In this document: positions 1 to 64,000 of the stretch, piece after piece
Layout: every line of letters begins with the position of its first letter
Position numbering within the stretch: position 1 is the first letter of the stretch
NCBI GenBank assembly: GCA_038060895.1
Contig: JBBTCT010000001.1
Span: forward strand, 288,001-352,000
DNA length: 64,000 nucleotides
Source of the DNA: Planctomycetota bacterium
GTDB taxonomy: Bacteria > Planctomycetota > MHYJ01 > WSZJ01
Direction of reading: 5' to 3'
Made by a program: the position numbers and the translations under genes
Notes under the pieces: generated by a model
Told to the model about the DNA's origin: nothing
The model's database searches: none
Seen by the model: the letters and a program-made list of their open reading frames with translations, nothing else

Positions 1-1543
1 GCATGATCGTGCCGGCTGTCGAAGGCGTGTCCATCGACTGCCAGGCCCCTCCGTTCACGTTGTACTGCAGCTTGTTCCCGATCAACTTCATCCCCAGCTT
101 GACCCAGGAATTCTTCGGCAGTCCCTGCCCCTGCGCGTTCGGAGGCATGAAATTCAGCATGTGCGAGTTCGAATTGTCCCCCGCCGCGCGGACGACAATC
201 GTTCCCCCGTGCTCCTCTATGTTCACTTCGAATTCCACGTCGTAATCTTTCCAGTTCGAGTCCGCCTTCGTGAAGACCAGCCGGCGCGTCTTGTCCGGGT
301 CTGTATCGACCGCGGGCCCCGCCGGTCCGTCGTGCACAAACCGGATTTCCTTCCCGTCGAACGTGACCTTCGCGTCGCCAGCTTCCTTTTTCCAGTCCGC
401 CTCGGCCGCCTCGACCCAGGAGCCCTCCAGCTGCTTTTTCCGGGCGGCTACTTTCTCCTTCAGCGCGGTCGCCTTCGCCGCGACCGGAGTTCCCGAGTAA
501 TCATTCACGAACATCGTCACGGCGCGGTCCGCTTCATCCACCATCGACTCCGCGAGCATCTGGGTCACCCGCTTCTCGAGATCCGTATACGCCGGTTCAG
601 CGCTGGAAAGGAACTTGTCCTCCGCTTCCTTCAGCTTCTTCTCGATCGCGGCCAGCGCCGTCTTTCCCGCAGGTCCCGCCGCAGCCGCCTTCTGCTTGAG
701 CTCATCGAGGTCGCTCTTGACCCGCCGGTACCCCGCCGGGGTCGCCGCCATCGACATGTCGATCTTGCCGACGGGCTTGAGAAGGGCACTCTGGACGATT
801 TCGTTCCAGGTGGTCTCGGCCAGCGCGACATGCGACGGCGCATCCTTCCTGACCCGCCCGAGCAGATCCCGGAACGCAGGCTCGTACGTCATCGGGTCTT
901 CCGCCGCCCGCGCGTCCGCCGCCGTGCGCTTGATTTCCGAGAGAAGCGCCTCGGACTTCTCGTACGCGGCGAGCGCGTCCTGCGCTTCCCGCGCCAGCGC
1001 CGTCGCCTTCTCCTCGTACTCGGTCCCGCCCGCGTCCTTCCTGGCCTTGTGCGCCGCCTCCACCCAGGCCTTCGGGTTGCCGGAGCCGCGAAGCGCTTCG
1101 GCGGCCTCGTAAGAGGATTTTGCTTTGGAGAGATCCGGCCTGGGCCCCTGGCCGCCTCCTCCGCTTCCGCCGACCTGGCTCATGATGAAGCCGATCAGGG
1201 CGAGGACGGCCACGCCGCCGATCGTCAGGCCGGCCTTCGCGCCGGTTCCCATCCCGCCGGATTCCTGGGGCGTGATCGCCGCGACGCGCGTCGTGTTCCC
1301 GCGCCCGCCGCCCATGGACTGCAGGTTGCGAATTATGTCCGTATTGCGAGGCGATTCGCCGGGCTTCCGGAATCTCGTGGACCCTTTGCGATCGTGGTGA
1401 GTGCCGGGGGCTTCGGGGGGAAGCAAGGGCGCGCACTCGGCACAGTAGTACTTGTCGCCGCGCGCGACGGCGTGGCCTTTTTCGATTTCGGCGCCCAGAA
1501 CCTGCGCGCCGCACTTGTCGCAGTAGACGGTAGCGAAGCCCAT
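1..1543 (-). CDS. Zn-ribbon / single-TM / helical / lectin-like (DUF1080-like) membrane protein, 3' end runs off the window; paralog of 1772-3496
   Basis: Absent from the ORF track because it has no stop in the window. Manual translation from ATG 1543 gives MGFATVYCDKCGAQVLGAEIEKGHAVARGDKYYCAEC..., TM IGGVAVLALIGFIM, and C-terminal WKDYDVEFEV. Same architecture as the next gene. Confidence 0.8.
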   Translation of the reverse strand, partial: MGFATVYCDKCGAQVLGAEIEKGHAVARGDKYYCAECAPLLPPEAPGTHHDRKGSTRFRKPGESPRNTDIIRNLQSMGGGRGNTTRVAAITPQESGGMGTGAKAGLTIGGVAVLALIGFIMSQVGGSGGGGQGPRPDLSKAKSSYEAAEALRGSGNPKAWVEAAHKARKDAGGTEYEEKATALAREAQDALAAYEKSEALLSEIKRTAADARAAEDPMTYEPAFRDLLGRVRKDAPSHVALAETTWNEIVQSALLKPVGKIDMSMAATPAGYRRVKSDLDELKQKAAAAGPAGKTALAAIEKKLKEAEDKFLSSAEPAYTDLEKRVTQMLAESMVDEADRAVTMFVNDYSGTPVAAKATALKEKVAARKKQLEGSWVEAAEADWKKEAGDAKVTFDGKEIRFVHDGPAGPAVDTDPDKTRRLVFTKADSNWKDYDVEFEVNIEEHGGTIVVRAAGDNSNSHMLNFMPPNAQGQGLPKNSWVKLGMKLIGNKLQYNVNGGAWQSMDTPSTAGTIM

Positions 1544-1574
1544 GTTTTCCCCTGATCGGGCTTCGAGTATATCA

Positions 1575-1692
1575 CTGCGCGGGAGGAAAAATCGGGCGGG
1601 TCGGGCGGTGTCGGCCCTGTGGTGGTCGCTTGTGAGGGCCAGGGTGGAAGGGCCGACACCGCCCGACCCACTCGATTCTTCCTCCCGCGCAG
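1575..1692. repeat. Long intergenic inverted repeat (44-bp arms, 3 mismatches, 30-nt loop)
   Basis: 1575-1618 ctgcgcgggaggaaaaatcgggcgggtcgggcggtgtcggccct versus the reverse complement of 1649-1692. Confidence 0.85.
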
Positions 1693-1771
1693 GGAGAATG
1701 GCTTTCCAACGCAAGACAGAGAGTGGACCGCAGCGACTTTTGATCGAGCGGTTTATTTCGCGCGAACCTGC

Positions 1772-3496
1772 TTAAGGAATTGCGCGGATGCGCACGCTGC
1801 GAATCTGAATCTCGGACTGGGGATTCAGCGCGAAACCGAACTGGCCCGTGCCGTGGTCCTTGCCGTCCCCCGCGCGCGAGAACTTCCAGTTCCCGCCCTG
1901 GAGACCCGTCGCGTTCATCGAAATCGTGTCCCCTTTGACCTGCACGGTCACCTTGTAGGACTTGTTCGCCTCGACCACCAGCTGCGCGCCAGACCCCACC
2001 TTTTCCGTCCGGATCGAAACCGCGGACGACTGGGGAGCTTCGCCGTTGAGGCCGACGATGAAGAGCGCGTCGCCCTTGACCAGGGTGACGTCCATTTCGA
2101 CTTCGTAGGCGGAGAAGTGCTTCGTCGTGACCCAGAAGCCGATTCCGTTGGTCGCCGTGTCTTTCTTCGCGTCTTCGGCCGTCAGGGAGTTGACACCGAC
2201 CATCGCGCCGCTCTTCACTTCCCACTTCATTTTTGAGCTTCCGCCCGTCTGCCATCCCGTGGGCGTCTTCTCGTCGAAAAGCACCGTCCAGTCCTTCGGC
2301 GGCACCTTCCCGGGAACAGGCTTGATGTCGGACCCGGGATTGGACGTTTTCTTCGACTCCGTATCGATGTCCCACGCCAGCTTCGTCGCGTCATCGATCG
2401 TCACTGAGTTTTTCCACTTTTCCGTGAATGCCTTGATCGCCAACTGGCACTCGTCGAATTTCTTCTGCTTCCTCAAGTTCTCCACGGTCGCTTTGACCTG
2501 TTCCCAATCCACGCGCGCCGCGCCCTCGCGCCGTTCCTTCAGCTCCTTCACCTTGTCCTGCGCCTGCTTGCGGTAGTTCTCGTGCTCGTCGCACAGCATC
2601 TGGACGTCAGTCCACCTTTGGATCGCCTCCAGGTATTTCTCCGCGTTCTGAACTTCGAAGTTCTTGGCGTCGTCGATCGCGTTGAGAACCCGCTTCTCCC
2701 TGGCCAGTTTGAGAAGGGACTTCGCCTGGGCGGCCAGTTCCGTGTCGCCGGCGGTTTCCATTTCCTTCAAGAACTGTTCGACATCGGTGATGACGGGAAC
2801 CAGGTCCTTCGAGCCGAGCATTTTCCGGAGTGATTCAAGCCTCTCGGTGCGTTTCGCGCGGATTTCCAGGCGTTCCTTGAGCTTGACCGCGTCGTCCCGG
2901 TACGCCGCCAGCTTGCCGGAATAATCCGAATTCTTGCACTTGGGACCGGCCGCATCGATGAGCTTCAGCAACCCCTCGGCCTCGTCCGGGTGCTCACGGC
3001 TGTACGCGACAACCTGTTCGAACGCGGTCTTGGCGTCCTCCTTGCGTTTCAGGTCAGCCGCCTTGATGGCGTTGTCGGCGGAGCTCTGCATGGCGAAGAG
3101 AACGATGGCGGCAATCAGGACGACCCCCGCGGCGGCGCCGGCGATCAGGGGCGTCTTGCTCTTCCCTTCGGAGGGTGCATCGTCCATCGGGACGTGGGCC
3201 AGGCGAGTGGTTCCGGGACCGGGGTGTACGGAGCGCTGGGGACCGCTGCCGACGTTGGGAAGTCGCCCCGTGCCGGTGTGGGGATGGGGTGCGCCTACCG
3301 CGCGGATCGCAGGAAACGTCCCCGTCGAGCCGGTGCGCTTGCGGCCGTTCCCGGGCGCCGCCGCCACCGCGGGAGCCTGGGCGCGGCACTTGCTGCAATA
3401 CACCTTCTCCGCGACCTCGACCGCCTTGCCCTTCTCGAGGTCCTTCTCGGGGACCATGTCCCCGCAAATCGTGCAGTAGTCAATCGCTCGACCCAC
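1772..3496 (-). CDS. Zn-ribbon / single-TM / helical / DUF1080-like (ConA fold) membrane protein
   Basis: 574 aa; YCTICG...YCSKC, TM LIAGAAAGVVLIAAIVLFAM, C-terminal WTVLFD..GW...WEVKSG...YEVEMDV...IRSVRI. Confidence 0.75.
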   Translation of the reverse strand: MGRAIDYCTICGDMVPEKDLEKGKAVEVAEKVYCSKCRAQAPAVAAAPGNGRKRTGSTGTFPAIRAVGAPHPHTGTGRLPNVGSGPQRSVHPGPGTTRLAHVPMDDAPSEGKSKTPLIAGAAAGVVLIAAIVLFAMQSSADNAIKAADLKRKEDAKTAFEQVVAYSREHPDEAEGLLKLIDAAGPKCKNSDYSGKLAAYRDDAVKLKERLEIRAKRTERLESLRKMLGSKDLVPVITDVEQFLKEMETAGDTELAAQAKSLLKLAREKRVLNAIDDAKNFEVQNAEKYLEAIQRWTDVQMLCDEHENYRKQAQDKVKELKERREGAARVDWEQVKATVENLRKQKKFDECQLAIKAFTEKWKNSVTIDDATKLAWDIDTESKKTSNPGSDIKPVPGKVPPKDWTVLFDEKTPTGWQTGGSSKMKWEVKSGAMVGVNSLTAEDAKKDTATNGIGFWVTTKHFSAYEVEMDVTLVKGDALFIVGLNGEAPQSSAVSIRTEKVGSGAQLVVEANKSYKVTVQVKGDTISMNATGLQGGNWKFSRAGDGKDHGTGQFGFALNPQSEIQIRSVRIRAIP

Positions 3497-3561
3497 TTCA
3501 GCTCCTGTCCGGTTCCCCCCCGGGCTATCGGGCGGGACATTCTATGCGATGTAAGCCCTTC

Positions 3562-6453
3562 TTACTTATTCAACTCCTCCAGTATTCTACGCGCCAGCGC
3601 GTTCTCCGGGTCTGCCAGAATCGCCTCTTTCGCGAGTTTCCGGGCGTCCTCCAGCTTCCCCATCTTCGCGCTGCACTGCGCCTGCTCCGACTGGAACTCG
3701 CCGATCTTCTTGCCCCACTTGCCCGGTTCCGTCTTCTCCGCATCCTGCAGCAGCCCCACGCAGCACTTGAACTCGTGCCCCGCGCGCTCCCATTTCTCCT
3801 CGTCGCGGTACGCACGCCCCAGGTACGCGTGCAGCCGGGTGTCGAAGACGCCGATGAAGATCGCACTCTCCAGTGTCTTCACCAGCTTCTCACGGTCCCC
3901 GCGCTTCTTGTAGAGCTCCGCCGCGTCCAGCCGCAGCTTGAACGTGTCGTGGTCGATCGCCAGTACCTGCTCCATCTGCCTCAGCTTGTTGTCCTCGTCC
4001 TTCTTCGAGTCGTAGATCTCGATCAGCTTCGCGTAGGGGCTGTCCGAGCCAATGAAGCGTGGGAAGGAGGCCTTCGCCTCCTCGAGTGCCTTGATCGCGG
4101 CATCCCACCGTTCCGCCTTGCACAGCATCAGCGCGTACTGCCAGCGCGTCTGGAAGTCCTTCGCGCCGCCTTCGATGGCCTTGAGGTAGTACTCCGCGGC
4201 CTTGTCGAAGCGCCGTTTTTCAGGAGTTCCCATCGATTTTGCCAGGACGATCAGCGCGTCGGTGTTCGCCTCGTCGATCTTCAACGCCTTCTTCGCGAGC
4301 ATCTCGGCGTCCGCCTTCTGGTTGACCTCGTCGAGGATGCGGGCGAGCTTGCCCATCGCGTCCGCGTCCATCGGGTTGTCCTCGATGGCCGCCTGCAGCT
4401 TCTTCGCCTCCGCCTCCGTGGCGCGCACCGGCATGCGGAGGTCGGCGCGCTTCAGCCACTCCCCCACCCAGGCGCGGATTCTGTCGTCGAACTGGTCGGG
4501 CGTCACGCCGAGCGCCGTCTCGAATACCGTCGGCGTGTCTTTTCCTTCCCCGTACATCTTCAGCATCTCGACCTGCTTCTCGAATCCCCACTTCTCGGCG
4601 ATGTACGTGTGGATGAGAAACCCGTAGATGTACAGGTTCAGGAGGTCGCCCGCCTTCGCCAGGTCGTTGATCTTCGCGAGCTTCTTCGCGTGGTACGCGT
4701 TGAAGATCTCGACTTCGATCTCGCGGCTCCAGCCCGGGTAGCCCTGGCCTTCTTCATACGTGGACAGCCCTTCCGTGAACCAGCGCGGGCAGCGGTTCTT
4801 CGACAGCTGAAGCGCCCACACGTGCCCGAGTTCGTGCCAGACGACCGAGCCCCAGTTGAATTTCCCCATGACTTCCTTGGCGCGCGGGGAAAGCAGCGTG
4901 ATGACCTTGCCGAAGCAGGCGCCGAGCGCGCCGAGGCCGCTCATGCCGACGGTCCGCACGCTGAAGTCGTTATGGTTCGGGTACATGTCCGAGACGATCG
5001 GGACGAGCGGCTCGAAGTGGTACCGTTTCGAAAGCTCGTCCCACGCCCGCTCGTGCAGCTCGCAGACGTACGGGCCGATGATGTCGACCTCCTTCTTGTG
5101 CATACGGATTCGGAAGTGCTTGGTTTCGATGACGACGAAGTCCTTTGGGAACGCGTCCATCAGGGTCATCGTGTTCACGAGGCGGATGTTGAACGGGTCG
5201 CGCTCGTAGGCCTCGCTCAGGTACTTGAGCGCGGTCACTTCGTCCCCGAGCCGAAGCGCGTTCATGCCGTACTCGGTGTACGCCTCCCACAACTTCGGGT
5301 CGGCTTCGACCGCCTTCTTCAGGTAAACCTGCGCTTCGTCGAAAAGCATCTTGTTCCCGAGCGACGACCCGATCAGCATGAAGCCGAGCCCGCAATTCGG
5401 GTTGATCGACTTCAGCTCTTCCTCGACCTTCGCGCGCTCGTCCTTCTTCCCCGCCAGCTCCAGGTTCGCGGCCTTGATCGCGAGAGCCTGCACCGACTTC
5501 GGATTCAGTTTCAGCGCCTTTTTCAGCGTGTCGTCGGAAGCGGCCTGCTGCTGCATCCCCCCCAGCAGCTGCGCCTTGAAGATGAGCGCGTCGAAGAGCT
5601 TGTCGTTGATCTGCAGCGCCTGCTCAACCGCCTGCAGCGCCCGCGGCGCCGCGCCGGATTCGGCGAGCACGCGCGCCATCCCGTACATCGCCGACGCGCA
5701 TTTCGGGTTCGCCTTGAGCGCGTCCTCGTACGAGTGCTTCGCGTAGACGCCCTGGTACTTGTCCATGTAGCAGTGCCCCCAGAAGGCGAGCACTTCGTCG
5801 TCCGGCGAATCCTCGGCGTCGAGCGCCTCGTTCAGGAGGTTCCCGCCGTCCACGATCGAGTGGATCAGGTCCTTGTCGCCCCTGCGCAGCGCGAGCATCC
5901 AGAGCCCGCGAGCGATCGTGAGTTTCTGCATCCCCGTCAGCCTCGTCGCCTTCGTCACGTACTCGGAGAACCACTCGAGCGCCTTCTCCGCGTCGTCGCC
6001 CTTCCCCGTCTCGAGCAGAATCGTCCCCAGCGCCACGCGGGCGTTGAGCGCCGTCACATCTTTCTCCAGGGTCTCCTTCGCAAGCTTCACCCCTTCCTCG
6101 TACCGCCCCGACCACGCCATCAGCTCCGCCAGCCGCCCCTTCGCTTCTATCGCCGGCTCGCTGTTCTCGATGACCTTGCGGAACTGCTCTTCCGCGCTCT
6201 TGGGCTCGCCGAGCGTGACGTGCACGCGCCCGAGGATCGTCCGCGCTTCGAAGTCCTCGGTGTTCTCCTTGATGTGCTTTTTCAGCAGCTCCTTGGCTTC
6301 CTCGATCTTCCCCTGGTTGAGAAGCGCCAGCGATTCCGCGCGCTCCTTGCCGCCTTTCGAAGTGTCATCCGGTTTCGGCGGCGGCGGCGCTTCCTCGGCG
6401 GAAAGCCTGAGAACAAGGAAGGCGGAAGCGGCGAGGGTGGCGAGAAGGCGCAT
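3562..6453 (-). CDS. Secreted TPR-repeat protein with a peptidase MA-like (gluzincin) domain
   Basis: 963 aa; signal peptide, many TPR-like helices, HELGH followed by WFTEGLS. Confidence 0.8.
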   Translation of the reverse strand: MRLLATLAASAFLVLRLSAEEAPPPPKPDDTSKGGKERAESLALLNQGKIEEAKELLKKHIKENTEDFEARTILGRVHVTLGEPKSAEEQFRKVIENSEPAIEAKGRLAELMAWSGRYEEGVKLAKETLEKDVTALNARVALGTILLETGKGDDAEKALEWFSEYVTKATRLTGMQKLTIARGLWMLALRRGDKDLIHSIVDGGNLLNEALDAEDSPDDEVLAFWGHCYMDKYQGVYAKHSYEDALKANPKCASAMYGMARVLAESGAAPRALQAVEQALQINDKLFDALIFKAQLLGGMQQQAASDDTLKKALKLNPKSVQALAIKAANLELAGKKDERAKVEEELKSINPNCGLGFMLIGSSLGNKMLFDEAQVYLKKAVEADPKLWEAYTEYGMNALRLGDEVTALKYLSEAYERDPFNIRLVNTMTLMDAFPKDFVVIETKHFRIRMHKKEVDIIGPYVCELHERAWDELSKRYHFEPLVPIVSDMYPNHNDFSVRTVGMSGLGALGACFGKVITLLSPRAKEVMGKFNWGSVVWHELGHVWALQLSKNRCPRWFTEGLSTYEEGQGYPGWSREIEVEIFNAYHAKKLAKINDLAKAGDLLNLYIYGFLIHTYIAEKWGFEKQVEMLKMYGEGKDTPTVFETALGVTPDQFDDRIRAWVGEWLKRADLRMPVRATEAEAKKLQAAIEDNPMDADAMGKLARILDEVNQKADAEMLAKKALKIDEANTDALIVLAKSMGTPEKRRFDKAAEYYLKAIEGGAKDFQTRWQYALMLCKAERWDAAIKALEEAKASFPRFIGSDSPYAKLIEIYDSKKDEDNKLRQMEQVLAIDHDTFKLRLDAAELYKKRGDREKLVKTLESAIFIGVFDTRLHAYLGRAYRDEEKWERAGHEFKCCVGLLQDAEKTEPGKWGKKIGEFQSEQAQCSAKMGKLEDARKLAKEAILADPENALARRILEELNK

Positions 6454-6527
6454 GGAAGGGCTCCGATGGGGTGCTGGCGTTACTAGTATAGACGCAGGTG
6501 ATACGGGAGTGTTCGCGGGAAGGCGGA

Positions 6528-6694
6528 GAAAAGGACAACTTCAATCAGCAACTTCAACTTACAAGTTTCAAGCAAAGGGAGAACTTCAAGACGACGAACT
6601 TCAACCGGCGGTGATGCGAGGTCCTGCCGTTTGAAAGTTGAAGTTCGTCGTTTGCTTGAAAGTTGTGAGTTGTGAGTTGAAGTTCGCCGTTTTC
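6528..6694. repeat. AT-rich imperfect palindromic element of AACTTCAA/CTCACAA units (intergenic family, member A)
   Basis: Starts GAAAAGGAC, ends GCCGTTTTC; arms are complementary; shares CAAGCAAAGGGAGAAC with the reverse complement of 36437-36586. Confidence 0.85.
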
Positions 6695-6741
6695 GGCCGT
6701 TCGACCCACAACATCCCTCCGGCTCCGCTATCATCCATCCC

Positions 6742-7512
6742 ATGACCACCCCCGCCGCTCCTCCCACCCTCCGCAACATGGACCTCGAGGAACACCTCAA
6801 CGACCCCTCGAAGAAGCAGCACTACGTCACCACGATGTTCGACATCATCGCGCCGAAGTACGACTGGTTCACGCGGGCGTTCTCGTTCGGGATGGATTCG
6901 GCCTGGAAGAAGGAGCTGCTGGGGCACGTGAAGGACAAGGTGAAGCCCGACGGGAACTGCATCGACCTCGCCAGCGGCACCGGCGACCTGTCCGTCGCTG
7001 TCTCAAAGATCGTCCCCCAGGGGCGCGAAACCGGGATCGACATCTCCCCCGAAATGGTCAAGATCGCCAAAGCGCGCATCGAAAAGGACGGCGTCCCCAA
7101 CGTCACCTTCCAGGTCGGCGACATGACCGCCATCGACCTCCCCGACGCCTCCGTCGACCTCGTCACCATCGGCTACGGCCTGCGCAACGTTCCCGACTTC
7201 AAGGCCGCCCTCCGCCAGATCGCCCGCGTCCTCAAACCCGGCGGCATCCTCGCCAACCTCGACTTCGCCCGCCCCCGCAACGGCCTGTGGCGCTTCATGT
7301 ATCTCACCTACCTCACCATCACCGGCAACATCGCCGGCTGGTGGATGCACGGCGAGGGCGCCGTTTACGGCTACATCTCGCGCTCGATCGCCAAGTTCGT
7401 GACGTGGCAGGACCTAAGCAAAGCGATGGAGGAATGCGGGCTGGAAGTGCTGGTCACGAGCCCGAAGCTGCTGGGCGGGGTGTGCCTGCACGTCGCGCGG
7501 CGCAAGGCCTAG
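6742..7512 (+). CDS. ubiE: UbiE/MenG-family quinone biosynthesis methyltransferase
   Basis: YVTTMFDIIAPKYD, DLASGTGD, IGYGLRNV motifs; TATCAT 7 nt upstream of the ATG. Confidence 0.8.
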   Translation: MTTPAAPPTLRNMDLEEHLNDPSKKQHYVTTMFDIIAPKYDWFTRAFSFGMDSAWKKELLGHVKDKVKPDGNCIDLASGTGDLSVAVSKIVPQGRETGIDISPEMVKIAKARIEKDGVPNVTFQVGDMTAIDLPDASVDLVTIGYGLRNVPDFKAALRQIARVLKPGGILANLDFARPRNGLWRFMYLTYLTITGNIAGWWMHGEGAVYGYISRSIAKFVTWQDLSKAMEECGLEVLVTSPKLLGGVCLHVARRKA

Positions 7513-7856
7513 GTTTTCGCTTCGACCCGCACGAACAGCCGCTTCGGCGCTTCGTCGAAGTACTTGAAGAGCGCCGGGCAGAGCCATCCTTCCATCGACG
7601 CCTGCGTCCAGCGGTACCAGTTGCCGCCCATTTCTTCGCGCGCCCAGGCCAGTTCGGCCATGGCGCCGGGGAACGGACCGGGGGCGAAGAGCAGCCGGAA
7701 GCCCTTTTCGGCGGCGGGAATATCCGCGGTGAGGCGTTCGATCATCTCGGGAATCCCGGACACGAACGGCTCCTGGACAAGACCGGCGGCAGGGTCGTCG
7801 AAGACCCACATGCCGTTGGTTTTGAAGGGGTTGATGACGTGGAGAAAGTTGGCCAC
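7509..7856 (-). CDS. DUF6717-like conserved hypothetical protein
   Basis: WVFDD...EPFVSG...PFPG...GNWY...GWLCPALFKYF; GTG start at 7856 preferred over 7883 because TACACT lies 6 nt upstream. Confidence 0.7.
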   Translation of the reverse strand: MANFLHVINPFKTNGMWVFDDPAAGLVQEPFVSGIPEMIERLTADIPAAEKGFRLLFAPGPFPGAMAELAWAREEMGGNWYRWTQASMEGWLCPALFKYFDEAPKRLFVRVEAKT

Positions 7857-7881
7857 AGCGAGAGTGTAGCGCGCGGGGTCC

Positions 7882-7900
7882 ATTGACGCAGCGCGTCAAT
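7882..7900. promoter_or_regulatory. Palindromic site ATTGACGC-AGC-GCGTCAAT (copy 1)
   Basis: Perfect 8-bp arms; the motif recurs at 27348 and 33234. Confidence 0.65.
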
Positions 7901-7941
7901 CGGAGTCCAGAGCCTCTGCCAGCCTCCGCCAGCCTGCCCTT

Positions 7942-10077
7942 CTACAGCCTGATGGGCAGCGACCGCACCCTCTTCTTCGTCAGCATGAACAGCGCATTCG
8001 CCACGGCCGGCGCAATCGGCGGCACGCCCGGCTCGCCCACGCCGCCCATCGGGTCAGTGCTTTCAATGATGTGAACGTCGATCTTCGGCATCTCCGTCAT
8101 GCGGAGGATCGCGTAGTTGTGGAAGTTCGACTGCTCGACCTCGCCCTGGCTGAACGTGATCTCGCCCTTCAGCGCCGCTGACAGGCCGTAGACGATGCCG
8201 GACTGGATCTGCGCCTCGACCGTGTCGGGATTCACGACAGGGCCGCAGTCGACGGCGGAGACGACGCGGTGGACGCGGACCTTGCCGTTTTCGACGGAGA
8301 CCTCGACGGCGTGGGCGACGAACGAGCCGAACGATTCGTGCACCGCGACTCCGGCCGCGTGCGCGACGGGAAGCTCGTTCCCCCAGCCGAATTCACCGGC
8401 GGCTTTCTCGAGGACGCGTTTGTGGCGCGGATGGTCCTTGAGCAGGTCGAGGCGGTAGTTGACCGGGTCGATCCCGGCCGCCCAGGCCAGTTCGTCGATG
8501 AAGCACTCCACGACGAACGCCGTGTGCGTGTGACCGACGGAGCGCCACCAGAGGACCGTGACGGGCGACTTCGGCGAGTGCAGCTCTACGCGGTGGTCGG
8601 GGATCGACGACAGGTACGGCGAATTCGCCGCGCCCTCGACGGACGTCACGTCCACGCCGTCCTTGATCATCATCGCGCCGAAGGGCGTCCCTTCCATGAT
8701 CGACTGGCCGACGAGCGTGTGCGACCAGGCGGCGGGCATTTTCTTTTCGTTCAGCGTCGCGCGGATCCGGCTCGTCCACATCGGGCGGTAGTACCCGCCG
8801 CGGATGTCGTCCTCGCGCGACCATTGGACCTGCACCGGCACCTTCATGGCTTTCGCGACCTCGCACGCTTCCGAGACGAAATCGGCCCGCGGGTTTGCGC
8901 GACGGCCGAAGCCGCCCCCGAGGAAGGGCGTGTGGACGCGCACCTTGTCGGCCTTGAGCCCGAGAATCTTTGCCGCTGCCGCCTGGTCGATCCCCGGCGA
9001 CTGCGTCCCCGTCCAGATGTCGCACCCGTCCTCGCCGATCTCCACCGTGCAGTTCAGCGGCTCCATCGGCGCGTGTGCGAGGTACGGCAGCTCAAACTCG
9101 GCCTCGATCACCTTTCCCGCCTTCGCCAGCGCGGCCTCCGCATCTCCCTTCTCCGCCGCCTTCGCGCCCCTGGTCTTCGCCAGCGCGCGGTACTCCTCCT
9201 TCATCTTCGCCGTCGACAATCCGGCTCCATCGCCGCGATCCCATTCCACCACCACCGCCGCCGCCGCGCGCCGCGCCGCCCACGAATTCTTCGCCACGAC
9301 CGCAACCCCGCCCGGGATCTCGATGATGTCGACTACATTCGGAAGCGACCGCGCGACGTCGCACTGGAAGCCCTTCACCTTCCCGCCGAATGGAGGCCTC
9401 AGGATCGCCGCGTACAGCATCCCCGGCCGCTTCACGTCCATCCCGAATTCCGCCTTCCCCGTCACCTTGTCGGGCGTGTCCAGACGCTTGACCCGCTTCC
9501 CGATGAGCTTCCAGTCCTTCTCCTCCTTGAGAGCGACTTCCTTCGGGGCCTTGAGCTTCGAAGCGGCCTCCGCGAGGTCGCCGTAGGAGAGGCGGTTTCC
9601 GCCGTTGACGACGAAACCGTTCTCCGTCGTGCAGGCCTTCGAGTCGATGCCCCATCTGTCCGCCGCGGCCGCGATAAGCATCGCGCGCGCCGTCGCCCCC
9701 GCCTTGCGAAGCTGAGTGAACGACTCCCACGTCGACGTCGAACCGCCCGTGATCTGCATGCCGAACGCCGTGTGGAAATACTGCGGCGCCGCGGGCGCGT
9801 GTTCGCTCTTCACGTTCTTCCAGTCGCAGCCGAGTTCCTCGGCGATGACCATCGGAAGCGACGTCGCGACCCCCTGGCCCATTTCGACGTGCTTGAGCAG
9901 GACGGTCACCGTGTTGTCAGGTGCGATCCGCAGGAACGCGTTCAGCGAAGCGCCGCCCCCCGCGGGCGGTTCGGCCAGCAGGCGCTTCCCGCCCCCGGGA
10001 AGGAAAAACCCGATCACCAGCCCGGCCGCAGAGGTCGCGAGAAAATCGCGCCGCGTCATCGAGGAGTTCGTGCCCAT
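7942..10077 (-). CDS. iorB: Xanthine dehydrogenase family molybdopterin subunit (isoquinoline 1-oxidoreductase beta-like), Tat-exported
   Basis: TRRDFL Tat motif, EMGQG, GGGFGRR, GGVGEPG; ATG at 10077. Confidence 0.85.
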   Translation of the reverse strand: MGTNSSMTRRDFLATSAAGLVIGFFLPGGGKRLLAEPPAGGGASLNAFLRIAPDNTVTVLLKHVEMGQGVATSLPMVIAEELGCDWKNVKSEHAPAAPQYFHTAFGMQITGGSTSTWESFTQLRKAGATARAMLIAAAADRWGIDSKACTTENGFVVNGGNRLSYGDLAEAASKLKAPKEVALKEEKDWKLIGKRVKRLDTPDKVTGKAEFGMDVKRPGMLYAAILRPPFGGKVKGFQCDVARSLPNVVDIIEIPGGVAVVAKNSWAARRAAAAVVVEWDRGDGAGLSTAKMKEEYRALAKTRGAKAAEKGDAEAALAKAGKVIEAEFELPYLAHAPMEPLNCTVEIGEDGCDIWTGTQSPGIDQAAAAKILGLKADKVRVHTPFLGGGFGRRANPRADFVSEACEVAKAMKVPVQVQWSREDDIRGGYYRPMWTSRIRATLNEKKMPAAWSHTLVGQSIMEGTPFGAMMIKDGVDVTSVEGAANSPYLSSIPDHRVELHSPKSPVTVLWWRSVGHTHTAFVVECFIDELAWAAGIDPVNYRLDLLKDHPRHKRVLEKAAGEFGWGNELPVAHAAGVAVHESFGSFVAHAVEVSVENGKVRVHRVVSAVDCGPVVNPDTVEAQIQSGIVYGLSAALKGEITFSQGEVEQSNFHNYAILRMTEMPKIDVHIIESTDPMGGVGEPGVPPIAPAVANALFMLTKKRVRSLPIRL

Positions 10078-10079
10078 TG

Positions 10080-10535
10080 TTATTTCCCCCCCCTGATCTC
10101 GACGGCGCGCTTCACCGCCCCGCGGATCCGCTGGTACGTTCCGCACCGGCAGAGATTTCCCATCAGGGCCTTGTCGATGTCGTCATCGCTCGGGTTCGCG
10201 TTCGATTCGAGAAGGGCGGAAGCGGCCATGACCTGCCCGGGCTGGCAGTAGCCGCACTGCGCGACGTCCAATTCGCACCAGGCTTTTACGACCGGGCTGT
10301 CGCCCGCCGCGACGCCCTCGATCGTCGTCACCGACTTCCCCGCCACGTCTCCGCCGCGTGTCGCGCACGATCGCGCTGCCTTCCCGTCCACCTGCACGGT
10401 GCAGGCGCCGCACAGTCCCATCCCGCAGCCGAACTTGGTTCCGGTCAGGCCGAGCGCGTCGCGCAAGACCCAGAGAAGCGGCATGTCGTCGGGAACCGCG
10501 ACTTCCTGCGGTTTGCCGTTGAGAGTGAATTTCAT
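10080..10535 (-). CDS. iorA: (2Fe-2S)-binding small subunit (IorA-like)
   Basis: [22 protein letters not shown]. Confidence 0.9.
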
Positions 10536-10564
10536 GGGCGGGGCTCCTGGGTTGAAGATCGCTT

Positions 10565-10693
10565 TATCCGCGGTCGTTTCCGCGACATCCGGACCTTATC
10601 CGCGAAATCGTTTTCCTGAAAGTCGCGGTGCCGGATTTAATTTCAAAAAGAGTTCGCGGAGGAAAGCGGATCTCGCGGAAACGGCCGCGGATA
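10565..10693. repeat. Long hairpin upstream of iorA (27-bp outer arms, 2 mismatches, plus an inner stem)
   Basis: 10565-10591 versus the reverse complement of 10667-10693; inner TCCGCGAA/TTCGCGGA. Confidence 0.75.
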
Positions 10694-10708
10694 CGGCCAG
10701 ACCCGGCC

Positions 10709-11911
10709 CTAGTAATCCCTCGGCAACTGCCGTCTCTTTGCCATCTTCCCCCTCAACCCGCTCTGCTGCTGGCCCGGCCGGTTGATCGTGCCGCTCGACT
10801 TGGCCGAAGGGGCCTGCGAAGCATTGGGCTGCGGATAGCTGCCCGCGGGCGGAATCGGAACGGCCGGCGGATACGCAGGCGGATTCAGGACCGCCTCGAG
10901 GTCCGTGACGAGCTCCGACGGCGTCTGGTAGCGGCGGGCGCGATCCTTCGCGAGCATCTTGAGCACGATCCCCGCCGCAAATTCGGAAAGGATCGGGTTC
11001 AGCTCGCGCGGGTTGCGCGCCGGCTCGTTGAGATGTCGCGCGATCACCACGGCCGCAGACTCGCTGAAGAACGGCACCTGGCCGGTCACCATGTGGAAGA
11101 ACGTCGCGCCCAGCGAATAGATGTCGCTTCGGATGTCCACGTCGTGCTCGCCGCGCGCCTGCTCCGGCGAAATGTAGTTCGGCGTCCCCATCGACACGCC
11201 GGCTTCCGACAGGTCGGGCGCTTCGTCCCGCGACACCTTCGCGAGCCCGAGGTCGCACAGCTTCGCCTGCCCCGTCCGCGTCAGCATCACGTTGTCCGGC
11301 TTCACGTCGCGGTGCACAAGCCCGTGCTTCTGGGCGTGCTCCAGCGCCTTCGCCGTCTGAAGGATCACCTGCACGCTCCGCTTTTCGTCGAGCGCCCCGC
11401 CGCGGCGCAGCAGCTGCCCCACCGTCGGGCCGTCCACATACTCCATCGCAAAATAGTGGATCCCGTTCGACTCACCGACGTCGATCCCCTGGATGATGTT
11501 CGAATGGTTCAGCTTCGCAACCGCACGCGCTTCACGGAAAAACCGCTCCACGAAACGCGTGTTCTGGCCGTATTTCGGCGCCAGCACCTTCAGCGCGACG
11601 ACGCGGTCCATGCTGATCTGAAGCGCCTTGAAGACGCTTCCCATCGCCCCCTGCCCGATCCGGGCGAGGATGCGGTAGTTCTGGATGTGGGTGTGTCCGC
11701 CTCGGGAGCCCTGTGTGCGGAAGACCTGCTCGGCCTGCTCGCGCGTGATCATCTCGGCCTCGACGAGCAGGTCGCCGAGACGGCGCATCGGGCCGCCGGT
11801 GGACTGGAGTTCCTTCTGCACGGTCAGGCACTCGTTGACCTGGGAAACGGTCACGAGGCCCATGCCGACGGCGATCGCTCCGAACATCGTCTCGTGGCGA
11901 CTTTCGCTCAC
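10709..11911 (-). CDS. Hanks-type Ser/Thr protein kinase with N-terminal MshEN-like repeats
   Basis: GQGAMG, VALK, HRDVKPDN, DLG, GTPNYISPE; N-terminal RLGDLLVEAEMITREQAEQVFRTQ. Confidence 0.9.
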   Translation of the reverse strand: MSESRHETMFGAIAVGMGLVTVSQVNECLTVQKELQSTGGPMRRLGDLLVEAEMITREQAEQVFRTQGSRGGHTHIQNYRILARIGQGAMGSVFKALQISMDRVVALKVLAPKYGQNTRFVERFFREARAVAKLNHSNIIQGIDVGESNGIHYFAMEYVDGPTVGQLLRRGGALDEKRSVQVILQTAKALEHAQKHGLVHRDVKPDNVMLTRTGQAKLCDLGLAKVSRDEAPDLSEAGVSMGTPNYISPEQARGEHDVDIRSDIYSLGATFFHMVTGQVPFFSESAAVVIARHLNEPARNPRELNPILSEFAAGIVLKMLAKDRARRYQTPSELVTDLEAVLNPPAYPPAVPIPPAGSYPQPNASQAPSAKSSGTINRPGQQQSGLRGKMAKRRQLPRDY

Positions 11912-11985
11912 GGTGCACTCCGAGGTGGTAGGCCGAACATTCTAGCAGGCGGGGGTAGAAGGGCGGCAAGGTGTGCCGCTGCGCG

Positions 11986-12090
11986 GAAAACGGCGAACTT
12001 CAACTTACAATTTTCAAGCAAACTGAGAACTCCAATTTTCAACTTCAAGGTGGTACTCGCAGATCCTGGAAGTTGAAGTTCGCTGTCTTC
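11986..12090. repeat. Intergenic family member B (AACTTCAA type)
   Basis: GAAAACGGCGAACTTCAA ... TTGAAGTTCGCTGTCTTC terminal inverted repeats; left end matches the reverse complement of member A's right end. Confidence 0.85.
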
Positions 12091-12115
12091 GCGCGCGCTT
12101 CCTATCATCACGCTC

Positions 12116-12994
12116 ATGAGCTTCCCTGACCGTCTCCTCGCCGCCGTCCGCGCTTCCGGGTCCGTCGCCGTCGTCGGCCTCGACCCGCGCCCCGACCAGC
12201 TTCCCGCCGAGTTCGCGGGCGGCAAGCCCGCCGACGCGATTGCGGCGTTCAACATGGCGCTTCTCGACGCGATTGCCGGGAAGTGCTGCGCGGTGAAACC
12301 GAACGCGGCGTTCTACGAGCGGCTCGGGCCGTCGGGGATGGTGGCGCTGGCGGTCACGCTGAAGTACGCCCGGGAGCGCGGGATGCTGACGATCGCGGAC
12401 GTGAAGCGTTGCGACGTGACGGACACGGCGAAGGCGTACGCGGAATGGTGCTCGGCGTGGGGGTGCGACGCGATCACCGCGGCGCCGTGGCTCGGGGCGG
12501 ACTCGAGCCTGCCGTTCGTGGAGGCATGCAACGCGGGCGGGACGGGTGTCTTCTTCCTCGTCAAGACGTCGAACGCGGGAAGCGGCGATTTCCAGGACAG
12601 GGAGATTTCGGGCGAGCCGCTCTACCTCCATGTCGGGCGGGCCGTTGCAAAGTGGGGCGAAGGGGCGGGGGCGTGGAGTCCCGTCGGCGCGGTGGTCGGC
12701 GCGACGCATCCGGAGCAGGCCGCAAAGATCCGCGGCGCGATGCCCCGGACGATTTTCCTCGTCCCGGGGTACGGCGCGCAGGGCGGCACGGCCGCCGGAG
12801 TCCGAGCGGCTGCCGACGCAAAAGGCGACGGCGTCATCGCCGTGGCAGGCAGGAGCGTCGCGATGGCCTGGACGCGCGAACCGTGGAAATCGAAGTTCGG
12901 CGAGTCGAAATGGAGGGAGGCCGTCGCGGCCTCTCTCGACGACATGAACCGCGATCTGGCGGGCGCGGGCGTGGCAAAAGGATGGCTGGCCTGA
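12116..12994 (+). CDS. pyrF: Orotidine-5'-phosphate decarboxylase (type 2)
   Basis: VGLDP, VKPNAAFYE, DVKRCD, GAVVGAT, LVPGYGAQGG. Confidence 0.9.
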   Translation: MSFPDRLLAAVRASGSVAVVGLDPRPDQLPAEFAGGKPADAIAAFNMALLDAIAGKCCAVKPNAAFYERLGPSGMVALAVTLKYARERGMLTIADVKRCDVTDTAKAYAEWCSAWGCDAITAAPWLGADSSLPFVEACNAGGTGVFFLVKTSNAGSGDFQDREISGEPLYLHVGRAVAKWGEGAGAWSPVGAVVGATHPEQAAKIRGAMPRTIFLVPGYGAQGGTAAGVRAAADAKGDGVIAVAGRSVAMAWTREPWKSKFGESKWREAVAASLDDMNRDLAGAGVAKGWLA

Positions 12995-13038
12995 CCCCGC
13001 CCGCCCGCCGATCCCGCGCGCCCGCTACAATCGGGGCC

Positions 13039-14826
13039 ATGCGCTTCCCTTTTCTCACCCTGTCGCTCCTTCTGGCCATTCCCGCCCTCGCCGAGGACGT
13101 CGCGACCATCCACGTCGTCCCGGGCTCGCACCTCGACATCGGGTTCACCGACACGCCGGATGGCGTAAAGGCGAAGCGGATCCGCGTGCTCGACGACGCG
13201 ATCGCCGCGGCGCAGGCGGACCCGGAGTTCCGGTGGTTCGAGGAGAGCGCGTGGACGGTGGACGCTTGGCGCGAAGCTCACAGAGATGACGCGAAGGCGC
13301 TCGACGCCTTGAAGGCGCTTCTCAAGGACGGCCGCATCAGCGTGGGCGCGGCATGGTGCAGCCCGCACGCCGCGATGTTCGCGGACCATCTCGACCTGCT
13401 GTTTTTCCACCTCGACCAGTTCGAGCGCGACTACGGAGTCCGACCCGTCGCCGCCGTCCTCAACGACGTCCCGATGTTCCCGCAGGCGCTCGTCGATGCC
13501 TGCGCCGCGGCGGGCGTGAAATACCTGCTCGTTGGCGCGAACACCGCGTTCTCGCCGCCGCTTCCGAAAGAACTCGAGCGCACTCCATTCTGGTGGGAGT
13601 CGCCTTCGGGGAAGCGCCTGCTGGTGTGGGTGGACGACGACGCTTACCCCGCGGCGTACATGAAGTGGGGTTTCGATCCGGACACCGCGCGCTTTTTCGC
13701 GCCGAAGGAATTCGACCCGAAGCTCGGGGCGCTGGAGACGATGAATGAAGGGATTTCCAGGATGGTCCGGGGGCTTGTCACGCCGCGCGGCGCGGCGATC
13801 GTGCAGCACGCGTTCGACAACTGGGACACGGGCCCGGCGAAGAAGCTGCCGAAGTTCGCGAAGCAGTGGAACGACTCGAAGAAGGGGCCGCGGATTTCGC
13901 TCGGCGGGCCGGAGGCATTTTTCCGCGACATCGAGGCGCGCTGCGGCAAGGACTTGCCCGTAAAGCGCGGCGAATGGGGCGGCGCGTGGGACGCGATCCG
14001 CGCGTGCAACCCTCTGTGGACCTGGCGGCTGCGCCAGGCGATGAAGAACCTCCCCGCCGACGCGCCGTACGCGACCAGAGCGCTCCTCGCTACGTCAATG
14101 GAGCACAGCCAGGGGCTTGGCCCCGGCTGGGGCGGCATGCTGACGGAAGCGCAGACGCTGGCGCACAACGAGCAGGTGGCGGGACTTTTCCGCCGCGCGG
14201 TCTCCGCGGTGGACCCGAAGCTCGTGGACGCGGTGCCGTCAGGCTTCGAAATGCCGACCTGCGAGGGCGAGCCCGCGGCCTGGAAGGCCGTCCTGACCCG
14301 CCCGCGCGCGCGCTTCCGCGCCGGCCAGCAGTGGCTCGGGCCGTTCGTGGTGGACACGGCGCCGGAGATCCGAACCGACCTCCTGTATTGCACGAATCAG
14401 ACTATCTACACGATCCGTTCGTCGTTCGACCGCGGGGCGATCGGCGTCGGCGACGGCGCTGCCGTGATCGAGATCCCGCTGAGAGCCGCTCCGAAGGACG
14501 TCACGCTGGCCGCCGCCGACTCGCCGGATGCGTGCGACGGAAAGTGGCTGCGCGGCGAGCCTCCCTCCTTCGTGGTCGCGCCGAACGGGCTGCGGGTCAA
14601 GGGGCTGAAGCACACGCTGAAGGTGACTGCCGACCTCGTCTTCTCCTGGTGCATCGTCAAGGACAAGGAGGATGCGTCGCGTTGCTACCTGCAGGGACTG
14701 GTCGCCCGGCAGGGGCGCCAGTGCGAATTCAAGGACAAGACGATCAAGGTGCTGGACTTCGAGAAGCTCTACGTGGGCGAGCCGCTGAGACTGGAAATCG
14801 GGGTGCGCATCGAGATCGGTGAGTAG
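13039..14826 (+). CDS. Secreted glycoside hydrolase family 38 N-terminal-domain-like protein
   Basis: Signal peptide; SHLDIGFT, NDVP, PFWWESPSG, WGGAW; TACAAT 7 nt before ATG 13039. Confidence 0.65.
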   Translation: MRFPFLTLSLLLAIPALAEDVATIHVVPGSHLDIGFTDTPDGVKAKRIRVLDDAIAAAQADPEFRWFEESAWTVDAWREAHRDDAKALDALKALLKDGRISVGAAWCSPHAAMFADHLDLLFFHLDQFERDYGVRPVAAVLNDVPMFPQALVDACAAAGVKYLLVGANTAFSPPLPKELERTPFWWESPSGKRLLVWVDDDAYPAAYMKWGFDPDTARFFAPKEFDPKLGALETMNEGISRMVRGLVTPRGAAIVQHAFDNWDTGPAKKLPKFAKQWNDSKKGPRISLGGPEAFFRDIEARCGKDLPVKRGEWGGAWDAIRACNPLWTWRLRQAMKNLPADAPYATRALLATSMEHSQGLGPGWGGMLTEAQTLAHNEQVAGLFRRAVSAVDPKLVDAVPSGFEMPTCEGEPAAWKAVLTRPRARFRAGQQWLGPFVVDTAPEIRTDLLYCTNQTIYTIRSSFDRGAIGVGDGAAVIEIPLRAAPKDVTLAAADSPDACDGKWLRGEPPSFVVAPNGLRVKGLKHTLKVTADLVFSWCIVKDKEDASRCYLQGLVARQGRQCEFKDKTIKVLDFEKLYVGEPLRLEIGVRIEIGE

Positions 14827-14831
14827 CGCGC

Positions 14832-15608
14832 ATGCCTCCCCAGGAAACCGTCCTCGTCACCGGTGCGTCCTCCGGGATCGGCCTCGAAATCGCGAAGCTG
14901 TTCGCGGCGGACCGCTCGGACCTGGTGCTGGTCGCGCGCCGTGGCGAGAGGCTGGAGGCTCTCGCGAAGGAGCTGCGCGCGAAGCACGGCATCGAGGCGC
15001 GCGTCGTCGCGAAGGACCTCGCCGCCCCGGGCACGACCGAAGAGATCTACGAGTCGCTCAAGAACCGCGGCGTCGCCATCGACGTCCTCGTCAACAACGC
15101 CGGCTTCGGCAAACAGGGCCGCTTCCATGAAATTGACGCAGCGCAGCAATCCGAGATGATCCGCCTCAACATCCTCGCCCTCACCGACCTCACCCGCGCC
15201 TTCCTCCCCGGCATGGTCGCCCGCCGCAAGGGAGGCATTCTCAATGTCGCTTCCACCGCGGCCTTCCAGCCCGGGCCGCTCATGTCCGTCTACTACGCGA
15301 CCAAGGCCTACGTCCTGTCCTTCACCGAGGGGATTGCCGAGGAACTCAAAGGCACCGGCGTCACCGCCACCTGCCTCTGCCCGGGTCCCACAAAAACCGA
15401 ATTCATCGCGCGCGCCGGCATGAAGGCGTCCAACGCCTTCGAAGCCGCCGCGATGAGCGCCGAGCGTGCGGCCAGGAAGGGCCATCGCGCCTTCCGGCGC
15501 GGAAAGGTCGTCGCCATCCCCGGTGTTGTTAACTTCCTGGGAGCGTTTCTGCCGCGGATCGCGCCGCGGTGGCTGCCGAGGAAAGTGACGAGGCGACTGA
15601 ACAGTTGA
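14832..15608 (+). CDS. SDR family oxidoreductase
   Basis: TGASSGIG, NNAG, YYATK. Confidence 0.9.
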   Translation: MPPQETVLVTGASSGIGLEIAKLFAADRSDLVLVARRGERLEALAKELRAKHGIEARVVAKDLAAPGTTEEIYESLKNRGVAIDVLVNNAGFGKQGRFHEIDAAQQSEMIRLNILALTDLTRAFLPGMVARRKGGILNVASTAAFQPGPLMSVYYATKAYVLSFTEGIAEELKGTGVTATCLCPGPTKTEFIARAGMKASNAFEAAAMSAERAARKGHRAFRRGKVVAIPGVVNFLGAFLPRIAPRWLPRKVTRRLNS

Positions 15609-15679
15609 GCGGACCGGGGCAAGTCATTTCCCATGCGGCCCGGACAGAACAGGAGCTCGAATCCGGCAATCACAAACGG

Positions 15680-16543
15680 TTACTGGGTTGAACCGGCGCC
15701 GTGCGCAACGTAAACGAGGACCGTCTTTCCGTAGTGCATCTCTTCGCCCTTGAGCCGCATCCCGATCTTTTTCAGCACGGCGAGCGACTCCACGTTGGTC
15801 ATCTGTGCCACCGCCACGATCTGCGGGAGCTTGAGCGTCTCGAGCCCGTAGGTCAGCGCCGCCCGGGCCGCTTCGGTCGCGAGCCCTTTGCCGCGCCATT
15901 TCGCCCCGAGCGCGTAGGAGAGCGCGACGGTCGCGCCTCCTTCGAGATCCTGGAGCCCGCAGTGGCCGGCGACTTCACCCGATTCCTTCGGGACGACCGC
16001 CCACGGGCCGTAGCCGCGGTCGCGGTAGAGCTTTGCGAAGCGCTGCAGTTCCTTCTTCGTCCCCTCGCGGTCGCGCGTCGCGCCGTCGCCAAGCCAGCGC
16101 GTCGTCGCGGCGTCCTCGTAAATGGCGGTGAGCGCTTCGAGATCCTTCGTCGTGAATTCGCGGAGCCAGAGCCGCGAGGTCTCGACGACCAGCCGGGCCT
16201 GCTCGGATTCGACCTGGTTTTCCACCGCGCTGCGCACGTCGCGCGGCTCGACGTCCATCCCGATCGCCGTGTCGCCCGCCCAGTTGATCCCCACCATCCA
16301 GTTGTTCGCCTCGCAGCGCGGCAGCCAGATGTCCCGGAACTCGGACCAGGGCAGCTCGTCCACCTTGAATCCGGCGAATTCCGCGTCCTTCGTGATGATC
16401 CGCTCAACCCGGGGGCGGCTGGACCAGATCGGAACCGTTCTGCGCCCCCCGGGGGCGACCGGCGCGGGAACTCCTCGCGCGTCGCGCACCATGAAAACAC
16501 GCTCGCTCTGGGAAACTTCCTTCGCGAAGTCGTCGAGCGACAC
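15680..16543 (-). CDS. DUF2750-like domain fused to a RimJ/RimL GNAT acetyltransferase
   Basis: PIWSS...WLP...VGINW, then ETSRLWLRE...WRGKGLATEAA; GTG at 16543 with GGAGG upstream. Confidence 0.7.
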   Translation of the reverse strand: MSLDDFAKEVSQSERVFMVRDARGVPAPVAPGGRRTVPIWSSRPRVERIITKDAEFAGFKVDELPWSEFRDIWLPRCEANNWMVGINWAGDTAIGMDVEPRDVRSAVENQVESEQARLVVETSRLWLREFTTKDLEALTAIYEDAATTRWLGDGATRDREGTKKELQRFAKLYRDRGYGPWAVVPKESGEVAGHCGLQDLEGGATVALSYALGAKWRGKGLATEAARAALTYGLETLKLPQIVAVAQMTNVESLAVLKKIGMRLKGEEMHYGKTVLVYVAHGAGSTQ

Positions 16544-16581
16544 CCTGGGCGACCCTCCGCAGTCTGGTTTGGACTCAAAAG

Positions 16582-16652
16582 TACCCGCCTTCGCTCCGGC
16601 ACGCACGTCTGCCGAAGCCCGAAGGCGGATCGTGCCGGAGCTTCGGCGGGTA
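16582..16652. repeat. REP-like nested hairpin (CCGCCTTCGCT...AGCTTCGGCGG type)
   Basis: tacccgccttcgctccggcacg pairs with cgtgccggagcttcggcgggta; inner tctgccgaagcccgaaggcgga. Confidence 0.65.
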
Positions 16653-16706
16653 AGCCGGGCCGAAACGCGGCGCGTGGCCGGCCCGAACGGATTTCCTCGG
16701 CCCGGC

Positions 16707-18719
16707 TTAGCCCCCGATCAGTTTCTCCGCCTCGTCGGCGGCAGCCTTGATCGCGGGGTTGTCGTCGAAGTGCTTCCGGATCCGGTCGATGGCTCCGCGG
16801 GCGGCCGGGTCCTTGAACCCGGGGATGGCCTTGAGGATGCGGACCGCCGACGCGCGGCGGACCGGCTCCGGGTCGATGTGCTCGCTTCCCGATTTCGCGG
16901 TTGTGAGAAGAATCCTCTGGATCAGGATGCCGTCGACGGCCGCCCAGATGGCAGGGTCGCCCCAGGACGCGAATGTCGAGACGAGCGCGGCATTGAGCGC
17001 GTGAAGCTGCGCCCAGGTTTCGTCCCAGATCCAGCGCTCGGCAAGCCTGTCGAACTCGTTCGCGAACTTGTGGACGGCGAGCGCGAGCCAGTGGGCTTCC
17101 TCCGGCCCTGCGGCCGTGGCGAGGGATTCCGCGGCGGCGAAGCGGACCTTCCAGGACGGATCGGTCAGGGCGCCCAGCAGGACGGTGGCCGCGTGAAGAT
17201 CGCGGACGGCGCCGAGCGCGCGGGCGGCCTGCGTCCGGGCTTCGTGGCAGTCGATGCGCCGGTCCTCGACGATCGCCGTGAGCGGCTTCACCGCGAGCGG
17301 GCTCTTCAGCTCGATGAGCCGGTCCGCCGCGGCCTTCGCGAGGACGCCGCCCAGGCGGACGTCGGCGATCAGTTCTTCAAGTTCTCCCGCCCGCCCGGCC
17401 GGCCGCGTCGCCGGGAAGTACACCGTTTCGTCGGGCCACAGCGGCTCGAGGAAACTCGAGCGCGTGCCATGGATCGGCTCCGGTTTCGACGGCCCCTTTT
17501 TCATGCGGTGGCGCCGCCGGAAATACAGGAACGAATCCGCGATCACCGCCTGCGGCCATCCGTGCTGCTGGTCGGTCCACTCGCAGTAGACGAAGTCCGC
17601 GTCGGCTTTCCGCAGATTCTTCGCGGCCATCCGGTTGCGGTCGGGCGAAAAGTCGTCGCTGGACTGGTAGAAGTAGAGTCCCGTCCCCTGCGCGGCCGCG
17701 TTGAGTTCATTCCCGTTGCTCGACGAAGCCGCCGGCGCGAACGCCGCGAATTTTTCGGGGTACTTCGTCCCGAAGTGCCACGTGCCGCTTCCGCCCATCG
17801 AGTGCCCGGTGACGTACACGCGGTTCATGTCGATGTTGTACTGCAGCATCGCTTCGTCGATCACCGACAGCACGTACGTGTCCCCCTGCGCCGTCCAGGG
17901 CCGCGGGTCCGCCGTCGGAGCTACCACGATCACGTCCCACTTCTTCGTTTCCGCGAACGTGAAGTGCTTCACGAACGTGTGCCCCTCGCCGATCCCGCCG
18001 AGACCGTTCCAGGTGCCGTGAAGCGCGAGCACCATCGGGTAGGCGCGATGCGGGTCGTAGTTCGCCGGCAGCCAGACCGTGTAGACGCCGCTCGCGTGCT
18101 GCGAGTTGTACGTCAGTTGAATGTCTTCCGTGACGACTCCCGCCTTGTGCGCGCTCGAGCGCGCGACGCGGTCGAAGTACTCGATGGGAAGCGTCACGCC
18201 GAAGTCCTTGCGAAGCCGCGCGCGCAGGTCCCGCCGCGCCGCCCCGTCCAGCTTCAGCCAGTCCGCGATCGCCGTGCGGATGTCCTTGTTGTGCCGCGGG
18301 CTCGCCTTCAGCACCGCGTCCACGTCAGCGCCGATTTCGGCCCTCGCTTCCGGCTCCGCCGAATCCCGGGCCAGCGCGTCCAGCGCTTCCTCCCGCGCTT
18401 CGATCGTGAATCCGTTCGCCTTGCAGAACCTCATCATCTCGACGTGGTCCTGGTTCGGCGCGCTGGAATTGAACCAGTATTCCCGCAGCGGATCGGGAGG
18501 CGTGATCTCGATCTTCGTCACGTCGGAGCGTTCGAAGCGCTTGAGGCCCCACACCATCTCCTTCATCGTGCAATTGAAGGGGTTGATGACGACGTCCCCT
18601 TCGGCGCCGGAGACGACCTTGCCGTCGTAGGAGGCGCCCTCGGAGAGCCAGACGGTATCGCCGGCGACGAGGGCGGCGAGGGAGAGGAGAAGGGCGGAAG
18701 GAAGGAGCAGGCGGCGCAT
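16707..18719 (-). CDS. Secreted alpha/beta hydrolase (esterase-like) with C-terminal HEAT repeats
   Basis: Signal peptide, LALHG, GHSMGG nucleophile elbow, HEAT-like LTDPSWKVRFAAAESL. Confidence 0.75.
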   Translation of the reverse strand: MRRLLLPSALLLSLAALVAGDTVWLSEGASYDGKVVSGAEGDVVINPFNCTMKEMVWGLKRFERSDVTKIEITPPDPLREYWFNSSAPNQDHVEMMRFCKANGFTIEAREEALDALARDSAEPEARAEIGADVDAVLKASPRHNKDIRTAIADWLKLDGAARRDLRARLRKDFGVTLPIEYFDRVARSSAHKAGVVTEDIQLTYNSQHASGVYTVWLPANYDPHRAYPMVLALHGTWNGLGGIGEGHTFVKHFTFAETKKWDVIVVAPTADPRPWTAQGDTYVLSVIDEAMLQYNIDMNRVYVTGHSMGGSGTWHFGTKYPEKFAAFAPAASSSNGNELNAAAQGTGLYFYQSSDDFSPDRNRMAAKNLRKADADFVYCEWTDQQHGWPQAVIADSFLYFRRRHRMKKGPSKPEPIHGTRSSFLEPLWPDETVYFPATRPAGRAGELEELIADVRLGGVLAKAAADRLIELKSPLAVKPLTAIVEDRRIDCHEARTQAARALGAVRDLHAATVLLGALTDPSWKVRFAAAESLATAAGPEEAHWLALAVHKFANEFDRLAERWIWDETWAQLHALNAALVSTFASWGDPAIWAAVDGILIQRILLTTAKSGSEHIDPEPVRRASAVRILKAIPGFKDPAARGAIDRIRKHFDDNPAIKAAADEAEKLIGG

Positions 18720-18801
18720 CGGGCGCTCCGTGTGGGAGGGGAGGGAGACTCTACCGCGTGGGAGTGGGCGGGGTGAATGGCTATCGATGCGGGGGTCGAA
18801 G

Positions 18802-18931
18802 GAAAACGGCTACAAGGAAACGAAACAGGAAAAAGGAAAAACAAAAAACGAAAAGCAAACTGCGCCCTTGCTCATAACGTTTTCGTTTTTGGTTTTTCCT
18901 TTTTCGTTTTTCGTTTCCTTGTAGCCGTTTT
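18802..18931. repeat. Intergenic family member D (GAAAAAC heptamer type), palindromic
   Basis: AAAACGGCTACAAGGAAACGAAA ... TTTCGTTTCCTTGTAGCCGTTTT, a perfect 23-bp terminal inverted repeat. Confidence 0.9.
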
Positions 18932-18979
18932 TGCCCTCCGCCCGTCTTCAACCACTGTCCCATGCCGTATCCTATGTGA

Positions 18980-20071
18980 GTGACTCTCGACCACCTTGTT
19001 ATTGCCGCGGGCGCGGGATCGTTTCTCTTCTCGCTCCTCCTCACGCCCGTGGTCCGCGCGGTCGCCCGGTCGAGGGGATTCGTGGACGAGCCGGGGCCGC
19101 GCAAGATCCACTCGTGGCCGGTCGCGCTCGGCGGCGGCGTCGCTATTTTCGGCGCCGTGTGGATCCCGCTTGCCGTCGCGCTCGTCGCAGCGCTCGCGCC
19201 GGGGCTCGTGAAGAGCTTCGCCCCGGGGCTGGCGGAGCATCTCGCGGGCGCAAAGATGGTCGCGCCCCAGGCGGCGGCGTATCTCGGCGGTGCGCTCGTC
19301 GTATTCGTCCTCGGGCTGGTCGATGACGCGAAAGGCCTCGGGCCAAAGGTAAAACTCCTGGTTCAGGTCGCCGTCGGCCTGGGGCTCGCCGCCAGCGGGA
19401 TCCGGCTCTCGTCCTTCCTCGACCGCTACGGCTTCGCGGGACAGGCCCTGCAGTTCGCCGCGACCGTCGGCTGGTTCGTGGTCGTCACCAACGCGTTCAA
19501 CCTCCTCGACAACATGGACGGGCTCGCCGCAGGTGTCGCCGCCGCCGCGGCTGCCGCGTTCGGCGTCATCGCCCTCGCGACCGGCCAGCTCTTCATCGCC
19601 TTCGCACTCTTCACACTCCTCGGCGGCGCTCTCGGCTTCCTCGCCTATAACCGCCCGCCCGCGACCATCTTCATGGGCGACGCCGGCTCGCTCACGCTCG
19701 GCTACCACCTCGCCGTCCTGACGATTCTCTTCACGTTCTACGACGGCATGCACCCGCTCTCGGTCTATTTTGTCCCGCTCCTCGTTCTCGCCATCCCGTT
19801 CTACGACACCGCTTCCGTCATCCTTATCCGCCTTCGCGCCGGCAAGCCCATCATGGTCGGCGATACCAATCACTTCTCGCACCGCCTCGTCGCCCTCGGC
19901 CTCTCCCGCGCCTCGGCCGTCGGCCTCATCGTCGTCCTCACCTGCGTCACCGGGATCGCGGCCGTGCTCATGTACCGCACCGACCTGGCGGGAAGCGTCC
20001 TCGTGTTCTCGCAGACGCTTCTCGTGCTCACCGTCGTCGCGGTCCTCGAAATCGCAGGGCGCCGCAAATGA
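18980..20071 (+). CDS. WecA/MraY-like (glycosyltransferase family 4) undecaprenyl-phosphate sugar-1-phosphate transferase
   Basis: LGLVDD, NAFNLLDNMDGLA, IFMGDAGS, HFSHRL. Confidence 0.9.
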   Translation: MTLDHLVIAAGAGSFLFSLLLTPVVRAVARSRGFVDEPGPRKIHSWPVALGGGVAIFGAVWIPLAVALVAALAPGLVKSFAPGLAEHLAGAKMVAPQAAAYLGGALVVFVLGLVDDAKGLGPKVKLLVQVAVGLGLAASGIRLSSFLDRYGFAGQALQFAATVGWFVVVTNAFNLLDNMDGLAAGVAAAAAAAFGVIALATGQLFIAFALFTLLGGALGFLAYNRPPATIFMGDAGSLTLGYHLAVLTILFTFYDGMHPLSVYFVPLLVLAIPFYDTASVILIRLRAGKPIMVGDTNHFSHRLVALGLSRASAVGLIVVLTCVTGIAAVLMYRTDLAGSVLVFSQTLLVLTVVAVLEIAGRRK

Positions 20072-22080
20072 TCGCCTGGGCCCGCCCCGTCGGCGCCGGC
20101 CTCGCGGCTTTCGCGATCGTCGCGCGTGTTCTGTTTCCAGGAGAGGCTGCCGGGTGGGGACTGAGCCTCCTGCTCGACGCGATCGCGATGCTCGCGGCGG
20201 CGATCGTGTTCGTGGGCGAGGACAAACTCAAGGCGTCGCACGCCGGTTTCGCACTCTGCGCGCTCGGCCTCTGGGCCGCGGTTTCCTCGACGTGGGCGGG
20301 AGAAGGGCTCCCGGCGCTGGCCACGGCGACCACCTGGTTCGCGGCCGGCGTGCTGGCAATCGCCTGCGCGCAATCGGCCCGCGACAGCGCCGTCCACGCG
20401 CTCGTCGCAGCGGCCGCCCTGCAGGCCGGCTACGCGATCTGGCACCGCTATCTCGGACTCGCCGACGCGCGCGACTACTACAACAACAACCGCTACCAGA
20501 TGCGGTTTTCCTCGGCCCTCGAACGGGCCGAATACGAAGCGAGGCTCTTCACCCAGGAAGCCATCGGCACTTTTGGCATCTCGAACCTCCTCTGCGCTTT
20601 CCTCGCCATTTCGCTTCCCCTCGTCGTCGGCCGCATTCTCGACGCGACGACCCGGCGGGCGCGCCTGTGCCTGGTTCCCGTCGCGCTGACGATGGCGTTC
20701 GCGGCGGTCCTCACGAATTCGAAAGGCGGCTTCATCGCGATCGCGGCCGCGTCGGCCGTCTTTGCGTGGCGCGTTTACGCGCCCGAGGGAAAGCGCCGCC
20801 TTCGCCTCGGGCTTGCCGGCGCGGGCGCTGCAGTCGCTCTCGGCGCTGCGCTTCTGGCCCTTCACCCCGGGCCGTTCGACTGGACAAATCCGAAGACCAG
20901 CTTCGGCTACCGCGCCAACTACGCGCGCGGTTCGCTGGGAGTGATCCAGGAAGCGCCGGTCCTGGGCGTCGGCGCGTCGAACTGGAGCGCGCACTACACG
21001 GCGCACATGACCCCGACCGCGGGCGAAGCGCAGCGGGGGCATTTCGACATCCTTCAGGTGCTGGGCGAACTCGGCCCCATCGGACTCCTTCTCTTCGCCG
21101 CCGTCGCCTTCTTCGCCCTGCGCAACTTCCTCGCAACTCCGGAAATCCCCCCACTCCCGACTCCCGGCTCCGAACCCGATCCACCCCCAGCCGCGCCAAC
21201 TATGCAATTCCCCTGGCCTGCCGCCCTCGGCATCTCGGCCGCCATTGCCTTTGGTGAAGCGTTGAATTCCCACGTCTTCGCCATGGGCCCCCTCGCCCTG
21301 GCCGCCATAGCGCTGCTCGCGGCCGCCATTGCCGGCTCCTCTGAAATCCCGTTCGGGCGATTCACGAGGGCGGGAGCCTGCGCCGGCGCCGCCGCGTTCT
21401 TCGTCCATGGCCTCGTCGAGTACGACCTGTATGTGCCGGGCCTCGTCTTCTCGCTCGCCGCCGCGCTCTCCTTCGCGGCCGGCGCCGCGACGCGGTGGCG
21501 CGGCCGCCTCGTCGCCGCGATCCCCGCCCTCGCTTCCATTCCCGCCCTCCTCCACGCCGCGCCTTTCATGCAGGCCGACACCGTCATCGAGAAGACTCGC
21601 GAGCAGGTGAGCGCGCAGGAAGCGGCAAAGTTCCGCGAACCGCATTCTGGAGCGGCCCTGCTTTCGGAACTGCGTGAGGCGCGGCGGGCCAATCCTTACG
21701 ACCCGAATCTTCCCTATCACGAAGCGATCGCCGTGCACAGCGGTCGGCACGGGCCTGAGGAGTGTTTCTCCGCCCTCGACGCCGCCATCGCGCTCGCGCC
21801 GCACCAGGAAGGGCTGTACCAGATGCGAGGGCTCTTTCACGAGGCGCACCAGGATCTGCCGGCGGCGCTCAAGGATTACGACCGTGCGGTGGAGCTTTAC
21901 CCCAACAATGCGAAGCTCCGGTACATGCGGGGCTGGGCGCGGCACGCCGCGAAGATCCCGGGGTGGCGCGAGGAATTCGAGAAGGCATTTGAGCTGTCAC
22001 GGCAGATGGACATGCCGAGGAGGCAGTTGGCGCCGGAGGAAATTGAGGAGGCGAGGGAGGAGTTGCGAAAGGCGAGGTGA
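20068..22080 (+). CDS. O-antigen ligase-like membrane protein with a C-terminal TPR
   Basis: GTFGISN, TNSKGG, PVLGVGASNW, HFDILQVLGELG, HGLVEY; TPR tail; ATGA overlap with the upstream gene. Confidence 0.75.
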   Translation: MIAWARPVGAGLAAFAIVARVLFPGEAAGWGLSLLLDAIAMLAAAIVFVGEDKLKASHAGFALCALGLWAAVSSTWAGEGLPALATATTWFAAGVLAIACAQSARDSAVHALVAAAALQAGYAIWHRYLGLADARDYYNNNRYQMRFSSALERAEYEARLFTQEAIGTFGISNLLCAFLAISLPLVVGRILDATTRRARLCLVPVALTMAFAAVLTNSKGGFIAIAAASAVFAWRVYAPEGKRRLRLGLAGAGAAVALGAALLALHPGPFDWTNPKTSFGYRANYARGSLGVIQEAPVLGVGASNWSAHYTAHMTPTAGEAQRGHFDILQVLGELGPIGLLLFAAVAFFALRNFLATPEIPPLPTPGSEPDPPPAAPTMQFPWPAALGISAAIAFGEALNSHVFAMGPLALAAIALLAAAIAGSSEIPFGRFTRAGACAGAAAFFVHGLVEYDLYVPGLVFSLAAALSFAAGAATRWRGRLVAAIPALASIPALLHAAPFMQADTVIEKTREQVSAQEAAKFREPHSGAALLSELREARRANPYDPNLPYHEAIAVHSGRHGPEECFSALDAAIALAPHQEGLYQMRGLFHEAHQDLPAALKDYDRAVELYPNNAKLRYMRGWARHAAKIPGWREEFEKAFELSRQMDMPRRQLAPEEIEEAREELRKAR

Positions 22081-22228
22081 GGGAAAGAGGACAACAACGA
22101 AACGAAAAATGAAAAACGAAAAAGAAAAAACGAAAAGCTCACTTCGAGAGGCGGTCCCGGGCTCTTCGCTTCTACTTTGTTGTTCTTAGTTTTTCGTTTT
22201 TCGTTTCGTTGTTGACGTTGTTCAACCC
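22081..22228. repeat. Intergenic family member E (GAAAAAC type) between convergent genes
   Basis: CAACAACGAAACGAAAAA ... TTTTTCGTTTCGTTGTTG; the right arm shares TTGTTCTTAGTTTTTCGTTTTTCGTTTC with 60299-60352. Confidence 0.85.
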
Positions 22229-22231
22229 TCG

Positions 22232-23257
22232 TTACCCGAAAAACACTTCCGCCACCTTGAAAAACTGGGGCGTAACCGTCTTGATCCTGGACGTCGCCTC
22301 CGCCAGCGGCACCGCGCCGATGTCGTTCCCGTGAATGCCGGTCATGTACCCGAACTTCCCCTGCTCGAGCAGCTCGACCGCGCCCACCGCCAGCCTCGTC
22401 GCCCGGATGCGGTCCGTCGGAGTCGGCGCCCCGCCGCGCTGGATGTGCCCCAGGATCGTCACGCGCGTCTCGATCCCCGTCCGCTTCTCGATCTCCGCCC
22501 CGACCAGGTTTCCGATCCCGCCCAGCCGCACGTGCCCGAACGCGTCCTTCTTCTCCTCCTGCAGCACCAGCTGGCCCGTCTTCGGATGCGCCCCTTCCGC
22601 CACCACCACCAGCGAAAAATTCTTCCCGCGCTTGTGCCGCTTCTGCACCACGTCGCACACCAGCTCGATGTCGAACGGCTGCTCCGGGATCAGGATCACG
22701 TCCGCCCCGCCGGCCAGCCCCGCAAACGTCGCGATCCACCCCGCATGCCGCCCCATCACTTCCACCACCATCACCCGCCGGTGCGCTTCCGCCGTCGTCT
22801 TGCACCGGTCGATCGCGTCGGTCGCGATCGACACCGCGGTGTCGAACCCGAACGTGTAGTCCGTGCCGTACAGGTCGTTGTCGATCGTCTTCGGAACGCC
22901 GACCACCTTGTAGCCCAGCTTGTGGAATTTCTCGGCCGCCCCCAGCGTGTCCTCGCCGCCGATCGCGACCAGCGCGTCGATGCCGAAGCGCTTCATGCTG
23001 TCCTGGCACCGCTGGATATCGCCTTCGATCTTGAAGGGGTTGGTGCGCGAGGTCCCGAGGATGGTGCCGCCGCGCGCGAGGATGCCGGCGATGGAGTATT
23101 CGGTCATGGGCTCGACGCGCCCCTGGACGAGTCCGGCCCAGCCGTCGTGGATGCCGACGACGGACCAGCCGAGTTGAAGAGCCTTCTTCACGACGCCGCG
23201 AATGGCCGCGTTAAGGCCCGGGCAATCGCCGCCGCCGGTGAGAACGCCAATGCGCAT
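22232..23257 (-). CDS. pfkA: 6-phosphofructokinase
   Basis: MRIGVLTGGGDCPGLN, GTILGTSR, PKTIDND, EVMGRHAG, LGHIQRGG; AAGGAG RBS. Confidence 0.95.
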   Translation of the reverse strand: MRIGVLTGGGDCPGLNAAIRGVVKKALQLGWSVVGIHDGWAGLVQGRVEPMTEYSIAGILARGGTILGTSRTNPFKIEGDIQRCQDSMKRFGIDALVAIGGEDTLGAAEKFHKLGYKVVGVPKTIDNDLYGTDYTFGFDTAVSIATDAIDRCKTTAEAHRRVMVVEVMGRHAGWIATFAGLAGGADVILIPEQPFDIELVCDVVQKRHKRGKNFSLVVVAEGAHPKTGQLVLQEEKKDAFGHVRLGGIGNLVGAEIEKRTGIETRVTILGHIQRGGAPTPTDRIRATRLAVGAVELLEQGKFGYMTGIHGNDIGAVPLAEATSRIKTVTPQFFKVAEVFFG

Positions 23258-23333
23258 GGAGGGAAGTCTCCTTGGGAGGGGCGGGAAAGTACCCGGGGGG
23301 GAGGGAGCGGTCAAGGCCGGGGGAAGGACGGGA

Positions 23334-23430
23334 GGAACGGCAAATCCCAACCCCAACTCCAACTCCGAAAATTCCAGTCCGAGCGGAAATGTCGTTTTGG
23401 AGTTGGTGTTGGGATTTTCCCCGTCGTTCT
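23334..23430. repeat. Intergenic family member H (CCAACT hexamer type), palindromic
   Basis: GAACGGCAAATCCCAACCCCAACTCCAACTCC ... GGAGTTGGTGTTGGGATTT. Confidence 0.8.
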
Positions 23431-23488
23431 CCTTGATCCTCCCCCTTGCTGTGACTAACCTTCCTGTCCGGAACCAAGGGACAAGCCC

Positions 23489-24100
23489 ATGCGCATCTGC
23501 ACCCAGTGCGGCCACAAACTATCGGGAGAGGAATACCTCTGCCCGGCCTGCGACCTTTGGGACTCGCGATCCTACACGGAGCCGAAGAAGACACGCCGCG
23601 CGCGCCCGATGTCCACCGTGTTCGTCGGCCCCTTCCAGCACGCCCTTCTTGTCCGCCAGATCTGCGAAGGCGCCGGCATTCCCGCCGTAATCGATGCCGC
23701 CCGCGGGGCCTCCGTGATGGGCGGGTCGGTCGCCCGCGTGCAGGTCCCGCACGACCGCGCGGGGGAAGTCCTGGCTCTCCTGTCGCAGCAGGACGACGAC
23801 CCGGCCGGGGAGCGCGTGCCGGGCGGACCGGTTTTGCGGCGGAAACGCTCTCACCTGCGGGCGCGGCTGTCGCTGCGGCGCCGTTCCTACCAGGCGCTGG
23901 CGTGGGCCATGTTCGCCCTGGTCTTTCCCCCCGCCGGTGCGGTAGCGATCCACCTGGCCTGCAGCGTCCTCTCCGAGAACCGCGGACTTCCCGTCGTCAC
24001 GGAAGAAACGCGCGTCGCCCGCGCGTCCCTCGTGATTTCCGCCGCGGCGATGCTGGTCTTCCTCGGCGTCCTCGTCGTGCTGGTGCGCGGCGTAGCCTAA
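23489..24100 (+). CDS. Zn-ribbon + DUF2007-like + 2-TM membrane protein
   Basis: CTQCG...CPAC, GIPAVID...VQVP, two hydrophobic C-terminal helices. Confidence 0.6.
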   Translation: MRICTQCGHKLSGEEYLCPACDLWDSRSYTEPKKTRRARPMSTVFVGPFQHALLVRQICEGAGIPAVIDAARGASVMGGSVARVQVPHDRAGEVLALLSQQDDDPAGERVPGGPVLRRKRSHLRARLSLRRRSYQALAWAMFALVFPPAGAVAIHLACSVLSENRGLPVVTEETRVARASLVISAAAMLVFLGVLVVLVRGVA

Positions 24101-25599
24101 TCCCCCCCGAACGCGCGCCCGAGCTTCTTGAGGAAACCTCCGCCGGTCTTCTCTTTCAGCTCCCCCGCCATCCGCTCCCGGTCCTGCTCGAGCCCTTTCT
24201 TCGTCGAGTCCAGCGACTCCATCCGCGACCGAAGCGCCGCAATCTCCCTTCTCGCCTCGTCGCGCTCCATTTCTAGCCGGCGCATATCGCCTTTGAGCGC
24301 CTCGAGCTGGCCGCCGGCTGCCGCTGAGACGGAAGCGAGTTCCATCGATTCCACGCGCACCCGGAGCTGCTGGCGTTCGACGGTCGCGCGCGCCAGGAGC
24401 GACCTCGCATTGTCGAGTTCCTGCCGCATCGCGTCCTTCTCGCGCTCGAGGTCCGCGATGCGGGCCGCGTAGTCCTTGAGCCGCGTCTCGAACTGCGCGC
24501 GCAGCCGCTCCCACGCCGCCGGGTCCGACCCCGCCGGCGGCCGCGCCTCGGCCTCCTCCGCCCGCCGCGCCATCGCCCGCTGCCGCTCCGCCGAAACCCT
24601 CCGCTCTCGCCGCAGTACGTCCTCGAGCCGGTCCCGGTCGGCCTCGACGGCGGCAAGAGTCTCGCGAAAGTGGGCCAGGGCCGCGTTGGCGCGAGCCGAC
24701 GTTTCCGTCAGGTCGCGCGCCTGCGCCGAAAGCTGCGCCACCGCAAGCCGGTCGTCTCGCCCCTCGGCACGGGCCCGCTCCGCCTCGCGCTGCAGCTCCG
24801 CGATCACCGGCCCCAGGCCTTCGGATTTCTCCAGCGCCGCCACACGCTCCGCCAGGCTCCCCGCCAGCGACCTCGCGCGCTCCCACTCCTCCCCCACCTT
24901 CAGCTCAATCCCCCGCTTCTGCGCCACCGCTTCCGCGAAGCGCGCGCCTTCCTGCTGGAACGCGCCCTCCTTCTCCCGCGCTTCCCGGAGCGCGGCGCGG
25001 TCGGCGTCGCGTTCCTTCTCGCGTTCCCGGAGCGCCTCCGAGAGCGCCGCAGAGTCGCGGCGAAGGACGTCGCGCGCTTCGGCGAGAAGCGCCGTCTGGG
25101 CCGTGAGATGGGCGACGCCGTCGAGCACCCCGCTACGCCCGGGGCCGTCCTCCATCGACAACGCTGCGCCTCGCTCCCGCTCGGCGTCCGCCGTCGAGGA
25201 CCGGAGCCGCCCTTCGACATCCTCCAGCTCCGCGCCCTTGCGGTTCAGTTCGGAGCGGATTCCGTCGGCGATCTGCTCGTGCTCGAGCCCGCGCTGCTCC
25301 GCGCGCACGATCGACTTGCGCGCTTCTTCGAGCTTCAGCTCGGAAGCGGTGAGATCTCCCTGGAGCGAAGCGAGTTCTTCGCGCAGTTTTTCGCGAGCGC
25401 GCTCGAGGAGGGCGATCCGCTGCGAGTCGGTGTCGCGCTGGCGCACAAGCTCTTCGAGCTGCGCGCGCGCTTCGGCGGTCAGCTCCTGGACCTCACGCGG
25501 CCGGAGATTGGCGGTGCGGCGGGCGAGAGACGCAGAGACGGCCGCATGGACGAGCTCAGTGAGCTTGTCGCCGGGAGCGGGGACGGAGGAATCGCCCAT
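24097..25599 (-). CDS. Long coiled-coil protein with a C-terminal amphipathic helix
   Basis: 500 aa rich in A/E/R/L heptads; ends GGFLKKLGRAFGGD; TAACCT 7 nt before the ATG. Confidence 0.75.
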   Translation of the reverse strand: MGDSSVPAPGDKLTELVHAAVSASLARRTANLRPREVQELTAEARAQLEELVRQRDTDSQRIALLERAREKLREELASLQGDLTASELKLEEARKSIVRAEQRGLEHEQIADGIRSELNRKGAELEDVEGRLRSSTADAERERGAALSMEDGPGRSGVLDGVAHLTAQTALLAEARDVLRRDSAALSEALREREKERDADRAALREAREKEGAFQQEGARFAEAVAQKRGIELKVGEEWERARSLAGSLAERVAALEKSEGLGPVIAELQREAERARAEGRDDRLAVAQLSAQARDLTETSARANAALAHFRETLAAVEADRDRLEDVLRRERRVSAERQRAMARRAEEAEARPPAGSDPAAWERLRAQFETRLKDYAARIADLEREKDAMRQELDNARSLLARATVERQQLRVRVESMELASVSAAAGGQLEALKGDMRRLEMERDEARREIAALRSRMESLDSTKKGLEQDRERMAGELKEKTGGGFLKKLGRAFGGD

Positions 25600-25632
25600 G
25601 CGCGGGAGGTTACCCGCCCGCGGGGAGTAAGG

Positions 25633-26835
25633 TCACTTTTTCAGGATGCGGGCCGCGGCTTTCGCGGCGCGCTCCGTCTCGGCGTGGCCGCAGACCGCCG
25701 CGTTCTCCAGCGCCGGGATGTCGTCCGCGCTCCCGAAACGCGCCAGCCCGGCCGCCGCGAAAGCGCCGGCGCGCGAGTCCGGGCGGGACTTGAGGACTTC
25801 GCGAAGAACGTCGGCTCCCGCCGGGAGGCCGGAGCCGACCAGCACGCGCACCGCGCGCTCGGCAGGGATTCCTTCCCCGTCCCGCGCCAGGCCGCTCAGG
25901 ATCGCGAGCATTCCCGCGGGGTCCAGATCCATGCGGGCGCGGACGAGGACGTGCATGCGCAAAAGCGACCACTGCTGCTCGAAATCGGATTCGAGGATGG
26001 TCTTCACCTGGCTCAGGCTACAGGGCGCGAATGCCCATCGCGAGTCCGGCCCGCCCGCCGGTTGCCACAGGCGCTCATGAAGAGCCTCGCGCAGGTGAGC
26101 GGCGCGGGCTTTCGCTTCTGCAGAGCTTTTCTCGACTTCCTTCGCCACCGCCTCCACAACTGGAAGCCCGTTCCGCCGGGCGAGCGACAGAAGCGCGGTT
26201 TCAGCGGCCTCGCGCACGCCCTCGTCGTCGGCGTCGAGGTGTTTTGCGAATTCCTTTACGGCGGCGATCACGTCGGCTGCGAGCGGCTGGCCGGCGCGGA
26301 CGGAAGGAACGAAAAATGGCGCGCCGTCGATCCGGATTTCCGCGGCAAATCCGCGGGGGCCCATGATGTTCTTTGCGCGGAGGGCGATGACGTTCGCGCC
26401 CTCCCGAAGCCAGGGGAGCAGGTCGAGGACCGTGCCGGCGCCCCGGTGCCCGAACTGGCCGGAGAGATGGTTGTCGGCCAGTTCGCCGTTGACGTACAGC
26501 TCTCCCACGTCGTCGACGAAGTAGATCATCTCCGCGCGCCGGAACCCCGCGGGGACTTCGAACGACCGCCGGAACGCGCACCCGTCGTCTTCCCCGGCCC
26601 AGAGCCAGTCCGCCTTCGAATCGAACCCGAATGTATTCCTCACGGAGTAGTGGTCGCCATTCTGGGCCGGCCCCTCCCCCGAGTCCGCAGCCGCCCACCC
26701 GGAGTCGTCGAAGTCCGGCGTCATCCAGTCTTCCCCCGGATTAGCGATTCCCTTCCACCCGACGTCCGTCAGGACGACGACAGGATCGGCCGAAGCGGCG
26801 ATGCCGGCGAGGGCAAGGGCGAGGAGGGATCTCAA
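25633..26835 (-). CDS. Secreted protein with a galactose-binding-like domain and HEAT repeats
   Basis: Signal peptide; W..PDFDDSGW, FRRSF, VDD..ELYVNG, LREGANVIA; HEAT-like tail. Confidence 0.7.
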   Translation of the reverse strand: MRSLLALALAGIAASADPVVVLTDVGWKGIANPGEDWMTPDFDDSGWAAADSGEGPAQNGDHYSVRNTFGFDSKADWLWAGEDDGCAFRRSFEVPAGFRRAEMIYFVDDVGELYVNGELADNHLSGQFGHRGAGTVLDLLPWLREGANVIALRAKNIMGPRGFAAEIRIDGAPFFVPSVRAGQPLAADVIAAVKEFAKHLDADDEGVREAAETALLSLARRNGLPVVEAVAKEVEKSSAEAKARAAHLREALHERLWQPAGGPDSRWAFAPCSLSQVKTILESDFEQQWSLLRMHVLVRARMDLDPAGMLAILSGLARDGEGIPAERAVRVLVGSGLPAGADVLREVLKSRPDSRAGAFAAAGLARFGSADDIPALENAAVCGHAETERAAKAAARILKK

Positions 26836-26855
26836 GCGGGTCTCCGGTCGATGAG

Positions 26856-28220
26856 TTATCTCTCAGGGCGAGGAACAACGCGCAACGCAGGGTCCCCGAA
26901 CAGGACAAACTTCATTCCCTGGAAGAAGATGCTGGCAGGGTACCAGTCTTCTGTCGGGACGATTTCCGAAAGCCGCTCGCGCTCCCAGTAGGCGGCGACT
27001 GCGTTGCGCCAGAGATCACCGACGCGGGGCGGCCCCTGCGTGGCCAGACCTTCCACGAACGCACCGACGAGGGTGAGCGCGCACGGCTGGCTTCCGGTGT
27101 CGCAGCCGAAGTACGCCACAGCTCCGCCCGGGATGCGAAGCGACTGTTCGCCGAAGCTGGTGGAGTTGTGCTTCGGCTGGTAGCAGGCCGGAGGAGGAGG
27201 TTCGCATGAGAAGACCTCGCCTGCGTTAGTGCCCGGGTGCTCGGCCCCGAGGACGTCGGTGTACGCTTCGTAGGGAGCCTGCGTCGCCATGACTGCGGTG
27301 CCGCAGCCCGCGGAGAGCAGAACGGTGGCCCTGGAGCTGTCGCTGTTTTGACGCAGTGCGTCAATTCCGAGGCACCCGTGCCATCCCGCTTCGCTCCCGT
27401 GCCCCGCGTGCGCCACGATCAGCGCGCCGCCACCGGCGAGCGACGCGATGATCACCGGGTCGGGCTCGGCTTCCCCATAGAAGTGCCTCTCCGGCTCCCA
27501 GCCCGCCGGCAGCGCCCTGGCCAGGCCTTCGAACTGTCCTCGCGCATCCACCCAGCCGCCCGAAACCACCAGCCCGACACGCCGCTCGCGGCTATCCAAC
27601 GCGTCCTCGAAGGCCAGAGTCTTGGCGACCAGCGCCGAGACTTCCCCGGCCGTCGAAACCGGCCAGCGGCCCACGGCAATCTCAGGCTTGTATTCGATTC
27701 CGTCGAAGTTGACCGGCGGCTCTTTGTGGTGCTCGCCATGCACCTCCCCGAAGTACCCGGCGTGAACATCGTCCTTCGACCCATTCCAGTCCTCGAAAGT
27801 CCCGTCCGCCTTCGCCACATCGGCGAAGTAGAGATCGCTCGGGTAGAACGCGACGTCAAACGCCGGCTTGTGCACCCGGTCCAGCATCATGTAGCGCACC
27901 GGGAAGACGTCCGCGTCGCCGACCAGAAGCGCATACCTGAGCCCGCGGTCTTTCCAGTTCAGGTACAGGAAGTACTTCACCTTCGCCGCGTCGTCGGCAT
28001 TTAGCCGGGGCCGCAGCACGTCCTCCAGCGCCCAGAGATCCGCTTCGAACTCCTGCTTTCGGCGCTCGAGGAGCGGCCGGCAGGCCGCCACGAGCGCGCG
28101 AGGGGCAATGATGACGTACCGGGGCCGCGGCCCGATCGACGCGCCCTGCGCCGCAGGCCCCGTCGAGCACCCGGCCATCGCGATCAACAGCATTCCAGCG
28201 AACCACCGCATTCTCACCAT
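26856..28220 (-). CDS. C25 (gingipain-like) cysteine peptidase, probable lipoprotein
   Basis: MAGC lipobox, YALLVGD, SDLYFAD, AVGRWP, HAGHG, SAGC, LFGDP. Confidence 0.8.
   Translation of the reverse strand: MVRMRWFAGMLLIAMAGCSTGPAAQGASIGPRPRYVIIAPRALVAACRPLLERRKQEFEADLWALEDVLRPRLNADDAAKVKYFLYLNWKDRGLRYALLVGDADVFPVRYMMLDRVHKPAFDVAFYPSDLYFADVAKADGTFEDWNGSKDDVHAGYFGEVHGEHHKEPPVNFDGIEYKPEIAVGRWPVSTAGEVSALVAKTLAFEDALDSRERRVGLVVSGGWVDARGQFEGLARALPAGWEPERHFYGEAEPDPVIIASLAGGGALIVAHAGHGSEAGWHGCLGIDALRQNSDSSRATVLLSAGCGTAVMATQAPYEAYTDVLGAEHPGTNAGEVFSCEPPPPACYQPKHNSTSFGEQSLRIPGGAVAYFGCDTGSQPCALTLVGAFVEGLATQGPPRVGDLWRNAVAAYWERERLSEIVPTEDWYPASIFFQGMKFVLFGDPALRVVPRPER
27348..27364. promoter_or_regulatory. 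Palindromic site TTGACGC-AGT-GCGTCAA (copy 2, intragenic)
   Basis: Perfect arms inside the C25 CDS, read as ATT GAC GCA CTG CGT CAA. Confidence 0.6.
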
Positions 28221-28229
28221 GGTACCGAC

Positions 28230-28296
28230 CCACTACCCACTACCCACTACTCACTACTCCCTACTCAACACTCAACACTCCAAACTCCGCCGTTCC
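28230..28296. repeat. Heptamer tandem array (CCACTAC/TCAACAC, about 8 units) ending GCCGTTCC; half-element of the intergenic family
   Basis: Read directly; the reverse complement starts GGAACGGC. Confidence 0.8.
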
Positions 28297-28363
28297 GTGA
28301 ACCTTCCCCCACTCGAGGTTGTTCGTCATACGATCCCGGGACGCGATGCGTCCCGATACCACC

Positions 28364-29665
28364 ATGGCCCAGGCCCTCGAAACTCCCGCAGCCCCCGCCG
28401 TCGCGCCCGCACGCGACGAGCGCGAGGTCCATTTCGCCCGCAACCTCACGCTGCTCACGCTCGTCGAGGCCGGCTGGGGCTTCGGAATGGCGTTCGGGTT
28501 CAGCGGGACGTTCATGCAGCTCGTCCTGCGCCAGCTCGGCGCCTCCGATACACAGGTCGGCTTCCTCGCCGCCCAGTGGGGTTTCTCCACCCTCCCGATG
28601 GTCCTCTCCGGCTACTTCACCGGACACCTCCGCCGAAAGAAGGCCGTCGTCGTCTGGGGTCACTTCCTCTGCGTCATCCCCGTCGCCCTCCTCGCCGCCG
28701 CGCTCGCGTGGGTTCCCTCCAACTCCGCCAAGGTCTGGTCCATCCTCGCGGCCGAGTACGCGTTCGGCCTCTCCGTCGGCATCCTGGTCCCCGTATGGCT
28801 CACGTTCATGGGGAAGGTCATGCCGCGGAACCGGATCGGAAGCGGCTTCGGCATCACGTTCTTCTTCCAGACCCTCGCCGGATTTGGCGCCGGGCTGCTG
28901 GCGGCGTGGATGCTGAAGCGCAATCCGGGCGGCGTGGCGCAGCTCGTGGCGGTCACGGCGATCGTCATGGCGCTCGCCAATTTCTTCTTCATCCCCGTCC
29001 GCGAGATGGAAACGGACGCCGAGCCGCGAGCGGGGAAGTTCTCCACCTTCCTGGGTGAGCTCATGGTCCAGCTCCGCGCCAACCCCGCCGTCCGCCGCCT
29101 CCTCGCCGCCGAAGTTTTGTTTTCGGCGCAGTACGGCGTCGTCGGCTTCTACGCCGCCCGGGCCGCCGACTTCGGCGGCAACGCCTCCACCGGCGCCCTC
29201 TTCACCATGGCCGTCACCGGCGCCCAGTCCGTCTCCTCGCTCCTCGGCGGCTGGCTCGTCGACCGCATCGGCCCCAAGCCCGTCCTCGTCGCCGGCCGCC
29301 TCGCCGTCGTCGCCGCAGCCGCATTCGCCTGGCAGGCCCGCTCCGTCAACGCCCTCTTCCCCGCCGCGATCTGCGTCGGGGCGTTCTGGGGGGTGCGAAG
29401 CGCCGCGGGTTTCGCGCTGTTCCGCCAGGTGAGCGGCAAGGAGGAAGTCACTTCGCTCTACGGCATCTTCACTGTCCTCGTCGCCCCGTTCGCCGTTGCG
29501 ACGCCACTCATTGCCGGCTGGGGGCTCGCCCACCACCGTTGGGGCGCGCCGGCGATGTTCGCGGTGTGCGGGGTGGCGGTGCTGGCGAGTGTTCTCTTGC
29601 TGGTCGTGGGAGTTCAGGTAAAGCGTGAGCCGAAGCCAGTTCCGTCCAGGGCGCCCGGAGTATGA
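28364..29665 (+). CDS. MFS transporter
   Basis: About 12 TM segments; GGWLVDRIGPKP motif A; start uncertain (28346 or 28364). Confidence 0.85.
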   Translation: MAQALETPAAPAVAPARDEREVHFARNLTLLTLVEAGWGFGMAFGFSGTFMQLVLRQLGASDTQVGFLAAQWGFSTLPMVLSGYFTGHLRRKKAVVVWGHFLCVIPVALLAAALAWVPSNSAKVWSILAAEYAFGLSVGILVPVWLTFMGKVMPRNRIGSGFGITFFFQTLAGFGAGLLAAWMLKRNPGGVAQLVAVTAIVMALANFFFIPVREMETDAEPRAGKFSTFLGELMVQLRANPAVRRLLAAEVLFSAQYGVVGFYAARAADFGGNASTGALFTMAVTGAQSVSSLLGGWLVDRIGPKPVLVAGRLAVVAAAAFAWQARSVNALFPAAICVGAFWGVRSAAGFALFRQVSGKEEVTSLYGIFTVLVAPFAVATPLIAGWGLAHHRWGAPAMFAVCGVAVLASVLLLVVGVQVKREPKPVPSRAPGV

Positions 29666-29757
29666 GCCTGAGACGCACGCGTGAGGCAATCGAGGCGGTT
29701 CTTCAGGATGGGCAGGTTGTTTCCGGCGTTGAAATCACCGTCCCGCTTCCTGCCTCC

Positions 29758-30174
29758 TTAGCTTGTCGGCGCGGGGACCGCCGAGGGCGTTTCCCTCACC
29801 GCTTTCCGGGTGCTGAGCACGAAAAGCTTCCCGATCAGCAACGCGGGGAAGGCGATGCACGATCCGCCGGCCGCGGACAGCGCGACGTGGGCCGGACCGT
29901 ACTCTCCCAGGACGAAGAGGTTGGGCATGACCACGATTCCTGCCACCGCCAGGTTCACGAGCAGCGCGAGAATTCTTCCACCGCCCTTCGTCCGTTCCAT
30001 CCACAGCGAGCAGGCCAGGTACGGCACGAGGGACATCAGGATGATCCTGATGAAGGGGCTCACTGTCTCGAGCACCATCCCGGTGGTGTCGGTGTGCTGG
30101 TACCGGCCGTAGGCCATCGCCGGGGAGAAAATCAGGGCGGCGACAATTCCGGTCAGGACGGGGACTCTTCTCAC
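29758..30174 (-). CDS. Hypothetical membrane protein
   Basis: Four hydrophobic segments; GTG at 30174 with TACAAT 6 nt upstream. Confidence 0.5.
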   Translation of the reverse strand: MRRVPVLTGIVAALIFSPAMAYGRYQHTDTTGMVLETVSPFIRIILMSLVPYLACSLWMERTKGGGRILALLVNLAVAGIVVMPNLFVLGEYGPAHVALSAAGGSCIAFPALLIGKLFVLSTRKAVRETPSAVPAPTS

Positions 30175-30244
30175 AGATGAATTGTAGGACTTCACGCTCC
30201 CGTTCCCGCGACTCTTTGCGACTCGCCCTCTACAATCCCGCCCC

Positions 30245-31333
30245 ATGCGCTTCAACACCATCAAGTACATGGAGTGGGCCAAGCTTTTCCAGGTCCTGAA
30301 CCCGGTCACGTTCGACCTCTCGAATTCCGCGATGGCCCCGCCGGAGCCGGAGGACATCGGCGTCACGATCGAGGACGCATACTGGGCCGGCGCGAATCAC
30401 TACGGCCACCCGGAGCTGAAGGAGCTGATTGCGAAGCGCTGGCAGGTGAAGGCGGAGCAGGTGATCCCGGCGGGGGGGTCGTCGCTCGCGAATTTCCTGT
30501 TCGCGGCTTCGATCCTCGAAACCGGCGACCACGCGGCGATCGAGACACCGTACTACGAGCCACTGGGGAAGATCCTGGAAGCGCTGGAAGCAAAGGTGAC
30601 GGAAGTGCCGCGGCGGCGGGAGGACCAGTTCCAGCCGGACGTGGACGCTGCGCGGAAGGCGTTCGAGAAGGGCGCCAAGCTGCTGATCCTGACGGACCTG
30701 TACAACCCGTGCGCGGTGCATCTCGACCGGGCACGGCTGAAGGCGATCGGAGAGGCTGCTGCGAAGCACGGCGCGACGGTGCTGGTGGACGAGGTGTACC
30801 TGGACGCGATGTGGGAGGAGCGGCCGCCGATCGCGGCGACGCTGGGGCCGCAGTTCGTGTCTACGAATTCGCTGACGAAGGTGTACGGGATGGGAAACCT
30901 GCGCGCGGGCTGGGGGATCGGGCGCAAGGAGCTCGTGGACCGCGCGTACCGTGTCTACGACTACCTCTCCGTCCTGAACTCGATGCCCACCGACCGCGTC
31001 GCGATCCGCGCGCACAAGAACCTCGACAAGCTGACGGCACGGGCGAAGAAACGGCGCGCGGAGAACTTCCCGCTGATCAAGGCCTTCGTGGAATCACGCA
31101 AGGACCTGGACTGGCTCGAGCCGAGGTGGGGCTTCATCGCGTGGGTGCATATCAAGTCGAAGGCGCGGAGCCCCGAACTGCAGGACCTGATGCGCAAGAA
31201 GTACGACGCGCAGGTCTCGCCCGGCCATTTCTTTGGCCACCCCGACCACATCCGCCTCGGCTGCGGGCTGGCGCAGGAGAAACTGGCAGAGGGGCTGAAG
31301 CGGCTGGGACTGGCGCTGGACGAGCTCAAGTAA
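30245..31333 (+). CDS. PLP-dependent aminotransferase class I/II
   Basis: YGHPELKE, YNP, VDEVY, SLTKVYGMGNLRAGW. Confidence 0.9.
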   Translation: MRFNTIKYMEWAKLFQVLNPVTFDLSNSAMAPPEPEDIGVTIEDAYWAGANHYGHPELKELIAKRWQVKAEQVIPAGGSSLANFLFAASILETGDHAAIETPYYEPLGKILEALEAKVTEVPRRREDQFQPDVDAARKAFEKGAKLLILTDLYNPCAVHLDRARLKAIGEAAAKHGATVLVDEVYLDAMWEERPPIAATLGPQFVSTNSLTKVYGMGNLRAGWGIGRKELVDRAYRVYDYLSVLNSMPTDRVAIRAHKNLDKLTARAKKRRAENFPLIKAFVESRKDLDWLEPRWGFIAWVHIKSKARSPELQDLMRKKYDAQVSPGHFFGHPDHIRLGCGLAQEKLAEGLKRLGLALDELK

Positions 31334-32421
31334 TGGCGAAGCGAAGACCCGCAAACAAGCGCGTGCCCGCGAGGAAGCCCTCGGCGAGGAATGCAGGGAC
31401 CAGGGCCTCAGCGCCGCCGCTTCCTCCCGACGCCGTCATGATGCAGATGATCGGCGGGCACTGGATTGCGCGAGCGGTGCAGGTGCTGGCGCAGATCGGG
31501 GTGGCGGACCGGATGAAGGGCGGGCCGAAGTCGGCGGCAGAGCTCGCGGCGGCGACGGGGATGCACGCGGGGAGCCTGGAACGGTTGATGCGTGCGGCGA
31601 CCATGTTTGGAGTGTTCGCGCCCGCCCCCGGCGGCAAGTACGCGCTTACGCCGGTCGGCGACACGCTCCGCAGCGACACGCCGAACTCGCTCCGGAACTT
31701 CGCTTCGTTCTTCGCGGAGCCGTGGTACTGGCAGGTCTGGACCGAGTTCCTGCACTCCGTGAAGACGGGTGAGCCCGCGTTCACGAAGGTGCACGGCGCG
31801 CCGGCGTTCGAGTGGTTCGCGAAACATCCGACGGCGGTCGAGGTCTTCAGCAAGGCGATGACATCGTTCACGCGGCAGATCGGCACCGCGGTCGCCGACG
31901 CGTACGACTTCGGCCGGATCCACACCCTCGTCGACGTCGGCGGCGGTCACGGGACGCTCATCGCCGCGATTCTCAAGTCGAACCCGACCATGCGCGGCGT
32001 CGTCTACGACCTCTTGCAGGTCGTCGAGGGCGCGAAGCCCGCGCTCGGGCAGGCCGGGCTCGGCAACCGCACCGAGTGCATCGGCGGGAATTTCTTCGAC
32101 AGCGTCCCTCCGGGCGACGGGCACATCCTCAAGCACATCATCCACGACTGGAGCGACGCGCAGTGCGTCACAATCCTCCGCCATTGCCGCGCGTCGATGC
32201 CGCGCGACGGCCGCGTGCTCGTGGTGGAAGCGGTGATCCCGGATGGGCCGGAGCCGCACTTCGGGAAGCTGCTGGATCTCGAGATGCTCGCGATGACGCA
32301 GGGCGGAAGAGAGCGGACAGCCGGAGAGTTCAGCGAATTGCTTGGGAGGGCGGGATTCAAGCTGGCACGGATCGTGCCGACGAAGTCACCGGTCTGCGTG
32401 ATCGAGGGAACGCCGGCTTAG
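31333..32421 (+). CDS. SAM-dependent O-methyltransferase (Methyltransf_2 with dimerisation domain)
   Basis: VDVGGGHG, GNFF, LKHIIHDW, GRERT; TAATG coupling to the upstream gene. Confidence 0.9.
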   Translation: MAKRRPANKRVPARKPSARNAGTRASAPPLPPDAVMMQMIGGHWIARAVQVLAQIGVADRMKGGPKSAAELAAATGMHAGSLERLMRAATMFGVFAPAPGGKYALTPVGDTLRSDTPNSLRNFASFFAEPWYWQVWTEFLHSVKTGEPAFTKVHGAPAFEWFAKHPTAVEVFSKAMTSFTRQIGTAVADAYDFGRIHTLVDVGGGHGTLIAAILKSNPTMRGVVYDLLQVVEGAKPALGQAGLGNRTECIGGNFFDSVPPGDGHILKHIIHDWSDAQCVTILRHCRASMPRDGRVLVVEAVIPDGPEPHFGKLLDLEMLAMTQGGRERTAGEFSELLGRAGFKLARIVPTKSPVCVIEGTPA

Positions 32422-33005
32422 CGCATCAGGGCTTCCAGTTTCTCCTTCACTGCCGGCCATTCGTCTGCGATCACGCTGAAGTACACGGAGTCGCGCAGCA
32501 CGCCGTCGGCAGCGACCATGTGTTTGCGCAGAACGCCCTCCTGCTTCGCCCCGATCCTCTCAATTGCCTTCCGCGACTGCAGGTTCCGCGAGTCCGTCTT
32601 CAGGCACACGCGGTTCGCCTTCAAGACCTCGAACGCGTGACTTAGCATCAGGAACTTCGCCTCCGTGTTGATCCCCGTCCGCTGGTGCGCAGGATTGAGC
32701 CAGGTCCCGCCGATCTCGATGCCGCGCGGCAGTGGCTGAATGTCGAGATAGCAGGTCGAGCCGGCGACTTCACCGGTGGAAGCCAGCACCGTCGCGAACC
32801 CGAGGGCCAGTCCAGCCTCGAATTGTGCGCGCATTTTGCGGACGTAGTCCATGGCGTCCTCGACGGAGTCGATTTTTCGCGCGACGAGGAGCCGCCAGAT
32901 TTCCGAGGATCGAGCGGCAGCCCGGAGCCCTTCCGCGTGCCGCTCATCGAGCGGTTCGAGCCGGGCAAGGCGGCCCTGGAGGATGACCGGCTGAACCCAT
33001 GTCAT
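32418..33005 (-). CDS. GNAT (RimJ/RimL-like) acetyltransferase
   Basis: EIGGTW, RTGINTEAK, KTDSRN..SRKAIERIGA..EG. Confidence 0.9.
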   Translation of the reverse strand: MTWVQPVILQGRLARLEPLDERHAEGLRAAARSSEIWRLLVARKIDSVEDAMDYVRKMRAQFEAGLALGFATVLASTGEVAGSTCYLDIQPLPRGIEIGGTWLNPAHQRTGINTEAKFLMLSHAFEVLKANRVCLKTDSRNLQSRKAIERIGAKQEGVLRKHMVAADGVLRDSVYFSVIADEWPAVKEKLEALMR

Positions 33006-33019
33006 TCACCCAAGCATAT

Positions 33020-33096
33020 CCCCAGCCCAGCCCCAGCCCAAACCCAAGCCCAAGCCCACCCTCGCCCGATCCCGCTCTTCCCCTTCCCCTGCCGTT
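33020..33096. repeat. Hexamer array (CCCAAG/CCCAGC) ending GCCGTT; half-element of the intergenic family
   Basis: Fills the space between two divergent -10 boxes; the reverse complement starts AACGGC. Confidence 0.7.
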
Positions 33097-33109
33097 GTAT
33101 CCTCCCTCC

Positions 33110-34249
33110 ATGCCTGTCGGCTTCTACATTCACATCCCCTTCTGCGTCCGCAAGTGCGGCTACTGCGACTTCAACTCGCACGCCTCGACGGGCGAGCTGC
33201 ACTCGGACTACCTGGAAGCGCTCCTGGGCGACATTGACGCAGTGCGTCAACGTCACGGCGCCGCGCCCATCGACACCGTCTTCATCGGCGGCGGCACTCC
33301 GTCCCTCTTCACTCCCGCCCAGATCGCCACGATCATCGACCGCCTCGTCCTCCGCTTCCGCCTCGAAGCCCGGGAAATCACGATGGAAGCGAACCCGGGG
33401 ACCGTTGAGCGACACGACTTCGCCGGGTACCGAAAAGCGGGGATCACTCGCATCTCCATGGGCGCGCAGTCGTTCGACGCAGCGGAACTCGCGATGCTGG
33501 ACCGTGTTCACTCGCCGGAGGACATCGTCTCCGCGTACCGCGCCGTCCGCGCCGGCGGGTTCGACAACGTCAACCTCGACCTCATGTTCGCGCTTCCGGG
33601 CCAGACCTTCGACACCTGGCGCCGCTCGCTCGACGCCGCGGTCGCCCTCGGGCCGGAGCACCTGTCGGCATACAACCTCACCTTCGAGCCGGGGACGGAG
33701 TTCTTCAAGAAGCGCGCTGACGGGGTGCTCCGCGAAAAGCCCGAAGACGAGCAGGCGGAATACCTCGCCGACTCCGCCTCCCGCCTCTCCGCCGCCGGCT
33801 ACGCGCGCTACGAGATCTCGAACTTCTCGCGCCCCGGCCGCCCTTGCGCCCACAACCTCAAGTACTGGCGCCGCGAGCCCGTTCTCGCGGCCGGAGCGGG
33901 GGCGTTCGGTTTCGACGGCAAGCGCCGCTGGTCGAACGTGCGCTCGCCGCAGGAGTACATCCGCCGCGCGAAGGCGGGAGAATCGCTCGAGGCGACCTCT
34001 GAAGAACCGGATCGCGAGCAGGCGATGCTCGAGGCCGTCATGTGCCGGCTGCGTCTGCGGGAGGGACTGGTGGAAGCGCGGTTCGCGGGCGAGTTTGGCG
34101 CGCCGCCGGCCGAGATGTTCCCGCGCACGCTGAAGATGGCGGCGGACCGCGGGCTCGTGGCGCAGTCGGCCGGTGCGGTGACCCTGACCGAAGCGGGCAT
34201 TCTCGTCAGCGATACGCTTTTCGGTGAGTTCGCAAAGGAACGCGCCTGA
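33110..34249 (+). CDS. hemW: Radical SAM heme chaperone HemW
   Basis: YIHIPFCVRKCGYCDF, GGGTPS, YEISNF, HNLKYW. Confidence 0.9.
   Translation: MPVGFYIHIPFCVRKCGYCDFNSHASTGELHSDYLEALLGDIDAVRQRHGAAPIDTVFIGGGTPSLFTPAQIATIIDRLVLRFRLEAREITMEANPGTVERHDFAGYRKAGITRISMGAQSFDAAELAMLDRVHSPEDIVSAYRAVRAGGFDNVNLDLMFALPGQTFDTWRRSLDAAVALGPEHLSAYNLTFEPGTEFFKKRADGVLREKPEDEQAEYLADSASRLSAAGYARYEISNFSRPGRPCAHNLKYWRREPVLAAGAGAFGFDGKRRWSNVRSPQEYIRRAKAGESLEATSEEPDREQAMLEAVMCRLRLREGLVEARFAGEFGAPPAEMFPRTLKMAADRGLVAQSAGAVTLTEAGILVSDTLFGEFAKERA
33234..33250. promoter_or_regulatory. Palindromic site TTGACGC-AGT-GCGTCAA (copy 3, intragenic)
   Basis: Perfect arms inside hemW, read as ATT GAC GCA GTG CGT CAA. Confidence 0.6.
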
Positions 34250-34256
34250 ACGGCCT

Positions 34257-34478
34257 TTAGACCTTCCCGGGACCCTTCTTCGTGTCCCGGAACACTTCCA
34301 CCGCAAACCAGATTCCCGCGCAGCCGAGCACGCCGTCGACGCCCAGCATCCACCAGTCCCGGTTGCCGGAAGCGATACGCCACCCGCCGAATGCGAGAAG
34401 TCCGATGCTGCAAAGACCGATCGCCGCCGCGACGAAGGGATTGGAGGTGATGCCCGTTCGCGGTCCCGGTTCCGTCAT
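34257..34478 (-). CDS. Small 2-TM hypothetical protein
   Basis: 73 aa, two hydrophobic helices, fills the gap; GAAGGAG upstream. Confidence 0.5.
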   Translation of the reverse strand: MTEPGPRTGITSNPFVAAAIGLCSIGLLAFGGWRIASGNRDWWMLGVDGVLGCAGIWFAVEVFRDTKKGPGKV

Positions 34479-34588
34479 CGCTGCAGTATCCCCTCCTTCG
34501 TCCTGCCCGATGCACTTTCCTTCACCCCCTCATCGCGCGCTCCATAGAATGCACGGCTTCACATCTTTAACTCCTGGGAGAACCTCGC

Positions 34589-34966
34589 ATGCACCCTGCA
34601 GTCCTGACAGAACTGAAAAAGCGCTGGGAACAGGTGAAAGGCAACCACGAGTCCGTGCACGTCGGCGAGTACGGGGAGGCCGACTGGGTCATGGGACGCA
34701 CGACCGGCGACCCCGTGAGCTGCTGGACTTTCAACGGCGGCGACCCGAACGACGCCGGCTCCGACTCGCGCCAGGACCGCAAGGCCAAGGCCGGCGGCAT
34801 CTTCGTGCAGGCGGGAATGCGCTTCGCCTTCAACCCGGACGAGGAAGGCATCGTCCTCATCGAGTTCGTAACCGGCGTGCTCACCGGCTCCGGAACCTTC
34901 ATGAAGATTTCGGGCGACGGCGAGTCGCTTCTCAACGTTCCGGACGGCCAGAAATGGGGAGCGTGA
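34589..34966 (+). CDS. Hypothetical protein
   Basis: 125 aa with typical codon usage and a GGAG RBS. Confidence 0.65.
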   Translation: MHPAVLTELKKRWEQVKGNHESVHVGEYGEADWVMGRTTGDPVSCWTFNGGDPNDAGSDSRQDRKAKAGGIFVQAGMRFAFNPDEEGIVLIEFVTGVLTGSGTFMKISGDGESLLNVPDGQKWGA

Positions 34967-34978
34967 CGACTCACTGAA

Positions 34979-35863
34979 ATGTCGGCCGACAAACTGCTCG
35001 ACGTGGCGCGTCACATGGTCCGGGCGGGCGCCGCCCAGGACATGCACCGGACCCTCGTGACGCGAACGCGGCGGGCGCTCGGCCGCGGGCACGGAACTTC
35101 GTTCTTCCTCGTGTACCGCGCGAGCGACATCGTCCTGCCGGTCGCGGAGTCGTCGGAGAGCGGGAAGCGGCTCCACCCCGAGGCGTACACGCAGAAAATC
35201 ACGGCCGGGATCATCGGGCACGTCGTGAAGAGCGGAAAGACGTACTACTCCCCCGACGTCTCCGCCGACCCGATGTTCGTGTCGGGCGGGCAGACCGTGG
35301 GAAGCGAGCTCTGCGCGCCCGTGAAGTTCGACGGCGAGGTCGTCGGCATCTTCAACATCGAGTGCGCCCGCAAGCATGGCTTCAGCGCCGACACGATCGC
35401 GCGCATCGAGCTCCTCTGCGATGCCGCGGGCGTCCTCATGAACACGGGCGTCGCGCAGGAGCAGCAGCAGGCGATGGAAGCGCAGGTCCGGGGGCTGGAG
35501 GAGGGTCTCGCGCACGCCCGTGAAAAATTCGAGGGGCTGGCGAAGCTCGTTCCGCAAGCGGTTCTCGTCATCGACGCGTCGGGAAGGGTCGCCTGGGAGA
35601 ACAAGGCGTGCAGGGGGCGCTTCAGCACCACGGTCGGGAAAGAGTTCACTTCGGTCCTGGACGGCGATTCGGTCGCTGCATGGCAGGCCGCAAAGCAGAA
35701 GGGCGGACCGGTGAGCCTGGCGACGCCAGCGGGATCGAAGAGGGCTGACTGGGCTTGCCAGGTACTTGTTCTTTCGACCGCGGGCGGCGCGGCGGGGGTG
35801 CTGGTCGTCATGACGCCGGTGGATGGGGCCCCGAAGAAGGCCGCGAAGAAAAAGAAGAAGTAG
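34979..35863 (+). CDS. GAF + PAS-like sensor protein with no output domain
   Basis: GIIGHVVKSG...DVSADP...SELCAP...VGIFNIE; PAS-like AVLVIDASGRV; Lys-rich tail. Confidence 0.75.
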   Translation: MSADKLLDVARHMVRAGAAQDMHRTLVTRTRRALGRGHGTSFFLVYRASDIVLPVAESSESGKRLHPEAYTQKITAGIIGHVVKSGKTYYSPDVSADPMFVSGGQTVGSELCAPVKFDGEVVGIFNIECARKHGFSADTIARIELLCDAAGVLMNTGVAQEQQQAMEAQVRGLEEGLAHAREKFEGLAKLVPQAVLVIDASGRVAWENKACRGRFSTTVGKEFTSVLDGDSVAAWQAAKQKGGPVSLATPAGSKRADWACQVLVLSTAGGAAGVLVVMTPVDGAPKKAAKKKKK

Positions 35864-35868
35864 GCGTC

Positions 35869-36435
35869 ATGGGCCGCGCGTTCCTCATCTCGTTTTTCGC
35901 CGGGCCGCTTCCATATTTCATCTGGACGACCGCCGTGCTGCGAACGTCCCAGCCGGACGTCATCGCGCTCACGCTGGGCTCGCTCCTGCTGACGATCCCG
36001 TGGCTCTGGTTCCTGGTGCGCTTCGCCCGCCGGCCGATGTTTCTCGTCTGCTGGTTCGCAACCCTCGGCACAATGTTCTGGTCAGCTGTGCGCCACGCGA
36101 TCCTCTTCGGCGATGGCTGGGCCTCCAGCGCGGGCGCTGTCGCACTCTTCCCCATCACCGGCGTCGCCGCCATGAACCAGGATCGCCTGCTGCTGATTCC
36201 GATCAGCATTTTCATCTGGGGCGTCGTCGCGGGATTCGTGGGCATCCTGCGCCGGTCGGCGCCGCCGAAGTTCGAGAAGGAGGAGCTGCCCCACCGGGAG
36301 CCGCCGCGCGAGGAGCCGCCGCGGCCGGAGCCGTACGTGGTTCCCAGGCCACCGCCGAAGCCGAAAGGCCCCGCCTACACGCCGCCGAAGAACGAGACGC
36401 CGCCCCCGCGGCAGAAGAGGGTTCCGGGAGCCTGA
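35869..36435 (+). CDS. Membrane protein with a Pro-rich C-terminal tail
   Basis: Several TM segments followed by a PPREEPPRPEP tail. Confidence 0.6.
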   Translation: MGRAFLISFFAGPLPYFIWTTAVLRTSQPDVIALTLGSLLLTIPWLWFLVRFARRPMFLVCWFATLGTMFWSAVRHAILFGDGWASSAGAVALFPITGVAAMNQDRLLLIPISIFIWGVVAGFVGILRRSAPPKFEKEELPHREPPREEPPRPEPYVVPRPPPKPKGPAYTPPKNETPPPRQKRVPGA

Positions 36436-36436
36436 G

Positions 36437-36586
36437 AGCTTTTACCCTCCGACTTCCAACGGAGAACTTCAAGCCGGCACCTTGAACACTCCCGGAGCAT
36501 CGCAGTTCCTTGTAGTTGTCCTCTTGGTGTTCTCCCTTTGCTTGGAAGTTGTGAGTCGAAGTTGCGGGTTGAATTTGAGTTTTCCC
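36437..36586. repeat. Intergenic family member C (degenerate AACTTCAA type)
   Basis: The reverse complement aligns with member A's left arm (CAAGCAAAGGGAGAAC identical). Confidence 0.75.
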
Positions 36587-36672
36587 GGTGCCCACCCCGA
36601 CCGAGTCCTTCTCGTGCAACCCGCGCCCCATCTCCCCCCCGCAATCCCGTGGGGATCGTACAATCCGCCCCC

Positions 36673-37464
36673 ATGCCGACCGCCATCCCCGGCGTTGCCG
36701 CCATCATTGCCATTCTCCGCACTGCAGGCGGCGTTTTCATGCTGCTCGTCGAGACGCTGCGGGCGGCCCTCGGGAAATGGCCGCGGCGGCGTGTGCTCGT
36801 GGACCAGTTCTACCTGATCGGATTCCGGTCGATGCCGGTCGTCCTGACGACGGGGTTGTTCACGGGGATGGTGCTGGCCGTCCAGTCGTTCAACCAGTTC
36901 CGCCGCGTGAACATCGTTTCCATGGTCGGCGCCGTAGTCGCCGTGTCGATGGTGAAGGAGCTGGGGCCGGTGCTCTCGGGGCTGATGCTGGCCGGCCGGG
37001 TCGGCGCCGCCATCACGGCGGAAATCGGCACGATGTCCGTGACGGAACAGGTGGACGCGCTTCGCGCCTCCGCGACCAGCCCGATCCGCTGGCTCGTCCT
37101 CCCCCGCGTCGCGGCCGCCGTTCTTCTGACGCCCATCCTCACCCTCATGGCCGACGTTGTCGGCATCGCCGGAGGCACGCTGATCTGCGTGGGCTTTCTC
37201 AAGGTCGAGTGGCACTTCCACTACATCAACATGCTCGACTGGCTCAAGGTCTGGGACGTCGGCGTCGGCTGCGCCAAGTCGTCGGTCTTCGGGCTCCTCA
37301 TCGCCCTGACAGCCGCCTACAAAGGCCTGAACACGGAACCCGGCGCCGCCGGCGTCGGAAAGGCCGCCACCGAGGCCGTCGTCACTTCCTGCATCCTCAT
37401 CCTCGTCTCCGATTTCTTCCTCACCGTCATGTTCGCGGCCCTGAAACCGGACTGGATTCGTTAG
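36673..37464 (+). CDS. mlaE: MlaE-family ABC permease
   Basis: KELGPVL..LMLAGRVGAAITAEIGTM.VTEQVDAL, GVGKAATEAVV. Confidence 0.9.
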   Translation: MPTAIPGVAAIIAILRTAGGVFMLLVETLRAALGKWPRRRVLVDQFYLIGFRSMPVVLTTGLFTGMVLAVQSFNQFRRVNIVSMVGAVVAVSMVKELGPVLSGLMLAGRVGAAITAEIGTMSVTEQVDALRASATSPIRWLVLPRVAAAVLLTPILTLMADVVGIAGGTLICVGFLKVEWHFHYINMLDWLKVWDVGVGCAKSSVFGLLIALTAAYKGLNTEPGAAGVGKAATEAVVTSCILILVSDFFLTVMFAALKPDWIR

Positions 37465-37467
37465 AAG

Positions 37468-38361
37468 ATGAACCCCGCCGCCGAATCGCAGGAGGGTTCG
37501 CCCGCCACGGGGAAGGAAATTCCCGAGGGCACCCCCGTCCTCGAAGTCCGGGACCTGCGCAAATCGCTCGGCGGCAAGGAAGTCCTCAAGGGCGTCAACC
37601 TGACGGTCCTCAAAGGAGAGGCGCTCGTCATCATCGGCGGCTCCGGCTGTGGCAAGAGCGTCCTCCTCAAACACATCCTCGGCCTGTTCAAACCCGACAG
37701 CGGCTCGATCCAGATCGAGGGCCAGGACATCACGCGCCTCCACGAGCGCGACCTCTTCACCGTCCGCCAGCGCTTCGGCATGCTTTTCCAGGGCGCCGCG
37801 CTCTTCGACTCGATGACCGTCGCTGAAAACGTCTCCTTCTCGCTCGATGAACATTCGAAAAAGAGCGCTTCCGAGAAGCGCGAAATTGTGCAGAAGAAGC
37901 TCGCGATCGTCGGGCTAAAGGACGTTGAGAACAAGTACCCGGCGGAGCTGTCGGGAGGGATGAAGAAACGGGTCGCGCTCGCGCGGGCCATCGCGGCCGA
38001 CCCGGACTTCCTGCTTTACGACGAGCCGACGACCGGGCTCGACCCGATCATGAGCGACGTGATCAATGAGCTGATCGTGAAGCTGAAGAAAGCGCTGAAG
38101 GTGACCTCGATCATCGTGACTCACGACATGGCGAGCGCCCGCAAGGTCGCCGACCGGATGGCGATGCTCGACGGGGGCGTCATCATCTACCACGACACCC
38201 CGGAGAACACGTTCGCGAGCGACAACGACGTCGTGCGGCGCTTCGTCGAGGGCAAGGCCTCGATGGAGCAGATGAAGGAAATCTGGGGCGAGTCCGCGGG
38301 CACGGCGCAGGAAAGCGAGAATACCAGGAGACGGAAGCGGCCTCCGCCGCCGGCGGAGTAG
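37468..38361 (+). CDS. mlaF: MlaF-family ABC ATP-binding protein
   Basis: GGSGCGKS, LFQGAALFDS, LSGGMKKRV, YDEPTTGLDP. Confidence 0.9.
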   Translation: MNPAAESQEGSPATGKEIPEGTPVLEVRDLRKSLGGKEVLKGVNLTVLKGEALVIIGGSGCGKSVLLKHILGLFKPDSGSIQIEGQDITRLHERDLFTVRQRFGMLFQGAALFDSMTVAENVSFSLDEHSKKSASEKREIVQKKLAIVGLKDVENKYPAELSGGMKKRVALARAIAADPDFLLYDEPTTGLDPIMSDVINELIVKLKKALKVTSIIVTHDMASARKVADRMAMLDGGVIIYHDTPENTFASDNDVVRRFVEGKASMEQMKEIWGESAGTAQESENTRRRKRPPPPAE

Positions 38362-38400
38362 CCCGGTCTGCGATGCTCCGGTAGACTCGGACGCACGTCG

Positions 38401-38982
38401 ATGAGATCCACCCTCCGCCTGTTCACAGCTCTGGCCGTTGCGGCATTCTTCGCATCGGGATGCGGAGAGCGGGATGCGCCGCGCGTCTACCGGGCGCCGA
38501 AGGAAGCGCCTGCTCCAGCGCCGGCAGACCCCGGCACTTCCCTGGAAGCTCCCCGCTGGGTCGTGCCGGCGGGGTGGAAGCAGCTGCCCGACCAGCAGAT
38601 GCGCTTTGCGACCTTCCAGGTCGATCCGAACGACCCGAAACTCATCGTCACTGTCTACTCGTTCGGACCGGAGTCCGGAGCGCTTCTCCCCAACGTCAAC
38701 CGCTGGGAGCAGCAGATCGGCGCACCGGTGAGCGCGGAAGCGGATCTGCCGAAGGTCGTGAAGAAGCTGAAGAGCAACGGGCTGGAGATCGACGCGATTG
38801 ACCTGCTGGGGGTTGCGCCGGAGGGTCAGGCTGAAAAGCAACGGATGCTGGCGGCCATCATGCCGGTGGGGTCCAAGGTCTGGTTCCTGAAGTTCGTCGG
38901 GGCGGAATCGAAGGTCGCGGCGCACCAGGCCGACTATGAAGCGTTCCTGCGCTCGATTTCTTTTGCACCGTCCGGGGAGTGA
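38401..38982 (+). CDS. Conserved hypothetical lipoprotein upstream of ccsBA
   Basis: ASGC lipobox; W.VPAGW, NVNRW, WFLK motifs. Confidence 0.7.
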   Translation: MRSTLRLFTALAVAAFFASGCGERDAPRVYRAPKEAPAPAPADPGTSLEAPRWVVPAGWKQLPDQQMRFATFQVDPNDPKLIVTVYSFGPESGALLPNVNRWEQQIGAPVSAEADLPKVVKKLKSNGLEIDAIDLLGVAPEGQAEKQRMLAAIMPVGSKVWFLKFVGAESKVAAHQADYEAFLRSISFAPSGE

Positions 38983-38989
38983 GCCGACC

Positions 38990-41977
38990 GTGAAGTCGCA
39001 CCTCAAATCGCTCGCGTCGCTGAAGCTGACCGTCGCGCTTCTGGCTGTCTCGATGCTGCTCGTCTTCGCCGGCACGCTGGCGCAGATCGACATGGGGATC
39101 TGGCAGGTGCAGAAGAAGTACTTCCACAGCCTGTGGGTCTGGGTGGAGTTCCAGGTCTTCCTGCCCCGGCCGGAAGCGGGCGCCGAGCCGACCCCGGGAG
39201 GGTTCCCGCTGCCCGGCGGCTACCTGATCGGCGCGCTGATGCTGGTCAACCTGCTCGCCGCGCACTCGCTGCGGTTCAAGCTCACGCCGCGGCGCTCGGG
39301 GATCATCATGATCCACCTCGGGCTCATCTTGCTGCTTCTGGGAGAGCTGGCCACGAGCCTGTTCGCCGTCGAAAGCCAGATGACGATCGACGAAGGGCAG
39401 ACGGTGGCGTTCTCGCAGGACATCCGATCCGCTGAACTCGCGGTCGTCGACCCTTCCGCCCCTGACAGCGATTCGGTGGTTGCGTTCCCGGAGTCGGCGC
39501 TCGTTCCGGCGGCGAAGCTGCGGCACTCGCTGGTGCCGTTTGAAATCACGGTGCACGAGTACGAGGCGAACAGCCAGCTTCTCGGCCCGCGGCAGGCGCC
39601 GCCGGATGCGGTTTCGAAAGCGACGGCGGGCTTCGGCCAGGGGGTCATCCTCAAGCCGCTTCCGCGCACCGCCGGCACGGACGGCGGCACCGATATGGCC
39701 TCCGCGCACGTCACGCTGATGGCGGACGGAAAGCTGATCGGGATCTACCTCCTCTCGTTTCACTTCGACCAGCCGCAGCCCGTGGTGGTGAACGGCAAGA
39801 CCTGGCTCATCGCGCTTCGATTCGAGCGCTACTACAAGCCGTACACCATGCACCTCATCGACTTCTCGCACGACCGCTACCTCGGCACCGATACGCCGAA
39901 GAATTTCTCGAGCCGCCTGCGCCTGGTCGATCCGGCGAACAACGTCGACCGGGAAGTCCTGATCCGCATGAACGAACCCCTGCGGTACGCCGGCGAGACG
40001 TACTACCAGTCGAGTTTCAAGCCCGGGGACAAGACGACGATCCTGCAGGTCGTGCGCAATCCCGCCTGGACGATGCCGTACATCGCCTGCACCGTCGGCG
40101 GTGTCGGCATGCTGGTCCACTTCGGCATCCTGCTGGTCGGGTTCCTTAAGAAGCGGACCGGGCGGGCGCGCGCGGCGGCGATGACGGCGGGCATGCCGGA
40201 GAGGTTGACGCTCCGGTCGCTGGCGTTCCCGCTCACGGTCCTGGCGCTGTCGCTCTTCTCCGTCCTGTGGGCGCTGAAGCCCCCGCCCTCCGCCGGTCCG
40301 GAGCAATTCGACTACGCCGGGTTCGGGAACCTCCCCGTGACGCACGACGGCCGCGTGCTCCCGATCGACACGCTGGCCCGCACCAGCCTGCAGGCGATCT
40401 CCGGGCGCCAGACCACGAAGATTCCGGCCGCCGAAACCGCAGCGTCCGATTGGAACAAGGTGCCGCCCGACCAGTGGAAGTCCGTCTCCGCCACGCAATG
40501 GCTGGCCGACGTCTTCTCCGGAACCGAGCGCTCCGCCGGGTACCGCGTCTTCCGCATCGACCACCCCGGCGTGCTCGGGATGCTGGGGCTTGAACCGGAC
40601 CGGAGCCCGCGGCTGTACTCGTTCCTCGAGATCCTGGAACAGAAAGAGAAGCTCCAGGAACAGATCGAACTGATTTCGGAAGTGGACGACAAGAAGCGCG
40701 ACGCGTTCCAGCGGAAAGTTGCGGACCTGCATCAGCGGCTGCAGATCTTCCTGCGGCTCGCGGACCTGGCCTCGCTCTACCTCGTCCCCCCGGTCGCCCC
40801 GGGCGAGGAGTGGCAGCAACTCGGGCACTTCGCGCCCTCGAGGACCGGTCCGCCTCCCCCGCCGCATCCGGCGGCCGAAGCGATTCTTCGCATCCTCGCC
40901 AGCTACCACGAGAACAAGCCGGCCGAGTTCAACAAGGAGGTCGCGACCTACCGCGACCTGATCGCCGGGAAAATTCCATCTGAGACAGGCATGGCCCGAT
41001 ACGAGGCGTTCTTCAACCGCTTCGACCCGTTCTACCGCGCCCAGATCCTCTACGTGGTCGTCTTCCTCCTCGGCTGCGTTTCGTGGCTCGTGTGGAGCAA
41101 GCCGCTCGGGCGCGCTGCGTACCTGCTGCTCTTCCTGTGCCTGCTCGTCCACACCTTCGGGATGGTTTCGCGGATCGCGATCTCCGGCCGGCCGCCCGTC
41201 ACGAACCTCTACTCGTCGGCAGTCTTCATCGCCTGGGGCGGCGTCCTCCTCGCGGCCATCCTCGAGTTCTTCTTCCGCAACATGATCGCGACTGTGACCT
41301 CGGCAGCAATGGGCTTCACGTCCCTCCTCATCGCTCACCGCCTCGCCGGCGACGGCGACACCATGCGCATGATGCAGGCCGTGCTCGACACCAACTTCTG
41401 GCTCGCCACTCACGTCGTCGTCATCACCCTGGGGTACGCCGCCACCTTCCTCGCCGGAATCCTCGCCATCGCCTACGTCGTCCTCGGCCTCTTCACCCGG
41501 CACCTCACCGCATCACGGCCCGGCCGGACGGAAGAAGATGCCCCAGCCGCCCTCCTGCCCCGGATGGTCTACGCCATCCTCTGCTTCGCCATGCTCTTCT
41601 CGTTCGTCGGCACCGTCCTCGGCGGCATCTGGGCTGACCAGTCCTGGGGGCGCTTCTGGGGCTGGGACCCCAAGGAAAATGGCGCCGTCCTCATCGTGAT
41701 CTGGAATGCCCTCATCCTCCACGCCCGCATGGCCGGATTCGCCCGCGACCGGGGCGTCATGCTCCTCGCCATCTTCGGCAACATCGTCACCAGCTGGTCC
41801 TGGTTCGGCACCAACATGCTCGGCGTCGGCCTCCACTCCTACGGCTTCATGGAGTCCGCCCTCTTCTGGCTCCTCATGTTCGTCGCTTCACAGCTCGTCC
41901 TCATCGCGCTCGGAAACCTTCCTCTTCGGCTTTGGCGCAGCTTCCGCGATGCAGCGCCGCCACGGCCCGCTGCCTGA
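38990..41977 (+). CDS. ccsA: Fused cytochrome c biogenesis system II protein (ResB/CcsB + CcsA)
   Basis: LASLKLTV, IRMNEPLRY, WLATHV, tryptophan-rich WADQSWGRFWGWDPKE, GLHSYG; GTG start at 38990. Confidence 0.9.
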   Translation: MKSHLKSLASLKLTVALLAVSMLLVFAGTLAQIDMGIWQVQKKYFHSLWVWVEFQVFLPRPEAGAEPTPGGFPLPGGYLIGALMLVNLLAAHSLRFKLTPRRSGIIMIHLGLILLLLGELATSLFAVESQMTIDEGQTVAFSQDIRSAELAVVDPSAPDSDSVVAFPESALVPAAKLRHSLVPFEITVHEYEANSQLLGPRQAPPDAVSKATAGFGQGVILKPLPRTAGTDGGTDMASAHVTLMADGKLIGIYLLSFHFDQPQPVVVNGKTWLIALRFERYYKPYTMHLIDFSHDRYLGTDTPKNFSSRLRLVDPANNVDREVLIRMNEPLRYAGETYYQSSFKPGDKTTILQVVRNPAWTMPYIACTVGGVGMLVHFGILLVGFLKKRTGRARAAAMTAGMPERLTLRSLAFPLTVLALSLFSVLWALKPPPSAGPEQFDYAGFGNLPVTHDGRVLPIDTLARTSLQAISGRQTTKIPAAETAASDWNKVPPDQWKSVSATQWLADVFSGTERSAGYRVFRIDHPGVLGMLGLEPDRSPRLYSFLEILEQKEKLQEQIELISEVDDKKRDAFQRKVADLHQRLQIFLRLADLASLYLVPPVAPGEEWQQLGHFAPSRTGPPPPPHPAAEAILRILASYHENKPAEFNKEVATYRDLIAGKIPSETGMARYEAFFNRFDPFYRAQILYVVVFLLGCVSWLVWSKPLGRAAYLLLFLCLLVHTFGMVSRIAISGRPPVTNLYSSAVFIAWGGVLLAAILEFFFRNMIATVTSAAMGFTSLLIAHRLAGDGDTMRMMQAVLDTNFWLATHVVVITLGYAATFLAGILAIAYVVLGLFTRHLTASRPGRTEEDAPAALLPRMVYAILCFAMLFSFVGTVLGGIWADQSWGRFWGWDPKENGAVLIVIWNALILHARMAGFARDRGVMLLAIFGNIVTSWSWFGTNMLGVGLHSYGFMESALFWLLMFVASQLVLIALGNLPLRLWRSFRDAAPPRPAA

Positions 41978-42038
41978 TTCGCAGTTCCGTTCACCTGAGC
42001 CACCGCGGCTCCCCTTCATCCCAATCCCCTTCCGTTGT

Positions 42039-45000
42039 CTACTTCCCGATCTCCATCTCCCCCTGCCCCTCCCCCGGCTTCCCCGTCTTCACGCTCAGCG
42101 TCATCTCCATCCCCTCCAGCCAAAGCACCCGCGGATCGCCGTACTTCTTCGGGTAAGGCGCATTCACGCTGAACCACACGACGTCCGGCCGGCCGGCGCG
42201 GTGGTCCACCATCCACTCGGCGACGGTGATCTGCTGCGCATCGATGCCCTTGGCCGTGAGCCGGACCGAAGCAACCGTCTCGCCGTTCGCAAGCTCGAAG
42301 GACCCCATGACCCGCTCCGCGGCGTTCTGCTCCCGGCCGCGGTGCTGGTCAACGTCCTCCTGCGCTTTCACGTCCGTGAGGCGCACTTCAATCTGGAAGC
42401 CGTCATTGGTCGCGGTGCCGCGCGTCACGGAGACCGCGGACCGTCGCGGACTGGTCTTCACGAACGGCCGAAACGTCGGATCGCCGAATAGCATCCGGTT
42501 CTGCGTGACTTCCATCATGAAGCCGCCCGGAATCTCCACGCCCTCCTCCGGCTTTCCTTCCTCCTGGATCACCAGCGGATACGGGCCGTTCTTTCGCGAA
42601 GCCATCGCAACCTCGACGGCGTTGAGCCGGATCGCCTCGCCCAGCGACAGGTCCTCGCGCGCGGCGCGCGACGACTCGATCGAGCAGCGGTACCCGTGAT
42701 TCGCGCCGATCGGCGCGAGGTACGCCGCGGGGCCGTGTGCCAGGTACGCCAGGCACAGGGATTCGCCGGGCTGGAGGTCATAGAAGCGGTTCTTGTGATC
42801 GGTCGTCCCGAACGTTGAGACGATGTCGCCTCCGACGAGCGCTCTCTTCGTCACGGCGCTGTGGCAGGTCCCGCTCCAGAGAACCGTCCCGGAAAGGTCC
42901 CACGCGGCGGCGTCGCTCGGCCCGAGACCGGTCAGTTCCTTGTTCGCCCAGTCGCGGCAGATTTTCTTCGCGTCGTACTTCCAGTGCAGGTCGGGCTTCA
43001 TGTTGCGCTGGTCGCTGAAGAGCCAGATGCGCATCGGGTCGCCATTCCCGCAGATCGTCACGACGCCCGCGCCTTTCGCGGGCTCGAACGCCTTCGCGAA
43101 CTGGGAGCGCACCTTCGGCGCCTTCTCGACGCACGGGAAGTAAACGCTCGTGGTGGTCAGCCCGTCGGTCCCTTCCGTCGCCGGGTAGATGGTCACGTCC
43201 GTAAAGCTCGGCGTGACGCCGTAGTCCACTGCCTTCACCGGCAACCCGTCGCATTCGATCTTCGCCATCGCGTCGAGCATCGCTTGCACGTGCGCCGGCT
43301 CCGCGGCGGTCAGGTAGCCGATCGTCGCGTCCTGGAACGCGTCGCCGTCGAGTTGCTGAAGCGCGTACATGACGCGGCGGTTCAGGTTGATGTCGAACGT
43401 TTCCGGCGCGAGCACGACCGCGACGGCGTCGGCGCGGCGGCGCTTCGCCATGTCGCGGATCGGCTCCCACTGCGCGGGATCGTCCAGCCGCTCGCGCTCC
43501 GCGCCGCGGTACTGCGCCAGCCGGCGCGCCATCTTGTGAAACGACGACTTGCCGAGCTCGAGCACGATCATCCGCTTCCCGGGCGCCGCGCCCACCGACG
43601 CGAAGTCCGGCGGCAGGACGACTTCGCGGACAATGCGGTGCTTCTCCTGGCCGAGCCGAGCGAAGAACGTGATGTACCCGCCCTGCCCGACCATGAGGCA
43701 CGTGCCGTGGTACCGCTTTCCGTCCTTCTCCTCGCGCCCGCTCAGGCTCCAGCACGCGTGGCCTTTCGCAGGCCGGTCCGCAATGCGGTCGAGGAATCCC
43801 ATCGACTTCGTCGCGTACTCGAGGTACTCCTTCTTCCCCGTGTACCGGTACAGGTCGAGCATGAACGTCCCGGCGCCGGCCGTGCCGCAGCAGAGCGACG
43901 GCGCGTAGAACCCCGACTTCGCGCGGTTCTCGTCCGGATTCGTCTTCGTCAGCAGGTACTTCCCGCCTGCTTCCGCGGCCTGCAGGTACTTCGCATCCCC
44001 CGTCATCGAGTGAAGCAGCAGGTGCAGCCGGCATGTCCCGCTCGGCCCATGACACCACCCCTCCCACAGCCAGTCCTTCGTCCCGTCCGCCGGCACGTGG
44101 TGCTTCCAGGCCAGCGTCCCCTCGCCGCATACCGCGACCTCGTTGCGCTCGAGCCACCGCGCCGCCTGCTTCGCGCCCTCGAGGAAGCGCTCCTCGCCCG
44201 TCGCCGAAGCCATCCTCGCGAGCGTCGCGCCGATCCCGGCGACGCCGTGCGAGAAGCCGGTGTACGTCCGCTCTTCGCCCGCCGACGCCGGCCACGACCA
44301 GCCGTCGTCGCCCTTGCGCGCGGCCTCGAGCAACCCGTCCGCCGCTTCGACCGCCGCGAGGTGATACTTCGCATCGCCTGTCATCTGCGAAGCGTCCTCG
44401 AGCGCCAGGCAGATTCCCGCGCTGCCGCTGATTATGTCGAGCGCGCCGTTGTCCCAGAACTTTCCTTTCGCCTTCTCAATTGTCCCGAGCTGCGCGACGA
44501 CCCAGTCCATCCCGCGCTTCCCGGCCTTCAGCGCTTCTTCGTCGCCGAGCATGTCCCCCGCGGTCATCAGCACCCACGCAATCCCGGCCGTGCCGCTGTA
44601 AAGCGACGCGCGGCGACAGGTGTGCACGGCGCCCTGGTTGTCGTCCCACGCAATTTCCCAGGTCAGTCCGCCCTTGTCTTCGACGGCCTTGTCGATGAGG
44701 TGCCGCACGCCGCGGCGCGCCGCGTCGGCGTACCTCTTTTCGCCGGTCATTTCGTGAAGCGTCAGCAGCGACGCGATCGTGCCGGACACTCCGCCGTACA
44801 GCGAGTCCGTTGTGAACGGATCCGCGTCGAATTCCTGCCACCACGCCCCGCGCACGCCGCCCGGCTTCGCCTTTGCCTCGTCGTCCTTCATTTGCGCCAG
44901 AAGCCAGGCGCCGGATTCCGCGAGGAGCTTTCCTTCGGCGGAGTCGGCCGGGAGAAGCCGTCCGGCAGAAGCGGTCTGCGGGGCAGGCTTCTTCTTCGGC

Positions 45001-45077
45001 TTGTCCTCGCCGTAAACAGAAGCGCAGACAACAGTTGCGGCGGCGATAAGCGTTGAAAGGCGAAGGGCGCGGCGCAT
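42039..45077 (-). CDS. Secreted LanC-like (lanthionine synthetase C-like) protein fused to a C25/caspase-like domain
   Basis: Signal peptide; seven GxxG repeats including FSHG, WCHG, LCCG; C-terminal CGNG, GTCH, LFGDP. Confidence 0.75.
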   Translation of the reverse strand: MRRALRLSTLIAAATVVCASVYGEDKPKKKPAPQTASAGRLLPADSAEGKLLAESGAWLLAQMKDDEAKAKPGGVRGAWWQEFDADPFTTDSLYGGVSGTIASLLTLHEMTGEKRYADAARRGVRHLIDKAVEDKGGLTWEIAWDDNQGAVHTCRRASLYSGTAGIAWVLMTAGDMLGDEEALKAGKRGMDWVVAQLGTIEKAKGKFWDNGALDIISGSAGICLALEDASQMTGDAKYHLAAVEAADGLLEAARKGDDGWSWPASAGEERTYTGFSHGVAGIGATLARMASATGEERFLEGAKQAARWLERNEVAVCGEGTLAWKHHVPADGTKDWLWEGWCHGPSGTCRLHLLLHSMTGDAKYLQAAEAGGKYLLTKTNPDENRAKSGFYAPSLCCGTAGAGTFMLDLYRYTGKKEYLEYATKSMGFLDRIADRPAKGHACWSLSGREEKDGKRYHGTCLMVGQGGYITFFARLGQEKHRIVREVVLPPDFASVGAAPGKRMIVLELGKSSFHKMARRLAQYRGAERERLDDPAQWEPIRDMAKRRRADAVAVVLAPETFDINLNRRVMYALQQLDGDAFQDATIGYLTAAEPAHVQAMLDAMAKIECDGLPVKAVDYGVTPSFTDVTIYPATEGTDGLTTTSVYFPCVEKAPKVRSQFAKAFEPAKGAGVVTICGNGDPMRIWLFSDQRNMKPDLHWKYDAKKICRDWANKELTGLGPSDAAAWDLSGTVLWSGTCHSAVTKRALVGGDIVSTFGTTDHKNRFYDLQPGESLCLAYLAHGPAAYLAPIGANHGYRCSIESSRAAREDLSLGEAIRLNAVEVAMASRKNGPYPLVIQEEGKPEEGVEIPGGFMMEVTQNRMLFGDPTFRPFVKTSPRRSAVSVTRGTATNDGFQIEVRLTDVKAQEDVDQHRGREQNAAERVMGSFELANGETVASVRLTAKGIDAQQITVAEWMVDHRAGRPDVVWFSVNAPYPKKYGDPRVLWLEGMEMTLSVKTGKPGEGQGEMEIGK

Positions 45078-45135
45078 CGGTTTCTCCAGGGAGTCGGGTC
45101 GTCGCTTCCCCTTATGCTCTCCCCGCCCCGCCCCG

Positions 45136-45990
45136 TCAGGATTTCCGGCCGATCGCTCCGAGAATCCCGCGCGCCGGCCGCACCTTGTTCATGATGTAGA
45201 GATGCAGCCCCGGAGCGCCGCGCGCCAGCAGGTCGCGACATTGCGCCGACGCGAACTCCAGCCCGCGTGAAGCGGCCTCGTCGTGGTCCGCCGCAGATTC
45301 AATCGCCTTGCGCAACTCCGCCGGGACTCCGACGCCCCAGTCGCGCTCGAAAAACTTCGGCGACTGCACCGCCATCACGCCGGGCTGAACCGGCGTCTCA
45401 ATCTCCGCCTCGCGGAGGCGCTTCACGAACCCGAAGTACGCGTCGTTCGAAAAGAACATCTGCGTGACGAGGAAGTCCGCGCCAGCACGGACCTTTGCCG
45501 AGAGGAACGCCAGATCATCCGCCGCCGACTTCGCTTCCGGGTGCGTCTCCGGATAACACGCCGCCCCGACGCAGAACTTGTAGTTCGCCTTGATGAACGC
45601 CACCAGCTCCCCCGCGTGCGCAAACCCCTCCGGGTGCGGCACGAACTTCCCCGTCCCCTTCGGCGGATCGCCACGTAGCGCGAGAATGTTCCGCACGCCC
45701 GCTTCCCAAAGCCGGTCCAGCTGCGCCCGGATCGCATCCTTCCCCTGGCCGACGCACGTAAAGTGCGCCAGCGGCTTGATCCCCATTTTTACCAGGCGCG
45801 CGTTGATCTCGTAGTGCAGTCCGACGTTTGTGCCGCCGGCGCCGTAGGTCACCGAAATGTAGTCCGGCTTGAGCGGCGCCAGCTCGCCGAACGCCCGGTA
45901 CAGGCTCTCCACGTCTCCGTCACGCTTCGGGGGGAAAACCTCGAAGGAGAGGACCGGACGGCCGGATTTGAAGAGGTTGGCGATGGGCAT
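45136..45990 (-). CDS. metF: Methylenetetrahydrofolate reductase
   Basis: SFEVFPPK, SVTYGAGG, HFTC, LALRGD, TQMFF. Confidence 0.92.
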   Translation of the reverse strand: MPIANLFKSGRPVLSFEVFPPKRDGDVESLYRAFGELAPLKPDYISVTYGAGGTNVGLHYEINARLVKMGIKPLAHFTCVGQGKDAIRAQLDRLWEAGVRNILALRGDPPKGTGKFVPHPEGFAHAGELVAFIKANYKFCVGAACYPETHPEAKSAADDLAFLSAKVRAGADFLVTQMFFSNDAYFGFVKRLREAEIETPVQPGVMAVQSPKFFERDWGVGVPAELRKAIESAADHDEAASRGLEFASAQCRDLLARGAPGLHLYIMNKVRPARGILGAIGRKS

Positions 45991-46078
45991 GGGGGCGGAG
46001 AGTATAGCCGCGATCCCGATGGAGTGAACCTGCGGGGAGGGACTTCGTTGGAAGAGGGAGTCCGGGTGCGGAGGGGCT

Positions 46079-47278
46079 GTGAAACGGAAGCTTCCGGTTT
46101 GGGTGCTCGCCTCCTTCATGGCAAGTGCGGCATCGGCGGACGAGGCCGAAGAGCGACTTCGCGCCGCCATTGCGAGGATCGCGGACGACGATCCGGAGGT
46201 CCGCGCGGCGGGACGCGCGCGGCTCTTCGCGCTCGCGTCGGAGCGGCCGGACCTGGTACGGCGCATCGCAGACCATCCCGACGCCGAAGTGGGGGCGACG
46301 GCACGACGGGTTCTGTTCGACCATTGCATCCAGAAGGACCTGGTGGACCAGAAGCGATTCGACGAAATCCTCGCCTCGATCGGGGACCCGCAGCGCGAAG
46401 CCCCGGCGCGGAGGGAGCTTTTCCGGACCTACCTCGATCTCGGACATGAACCGGCCGCGCTGCTTTCGAGCGAGCTGATGGAATCGCAGGCAAAGTCGAT
46501 GCTGGAATCGGTCACGCTCAAACCAGGCGACTCCCGGGAAATCGAATTCCGGATGAGGAACGTCGGGGCGAAATCCCTTTGGTACAACCCCGAGTGCTAC
46601 TCCGCGAGCGCGCCGACCTTTGAGAGATTTGGGGGAGGGCTTCGCTACGGGGGGCGGCTGGGGGGCCGGCGGAACCTCAGCTCGCTCTCGGCGCAGGAAC
46701 GGATTCTCGGCGCACTCTCGACGCTGCGGCGGGTGCCTCCGGGCGGCGACTTTGTCCTGGCGTCCGTCTTTGTCGAGTCAGATTGCTGCGGCTTGTTCCG
46801 CCTTCGCGTTCAAGGCGGGGGCGCGAGCGACCTGAAAGCAGCGTTCCACGGTGTCGACATCCCGGCAACACCGGCGTCCCTTGGTGAATTGCCCAGCGTG
46901 GTCATCCCGTTTCTTGCACAACGGGAGTCGGTAAATTTCGAGGCGACCCTTCTCCCGAGAGGCCCCTCCGGGCGCCCCGCACTTCGGATCAAGGCGATCG
47001 CGGCGGTCGAGGAGCGGTGCGCGACCTGCGCCGGGTGCGTGGACTCATTCTGGTGGGCCGCGACCGATGAAGCGGGCCGCTACCTTGGCTCGGGCCCGAT
47101 GCGCGGAATGCACGGCACGGTGGACGCCTGGACGGAATCCCAGGAGCGCACGGTCGAGATGCCATTCGACCCGCCCCTGGGCACTCGCAGGCTCTGGCTC
47201 GGGTTCGACGGCGCGGACTCCAGTGACCAGGCCGTTCCGTCACCGTTGGAGATCCCGGCAGCCGGCGCTGTCGAGTAG
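46079..47278 (+). CDS. Hypothetical secreted protein with an N-terminal HEAT-like region
   Basis: GTG with GGAGG RBS; signal peptide; DDDPEVRAA. Confidence 0.55.
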   Translation: MKRKLPVWVLASFMASAASADEAEERLRAAIARIADDDPEVRAAGRARLFALASERPDLVRRIADHPDAEVGATARRVLFDHCIQKDLVDQKRFDEILASIGDPQREAPARRELFRTYLDLGHEPAALLSSELMESQAKSMLESVTLKPGDSREIEFRMRNVGAKSLWYNPECYSASAPTFERFGGGLRYGGRLGGRRNLSSLSAQERILGALSTLRRVPPGGDFVLASVFVESDCCGLFRLRVQGGGASDLKAAFHGVDIPATPASLGELPSVVIPFLAQRESVNFEATLLPRGPSGRPALRIKAIAAVEERCATCAGCVDSFWWAATDEAGRYLGSGPMRGMHGTVDAWTESQERTVEMPFDPPLGTRRLWLGFDGADSSDQAVPSPLEIPAAGAVE

Positions 47279-47299
47279 TTGCGAGTGCGTTTCAACTCC

Positions 47300-48022
47300 C
47301 TAAGAGCGCCAGACAATCCCGCCAAACCTCCCCGTCTCCTGACCGTCGCGGCGGGTCGAAAAGAACCAGTCCGCGCGGCAAAACGTGCACAGGTCGCAGA
47401 CGTCGACCTGGTGCACGCCCGCTTCCGCGAGCTGGGCGGCGTTCGCGGCCTTCAGGTCGAGGAAAGTCTTGCCTTTGCGCTCCGCGAGAAATCGAGGGCC
47501 GAATGCCCGCCAGTCGTCGAGCACCGGACCGTAGAGGTCGTAGCAGCACGGGCCTATCGACGGCCCCACGACCGCTGCGATGTCGCGCGCGCCCAGCGAC
47601 CGCATCGCTTCCACGGTCTTCACCGCGATCCGCCCTCGCGCTCCGGGGCGCGAAGCGTGCACGCTGGCGACGACGCCGGCCTTCACGTCCGCCAGGAGCA
47701 GCAGGTTGCAATCGGCCGAGTACGTCATGATCGCGACGCCGGCGCGGTCCGTGACGACGGCGTCACCCTCATCGCCCTGCCCCAGGATCACAACGCCGTC
47801 CTCGACTTTCTGCTTCAGCGCGACGATCGCACCCGGCGCCCCTGCGGCCCTTGCGGCGATCTCGCGGTTCTTCACGACGTTTTCAGAAGGGTCGCCTTTG
47901 CGAAACCCGATGTTGAGCGAGGCGTACGTCCCGGCACTCACGCCGCCAAGCCGCGTTGTGAACGCGTGCGGAAAATCGACGCGATCGGAACGCAGAACGT
48001 TGCCGTCAAGGCGAAGTGGCAT
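47300..48022 (-). CDS. pgeF: PgeF/YfiH-family purine nucleoside phosphorylase-like protein
   Basis: HAFTTRLGG, SLNIG, DAVVT, ADC, GPSIGPCCY, FFSTRR. Confidence 0.85.
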   Translation of the reverse strand: MPLRLDGNVLRSDRVDFPHAFTTRLGGVSAGTYASLNIGFRKGDPSENVVKNREIAARAAGAPGAIVALKQKVEDGVVILGQGDEGDAVVTDRAGVAIMTYSADCNLLLLADVKAGVVASVHASRPGARGRIAVKTVEAMRSLGARDIAAVVGPSIGPCCYDLYGPVLDDWRAFGPRFLAERKGKTFLDLKAANAAQLAEAGVHQVDVCDLCTFCRADWFFSTRRDGQETGRFGGIVWRS

Positions 48023-48092
48023 GGCCGGATCCTAACTGGCGGCAGTCTCAATCCGCTTCAATCGACGCTGGATTGCGAATAGGATTCGCGCC

Positions 48093-49310
48093 ATGAAATC
48101 GACATCTCGATGGCTCCTTCTGGCCGCCGTCTTCGTTTTCCCCGTCTCGGGCTGCTCTTCCACCGAACCTGCCGCGCCAAACCAGCCCGAACAGGAGTCC
48201 GCAAAGGTCCTCGGCAAGGTCGCGGGGCGACTGTTCGGCGCTACGGGGATCACCGTGGAAGCGCTGGTCAGCGTCGGCGGGGGCGGCGGGAAGAATTTCC
48301 TGCGAACCACATGGGCGGAGCCTGGGGTTTATCGCGAAGAGCGTTGGGACGGTGAAGCGCCGGAAGGAGAGCCGGCGAGCGTGCAGATCTGCGACGGGAC
48401 GACAACGTGGCTGTATTTCCCAGGCCAGAAGAAGTTCTACGAGATGGCGATCGCATCGGGGGACCTGGACCGGAAGCCGTTCGTGCTCGGGTTCACGCGC
48501 GAAGGACGGCTGGCCGTGATGGGGATCGAGTCCGGGCGCGAGGAGGAACTGGTCTTCGGCGCGGGAAGCCTGTGCATGCCGATCGCCGGCGGGGGAAAAC
48601 TGGCGGTCGAGGCCGATGCCGACGTGTCGGGCCAGCTCTGTCATGTCCTCACCTATCGCGTCGGCACGATGGTCCAGACGTTCTTCATCTCGAAGGCCGA
48701 CAGCACGCCGCTGCGCTTCATGCTCGAAAGCAGCTTCGAGCACAAGGGAAAGACGTTCACCACGACGGCCGTGAGCGACCTCAAGCGCCTCGATGCGATG
48801 TCGCGGCCGGACGCGGCGATGTTTCGCTTCGTCCCGCCCGAAGGGGCCACCAAAGCGGCCAAGGCGGGCGAGGACAAGCTGCTGGCGGCGGGCGGGGATG
48901 CGCCGGAGCTCGGCGCGGTGGACGCTTCCGGCAAGCCCGTGAACCTGGCGGACTTCAAGGGCAAGGTCGTCCTCCTGAACTTCTGGTTCCTGGGCTGACA
49001 TGCCTGCCGCGCGGAGTTTCCGCACCTGCAGAAGCTGAGCGAAGAGATGAAGGACAAGGACGCGGTTTTCCTGATGGTCAACGGCGTCGACACGCCGGAG
49101 AAGGTCACGAGCTACCTCAAGGACGGGCGCTACACGATGCCGTGCGCCTACAAGAGCGCCGAGTCCAACCCGATGAAGTCGTACTCCGTCCGTTTCTGCC
49201 CGACGCAATACATCATCGGCCGCGACGGGAAGATCAGTGCTCGAACAGTCGGGGCCACGATCGTCGAGGTCCGACGGATGCTCGACCAGGCCCTGGGCGA
49301 GAGACGCTAG
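48093..49310 (+). CDS. Probable selenoprotein: lipoprotein with a LolA/DUF2092-like domain and a TlpA/ResA redoxin domain (UxxC, Sec302), 405 aa
   Basis: ORFs 48093-48998 and 49047-49310 share a frame; read-through gives GKVVLLNFWFLG-U-HAC-RAEFPHL...CPTQYIIGRDG; hairpin 3' of the TGA. Confidence 0.8.
49004..49031 (+). promoter_or_regulatory. Candidate bacterial SECIS hairpin
   Basis: CTGC-cgc-GCGGA-GTT-TCCGC-acct-GCAG; the G-first apical loop begins after a 17-nt gap from TGA 48996-48998. Confidence 0.6.
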
Positions 49311-49317
49311 CGCGGCC

Positions 49318-50265
49318 ATGAGCTACGTCAGCCGCCCCGCGTTTCCTTTCTGCCTCGGCGGCAATGTCTTCGGCTGGACCACCGACGAAACGGCGTCGTT
49401 CGCGGTGCTGGACGCCTTCGCGGATGCGGGCGGCACCTTGATCGATACCGCCGACATGTACTCGGCATGGGTGGAGGGTCACGCCGGCGGGGAGTCGGAA
49501 GCGATCCTGGGCCGGTGGATGGCCTCGCGGCGCTGCCGCGACCGGATGGCAATCGCGACGAAGGTCGGCTTGCTGAAGGGGCTGGAAGGACTCGCGCCGG
49601 CGACCATCCGCACCGCCGCCGAGAATTCGCTTCGCCGGCTTCAGACCGACCGGATCGACCTCTACTACGCGCATCGCGACGACGAAAAAACGCCGCTCGC
49701 GGAAACACTCGGCGCCTTCGACGCGCTCGTCCGCGCCGGGAAAGTCGCCCGGATCGGCGCTTCGAACTACAAGGCGAGCCGCCTGGCCGAAGCGCTGTCC
49801 GTGTCGAAGCAGAACGGTCTCGCGCGATACGAAGCGATCCAGCCGCACTTCAATCTTGTGCACCGTACCGAGTACGAGGGGGAGCTCGCCGGACTCTGCT
49901 CGCGCGAGGGAATCGGCTGCTTTCCCTATTTCTCGCTCGCGAAAGGCTTTCTCACGGGAAAGTATCGTCCCGGGAAAACCGTCGACAGTCCCCGCAGCAA
50001 GGGCGCGAGCAGCTATCTCGACGAACGCGGCCTGCGAGTTCTCGGGGTCCTGGATGCCCTGTCTGCGACGCACCACACATCTCCCGGAGCCGTCGCGCTC
50101 GCCTGGCTGCGCGCCCAGCCGACAGTGGTCGCACCCATCGCCAGCGCGCGCTCGGCTGCGCAGCTCGCCGAGATTCTGCCGGGCGCGACGCTCCGACTTA
50201 CGGAAGCTGAGTTGGCGCGGCTCAGCACAAGCGCCGAGCCAAATGTTGCAGGAAAGACTTCATGA
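49318..50265 (+). CDS. Aldo/keto reductase
   Basis: LGGNVFG, DTADMY, IATK, SLRRLQTDRIDLYYAH, IGASN. Confidence 0.92.
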   Translation: MSYVSRPAFPFCLGGNVFGWTTDETASFAVLDAFADAGGTLIDTADMYSAWVEGHAGGESEAILGRWMASRRCRDRMAIATKVGLLKGLEGLAPATIRTAAENSLRRLQTDRIDLYYAHRDDEKTPLAETLGAFDALVRAGKVARIGASNYKASRLAEALSVSKQNGLARYEAIQPHFNLVHRTEYEGELAGLCSREGIGCFPYFSLAKGFLTGKYRPGKTVDSPRSKGASSYLDERGLRVLGVLDALSATHHTSPGAVALAWLRAQPTVVAPIASARSAAQLAEILPGATLRLTEAELARLSTSAEPNVAGKTS

Positions 50266-51587
50266 CTCAGCGCGTCGTTGCGGCAGGGAACATCGCCGAG
50301 TTTCTCTCGGCCGTCGCGGCGGGGAATGCGACAAAAGCTCGCGAACAGCTGCGCTCTCAGCCCGGGATCCCGAAAGCGAGCCTCGCGGCAGCTGCCGTGC
50401 TCGGCCAGTTCGCCACAGTCGAGCGATTCCTCACGGCAGATCCGAAGCTCGCCCGACTCAAGACCGGCACGCCGCCGCGCGAACCACTTCACTGGCTGTG
50501 TTACTCGCCCTTCTGCGCCAGACGAGGTCCTCAGATTCTGCGCTGTGCCAAGGCCTTGCTCGACGCGGGAGCCGATCCCGACGCCCACACCGTCGAGCGC
50601 GAGGGGACGCACACCTATCCGCTTGGGGCGCTGTACGCCGCGGCGTGCCATGCGAAGTTTCCGAAGCTTGCCCGGCTGCTCCTCGATGCCGGCGCGGATC
50701 CCGACGACGGGGAAACCATCTTTCACGCGGCGGAAGCGAACGACCGCGTCATCCTGAAGATGATGGTCGAGTACAAAGCCGACCTCGACTTCAACAAGAC
50801 CTGGGGCAACACCGCGATCTACTTCAACCTGGGACACAAGAAAGGCAGCCGCTTCGTCGCGGCCTCGACGCGCGGCATCCGCTGGCTCCTCGAGCACGGC
50901 GCCGACCCGAACGTCCCGAGTACTCCCAAGCGCGAAACGGCGCTTCAGCTGGCAGCCCGTTCCCGCAGTCCGGAAACGGTGAGGCTGCTTCTGGAGCACG
51001 GCGCCGACGTGACGCTGAAGCGAAAGGACGGCCGGACGGCCTGGGCGCTCGCCGTGCGCGCGGGCCGTGTGGACAACGCGAGGCTCCTCGAAGCGCACGG
51101 GGCGAAGACCGAGCGGCTCTCCGACGGAGACGCGCTCCTGGCCGCCTGCGGCCGGGGCGACGACGATGTCGCGCGCCACCTGGCCAGAGCGCGCATCTCC
51201 CTCAGACCCGACGACCTCCGCCTCCTTCCCGACGCCGCCTCCGACGGCCGCCTCGGCACCGTCCGCGCCTGCCTCGCCGCAGGATTCCCCCTCGACGTCC
51301 AGGGTGACTTCACGGGAACCGCGCTCCAGCACGCCGCCATGCAGGGCTGCCCCGACGTCGTGCGCGAGATCCTCAGGCACAAGCCGGACCTCACGAAGCG
51401 CGACCCGACCTTCGACGGCGATGCCCTCGGCTGGGCGCTTCACGGCGCGGACAACATCCGGCGGCCTGGCGCCGACTACGCTGCCGTCGTGGAAGCGTTG
51501 TTCGCAGCCGGGCTCAAGCCACGGCGGCATGACTACAGCTCGACGGATGCAGGAGTGATGGAAGTCCTGAAGCGGCGACGGAAGTGA
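50262..51587 (+). CDS. Ankyrin repeat protein
   Basis: Repeated LLDAGADP/LLEHGAD, TALQLAA, TALQHAA. Confidence 0.85.
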   Translation: MTQRVVAAGNIAEFLSAVAAGNATKAREQLRSQPGIPKASLAAAAVLGQFATVERFLTADPKLARLKTGTPPREPLHWLCYSPFCARRGPQILRCAKALLDAGADPDAHTVEREGTHTYPLGALYAAACHAKFPKLARLLLDAGADPDDGETIFHAAEANDRVILKMMVEYKADLDFNKTWGNTAIYFNLGHKKGSRFVAASTRGIRWLLEHGADPNVPSTPKRETALQLAARSRSPETVRLLLEHGADVTLKRKDGRTAWALAVRAGRVDNARLLEAHGAKTERLSDGDALLAACGRGDDDVARHLARARISLRPDDLRLLPDAASDGRLGTVRACLAAGFPLDVQGDFTGTALQHAAMQGCPDVVREILRHKPDLTKRDPTFDGDALGWALHGADNIRRPGADYAAVVEALFAAGLKPRRHDYSSTDAGVMEVLKRRRK

Positions 51588-51606
51588 AGAAGTCCGGTCG
51601 CCTGGA

Positions 51607-52335
51607 TCAGCCGGGAAACAGCTCCTTCATCTCGCGTTCAAGCGCCTCGGCATCCGCGACGCTCTCGGCGACGACTTCGCGAACGATTTCGAACAGCCGC
51701 TTCCGCGCATGTGACAGCCGGTTGTCGACGTCGGTCTCCTTGATTCCGACCGCGGCCGCGACGTCGCGGTACTTCGGGCACTCGCCGTCCGCGAGGTCGA
51801 TCCTGCGAAACACTTCGAACCATTCCGCGCGCTTTTCCGCCGCGTAGGCCGACTTCATGCGTCCGACAGCCTCGCCAACCAGCGCTCTCCGCCATTCGCG
51901 GTCGAGCGAAGCCTCGGGCGGCTCTCCCGGCGCGGGCGGGTCCAGCGCCGCGTCGTCGCCGGCGTCGAGAGGGACGATCGCGACTCCACCCCCACGCTTG
52001 AGCCGCCCCTCGGCTCGCTTCGATTGACGCACCGCGTTATCGAGGCACGCCTTCACAAACGCGCGGAACCGCCCGCGGGATGCCTCGACCTCGCGCAGGT
52101 ACTTCCCTTCCAGCATCTCGCCGAAAAACTCCTGCGTCGCGTCCTTGGCTTCTTCGTTCGACATCCGCCACTGGATTCGCAGGTGCCGGTAGATCGGCCG
52201 CCAGTAGAGTTTTGCGAGCTGCTCGATGCGTTCCCGCCACCGCGGATCGCTCCGGTCTTTGGCGCCGGCGATGACGGACCAGTGCGTCTCCGGGAAGCCG
52301 CGCGCGGGGCCGCCGAGGGCGGTGTCGCCGGTCAC
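51607..52335 (-). CDS. ECF sigma factor of the kinase-associated type
   Basis: FPETHWSVI, YWRPIY, DATQEFF, GRFRAF, C-terminal HTH; GTGA overlap with doc. Confidence 0.85.
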   Translation of the reverse strand: MTGDTALGGPARGFPETHWSVIAGAKDRSDPRWRERIEQLAKLYWRPIYRHLRIQWRMSNEEAKDATQEFFGEMLEGKYLREVEASRGRFRAFVKACLDNAVRQSKRAEGRLKRGGGVAIVPLDAGDDAALDPPAPGEPPEASLDREWRRALVGEAVGRMKSAYAAEKRAEWFEVFRRIDLADGECPKYRDVAAAVGIKETDVDNRLSHARKRLFEIVREVVAESVADAEALEREMKELFPG

Positions 52336-52748
52336 GGGCGCTTGCGGCCCTTCCGGAGTCGTTTCGTTTTCTGCCGGAATGTCTCGGTGGCGTCCTTCTT
52401 TGAGAATCGCCCCTCCGCGACGCCCAGAGTGAGCGACACGAGATCCTCGTTTGTCAGTCGTGACTCGAGGCCGTTGAGTCCGAGGAAAATCAGCGCGACG
52501 GCGGCGCCGACGCGTTTGTTGCCGTCAATGAAGGGGTGGTTCTTGACGAGGTGAAAGAGGTACGCGGCCGCCATGGCGGGGATGTCCTCGTGGGCGTACT
52601 CGCCACCAAATCCCGCCCGGGGCATCGCGAGAGCGGCGTCCAGGAGGCCCTGGTCCCGAACGCCGTCACTGCCGCCGAAGAGGGAGAGCTGCTCCCGGTG
52701 AACTTCGAGGACCTGTTCCAGCGTGAGGAAGACCGGCGTCAGGGTCAT
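52332..52748 (-). CDS. doc: Fic/Doc family toxin (death-on-curing)
   Basis: GVRDQGLLDAA, NHPFIDGNKR. Confidence 0.92.
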   Translation of the reverse strand: MTLTPVFLTLEQVLEVHREQLSLFGGSDGVRDQGLLDAALAMPRAGFGGEYAHEDIPAMAAAYLFHLVKNHPFIDGNKRVGAAVALIFLGLNGLESRLTNEDLVSLTLGVAEGRFSKKDATETFRQKTKRLRKGRKRP

Positions 52749-52972
52749 TCCGCGAGTTTCCGGAAGGCCTTGGCGTAGCGGCGGTGGACCTTGTTCATGA
52801 CCGCGCGGAATCGTGCATCGTTTCCGGTTTCCCGGACGGGCTCGATCAGGAGCCGTGTGCCGTCGGTCGTGACGGAGACCGGGACCTCCGGGTCAATCCG
52901 GAGGAGGTCCATGACGCCCCGGTCGATGACGAGGGCCCAGCTGTTTCCGTGTTTCGCAAATCGCTTGATCAT
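52745..52972 (-). CDS. AbrB/MazE-family antitoxin
   Basis: MIKRFAKHGNSWALVID...LLIEPV...YAKAFRKLAE; ATGA overlap with doc. Confidence 0.85.
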   Translation of the reverse strand: MIKRFAKHGNSWALVIDRGVMDLLRIDPEVPVSVTTDGTRLLIEPVRETGNDARFRAVMNKVHRRYAKAFRKLAE

Positions 52973-52992
52973 GAAGGTTCTCCATGGTCCCT

Positions 52993-53041
52993 TGTTGATA
53001 CGTCGTTGCAACATTGTAGTACCAACCTCTCTCCGGATCAA
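52993..53041 (-). promoter_or_regulatory. Sigma70-type promoter and operator of the toxin-antitoxin operon
   Basis: TTGATC (53041-53036), 17 bp, TACAAT (53018-53013), abutting the imperfect palindrome TGTTGCAACGACGTATCAACA. Confidence 0.7.
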
Positions 53042-53091
53042 GTCTCGTTCGACTGCAGAATCGTCCGCCGGTTTCCCTTAGCATGTCCACC

Positions 53092-55509
53092 ATGTCGGAC
53101 CAGCCGCTTCAGCCCGGCGCCCTCGACCGCCTCGCCCGCGAGGTCGGGAAGGAGCGCACAAAGAGCGCGGCCGGCGCTGCCCCGGCATTCGGCTGGGTCC
53201 CCGGATCCGGCGCGCCCGCGATGATCGGTCGGTTCCGGATCGTGGCGCCGCTCGGACGCGGCGGGATGGGAGTGGTCTACCACGCGATCGATTCCGCGAA
53301 CGACGCCCCGGTCGCCCTGAAGTCGCTCACGGCGGGGCCGGGGGAACGCCTGAAGCGCGAAGGCGAGGCGATTGGGCTTCTCGACCATCCGGGGATCGTG
53401 AAGATCCTCGAGACGGGCGAAGAGGCCGGAAAGCCGTTCCTCGTGATGGAACTCGTGAACGGGAAGACGCTCGACGAAGCGTGGGCCGGATGGGATCTGC
53501 GGACCCGGGTTGAGGCGCTTGAGAAGATCGCGCGGGCGGTCGCGCACGCGCACGAACGCGGCGTGGCGCACCGGGACTTGAAGCCGGCCAACGTGCTGGT
53601 CGCGGAAGACGGCGCCCCGCGCGTGACGGACTTCGGGCTCGCGGCGGTCGAGGAGGCGAGGACGAAGCTGACGGACCCCGGGTCGGTCATGGGGACGCCC
53701 GCCTGGATGTCGCCCGAGCAGGTGCGTGGCGAAACGGCCGGTCCTCCCGCGGACGTCCACGCCCTGGGTGCAATCCTCTACCTCGCGATGACGGGCACCG
53801 CGCCCTTCGACGGGCCCAACCCTCCGGCGATTTATCGCCGGATCGTGGACGAAGAGGCCCCGTGGCCGCGCCGGAAAACGCCGGGCGCGCCAGCCGCCCT
53901 GGAAGCGATCTGCGTGCGGGCGATGGGCAAAGTGCCCGTGCGCCGGCCCTCCGCGAACGAATTCGGAGACGAGCTGAAGCGCTGGCTCCAGGGGGAGCCG
54001 GTCCTCTCACGGCTGCCTTCGGTGACGGTGCGAGTCTGGAAACGCGCGCGCCGGAATCCTCTCGCCTGGGTCGGGCTCGCCGCGGCCGTCGTCGCGCTCG
54101 CGGCCGGCGCTTCCGCCCTCGCGGTGCAGGGCGCACGGCATGCGACGAAGGAAAGAGCCCGTGACCTCGCTCGCGACGCGCAGCCCCTCGCGGCCCAGGC
54201 GCTCCTGGCGCTGTCCGCAGGTGACGACGCGAGCGCGGCGCGGCTGATGGCCGATTTCAGGTCAAAGATGGAAGAAGCGCGCGCGCTCGACCCCGCGGCC
54301 GCCGGCGGCTGGTTTGAGATCGCGGAGTACCTGCGGCTCACAGGCGACGAGGACGGCGCGATGCGCATCGTCCAGGAAGGCGAGGCCCTGCACCGGAACC
54401 ACCCTCTTCTCCTGCTGGAGCGCGGCCTCCTGCTCATGGCGGAACTGCGGCGCATCAAACGCCGCGCGGACATCGAAGCGGAAGCTTCCGCGCGCGCGGG
54501 GGGACCGAGAGAAGCGAGCCGTTCACTCGCAATCCAGGTCCCCGAGATGGGGACGGTCGTCTCCGACATTCTGGCGCGCGCCATCCGGGATCTCGGCGGT
54601 TCCGCACCGCCCTCCGCGCGCATCGCCCGGGCGGAACTCGCGCTTCTCCAGTCGCATCCCGAGGAAGCGTGGACGCTGGTCGAGGGGCTCGAGCCGCCTG
54701 AAGCAAAGGTCGTGGCCGGACAGGTCAAGGAAGCGCGCGGGAATCTCGAGGAGGCCCTCGCCTGGTACTCAAAGGCGATCGCGACCCGGGACCGCCACTG
54801 GCCGGCATGGGAAGCGCGCGCCGCGGCGCGCGAACGGTTTGCGTCGATGCGTTGGAGGCCAGGCGCCGAAGACGGGGAATCCGAGCAGGCCGATGCGATT
54901 GCAGACTGGAAGCGCCTCGCGGCCGCTCTCCCCCGCCGCGCCGACATCCACCTTTCCCTCTCCGCCGCGCTCTGCCGCCTCGGCCAGATGAGGATCTACC
55001 GCCGGGATAACCCCACGGAACCGTGCCAGCTCGCCCTCCAGGCCGCCGAGGATGCCCTCGAAATTGCGCCCGCGAGCGGCGAAGCCCGGCTCGCGGCCGG
55101 CCGCGCGCTCGCCGAGATCGCGGACTGGCGCTTCTACCACGACCCCGATCCGCTTCCCGCCTACGCCCGCGCCATCGCGGAACTCGAGGCCGCCACGCAG
55201 GCGCTTCCGAGATCCTTCGAAGCGCGGCTCGCCCTGGCGCGGACCTTCCGGATGCGCGGATTCTGGAAACGGGTCCATGGCGGTCCCCCGGCAGGCGAGG
55301 ACGACGAGAGGGCGCTTAACGAATTCGAAGAAGTTCTGGGAATCAGCCCGGTCTGGCTTGCCGCGCGCTGCAACCAGGGATTGATTCTGTTTGAGCTCGG
55401 GCGCTTCAAGGAAGCCGTCGGGGCATTCGAGCAGGGCGGGAGCTGGACGACGAACAGCGAGTCGACCCTTCGCGTCTTCGAGGAAGCGAAGAAACGCGCA
55501 GCGGAGTAG
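53092..55509 (+). CDS. Ser/Thr protein kinase with a TM-like segment and TPR repeats
   Basis: GRGGMG, VALK, HRDLKPAN, DFG, GTPAWMSPE; ATG 53092 lies 7 nt after TAGCAT (alternative start 53083). Confidence 0.9.
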   Translation: MSDQPLQPGALDRLAREVGKERTKSAAGAAPAFGWVPGSGAPAMIGRFRIVAPLGRGGMGVVYHAIDSANDAPVALKSLTAGPGERLKREGEAIGLLDHPGIVKILETGEEAGKPFLVMELVNGKTLDEAWAGWDLRTRVEALEKIARAVAHAHERGVAHRDLKPANVLVAEDGAPRVTDFGLAAVEEARTKLTDPGSVMGTPAWMSPEQVRGETAGPPADVHALGAILYLAMTGTAPFDGPNPPAIYRRIVDEEAPWPRRKTPGAPAALEAICVRAMGKVPVRRPSANEFGDELKRWLQGEPVLSRLPSVTVRVWKRARRNPLAWVGLAAAVVALAAGASALAVQGARHATKERARDLARDAQPLAAQALLALSAGDDASAARLMADFRSKMEEARALDPAAAGGWFEIAEYLRLTGDEDGAMRIVQEGEALHRNHPLLLLERGLLLMAELRRIKRRADIEAEASARAGGPREASRSLAIQVPEMGTVVSDILARAIRDLGGSAPPSARIARAELALLQSHPEEAWTLVEGLEPPEAKVVAGQVKEARGNLEEALAWYSKAIATRDRHWPAWEARAAARERFASMRWRPGAEDGESEQADAIADWKRLAAALPRRADIHLSLSAALCRLGQMRIYRRDNPTEPCQLALQAAEDALEIAPASGEARLAAGRALAEIADWRFYHDPDPLPAYARAIAELEAATQALPRSFEARLALARTFRMRGFWKRVHGGPPAGEDDERALNEFEEVLGISPVWLAARCNQGLILFELGRFKEAVGAFEQGGSWTTNSESTLRVFEEAKKRAAE

Positions 55510-55537
55510 GCCGGGCCCGCCGCGCTATGATGCGCCG

Positions 55538-58500
55538 ATGCCCGGCACCGACCTTCGCGAGCGCCGAACCGTCAGCGTCCTGTTCTCCGACCTGACTGGA
55601 TTCACACGGCTTTCAGAGGGCCTCGACCCCGAAGAAGTCTCGGACATCGTCGACGCACTCTTCAGGCGCTTCCGGACCGTCATCGAGCGCGAGGGTGGGA
55701 CGGTTGACAAATTCATCGGCGACGCTGTGATGGCGGTTTTCGGCGCACCGGCGGCGCACGAAGACGACGCCGCGCGCGCCGTTCGTGCGGGACTCGCGAT
55801 GCAGAAGGATCTCCTGGCATTCAACGGGGAGCGCGGGCTGTCGCTTGCGATGCGCGTCGGGGTCAACACAGGCGAGGTTCTCTGGGGAACGGTCGGCGGC
55901 GGCGCCCCTACCGCGATGGGCGACCCGGTCAACGTCGCTCAGCGGCTCGAGTCGGCCGCTCTCCCGGGCACGGTCCTCATCGGCACCGAAACCGAGTCCG
56001 CGGTCCGCCGGCGTTTCCGTTGCACCGCCCGGGATCCGGTCACGGTCAAGGGTCGGGAGGCGAAGGTCGCGGCATTCGAGGTGGAGGAGGAGCTGGCCTC
56101 GATGACGGAAGTCCGTCCGGCGCGGGAAGCGCCGATGGTCGGCCGTTCGGAGGAACTTGCCGCGCTCGTCGCGCTGCTCGAGTCGGGTGGTCCCGGATTC
56201 GTGGTCATCGAAGGCGAAGCGGGAACCGGCAAGAGCCGCCTCCTCGCCGAGTTCCGCCGGTCGGCGCGGGACCGCCGGTTTCGGGTCGAATTCGGGCGTT
56301 CGCCGGATGGCGCGCGAATGCCGCTGGCGCCCTTCGCAGACATGCTGCGCGCCACGGCCGGCTCGACCGACGCAACGGCCGTTGTCGCCGCCACGCAGGA
56401 AGCGCTGGCTTCGCTCCCGCCCGTGGATGCCGAGAACACCGCACACCTTCTGGCTCTTTCGGCGGGCTGGACCATTCCCGGCGCGCGAGTTCTACAGCTC
56501 GACCCGGAGCGGCGCGCCGCCGAGACCGCGGCCGCCTGGGCGCGCTGGATCCGGGCTCGCTCACCCGTCCTCGTCTGCGTTGAGGATCTACACTGGGCCG
56601 ACGATGCCACGCGCGCCCTTCTGACCGCTCTGCCGTCGCTGCTCGCCGGCGCCCGCGTCGTCGTCGCAACCTCTACCCGCCCGGGCTCTCCCCCGATCGC
56701 CGGATTCGGGTCGATCCGGCTCCTCGCCCTCTCCTCCGACGACGTTCGAGCGATTGCCCAGGACGTTCTCGGCGTCCCACCCGATGACGGCCTCGCGCGT
56801 TTCATCACCGACTACGCCGGCGGAAACCCGTACTGCGGCGCCGAGGTCGCACGCCACCTGCTTGACAGCCGGCTCATCGAAGGCTCCCCCGCTCACCTGC
56901 ACGGCTCCGTGGCCGGCCTCCCCGCCACACTTCACGGCATCCTCACCGCACGGCTCGACGCGCTTCCAGCCCCCTCCAAGGAAGCCCTGAAGGCCGCCAG
57001 CGTCCTGGGGCGCACGTTCTGGCGAGGCTTGCTCGGCGAGATTCTGGGCGCTTCTGCGAATGAGGCGCTGGAAGAGCCGAAACGTCGCGGCCTCGTCTTT
57101 GCTCGCGCGGGCGCACTCCTCCCGGGAGACGACGCAATGATGTTCCAGCACGCTCTGCTCCGCGACGCGGCGTACGCCCTGCTCCCGAGAAAGGAGCGCC
57201 AGCGTCTTCACGCGCGGGCCGCGGACCAGCTCGAGAAGCGCGCGGGTCACGCCGACCGCCGCCTGCGCGCGCTGGCGGCGGAGCACCGGAAGGATGCCGG
57301 TGAGTCGGATGCGGCGGGGAAACTCTGGCTTGGCGCGGCGCGCGAGGCAATGGACAACGCGGTCGAGGAGGCGCTTGCGTGGGCGCTCGAATCGCGAAGG
57401 GCGAAGCCTGGCGCGGATGCAGCTCTCCTTGCCGCGACCGCCGCCTTCCGCCTTGCGCGTTACACGGAAGCGGATGCGTACGCGAAAGAGGCGCTGTCCG
57501 ATCCGGGAGCTTCGCCGGACGCGCGGCAGAGGGCGCACGTACGACTGGCGGAAACGAACGCGACGACGGGAAAACAGGTTGAGGCTCTGGCAAACCTCGA
57601 CGCGCTGGCCGGACTCGAGGCGACACCCGGCATTGAACTCGCCGCAGAAAGCGTCCGCGTCCTCGCGCTGGCCTCGCTCGGCCGGGCACAGGAGGCACTC
57701 TCAACGCTCGAACGGCTCGAAACACGCCACCCGGCCACCGCGCCTCTTCTGCGCACCCGCTCTTCCCTCCTGCGCCGCCTCGGCCGGCTCGTCGATTCGG
57801 AGCGGGCGGCGGAACAGGCGATCCTGCTTTCGGAAAAGACGGGAGACCGGAACTCAGAAGCGCTCTCGCTCACGGAGCTCGCCGGCGCGCTGGCCGCCCG
57901 CGGACTTCAGGAACAGTCCGTCGCGCTCAATCGCCGGGCACAGGAATTGTGGAGGGAAATCGGCAACCGCCGGGGACACATCATCTCGCTTCACAATATC
58001 GGAACCGCCCTTCGTCACCTTGGGAAGTACGAGCAGGCGGCATCGCAACTCGCCGAAGCGCTGGAGCTCGCACGGGAATCAGGGGACTCTCACGCGATCG
58101 CCACGGTGCTCGGATCCGCTTCCATGGTGGCCTCCGCCCAGGGCCTGTTCCCCGGTGCGCTCGCCTTCGCCCGCGAAGCCGTCGCGATCCGGCGCACCAG
58201 CGGGGAGAAATCCGCCCTGGCCATTGCCCTGAATAATCTCGCAGTGGCCCACGACTGGCTCGGCGAGTGGGACAAGGCAGAGGCGGCTTACCGCGAATCG
58301 CTCGCGCTGCGGCGCGAAACCGGCAGCCGGAACGGCGAAGCGCGCTGCCTGAACAACATCGGCCTCATCGAAATCTGCATGGGGCGCTTCGCCGAAGCGG
58401 GGACAAATCTCTCCGAGGCGCTGTCGATCGCACAGGAGACCTCGGACCTCGACACGGAAGCCTGCGTGAGAGTCAACGACGCCAAGCTCCAGCGATCCCT

Positions 58501-59701
58501 GGGGAACCTGGACTCGTCGCTCGCGAACGCTTCGCTCGCCCTCGAGACCTTCCGGTCGCTGAAGAATCCGGAAGCCGTTGCCGAGGCCCTTAACGAGCTG
58601 GCGCGGACGCGAATGCTGAGGGGCGAGTGGGCGGGCGCGCGGGAAGCAGCTGAAGAAGCGCTTTCCACGAACCGGGGCATCGCAAGCCGACAGGGGATCG
58701 CAGCAAGCCTTGCCGTGCTCGGCACCGTCGAGCATGCGGCCGGACAGGTGCTGAAAGCAGAAGGGCTCCTCGAGGAATCCGTCGCGCTGGCACGAGCCGT
58801 GGGAGACCGGCACACGCTCGCCACGGCCCAGAAGCGACTCGCGAGTCTGCATGCCACTTCGGGACGGATCCTCGAAGCCGAGTCGCTCCTGGCCGACACG
58901 CTAGAGATCGAACGGTCTCTCGGCGCCCTCCCCGGGATCGCGGGAACGCTCGACGTGCTTGGGCAGGTCCGCGGCGTGCTCGGGAATCTCCACGAGGCCG
59001 ACGCGAGCCTGCGCGAGTCCGCAGAAATCCGCCGGCGGATCGGAGATCGCGCCGGGCTCGCCGCCAGCCTCCAGGCGGAGGGCGGCACCCTCGCCAGGCT
59101 CGGGGAATTCGGAAAGGCCGGCGCGGTCCTGGAAGAAGCGCTGGCGCTCAACCGCGAGTTGCGGAACCCGCGCGGAGAGGGGATTTCCCTCGCCGAACTC
59201 GGGAATCTGCGCCTCGAGGAGAAGCGCGACCGGGAGGCGATCCCGATGCTGAGGGAGTCCCTCGCCCTGGTCCGAATCCACGGCGATGCTTCGATCATCG
59301 CGCACGTCCTGACCAGCCTCTCCTCGGCACTCAAGGCTACGGGCGACGCCGGGGGCGCCGCGAATCTCCTCGCGGAGGCCGTCGAACTCTCCCGGCGTGC
59401 CGGGGACCGGAACGTTCTCGCTCGCACGCTCCTCAACATCGCCATCGGGCTCGGCGAGTCGGGCAGGCATGCGGATGCTCTCGCCCCGGCGCACGAGGCG
59501 CTCGAGCATTTCCGCCAGCTCGGAAACGCTCGCGGTGCCGCCGCCGCGCACCTCCGCATCGGCCGCTTCCAGGCCGCGCTGGGCCGCCACGCCGAAGCCC
59601 GCGCGGCGCTCGAGGAAGCGGCCACGGGCTTCGCCGCTCTCCTTCTCGATCGCGAGGCGGCCGAAGCAAGGCGCGCCATCGAATTGCTTCCGCGCGCTTG
59701 A
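55538..59701 (+). CDS. Class III adenylate/guanylate cyclase + STAND-type ATPase + TPR protein
   Basis: FSDLTGFT, DKFIGDAV, GDPVNVAQRLE, GEAGTGKS, EDLHWAD, GGNP; long TPR array. Confidence 0.9.
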   Translation: MPGTDLRERRTVSVLFSDLTGFTRLSEGLDPEEVSDIVDALFRRFRTVIEREGGTVDKFIGDAVMAVFGAPAAHEDDAARAVRAGLAMQKDLLAFNGERGLSLAMRVGVNTGEVLWGTVGGGAPTAMGDPVNVAQRLESAALPGTVLIGTETESAVRRRFRCTARDPVTVKGREAKVAAFEVEEELASMTEVRPAREAPMVGRSEELAALVALLESGGPGFVVIEGEAGTGKSRLLAEFRRSARDRRFRVEFGRSPDGARMPLAPFADMLRATAGSTDATAVVAATQEALASLPPVDAENTAHLLALSAGWTIPGARVLQLDPERRAAETAAAWARWIRARSPVLVCVEDLHWADDATRALLTALPSLLAGARVVVATSTRPGSPPIAGFGSIRLLALSSDDVRAIAQDVLGVPPDDGLARFITDYAGGNPYCGAEVARHLLDSRLIEGSPAHLHGSVAGLPATLHGILTARLDALPAPSKEALKAASVLGRTFWRGLLGEILGASANEALEEPKRRGLVFARAGALLPGDDAMMFQHALLRDAAYALLPRKERQRLHARAADQLEKRAGHADRRLRALAAEHRKDAGESDAAGKLWLGAAREAMDNAVEEALAWALESRRAKPGADAALLAATAAFRLARYTEADAYAKEALSDPGASPDARQRAHVRLAETNATTGKQVEALANLDALAGLEATPGIELAAESVRVLALASLGRAQEALSTLERLETRHPATAPLLRTRSSLLRRLGRLVDSERAAEQAILLSEKTGDRNSEALSLTELAGALAARGLQEQSVALNRRAQELWREIGNRRGHIISLHNIGTALRHLGKYEQAASQLAEALELARESGDSHAIATVLGSASMVASAQGLFPGALAFAREAVAIRRTSGEKSALAIALNNLAVAHDWLGEWDKAEAAYRESLALRRETGSRNGEARCLNNIGLIEICMGRFAEAGTNLSEALSIAQETSDLDTEACVRVNDAKLQRSLGNLDSSLANASLALETFRSLKNPEAVAEALNELARTRMLRGEWAGAREAAEEALSTNRGIASRQGIAASLAVLGTVEHAAGQVLKAEGLLEESVALARAVGDRHTLATAQKRLASLHATSGRILEAESLLADTLEIERSLGALPGIAGTLDVLGQVRGVLGNLHEADASLRESAEIRRRIGDRAGLAASLQAEGGTLARLGEFGKAGAVLEEALALNRELRNPRGEGISLAELGNLRLEEKRDREAIPMLRESLALVRIHGDASIIAHVLTSLSSALKATGDAGGAANLLAEAVELSRRAGDRNVLARTLLNIAIGLGESGRHADALAPAHEALEHFRQLGNARGAAAAHLRIGRFQAALGRHAEARAALEEAATGFAALLLDREAAEARRAIELLPRA

Positions 59702-59705
59702 TCGC

Positions 59706-60293
59706 ATGAAGCTGACACCAGAGCTCGTGCTTCACGCTTATCGCCAGGGGATCTTCCCAATGGCGAAGTCGCGAGAAGGCCCGCTGGTCTGGCTTTCACC
59801 GGACCCGCGCGCGGTCATCCCGCTGGATCGCTTCCATTGTCCCCGTCGCCTCGCCCAGACGGTGAAATCGGGCCGGTTTCGTGTCACGACGGACCTCGCG
59901 TTCGAGAAGGTCATCGACGGTTGTGCGCGGCCGGACACCTGGATCAGCGCGGAAGTGCGGGAGGCCTATATCGGGCTTTACCGGCAGGGCCATGCGCATT
60001 CGATCGAGTGCTGGAAAGGCGACCGGCTCGCCGGCGGGCTCTACGGGGTCCACATCGGCGGGGCGTTCATGGCGGAGTCGAAGTTTCACCGGGACCGCGA
60101 CGCGAGCAAGGTCGCGCTCGTCGCGATGGTCGCCCGCCTGAAGAAAATCGGCGTGACGCTGTGCGACGTTCAGTTCCTGACCCCGCACCTCGAGCAGTTC
60201 GGGACGGTTGAAATCCCCCGCCAGGAATACCTCCTGCTCCTGTCGGCTGCGGTCCGGCGGCCAATTCCGTGGGGGTCTCCCGGACCGGCGTAG
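59706..60293 (+). CDS. aat: Leucyl/phenylalanyl-tRNA--protein transferase
   Basis: AYRQGIFPM, SPDPRAVI, TWI, AHSIECW, GGLYG, DASKVA, DVQF.TPHL. Confidence 0.92.
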   Translation: MKLTPELVLHAYRQGIFPMAKSREGPLVWLSPDPRAVIPLDRFHCPRRLAQTVKSGRFRVTTDLAFEKVIDGCARPDTWISAEVREAYIGLYRQGHAHSIECWKGDRLAGGLYGVHIGGAFMAESKFHRDRDASKVALVAMVARLKKIGVTLCDVQFLTPHLEQFGTVEIPRQEYLLLLSAAVRRPIPWGSPGPA

Positions 60294-60298
60294 CCTTC

Positions 60299-60352
60299 AC
60301 TTTTCGTTTTTTGTTCTTAGTTTTTCGTTTTTCGTTTCTTCTGTGTCCTTCC
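60299..60352. repeat. Half-element F (GTTTTTC heptamers) of the intergenic family
   Basis: 28-nt identity to member E's right arm; ends GTCCTTCC. Confidence 0.8.
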
Positions 60353-60353
60353 C

Positions 60354-60800
60354 ATGCCTGATCCCTACCATTTCTCCACCGATATCCGCGTCCGCCTCCC
60401 GGAAACCGACGCCATGGGGATCGTCTTCCACGGCGCCTTTTTCACTTACCTCGAAGTCGGCCGGACGGACTACCTGCGCAACCTCGGCCTGGCCGGTTCG
60501 CACGTGCAGCCGATCAAGGACTTCGCCAACCTGGTCGCGCGGGCCTGCTGCGACTTCCGCTCCTCGGCGCGCTTTGACGACCCGCTGGTCATTCACGTCC
60601 GCATCGCCGAAATCCGGCGGACGAGCTTCAGGTTTGAATTCCGGATCGTGCACAAGCAGGAAGCGCGGCTCGTTGCCGAGGGGCACACGGTGCACGTCGC
60701 GATCGACCCGGCGTCCTCGAAGGCGATCCCCGTGCCCGAGGCCTTCCGCGCACAGGTGCGGAAATTCGAGGGCACCGCCCTCTCGGAGCCAAAATCGTGA
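60354..60800 (+). CDS. YbgC/FadM-family acyl-CoA thioesterase
   Basis: VRLPETDAMGIVFHG.F..YLE.GR. Confidence 0.88.
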   Translation: MPDPYHFSTDIRVRLPETDAMGIVFHGAFFTYLEVGRTDYLRNLGLAGSHVQPIKDFANLVARACCDFRSSARFDDPLVIHVRIAEIRRTSFRFEFRIVHKQEARLVAEGHTVHVAIDPASSKAIPVPEAFRAQVRKFEGTALSEPKS

Positions 60801-61669
60801 ACGAACTCTTCCAGGACATCGTTGTCCCCTATGACGGATCCGAGCTCTCCGAGTCGGCCGCGCCGTTTGCTGCAGAAGTGGCGCGCCGCTCGAGCGGCCG
60901 GATCACGCTGGTCAGGGCTCTTCCCGAGCCCGCAATGGTCACGGACATCCCGCGCTCGGTGCTGGGCCAGGTGACGGCGGCCGCGCGGAAAGAACTGGCC
61001 GCCGCGGCGGCGCGCGTGACGGACGTGCCGGTGAAGACCCTGCTGAAGGAAGGGCTGCCCGCGGATGTCATCCTGCGCGAGGCGCGGAGCCGGGACCTGA
61101 TCGTGATGACGACGCACGGCCGGAGCGGACTGAGCCGGCTCGTTCTCGGCAGCGTGACCGAGAAGGTGATCCGACTGTCCCCGGTCCCTGTTCTCGTCGT
61201 GCGGCCGCGGCGCGGGACGCTCAAAGCCTCGACGGCTGCGGCGGGACGGATGTTCCACGACATCGTCGTGCCCCTCGACGGCTCGGATCTCGCCCGGGAA
61301 GCAGTCGCGCCGCTCGCGACAGGACTTGCCCACGACACGCGCCTGCACCTCCTCACCGTCATCCGCACGGGAGCCACGGAGGACCAGGCGAACGCCGCCG
61401 CCGACTGGCTCGCCGCCCGCGCCGCCGCCCTCGAGGCCCGCGGCCTGGTCGCCGTCACCCGGCTGGTCAACAACGACTCCCCCGCCGAGGGGATCGCCGC
61501 GTACGCCGAGCACAACGACTGCGGCCTCATCGTCATGAGCACCCACGGGGCCGGCGGATTGCGGGAGTGGATGCTGGGAAGCGTTACGGACCAGATGATC
61601 CGCCGGGGGCCGGTGCCGGTGCTGGTCGTGCCGTCGCCGGGTAGGGCGAAGAAAATCTCGAAGAAGTGA
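60797..61669 (+). CDS. Tandem-domain universal stress protein
   Basis: Two IVVPxDGS...IVMxTHG...LGSVT...PVPVLVV units. Confidence 0.92.
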   Translation: MNELFQDIVVPYDGSELSESAAPFAAEVARRSSGRITLVRALPEPAMVTDIPRSVLGQVTAAARKELAAAAARVTDVPVKTLLKEGLPADVILREARSRDLIVMTTHGRSGLSRLVLGSVTEKVIRLSPVPVLVVRPRRGTLKASTAAAGRMFHDIVVPLDGSDLAREAVAPLATGLAHDTRLHLLTVIRTGATEDQANAAADWLAARAAALEARGLVAVTRLVNNDSPAEGIAAYAEHNDCGLIVMSTHGAGGLREWMLGSVTDQMIRRGPVPVLVVPSPGRAKKISKK

Positions 61670-61702
61670 AAACGGCGACTTCGTTTCGTTGTTGCCGCTT
61701 TC
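61668..61702. terminator. Mini hairpin element G between convergent genes (possible terminator)
   Basis: GAAAACGGCGAC...GTTGCCGCTTTC; combines the ends of members B and E. Confidence 0.55.
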
Positions 61703-61704
61703 GC

Positions 61705-62631
61705 CTACTTCTCCCCGCCCGGTGTGATCACCTCCATTTCGTCCGGCTCTTCATCGACTTTCCACTGGCCGCCTTCCCGGATGAGCCACAGGCTCCATGT
61801 GAACTTGCCATCCGGGGTGGCCGCCATCACGCGAAGCCGGTCGCCCGGGGCGCCTGCCTTCGCCGGCCCGAGCGACTTGAAGCGCGCCACCGTTTCCGGA
61901 TCCTTCATCCGCGACTTCAGGACCAGCGTCGTCAGTTCTTCAGGGCCCGCGGCCCGGATCTCTGCAGGCGTCGTTCCCAGCTGCCTCGAAAGATCGTCGA
62001 GCTGCGCGTCAGAATTCCGCTTCATCTCCCCCAGCGCTGCTTCAGAGAGCTTTCGCTGCCTTTCCGACAGAAGTGCCCACTGCGTTTTCCCGTCGGCCGC
62101 CAGGTAGGCCGCGACGAATCTCCGGTAGACCTCGGCAGGAGATTCTTCCCCGTGCTCCTCGTCAACCCTCCAGCGCCCCGCCTCTTCGACCAGCCACAGC
62201 GTCCAGGTAAATGCGTCGTCGGGAGTCGACGCCATCACGCGCACGCGCTTGTCCTGGATGAATACCCGCGGCGGCCCCAGCGATCTGTAGCGCGCGAGGG
62301 CGGCCAGGTCCTTCATTCGCGACTTCAGGACAATGGTGGTGTACTGCGCCAGGCCCGCGGCGCGGATTGCCGCCGTGGACGAGTCGAGCTTCTTCGCGAG
62401 CCCGCTGATGCCTGAATCGGGTTGGCGCTTGATTTCCGCGAGCGCCGATTCCCACTCATTGCGCAGCCGCTCCGACAGGAGCGCGCACTGGGCCTCGCCG
62501 TCCGTCGCCAGGCAGGCCGTGACGTACTTGCGGTAGATCTCTTCCGGCGGATCCGCACCCGGTCGTGACGGCGCCTTCCCGCACCCCGCGCACAGGAGGG
62601 CCATGACCGCCAACCGTCCAAGCTTCCCCAC
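61705..62631 (-). CDS. Lipoprotein with two tandem ~135-aa NTF2-like repeats
   Basis: GGAGGAG RBS before GTG 62631; CAGC lipobox; duplicated ALLSER, IRAAG, VLKSRMKD, WxVDEE. Confidence 0.75.
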   Translation of the reverse strand: MGKLGRLAVMALLCAGCGKAPSRPGADPPEEIYRKYVTACLATDGEAQCALLSERLRNEWESALAEIKRQPDSGISGLAKKLDSSTAAIRAAGLAQYTTIVLKSRMKDLAALARYRSLGPPRVFIQDKRVRVMASTPDDAFTWTLWLVEEAGRWRVDEEHGEESPAEVYRRFVAAYLAADGKTQWALLSERQRKLSEAALGEMKRNSDAQLDDLSRQLGTTPAEIRAAGPEELTTLVLKSRMKDPETVARFKSLGPAKAGAPGDRLRVMAATPDGKFTWSLWLIREGGQWKVDEEPDEMEVITPGGEK

Positions 62632-62649
62632 GATCGGCTCCTCCCCCGG

Positions 62650-62691
62650 GAAACAGAACGGGACGGGCACCCGCCAACGGTGTCCGTCCCG
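62650..62691 (-). terminator. Rho-independent terminator-like hairpin downstream of clpC
   Basis: 13-bp stem 62659-62671/62679-62691 with one mismatch, followed by TTCTGTTTC on the minus strand. Confidence 0.55.
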
Positions 62692-62741
62692 AATTCTATG
62701 ACGTTTCGTCCTACCCCCCTACTTCCTACCCACTGTCCTTC

Positions 62742-64000
62742 CTAAGTCGTCCCCACCGCCGCCGGCTCCTTCTGCCCGCCTTCCTTCTTCGGCGTCGTCG
62801 CATCGAAGAAGAGGTGCCCGTCCTTCGCCGACACCTTCACGTTGGATCCCTCGGGGATTTCGCCGCGGAGGATCTGCTCCGACAGCTGGTCCTCGACCAT
62901 GTGCTCGATCGCGCGGCGCAGAGGCCTCGCCCCGAAGTCGGGGTTGTAGCCCTTGTCGATCAGCAGCTCCTTCGCTTCCTGCGTGACCTCCAGCGAAATA
63001 TTGCGGTCGACCAGGCGCTTGCGCACCCCGGTCAGCTCGTAGTCCACCACGATCTTCAGGTCGTCGCGCGTCAGGCTGCGGAACATGATCGTGTCGTCGA
63101 GGCGGTTGAGGAATTCGGGGCGGAAGTGCTTCTCGATCTCGCCGAGAATCGTCCGCTTCATGCCCTCGTAGTTGGCGTCGGAGTTCGCCTTCTTGAACCC
63201 GAGCGTCGTCTGGTTCTTGAGCAGGTCGGCGCCGATGTTCGAAGTCATGATGAGGATGACGTTCTTGAAGTCGATGTGCCGGCCGAACGAGTCGGTCAGG
63301 CGGCCTTCCTCCATGATCTGGAGGAGCATGTTGTAGACGTCGCCGTGCGCCTTCTCGATTTCGTCGAGCAGGACGACCGCGTACGGGCGGCGGCGGATCT
63401 TCTCGGTGAGCTGGCCGCCCTCTTCGAAGCCGACGTAGCCGGGAGGGGCGCCGACGAGCCTGGAGACGTTGTGCTTCTCCATGTACTCGGACATGTCGAT
63501 CTGGATCAGCGAGTCCTCCTCGCCGAACATGAACTTCGCGAGGGCCTTCGCCATGAGCGTTTTTCCGACGCCCGTCGGGCCGACGAAGATGAACGAGCCG
63601 ATCGGCCGCTTCGGGTCCTTGAGCCCCGCACGGCTCCTGCGGATCGCCTTCGCGATCGCCTTGACCGCCTCTTCCTGGCTGACGACCGTCTTGTGCAGTT
63701 CGTCCTCCATCTTGAGGAGCCGCTCGGCTTCCTTCTTCTCGAGGCGCGACAGCGGGATGCCGGTCATCTTGCTGACCGTCTCCGCGATCACGTCCTCGTC
63801 GACGAGGCCTTCGCCTTCCTTGGCGCCTTCGCGCCATTCCTTCTGGATCGTTTCCTTCTTCTTCCGGAGCTGGGCCGCGGAATCACGCAGCAACGCCGCG
63901 CGCTCGTAATCCTGGGCGGCGATGGACTCGTCCTTCTCCTTGTCGAGCTTGGAGATCTCCTTGTCCACGTCCTTCAGGTCCGGCGGCTTCGACATCGTCT
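62742..64000 (-). CDS. clpC: ATP-dependent Clp protease ATP-binding subunit, C-terminal part (5' end outside the window)
   Basis: UVR-like QDYERAALLRD, GPTGVGKT, IDMSEYMEKH.VSRLVGAPPGYVG, GARPLRR. Confidence 0.92.
   Translation of the reverse strand, partial: TMSKPPDLKDVDKEISKLDKEKDESIAAQDYERAALLRDSAAQLRKKKETIQKEWREGAKEGEGLVDEDVIAETVSKMTGIPLSRLEKKEAERLLKMEDELHKTVVSQEEAVKAIAKAIRRSRAGLKDPKRPIGSFIFVGPTGVGKTLMAKALAKFMFGEEDSLIQIDMSEYMEKHNVSRLVGAPPGYVGFEEGGQLTEKIRRRPYAVVLLDEIEKAHGDVYNMLLQIMEEGRLTDSFGRHIDFKNVILIMTSNIGADLLKNQTTLGFKKANSDANYEGMKRTILGEIEKHFRPEFLNRLDDTIMFRSLTRDDLKIVVDYELTGVRKRLVDRNISLEVTQEAKELLIDKGYNPDFGARPLRRAIEHMVEDQLSEQILRGEIPEGSNVKVSAKDGHLFFDATTPKKEGGQKEPAAVGTT

Follow-up and report, generated by a model that had tools for sequence, protein, structure and literature searches.

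Selenocysteine (Sec) occurs in bacterial redoxins of the AhpC/TSA and TlpA types that carry a UxxC active site. These are known families: a "Prx-like thiol:disulfide oxidoreductase" (PF00578, UxxC) and a "UGC-containing TlpA disulfide reductase" appear in a 2026 review (PMC13188914) and in tables of PMC1794560. As described, they share with the protein reported here an AhpC/TSA thioredoxin fold, Sec as the first residue of UxxC, the existence of Cys homologs, a bSECIS directly past the UGA, and the same logic of prediction from Cys/Sec pairs. Compared with the same descriptions, our protein differs in having an N-terminal LolA/DUF2092-like domain, a lipobox in its genus, its own motif FWFxxUxxCRxEFPH, and a very uniform SECIS of its own. 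The protein belongs to this already known class of bacterial selenoproteins.

ResA from Bacillus subtilis, TlpA from Bradyrhizobium, and Etrx1/2 from Streptococcus pneumoniae, extracytoplasmic thiol-disulfide reductases that depend on a CcdA/DsbD electron donor, resemble the protein in fold, position of the CxxC motif, cis-Pro, and membrane tethering; however, they have Cys rather than Sec, and none has a LolA-like domain. The Etrx proteins are lipoproteins according to their PDB titles. Periplasmic carrier-like proteins of the LolA/DUF2092 type (1iwl, 2yzy, 8cgm, 8orn, and 9tp6) are alike in the modeled open β-barrel, and relatives of the protein pass the DUF2092 and LolA cut-offs; unlike in these proteins, the barrel is here fused to a redox domain and has a poorly modeled insert of ~40 residues. 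No evidence ties the LolA-like domain of the protein to lipoprotein trafficking. Fusions in which Cys replaces Sec have the same two-domain layout (~380–420 aa), and one of them (P0004) shares the xHAC motif; they differ in their Cys, mostly within a WCxPC motif accompanied by E-[LM]-P instead of E-F-P, and in lacking the hairpin described below.

The window, that is, the entire stretch of 64,000 nt that was analyzed, contains on its forward strand an ORF at 48093–49310 that runs from ATG 48093 to TAG 49308–49310 and corresponds to 405 aa. It has a single in-frame TGA (48996–48998, codon 302), which opens the redoxin UxxC motif in the context ...LLNFWFLG-U-HAC-RAEFPHL..., and 103 codons lie past this TGA. 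A preliminary description of the locus, made from the sequence alone, had already placed the TGA at the first Cys of a thioredoxin motif with 103 further codons up to TAG, and had noted a cis-Pro region and a VSGC lipobox; all these elements were confirmed at the positions given. The cis-Pro segment is FCPTQYIIGRDG, with P370 as its putative cis-Pro. The features of the ORF are:

48093..48155, + strand: start codon, signal peptide, and lipobox (V18-S-G-C21), read from the sequence
48186..48857, + strand: predicted LolA/DUF2092-like β-barrel domain, ~residues 32–255, ending in an F-x-F-x-P-P motif (profiles of relatives, AF2 model, Foldseek)
48876..49307, + strand: predicted TlpA/ResA-like thioredoxin-fold domain, ~residues 262–405, with U302-H-A-C305 and P370 (Pfam, Foldseek, alignment)
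48996..48998, + strand: in-frame UGA, putative Sec codon, residue 302 (TGA orthologs, Cys/Sec alignment)
49005..49030, + strand: putative SECIS element within the codons for C-R-A-E-F-P-H-L (comparison, bSECIS criteria)
49308..49310, + strand: true stop TAG (orthologs end at the same alignment position, four of five with TGA)

Because the local DNA is GC-rich and full of spurious long ORFs, the open frame past the TGA is by itself weak evidence. A single Pfam AhpC-TSA/Redoxin match (residues 266–392, E 1e-17) runs unbroken across the TGA, which argues that the downstream frame is more than a product of chance. A separate downstream gene starting at ATG 49047 (87 aa) was considered and rejected, as it would contain neither the active site nor the fold's first half. 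Gene callers cut the protein at ~301 aa, both in the source genome and in at least ten related clusters, which agrees with the expectation that a selenoprotein gene of this kind would be split; the called versions are recorded as "LolA-like" or unnamed proteins without the catalytic domain.

The source genome, which is 86.5% complete, encodes selA (541 bits), selB (344 bits, C1), selD (364 bits), and a tRNA-Sec (71.7 bits), all above curated cut-offs, so that selA, selB, selC, and selD, proposed at the outset as a check, were all found. ARAGORN also reports a tRNA-SeC with anticodon tca, and selD has an in-frame TGA of its own. Full-length orthologs with the same TGA, one TGA each, are present in five of the seven congeners at 67–80% identity, and the motif LLNFWFLGUHACRAEFPHLQ is identical across all five; no full-length match was found in the other two congeners, G006 (85% complete) and G007 (87% complete). 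Four more distant LolA-type homologs also have U, and a class-wide search of 56 genomes returned no homolog beyond those of the congener search. A comparison of homologs at codon 302, also proposed earlier, revealed both TGA forms (the five congeners) and Cys forms (P0004 and others). P0004 (405 aa, 56% identity) reads FWFLG-C-HAC, and the alignment of U302 with Cys in P0004, P0013, L030, and L031 constitutes a Cys/Sec pair. Among 42 sequences, the U302/Cys column and C305 vary little or not at all, and P370 is invariant. Past the UGA, dN/dS is 0.085–0.446 in 15 of 15 pairs, and it is similar upstream (0.18–0.41); by these ratios, the region past the UGA is under purifying selection. Decay of the downstream half, which had been named as an observation that would speak against a selenoprotein, is contradicted by the same ratios and by the lack of frameshifts in the orthologs.

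A hairpin, GCGGA-GUU-UCCGC, lies at 49011–49023, beginning 11 nt past the UGA and overlapping the R-x-E-F-P-H codons, with the loop G (49016) 17 nt past the UGA. It has a seven-position stem and a GUU loop (49016–49018); the core stem (49011–49015/49019–49023) is followed outward by a C·A mismatch (49010/49024), a G–C pair (49009/49025), and a lower stem (49005–49007/49028–49030). The bSECIS criteria quoted in PMC13188914 are an apical loop of 3–9 nt, an upper stem of 4–16 bp, G within the first two positions of the loop, a spacing of 16–37 nt, and an MFE of −7.5 kcal/mol or less. Applying the quoted criteria directly, we found that the hairpin, with its 5-bp core stem and MFE of −11.6 kcal/mol, falls within all of them, bearing out the earlier report of a G-first GTT loop 17 nt past the TGA and within the 16–37 nt spacing. 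The Arg codon is CGC in this gene and in three of the five orthologs, which results in the C·A mismatch and in a stem of 5 bp plus one outer G–C pair. This is weaker than is usual in the family, where 80 of 89 relatives have 7 bp. Folding of 48990–49070 as a single sequence gave an energy no better than that of shuffled sequences (z = +0.35), so that support for the hairpin comes from comparison and not from energy. An Rfam scan of 48800–49350 found no SECIS family, only a chance snoRNA match (E 2.2), and the hairpin pattern was found once in the source genome.

For this comparison, metagenomes were scanned with the pairing positions left free, resulting in 111 stretches, 87 of them distinct; because the pattern fixed E-F-P-H, variation was open to only 4–5 of the 7 pairs. 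In all 87 distinct relatives the second base of codon x pairs with the third base, a synonymous position, of the Pro codon, against a mean of 47.8 and a maximum of 61 in 10,000 shuffles. The combinations of codon x and Pro codon are GAG/CCT (56), GCG/CCG (21), GGG/CCC (8), GTG/CCA (1), and GTG/CCG (1); that is, the residue after CxxC-Arg is limited to A, E, G, or V (GNG codons), and the next Pro codon tracks it. Within the hairpin, Arg and Phe are encoded by codons seldom used otherwise: 80 of 87 relatives have CGT for Arg, versus 101 of 1,270 Arg codons in the rest of these ORFs, and 84 of 87 have TTT for Phe. The control set was collected from contigs with peptide patterns that demanded Cys at the U position and, therefore, returned Cys forms only. 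At its 61 sites, 1–6 of the seven register pairs are formed (mode 3), and the mean MFE is −4.9 for the Cys forms versus −12.7 for the Sec forms. This comparison indicates that the hairpin is absent from Cys forms and is a SECIS-like element of the Sec forms.

These data bear on two simpler explanations of the TGA. A nonsense mutation of TGC or TGT to TGA in a Cys-type LolA-TlpA gene, with the 103 downstream codons now decaying, would fit the stop at 301 aa that gene callers set in the source genome and ten related clusters, and a Cys form does exist (P0004). Such a pseudogene is extremely improbable given that the same TGA is found in five orthologs without frameshifts, whose 102–103 downstream codons have a dN/dS of 0.09–0.45 and whose protein divergence of 20–33% excludes that they are assembly copies of one sequence, and that it recurs with intact downstream frames of ~101–110 aa in the 87 distinct metagenomic relatives. 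The chance of a one-base sequencing or assembly error, TGC read as TGA, is negligible, since TGA occupies the same codon in independent assemblies of five other species and in many metagenome records. Reassignment of TGA throughout the genome was also considered and rejected: four of seven neighboring genes use TGA as their stop and all seven are free of internal TGA codons, and four of five orthologs end with TGA. The comparative evidence identifies the TGA at 48996–48998 as a genuine selenocysteine codon. We predict that SelB and Sec-tRNA(Sec) decode it, guided by the compact downstream hairpin, and that the ORF yields one 405-residue selenoprotein that is exported and, in its genus, lipid-anchored via Cys21. 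As a whole, the locus is very probably explained by a recoded, exported 405-aa selenoprotein of two domains with a presumed thiol-reductase function.

The redoxin domain of this predicted selenoprotein matches the Pfam models AhpC-TSA (64.7 bits, cut-off 26) and Redoxin (64.4 bits, cut-off 26.6) over residues 266–392, spanning the active site. In the AF2 model of the protein (pLDDT 86.3, pTM 0.79), U302-xx-C305 opens helix 303–318, and a Foldseek search with the domain identified ResA, Etrx2, and 4nmu (TMt 0.85–0.90, rmsd 1.7–2.0). The C-terminal domain is predicted from these results to be a TlpA/ResA-like thioredoxin fold with the active site U302-H-A-C305, in line with the UxxC redoxin read from the sequence at the outset. 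No NCBIfam model scored the protein above its cut-off, be it ResA (71.5 vs. 170), TlpA (52.6 vs. 230), StoA (48.4 vs. 210), and DsbE (31.5 vs. 123), or the Sec-redoxin models NF041054 (WAxxUGC_long; 24.1 vs. 300), NF053656 (TUGYCR; 20.3 vs. 100), and NF040769 (SelL-related; 23.5 vs. 120). The scores below the first four cut-offs mean that it is not an ortholog of any of these proteins and that no characterized function can be transferred; by analogy, it would work like ResA, TlpA, StoA, or DsbE while being a member of none of these families.

The N-terminus has a signal peptide and a lipobox, ...FVFPVSG-C21, which conforms to the consensus [LVI][ASTVI][GAS]C, so that Cys21 is predicted to be lipidated and to begin the mature protein. 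The (A/S)G-C lipobox is kept in all five congeneric orthologs as well as in P0004 and L172, which supports the exported lipoprotein predicted previously, and most of the distant relatives have an AxA-type signal peptide in its place. The match to DUF2092 is below the Pfam cut-off (18.3 vs. 21.2 bits) and covers only residues 176–254, whereas aligned relatives score 43–56 bits. Foldseek with the N-terminal domain identified LolA 1iwl (TMt 0.63), 2yzy (0.75), 8cgm, 8orn, and 9tp6, all with TMt 0.39–0.75 and probability 1.00. The assignment as LolA-like, which upholds that of the preliminary description, is therefore made on the scores of the relatives and the predicted fold and not on the Pfam score of the protein itself; the domain is predicted to be a LolA/DUF2092-like open β-barrel. 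An F-x-F-x-P-P end motif and a D-G turn are conserved in its alignment, and a genus-specific insert of ~40 residues (~residues 125–165) is modeled with low confidence (pLDDT < 50 at 149–161).

The architecture had initially not been recognized as described, a view that did not hold because the layout is not unusual: public protein sets contain it with Cys, and many metagenome contigs with Sec. The Cys forms with DUF2092/LolA and a redoxin include P0004, P0013, P0014, P0016, P0017, P0029, P0032, L030, and L031, which their sources name only generically ("thiol-disulfide isomerase/thioredoxin"). Among 64 complete metagenomic Sec-form ORFs, at least 18 have the LolA-like fusion, and the N-termini of the 64 match DUF2092 in 18 cases and LolA in seven (E ≤ 0.001); the same Sec module is fused to TPR repeats in 26 of the 64 and stands alone in others. 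In the collection of papers searched, there was no paper joining selenocysteine with a LolA domain in the relevant sense and none on a TlpA and LolA fusion, and a search on LolA-like/thioredoxin/DUF2092 returned only a general DUF paper.

In function, the protein would be an extracytoplasmic selenol/thiol reductase in which U302 is the attacking residue of the CxxC-type motif. It may be kept reduced by the CcdA/DsbD-type membrane protein of the genome, for which the one DsbD_TM gene (113 bits, contig 14) is the candidate electron donor, and it would act on disulfides or sulfenates of envelope clients, while the LolA-like cavity would bind the substrate or partner, probably a hydrophobic one. 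Among 76 ORFs that neighbor 18 LolA-type Sec loci, no partner family recurs and we, therefore, rejected any functional inference based on operons.

Two more specific roles can be weighed against this general one. A ResB and CcsA fusion (CcsBA, 1,013 aa) is encoded at 38936–41977, 6.1 kb upstream, and the protein could be its dedicated cytochrome c maturation reductase in the role of ResA or CcmG, the link that had been put forward as speculative in the preliminary description. ResA is indeed its best NCBIfam match and best structural neighbor (TMt ~0.9), and the two genes share a contig, ~8.3 kb apart, in G002, the nearest congener. Synteny, however, does not support the link: genes on both strands, among them a LanC-like gene, more ORFs, and an opposite-strand YfiH-like gene, separate the two into different transcription units; the genes share a contig in only one of five congeners and are on different contigs in G003 even though the ortholog is 76 kb inside its contig; and no cytochrome-assembly, ResB, or DsbD family recurs among the 76 neighboring ORFs. 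The score is also far under the ResA cut-off (71.5 vs. 170), and other redoxin paralogs in the genome (nine matches) could take that role, so we consider it unlikely. Alternatively, the LolA-like cavity could hold an acyl chain or lipid while the Sec-Cys pair reduces a lipid hydroperoxide or an oxidized lipoprotein, as in GPx4-type enzymes. Sec occupies the attacking position, where it favors peroxide and sulfenate chemistry, and the domain is of the AhpC/TSA type. Binding of acyl chains by LolA-fold cavities is described in PMC4520260, and the LolA fusion recurs among the Sec-form ORFs, as noted above. We nevertheless regard hydrophobic oxidized substrates, in place of protein disulfides, as unlikely: disulfide reductases, not peroxiredoxins, have this UxxC spacing and ResA-like fold, and attachment of the same module to TPR repeats, or to nothing, argues for interchangeable protein-binding adaptors.

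Returning to the envelope thiol reductase, the Sec clade shows unusually cleanly how a signal in RNA shapes a protein, and it offers a good natural dataset for the rules of SECIS elements. Because no NCBIfam model scored the protein above its cut-off, a dedicated model for the clade would put right many annotations in soil metagenomes. It is conceivable, though improbable, that the Sec-TlpA module and its uniform mini-SECIS form a mobile "selenol warhead" mounted on a LolA-like barrel, a TPR array, or neither, in which the barrel feeds a hydrophobic client to the Sec; if true, the LolA-like version would be an enzyme of envelope repair directed at lipids or lipoproteins, and no counterpart of it has been characterized in bacteria, its client being, for example, an acyl chain, a lipid hydroperoxide, or an oxidized lipoprotein. 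That a Sec redox module recurs on adaptors of both the LolA-like and the TPR kind suggests that the envelopes of little-studied soil bacteria hold redox clients not yet described.

The proposed selenoprotein gene begins with an ATG at position 48093 of the forward strand, and the N terminus of its product reads MKSTSRWLLLAAVFVFPVSGC... Codon 302 is a TGA (48996–48998) situated within ...VVLLNFWFLG-TGA-HAC-RAEFPHL, after which the frame runs for 103 codons, by way of FCPTQYIIGRDG, to a TAG at 49308–49310. Because the GC-rich window is full of chance long open reading frames, which are frequent throughout it, the open frame by itself is little evidence. A single AhpC-TSA/Redoxin profile match (residues 266–392, E value 1e-17, 64 bits where the cut-offs are 26) extends unbroken over the TGA, in agreement with the preliminary description, which had located the internal TGA in a redoxin motif.

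All the genes of the selenocysteine (Sec) pathway to which the proposal pointed, selA, selB, selC, and selD, are found in the organism's own assembly, which comprises 47 contigs and is 86.5% complete: selA scores 541 bits, selB 344 bits across two segments, selD 364 bits, and tRNA-Sec 71.7 bits, the last called SeC with anticodon tca by ARAGORN. The selD gene (locus L010; contig 2, 48628–49548, reverse strand, outside the window) has one in-frame TGA, and the selenophosphate synthetase of this organism is probably likewise a selenoprotein. TGA is the terminal stop of four of seven neighboring genes, is internal to none of the seven, and ends four of five orthologs of the selenoprotein gene; it is otherwise an ordinary stop. 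Recoding of UGA to Sec is well supported.

A search of 60 related genomes in addition to the organism's own identified a full-length ortholog in five of seven same-genus genomes (67–80% identity), each with exactly one TGA; the other two, in which no full-length match turned up, are assemblies of 85% and 87% completeness. The stretch LLNFWFLGUHACRAEFPHLQ is identical across all five orthologs. Both Sec and Cys forms were found beyond the genus: U is also present in four remoter homologs with a LolA-like N terminus, which belong to different families within the class or phylum (FWFSTUGAC, FWFHGUGGC, FWFYGUGWC, and FWFSHUSTC), and Cys forms of the same layout are the loci L030 and L031 (FWATWCPPC) and the public proteins P0013 and P0004, of which P0004 (405 aa, 56% identical, FWFLG-C-HAC) is the most telling. 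The six genus sequences have 102–103 codons after the UGA, and dN/dS over this part is 0.085–0.446 in all 15 pairs, similar to the 0.18–0.41 of the 150 codons before it. Given this conservation of the TGA and of the downstream frame, neither of two alternative readings is tenable: a pseudogene does not fit a TGA, a frame length, and a low dN/dS kept across the genus, together with Cys and Sec homologs, and a sequencing error does not fit the same TGA in five other genus genomes and in remoter homologs. Redoxin paralogs that contain one in-frame TGA are common in this lineage, with dozens among the matches of the ortholog search and one in the organism's own genome (contig 35, 63285–63704, reverse strand); judging from these sequences, Sec-redoxins that gene callers would split seem to be numerous in it.

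The hairpin claimed to lie 3′ of the TGA is present:
49011–49015 paired with 49019–49023, forward strand: core stem of the SECIS, read from the sequence
49016–49018, forward strand: apical GUU loop of the SECIS, with its G 17 nt after the UGA

A single-sequence fold of this region is unimpressive (z +0.35), and an Rfam scan at the hairpin matched no family; unlike such folding, comparison of sequences is decisive. Ten Sec-form genome sequences have the hairpin in the same register, and one stem pair among them is C-G (6), A-U (2), G.U (1), or U-A (1). A degenerate pattern, F-W-F-x-x-UGA-x-x-C-[R/S]-x-E-F-P-H with the informative positions set to N, was run against metagenome contigs and yielded 111 stretches and 113 matches with 87 distinct 48-mers; as E-F-P-H is fixed in the pattern, only four to five pairs are free to vary. 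A GNG codon always follows Arg, and in 87 of 87 its second base is paired with the synonymous third base of the Pro codon (GAG/CCT 56, GCG/CCG 21, GGG/CCC 8, GTG/CCA 1, and GTG/CCG 1), whereas shuffling gave a mean of 47.8 and a maximum of 61 in 10,000 trials. The Arg codon is CGT, which forms a closing U-A pair, in 80 of 87, compared with 101 of 1,270 Arg codons elsewhere in the same open reading frames; CCT is used at the SECIS Pro codon in 56 of 87 as against 94 of 1,227 elsewhere, and the Phe codon is TTT in 84 of 87. All seven register pairs are formed in 80 of 89 distinct Sec-form 45-mers and six in the other nine (mean MFE −12.7 kcal/mol), whereas at 61 Cys-form sites taken from genome contigs one to six pairs are formed (mode three; mean MFE −4.9), and the two Cys forms that also encode E-F-P form only five and three. 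By the evidence of covariation, codon bias, and the Cys-form control, the structure is under selection in Sec forms and does not simply follow from the peptide sequence. The element lies within all four bSECIS criteria as quoted in the 2026 review PMC13188914 (apical loop of 3–9 nt, upper stem of 4–16 bp, and G in the first two loop positions; further, spacing of 16–37 nt and MFE ≤ −7.5). The Arg codon is CGC in the organism's own gene and in three of five orthologs, giving a C.A mismatch, and the hairpin of the gene itself, the only match to the scan pattern in its genome, has six of seven pairs and −11.6 kcal/mol; its SECIS is somewhat weaker than in the family at large.

An AlphaFold2 model from a 42-sequence alignment (mean pLDDT 86.3, pTM 0.79) has a C-terminal domain that superposes on ResA, the pneumococcal lipoprotein Etrx2, and 4nmu (TMt 0.85–0.90, rmsd 1.7–2.0 Å) and an N-terminal domain matched by the LolA-fold structures 1iwl (0.63), 2yzy (0.75), 8cgm, 8orn, and 9tp6. 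Pfam DUF2092, which has been linked to LolA (PMC4520260), is subthreshold in the protein itself (18.3 vs. 21.2 bits) and scores 43–56 bits in aligned relatives. The protein falls under the cut-offs of all NCBIfam equivalogs, including ResA, TlpA, StoA, and DsbE, and of the curated Sec-redoxin models WAxxUGC_long, TUGYCR, and SelL-related. The lipobox, V-S-G-C21, is kept as (A/S)G-C throughout the genus and also in P0004 and locus L172, whereas an ordinary signal peptide takes its place in most distant relatives. Four cysteines lie outside the active site: C161 in a genus-specific insert (LCMPI), C184, which many distant relatives retain, C351, and C369, immediately N-terminal to the cis-Pro (FCPTQY; Y/F-PTN in distant relatives). 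A Cys adjoining the cis-Pro of a thioredoxin fold is close to the active site, and C369 could permit selenylsulfide formation.

In the public protein collection, the product and ten related clusters end at 290–315 aa, that is, at the UGA, and one such cluster is named "outer membrane lipoprotein-sorting protein"; the preliminary description was correct in detecting a selenoprotein that annotation had missed. Its kind of Sec redoxin is already known: Table 1 of PMC13188914 lists a Sec "Prx-like thiol:disulfide oxidoreductase" (PF00578, UxxC), a "thiol:disulfide interchange protein", and a "UGC-containing TlpA disulfide reductase", and the tables of a 2006 survey (PMC1794560) hold eight members of the first family. 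In the literature searched, where supplementary tables may list the clade, we found neither a LolA-like domain on a selenoprotein nor a TlpA-LolA fusion described. Public sequence sets nonetheless contain this domain fusion, where it has gone without comment.

Among 64 distinct complete Sec-form open reading frames from the metagenome scan, TPR repeats precede the redoxin in 26 (an array of ∼420 aa, e.g., loci L121, L156, and L163), some of them weakly matching the CcmH/CycH TPR domain; 18 match DUF2092 and 7 LolA, and in 6 the ∼70 residues before the UGA comprise only a signal peptide and the redoxin start. Several architectures thus have the Sec-TlpA module and its SECIS in common. At each of loci L152 and L190, a single short contig holds two Sec-redoxin sites. 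The Sec-form homologs L026 and L028 (related genomes G055 and G028) have ∼600 residues before the UGA, in which two tandem LolA-like repeats, each ending F-x-F-x-PP, can be seen by eye ahead of the redoxin domain.

The gene neighborhood is as follows:
38936–41977, forward strand: ResB-like and CcsA-type cytochrome c assembly fusion, 1,013 aa, single open reading frame (Pfam)
42042–45077, reverse strand: LanC-like protein, 1,012 aa (Pfam)
upstream of the selenoprotein gene, divergent: YfiH-like (Cu-oxidase_4) gene (Pfam)
49318–50265, forward strand: aldo/keto reductase gene, starting 8 nt after the selenoprotein stop
50262–51587, forward strand: ankyrin-repeat protein, 441 aa (Pfam)
53083–55509, forward strand: Ser/Thr kinase with TPR repeats, 808 aa (Pfam)

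The aldo/keto reductase gene directly follows the ortholog in four of five congeners, its match beginning on the ortholog stop or no more than a few bases from it, which suggests that a cytoplasmic reductase is co-transcribed with the exported redoxin; the YfiH-like gene precedes the ortholog in one of five. We saw no evident link of the nearby LanC-like, ankyrin-repeat, and kinase genes to the selenoprotein. The preliminary description had also suggested, as a speculation, that the redoxin might serve the CcsBA system, here the ResB-CcsA fusion 6.1 kb upstream. This fusion is conserved at 71–85% identity in all five congeners searched, and in congener G002 it shares a contig with the ortholog, ∼8.3 kb away. 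G002 is the only one of the five in which it does so, however; the fusion is demonstrably elsewhere in G003, and in the window the LanC-like gene and other opposite-strand open reading frames intervene. The 76 neighbor open reading frames around 18 related LolA-type Sec loci contain no family that recurs in more than two, and the recurrent families include no cytochrome-biogenesis, DsbD, or Lol family. The CcsBA link is thus not supported, and genomic context assigns no function. The ResB-CcsA matches include one in-frame TGA in the G002 copy and one TAG in that of congener G001.

ResA, TlpA, and Etrx are known to draw electrons from a DsbD-type donor, and the product of the one DsbD_TM gene in the organism's genome (113 bits) would by analogy be the natural donor for such redoxins. 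On the favored reading, the selenoprotein itself would be a membrane-tethered selenol/thiol reductase acting on envelope clients, for which the LolA-like barrel would be the client-binding module. The most instructive by-product of the finding is the covariation of the SECIS at the level of codons.
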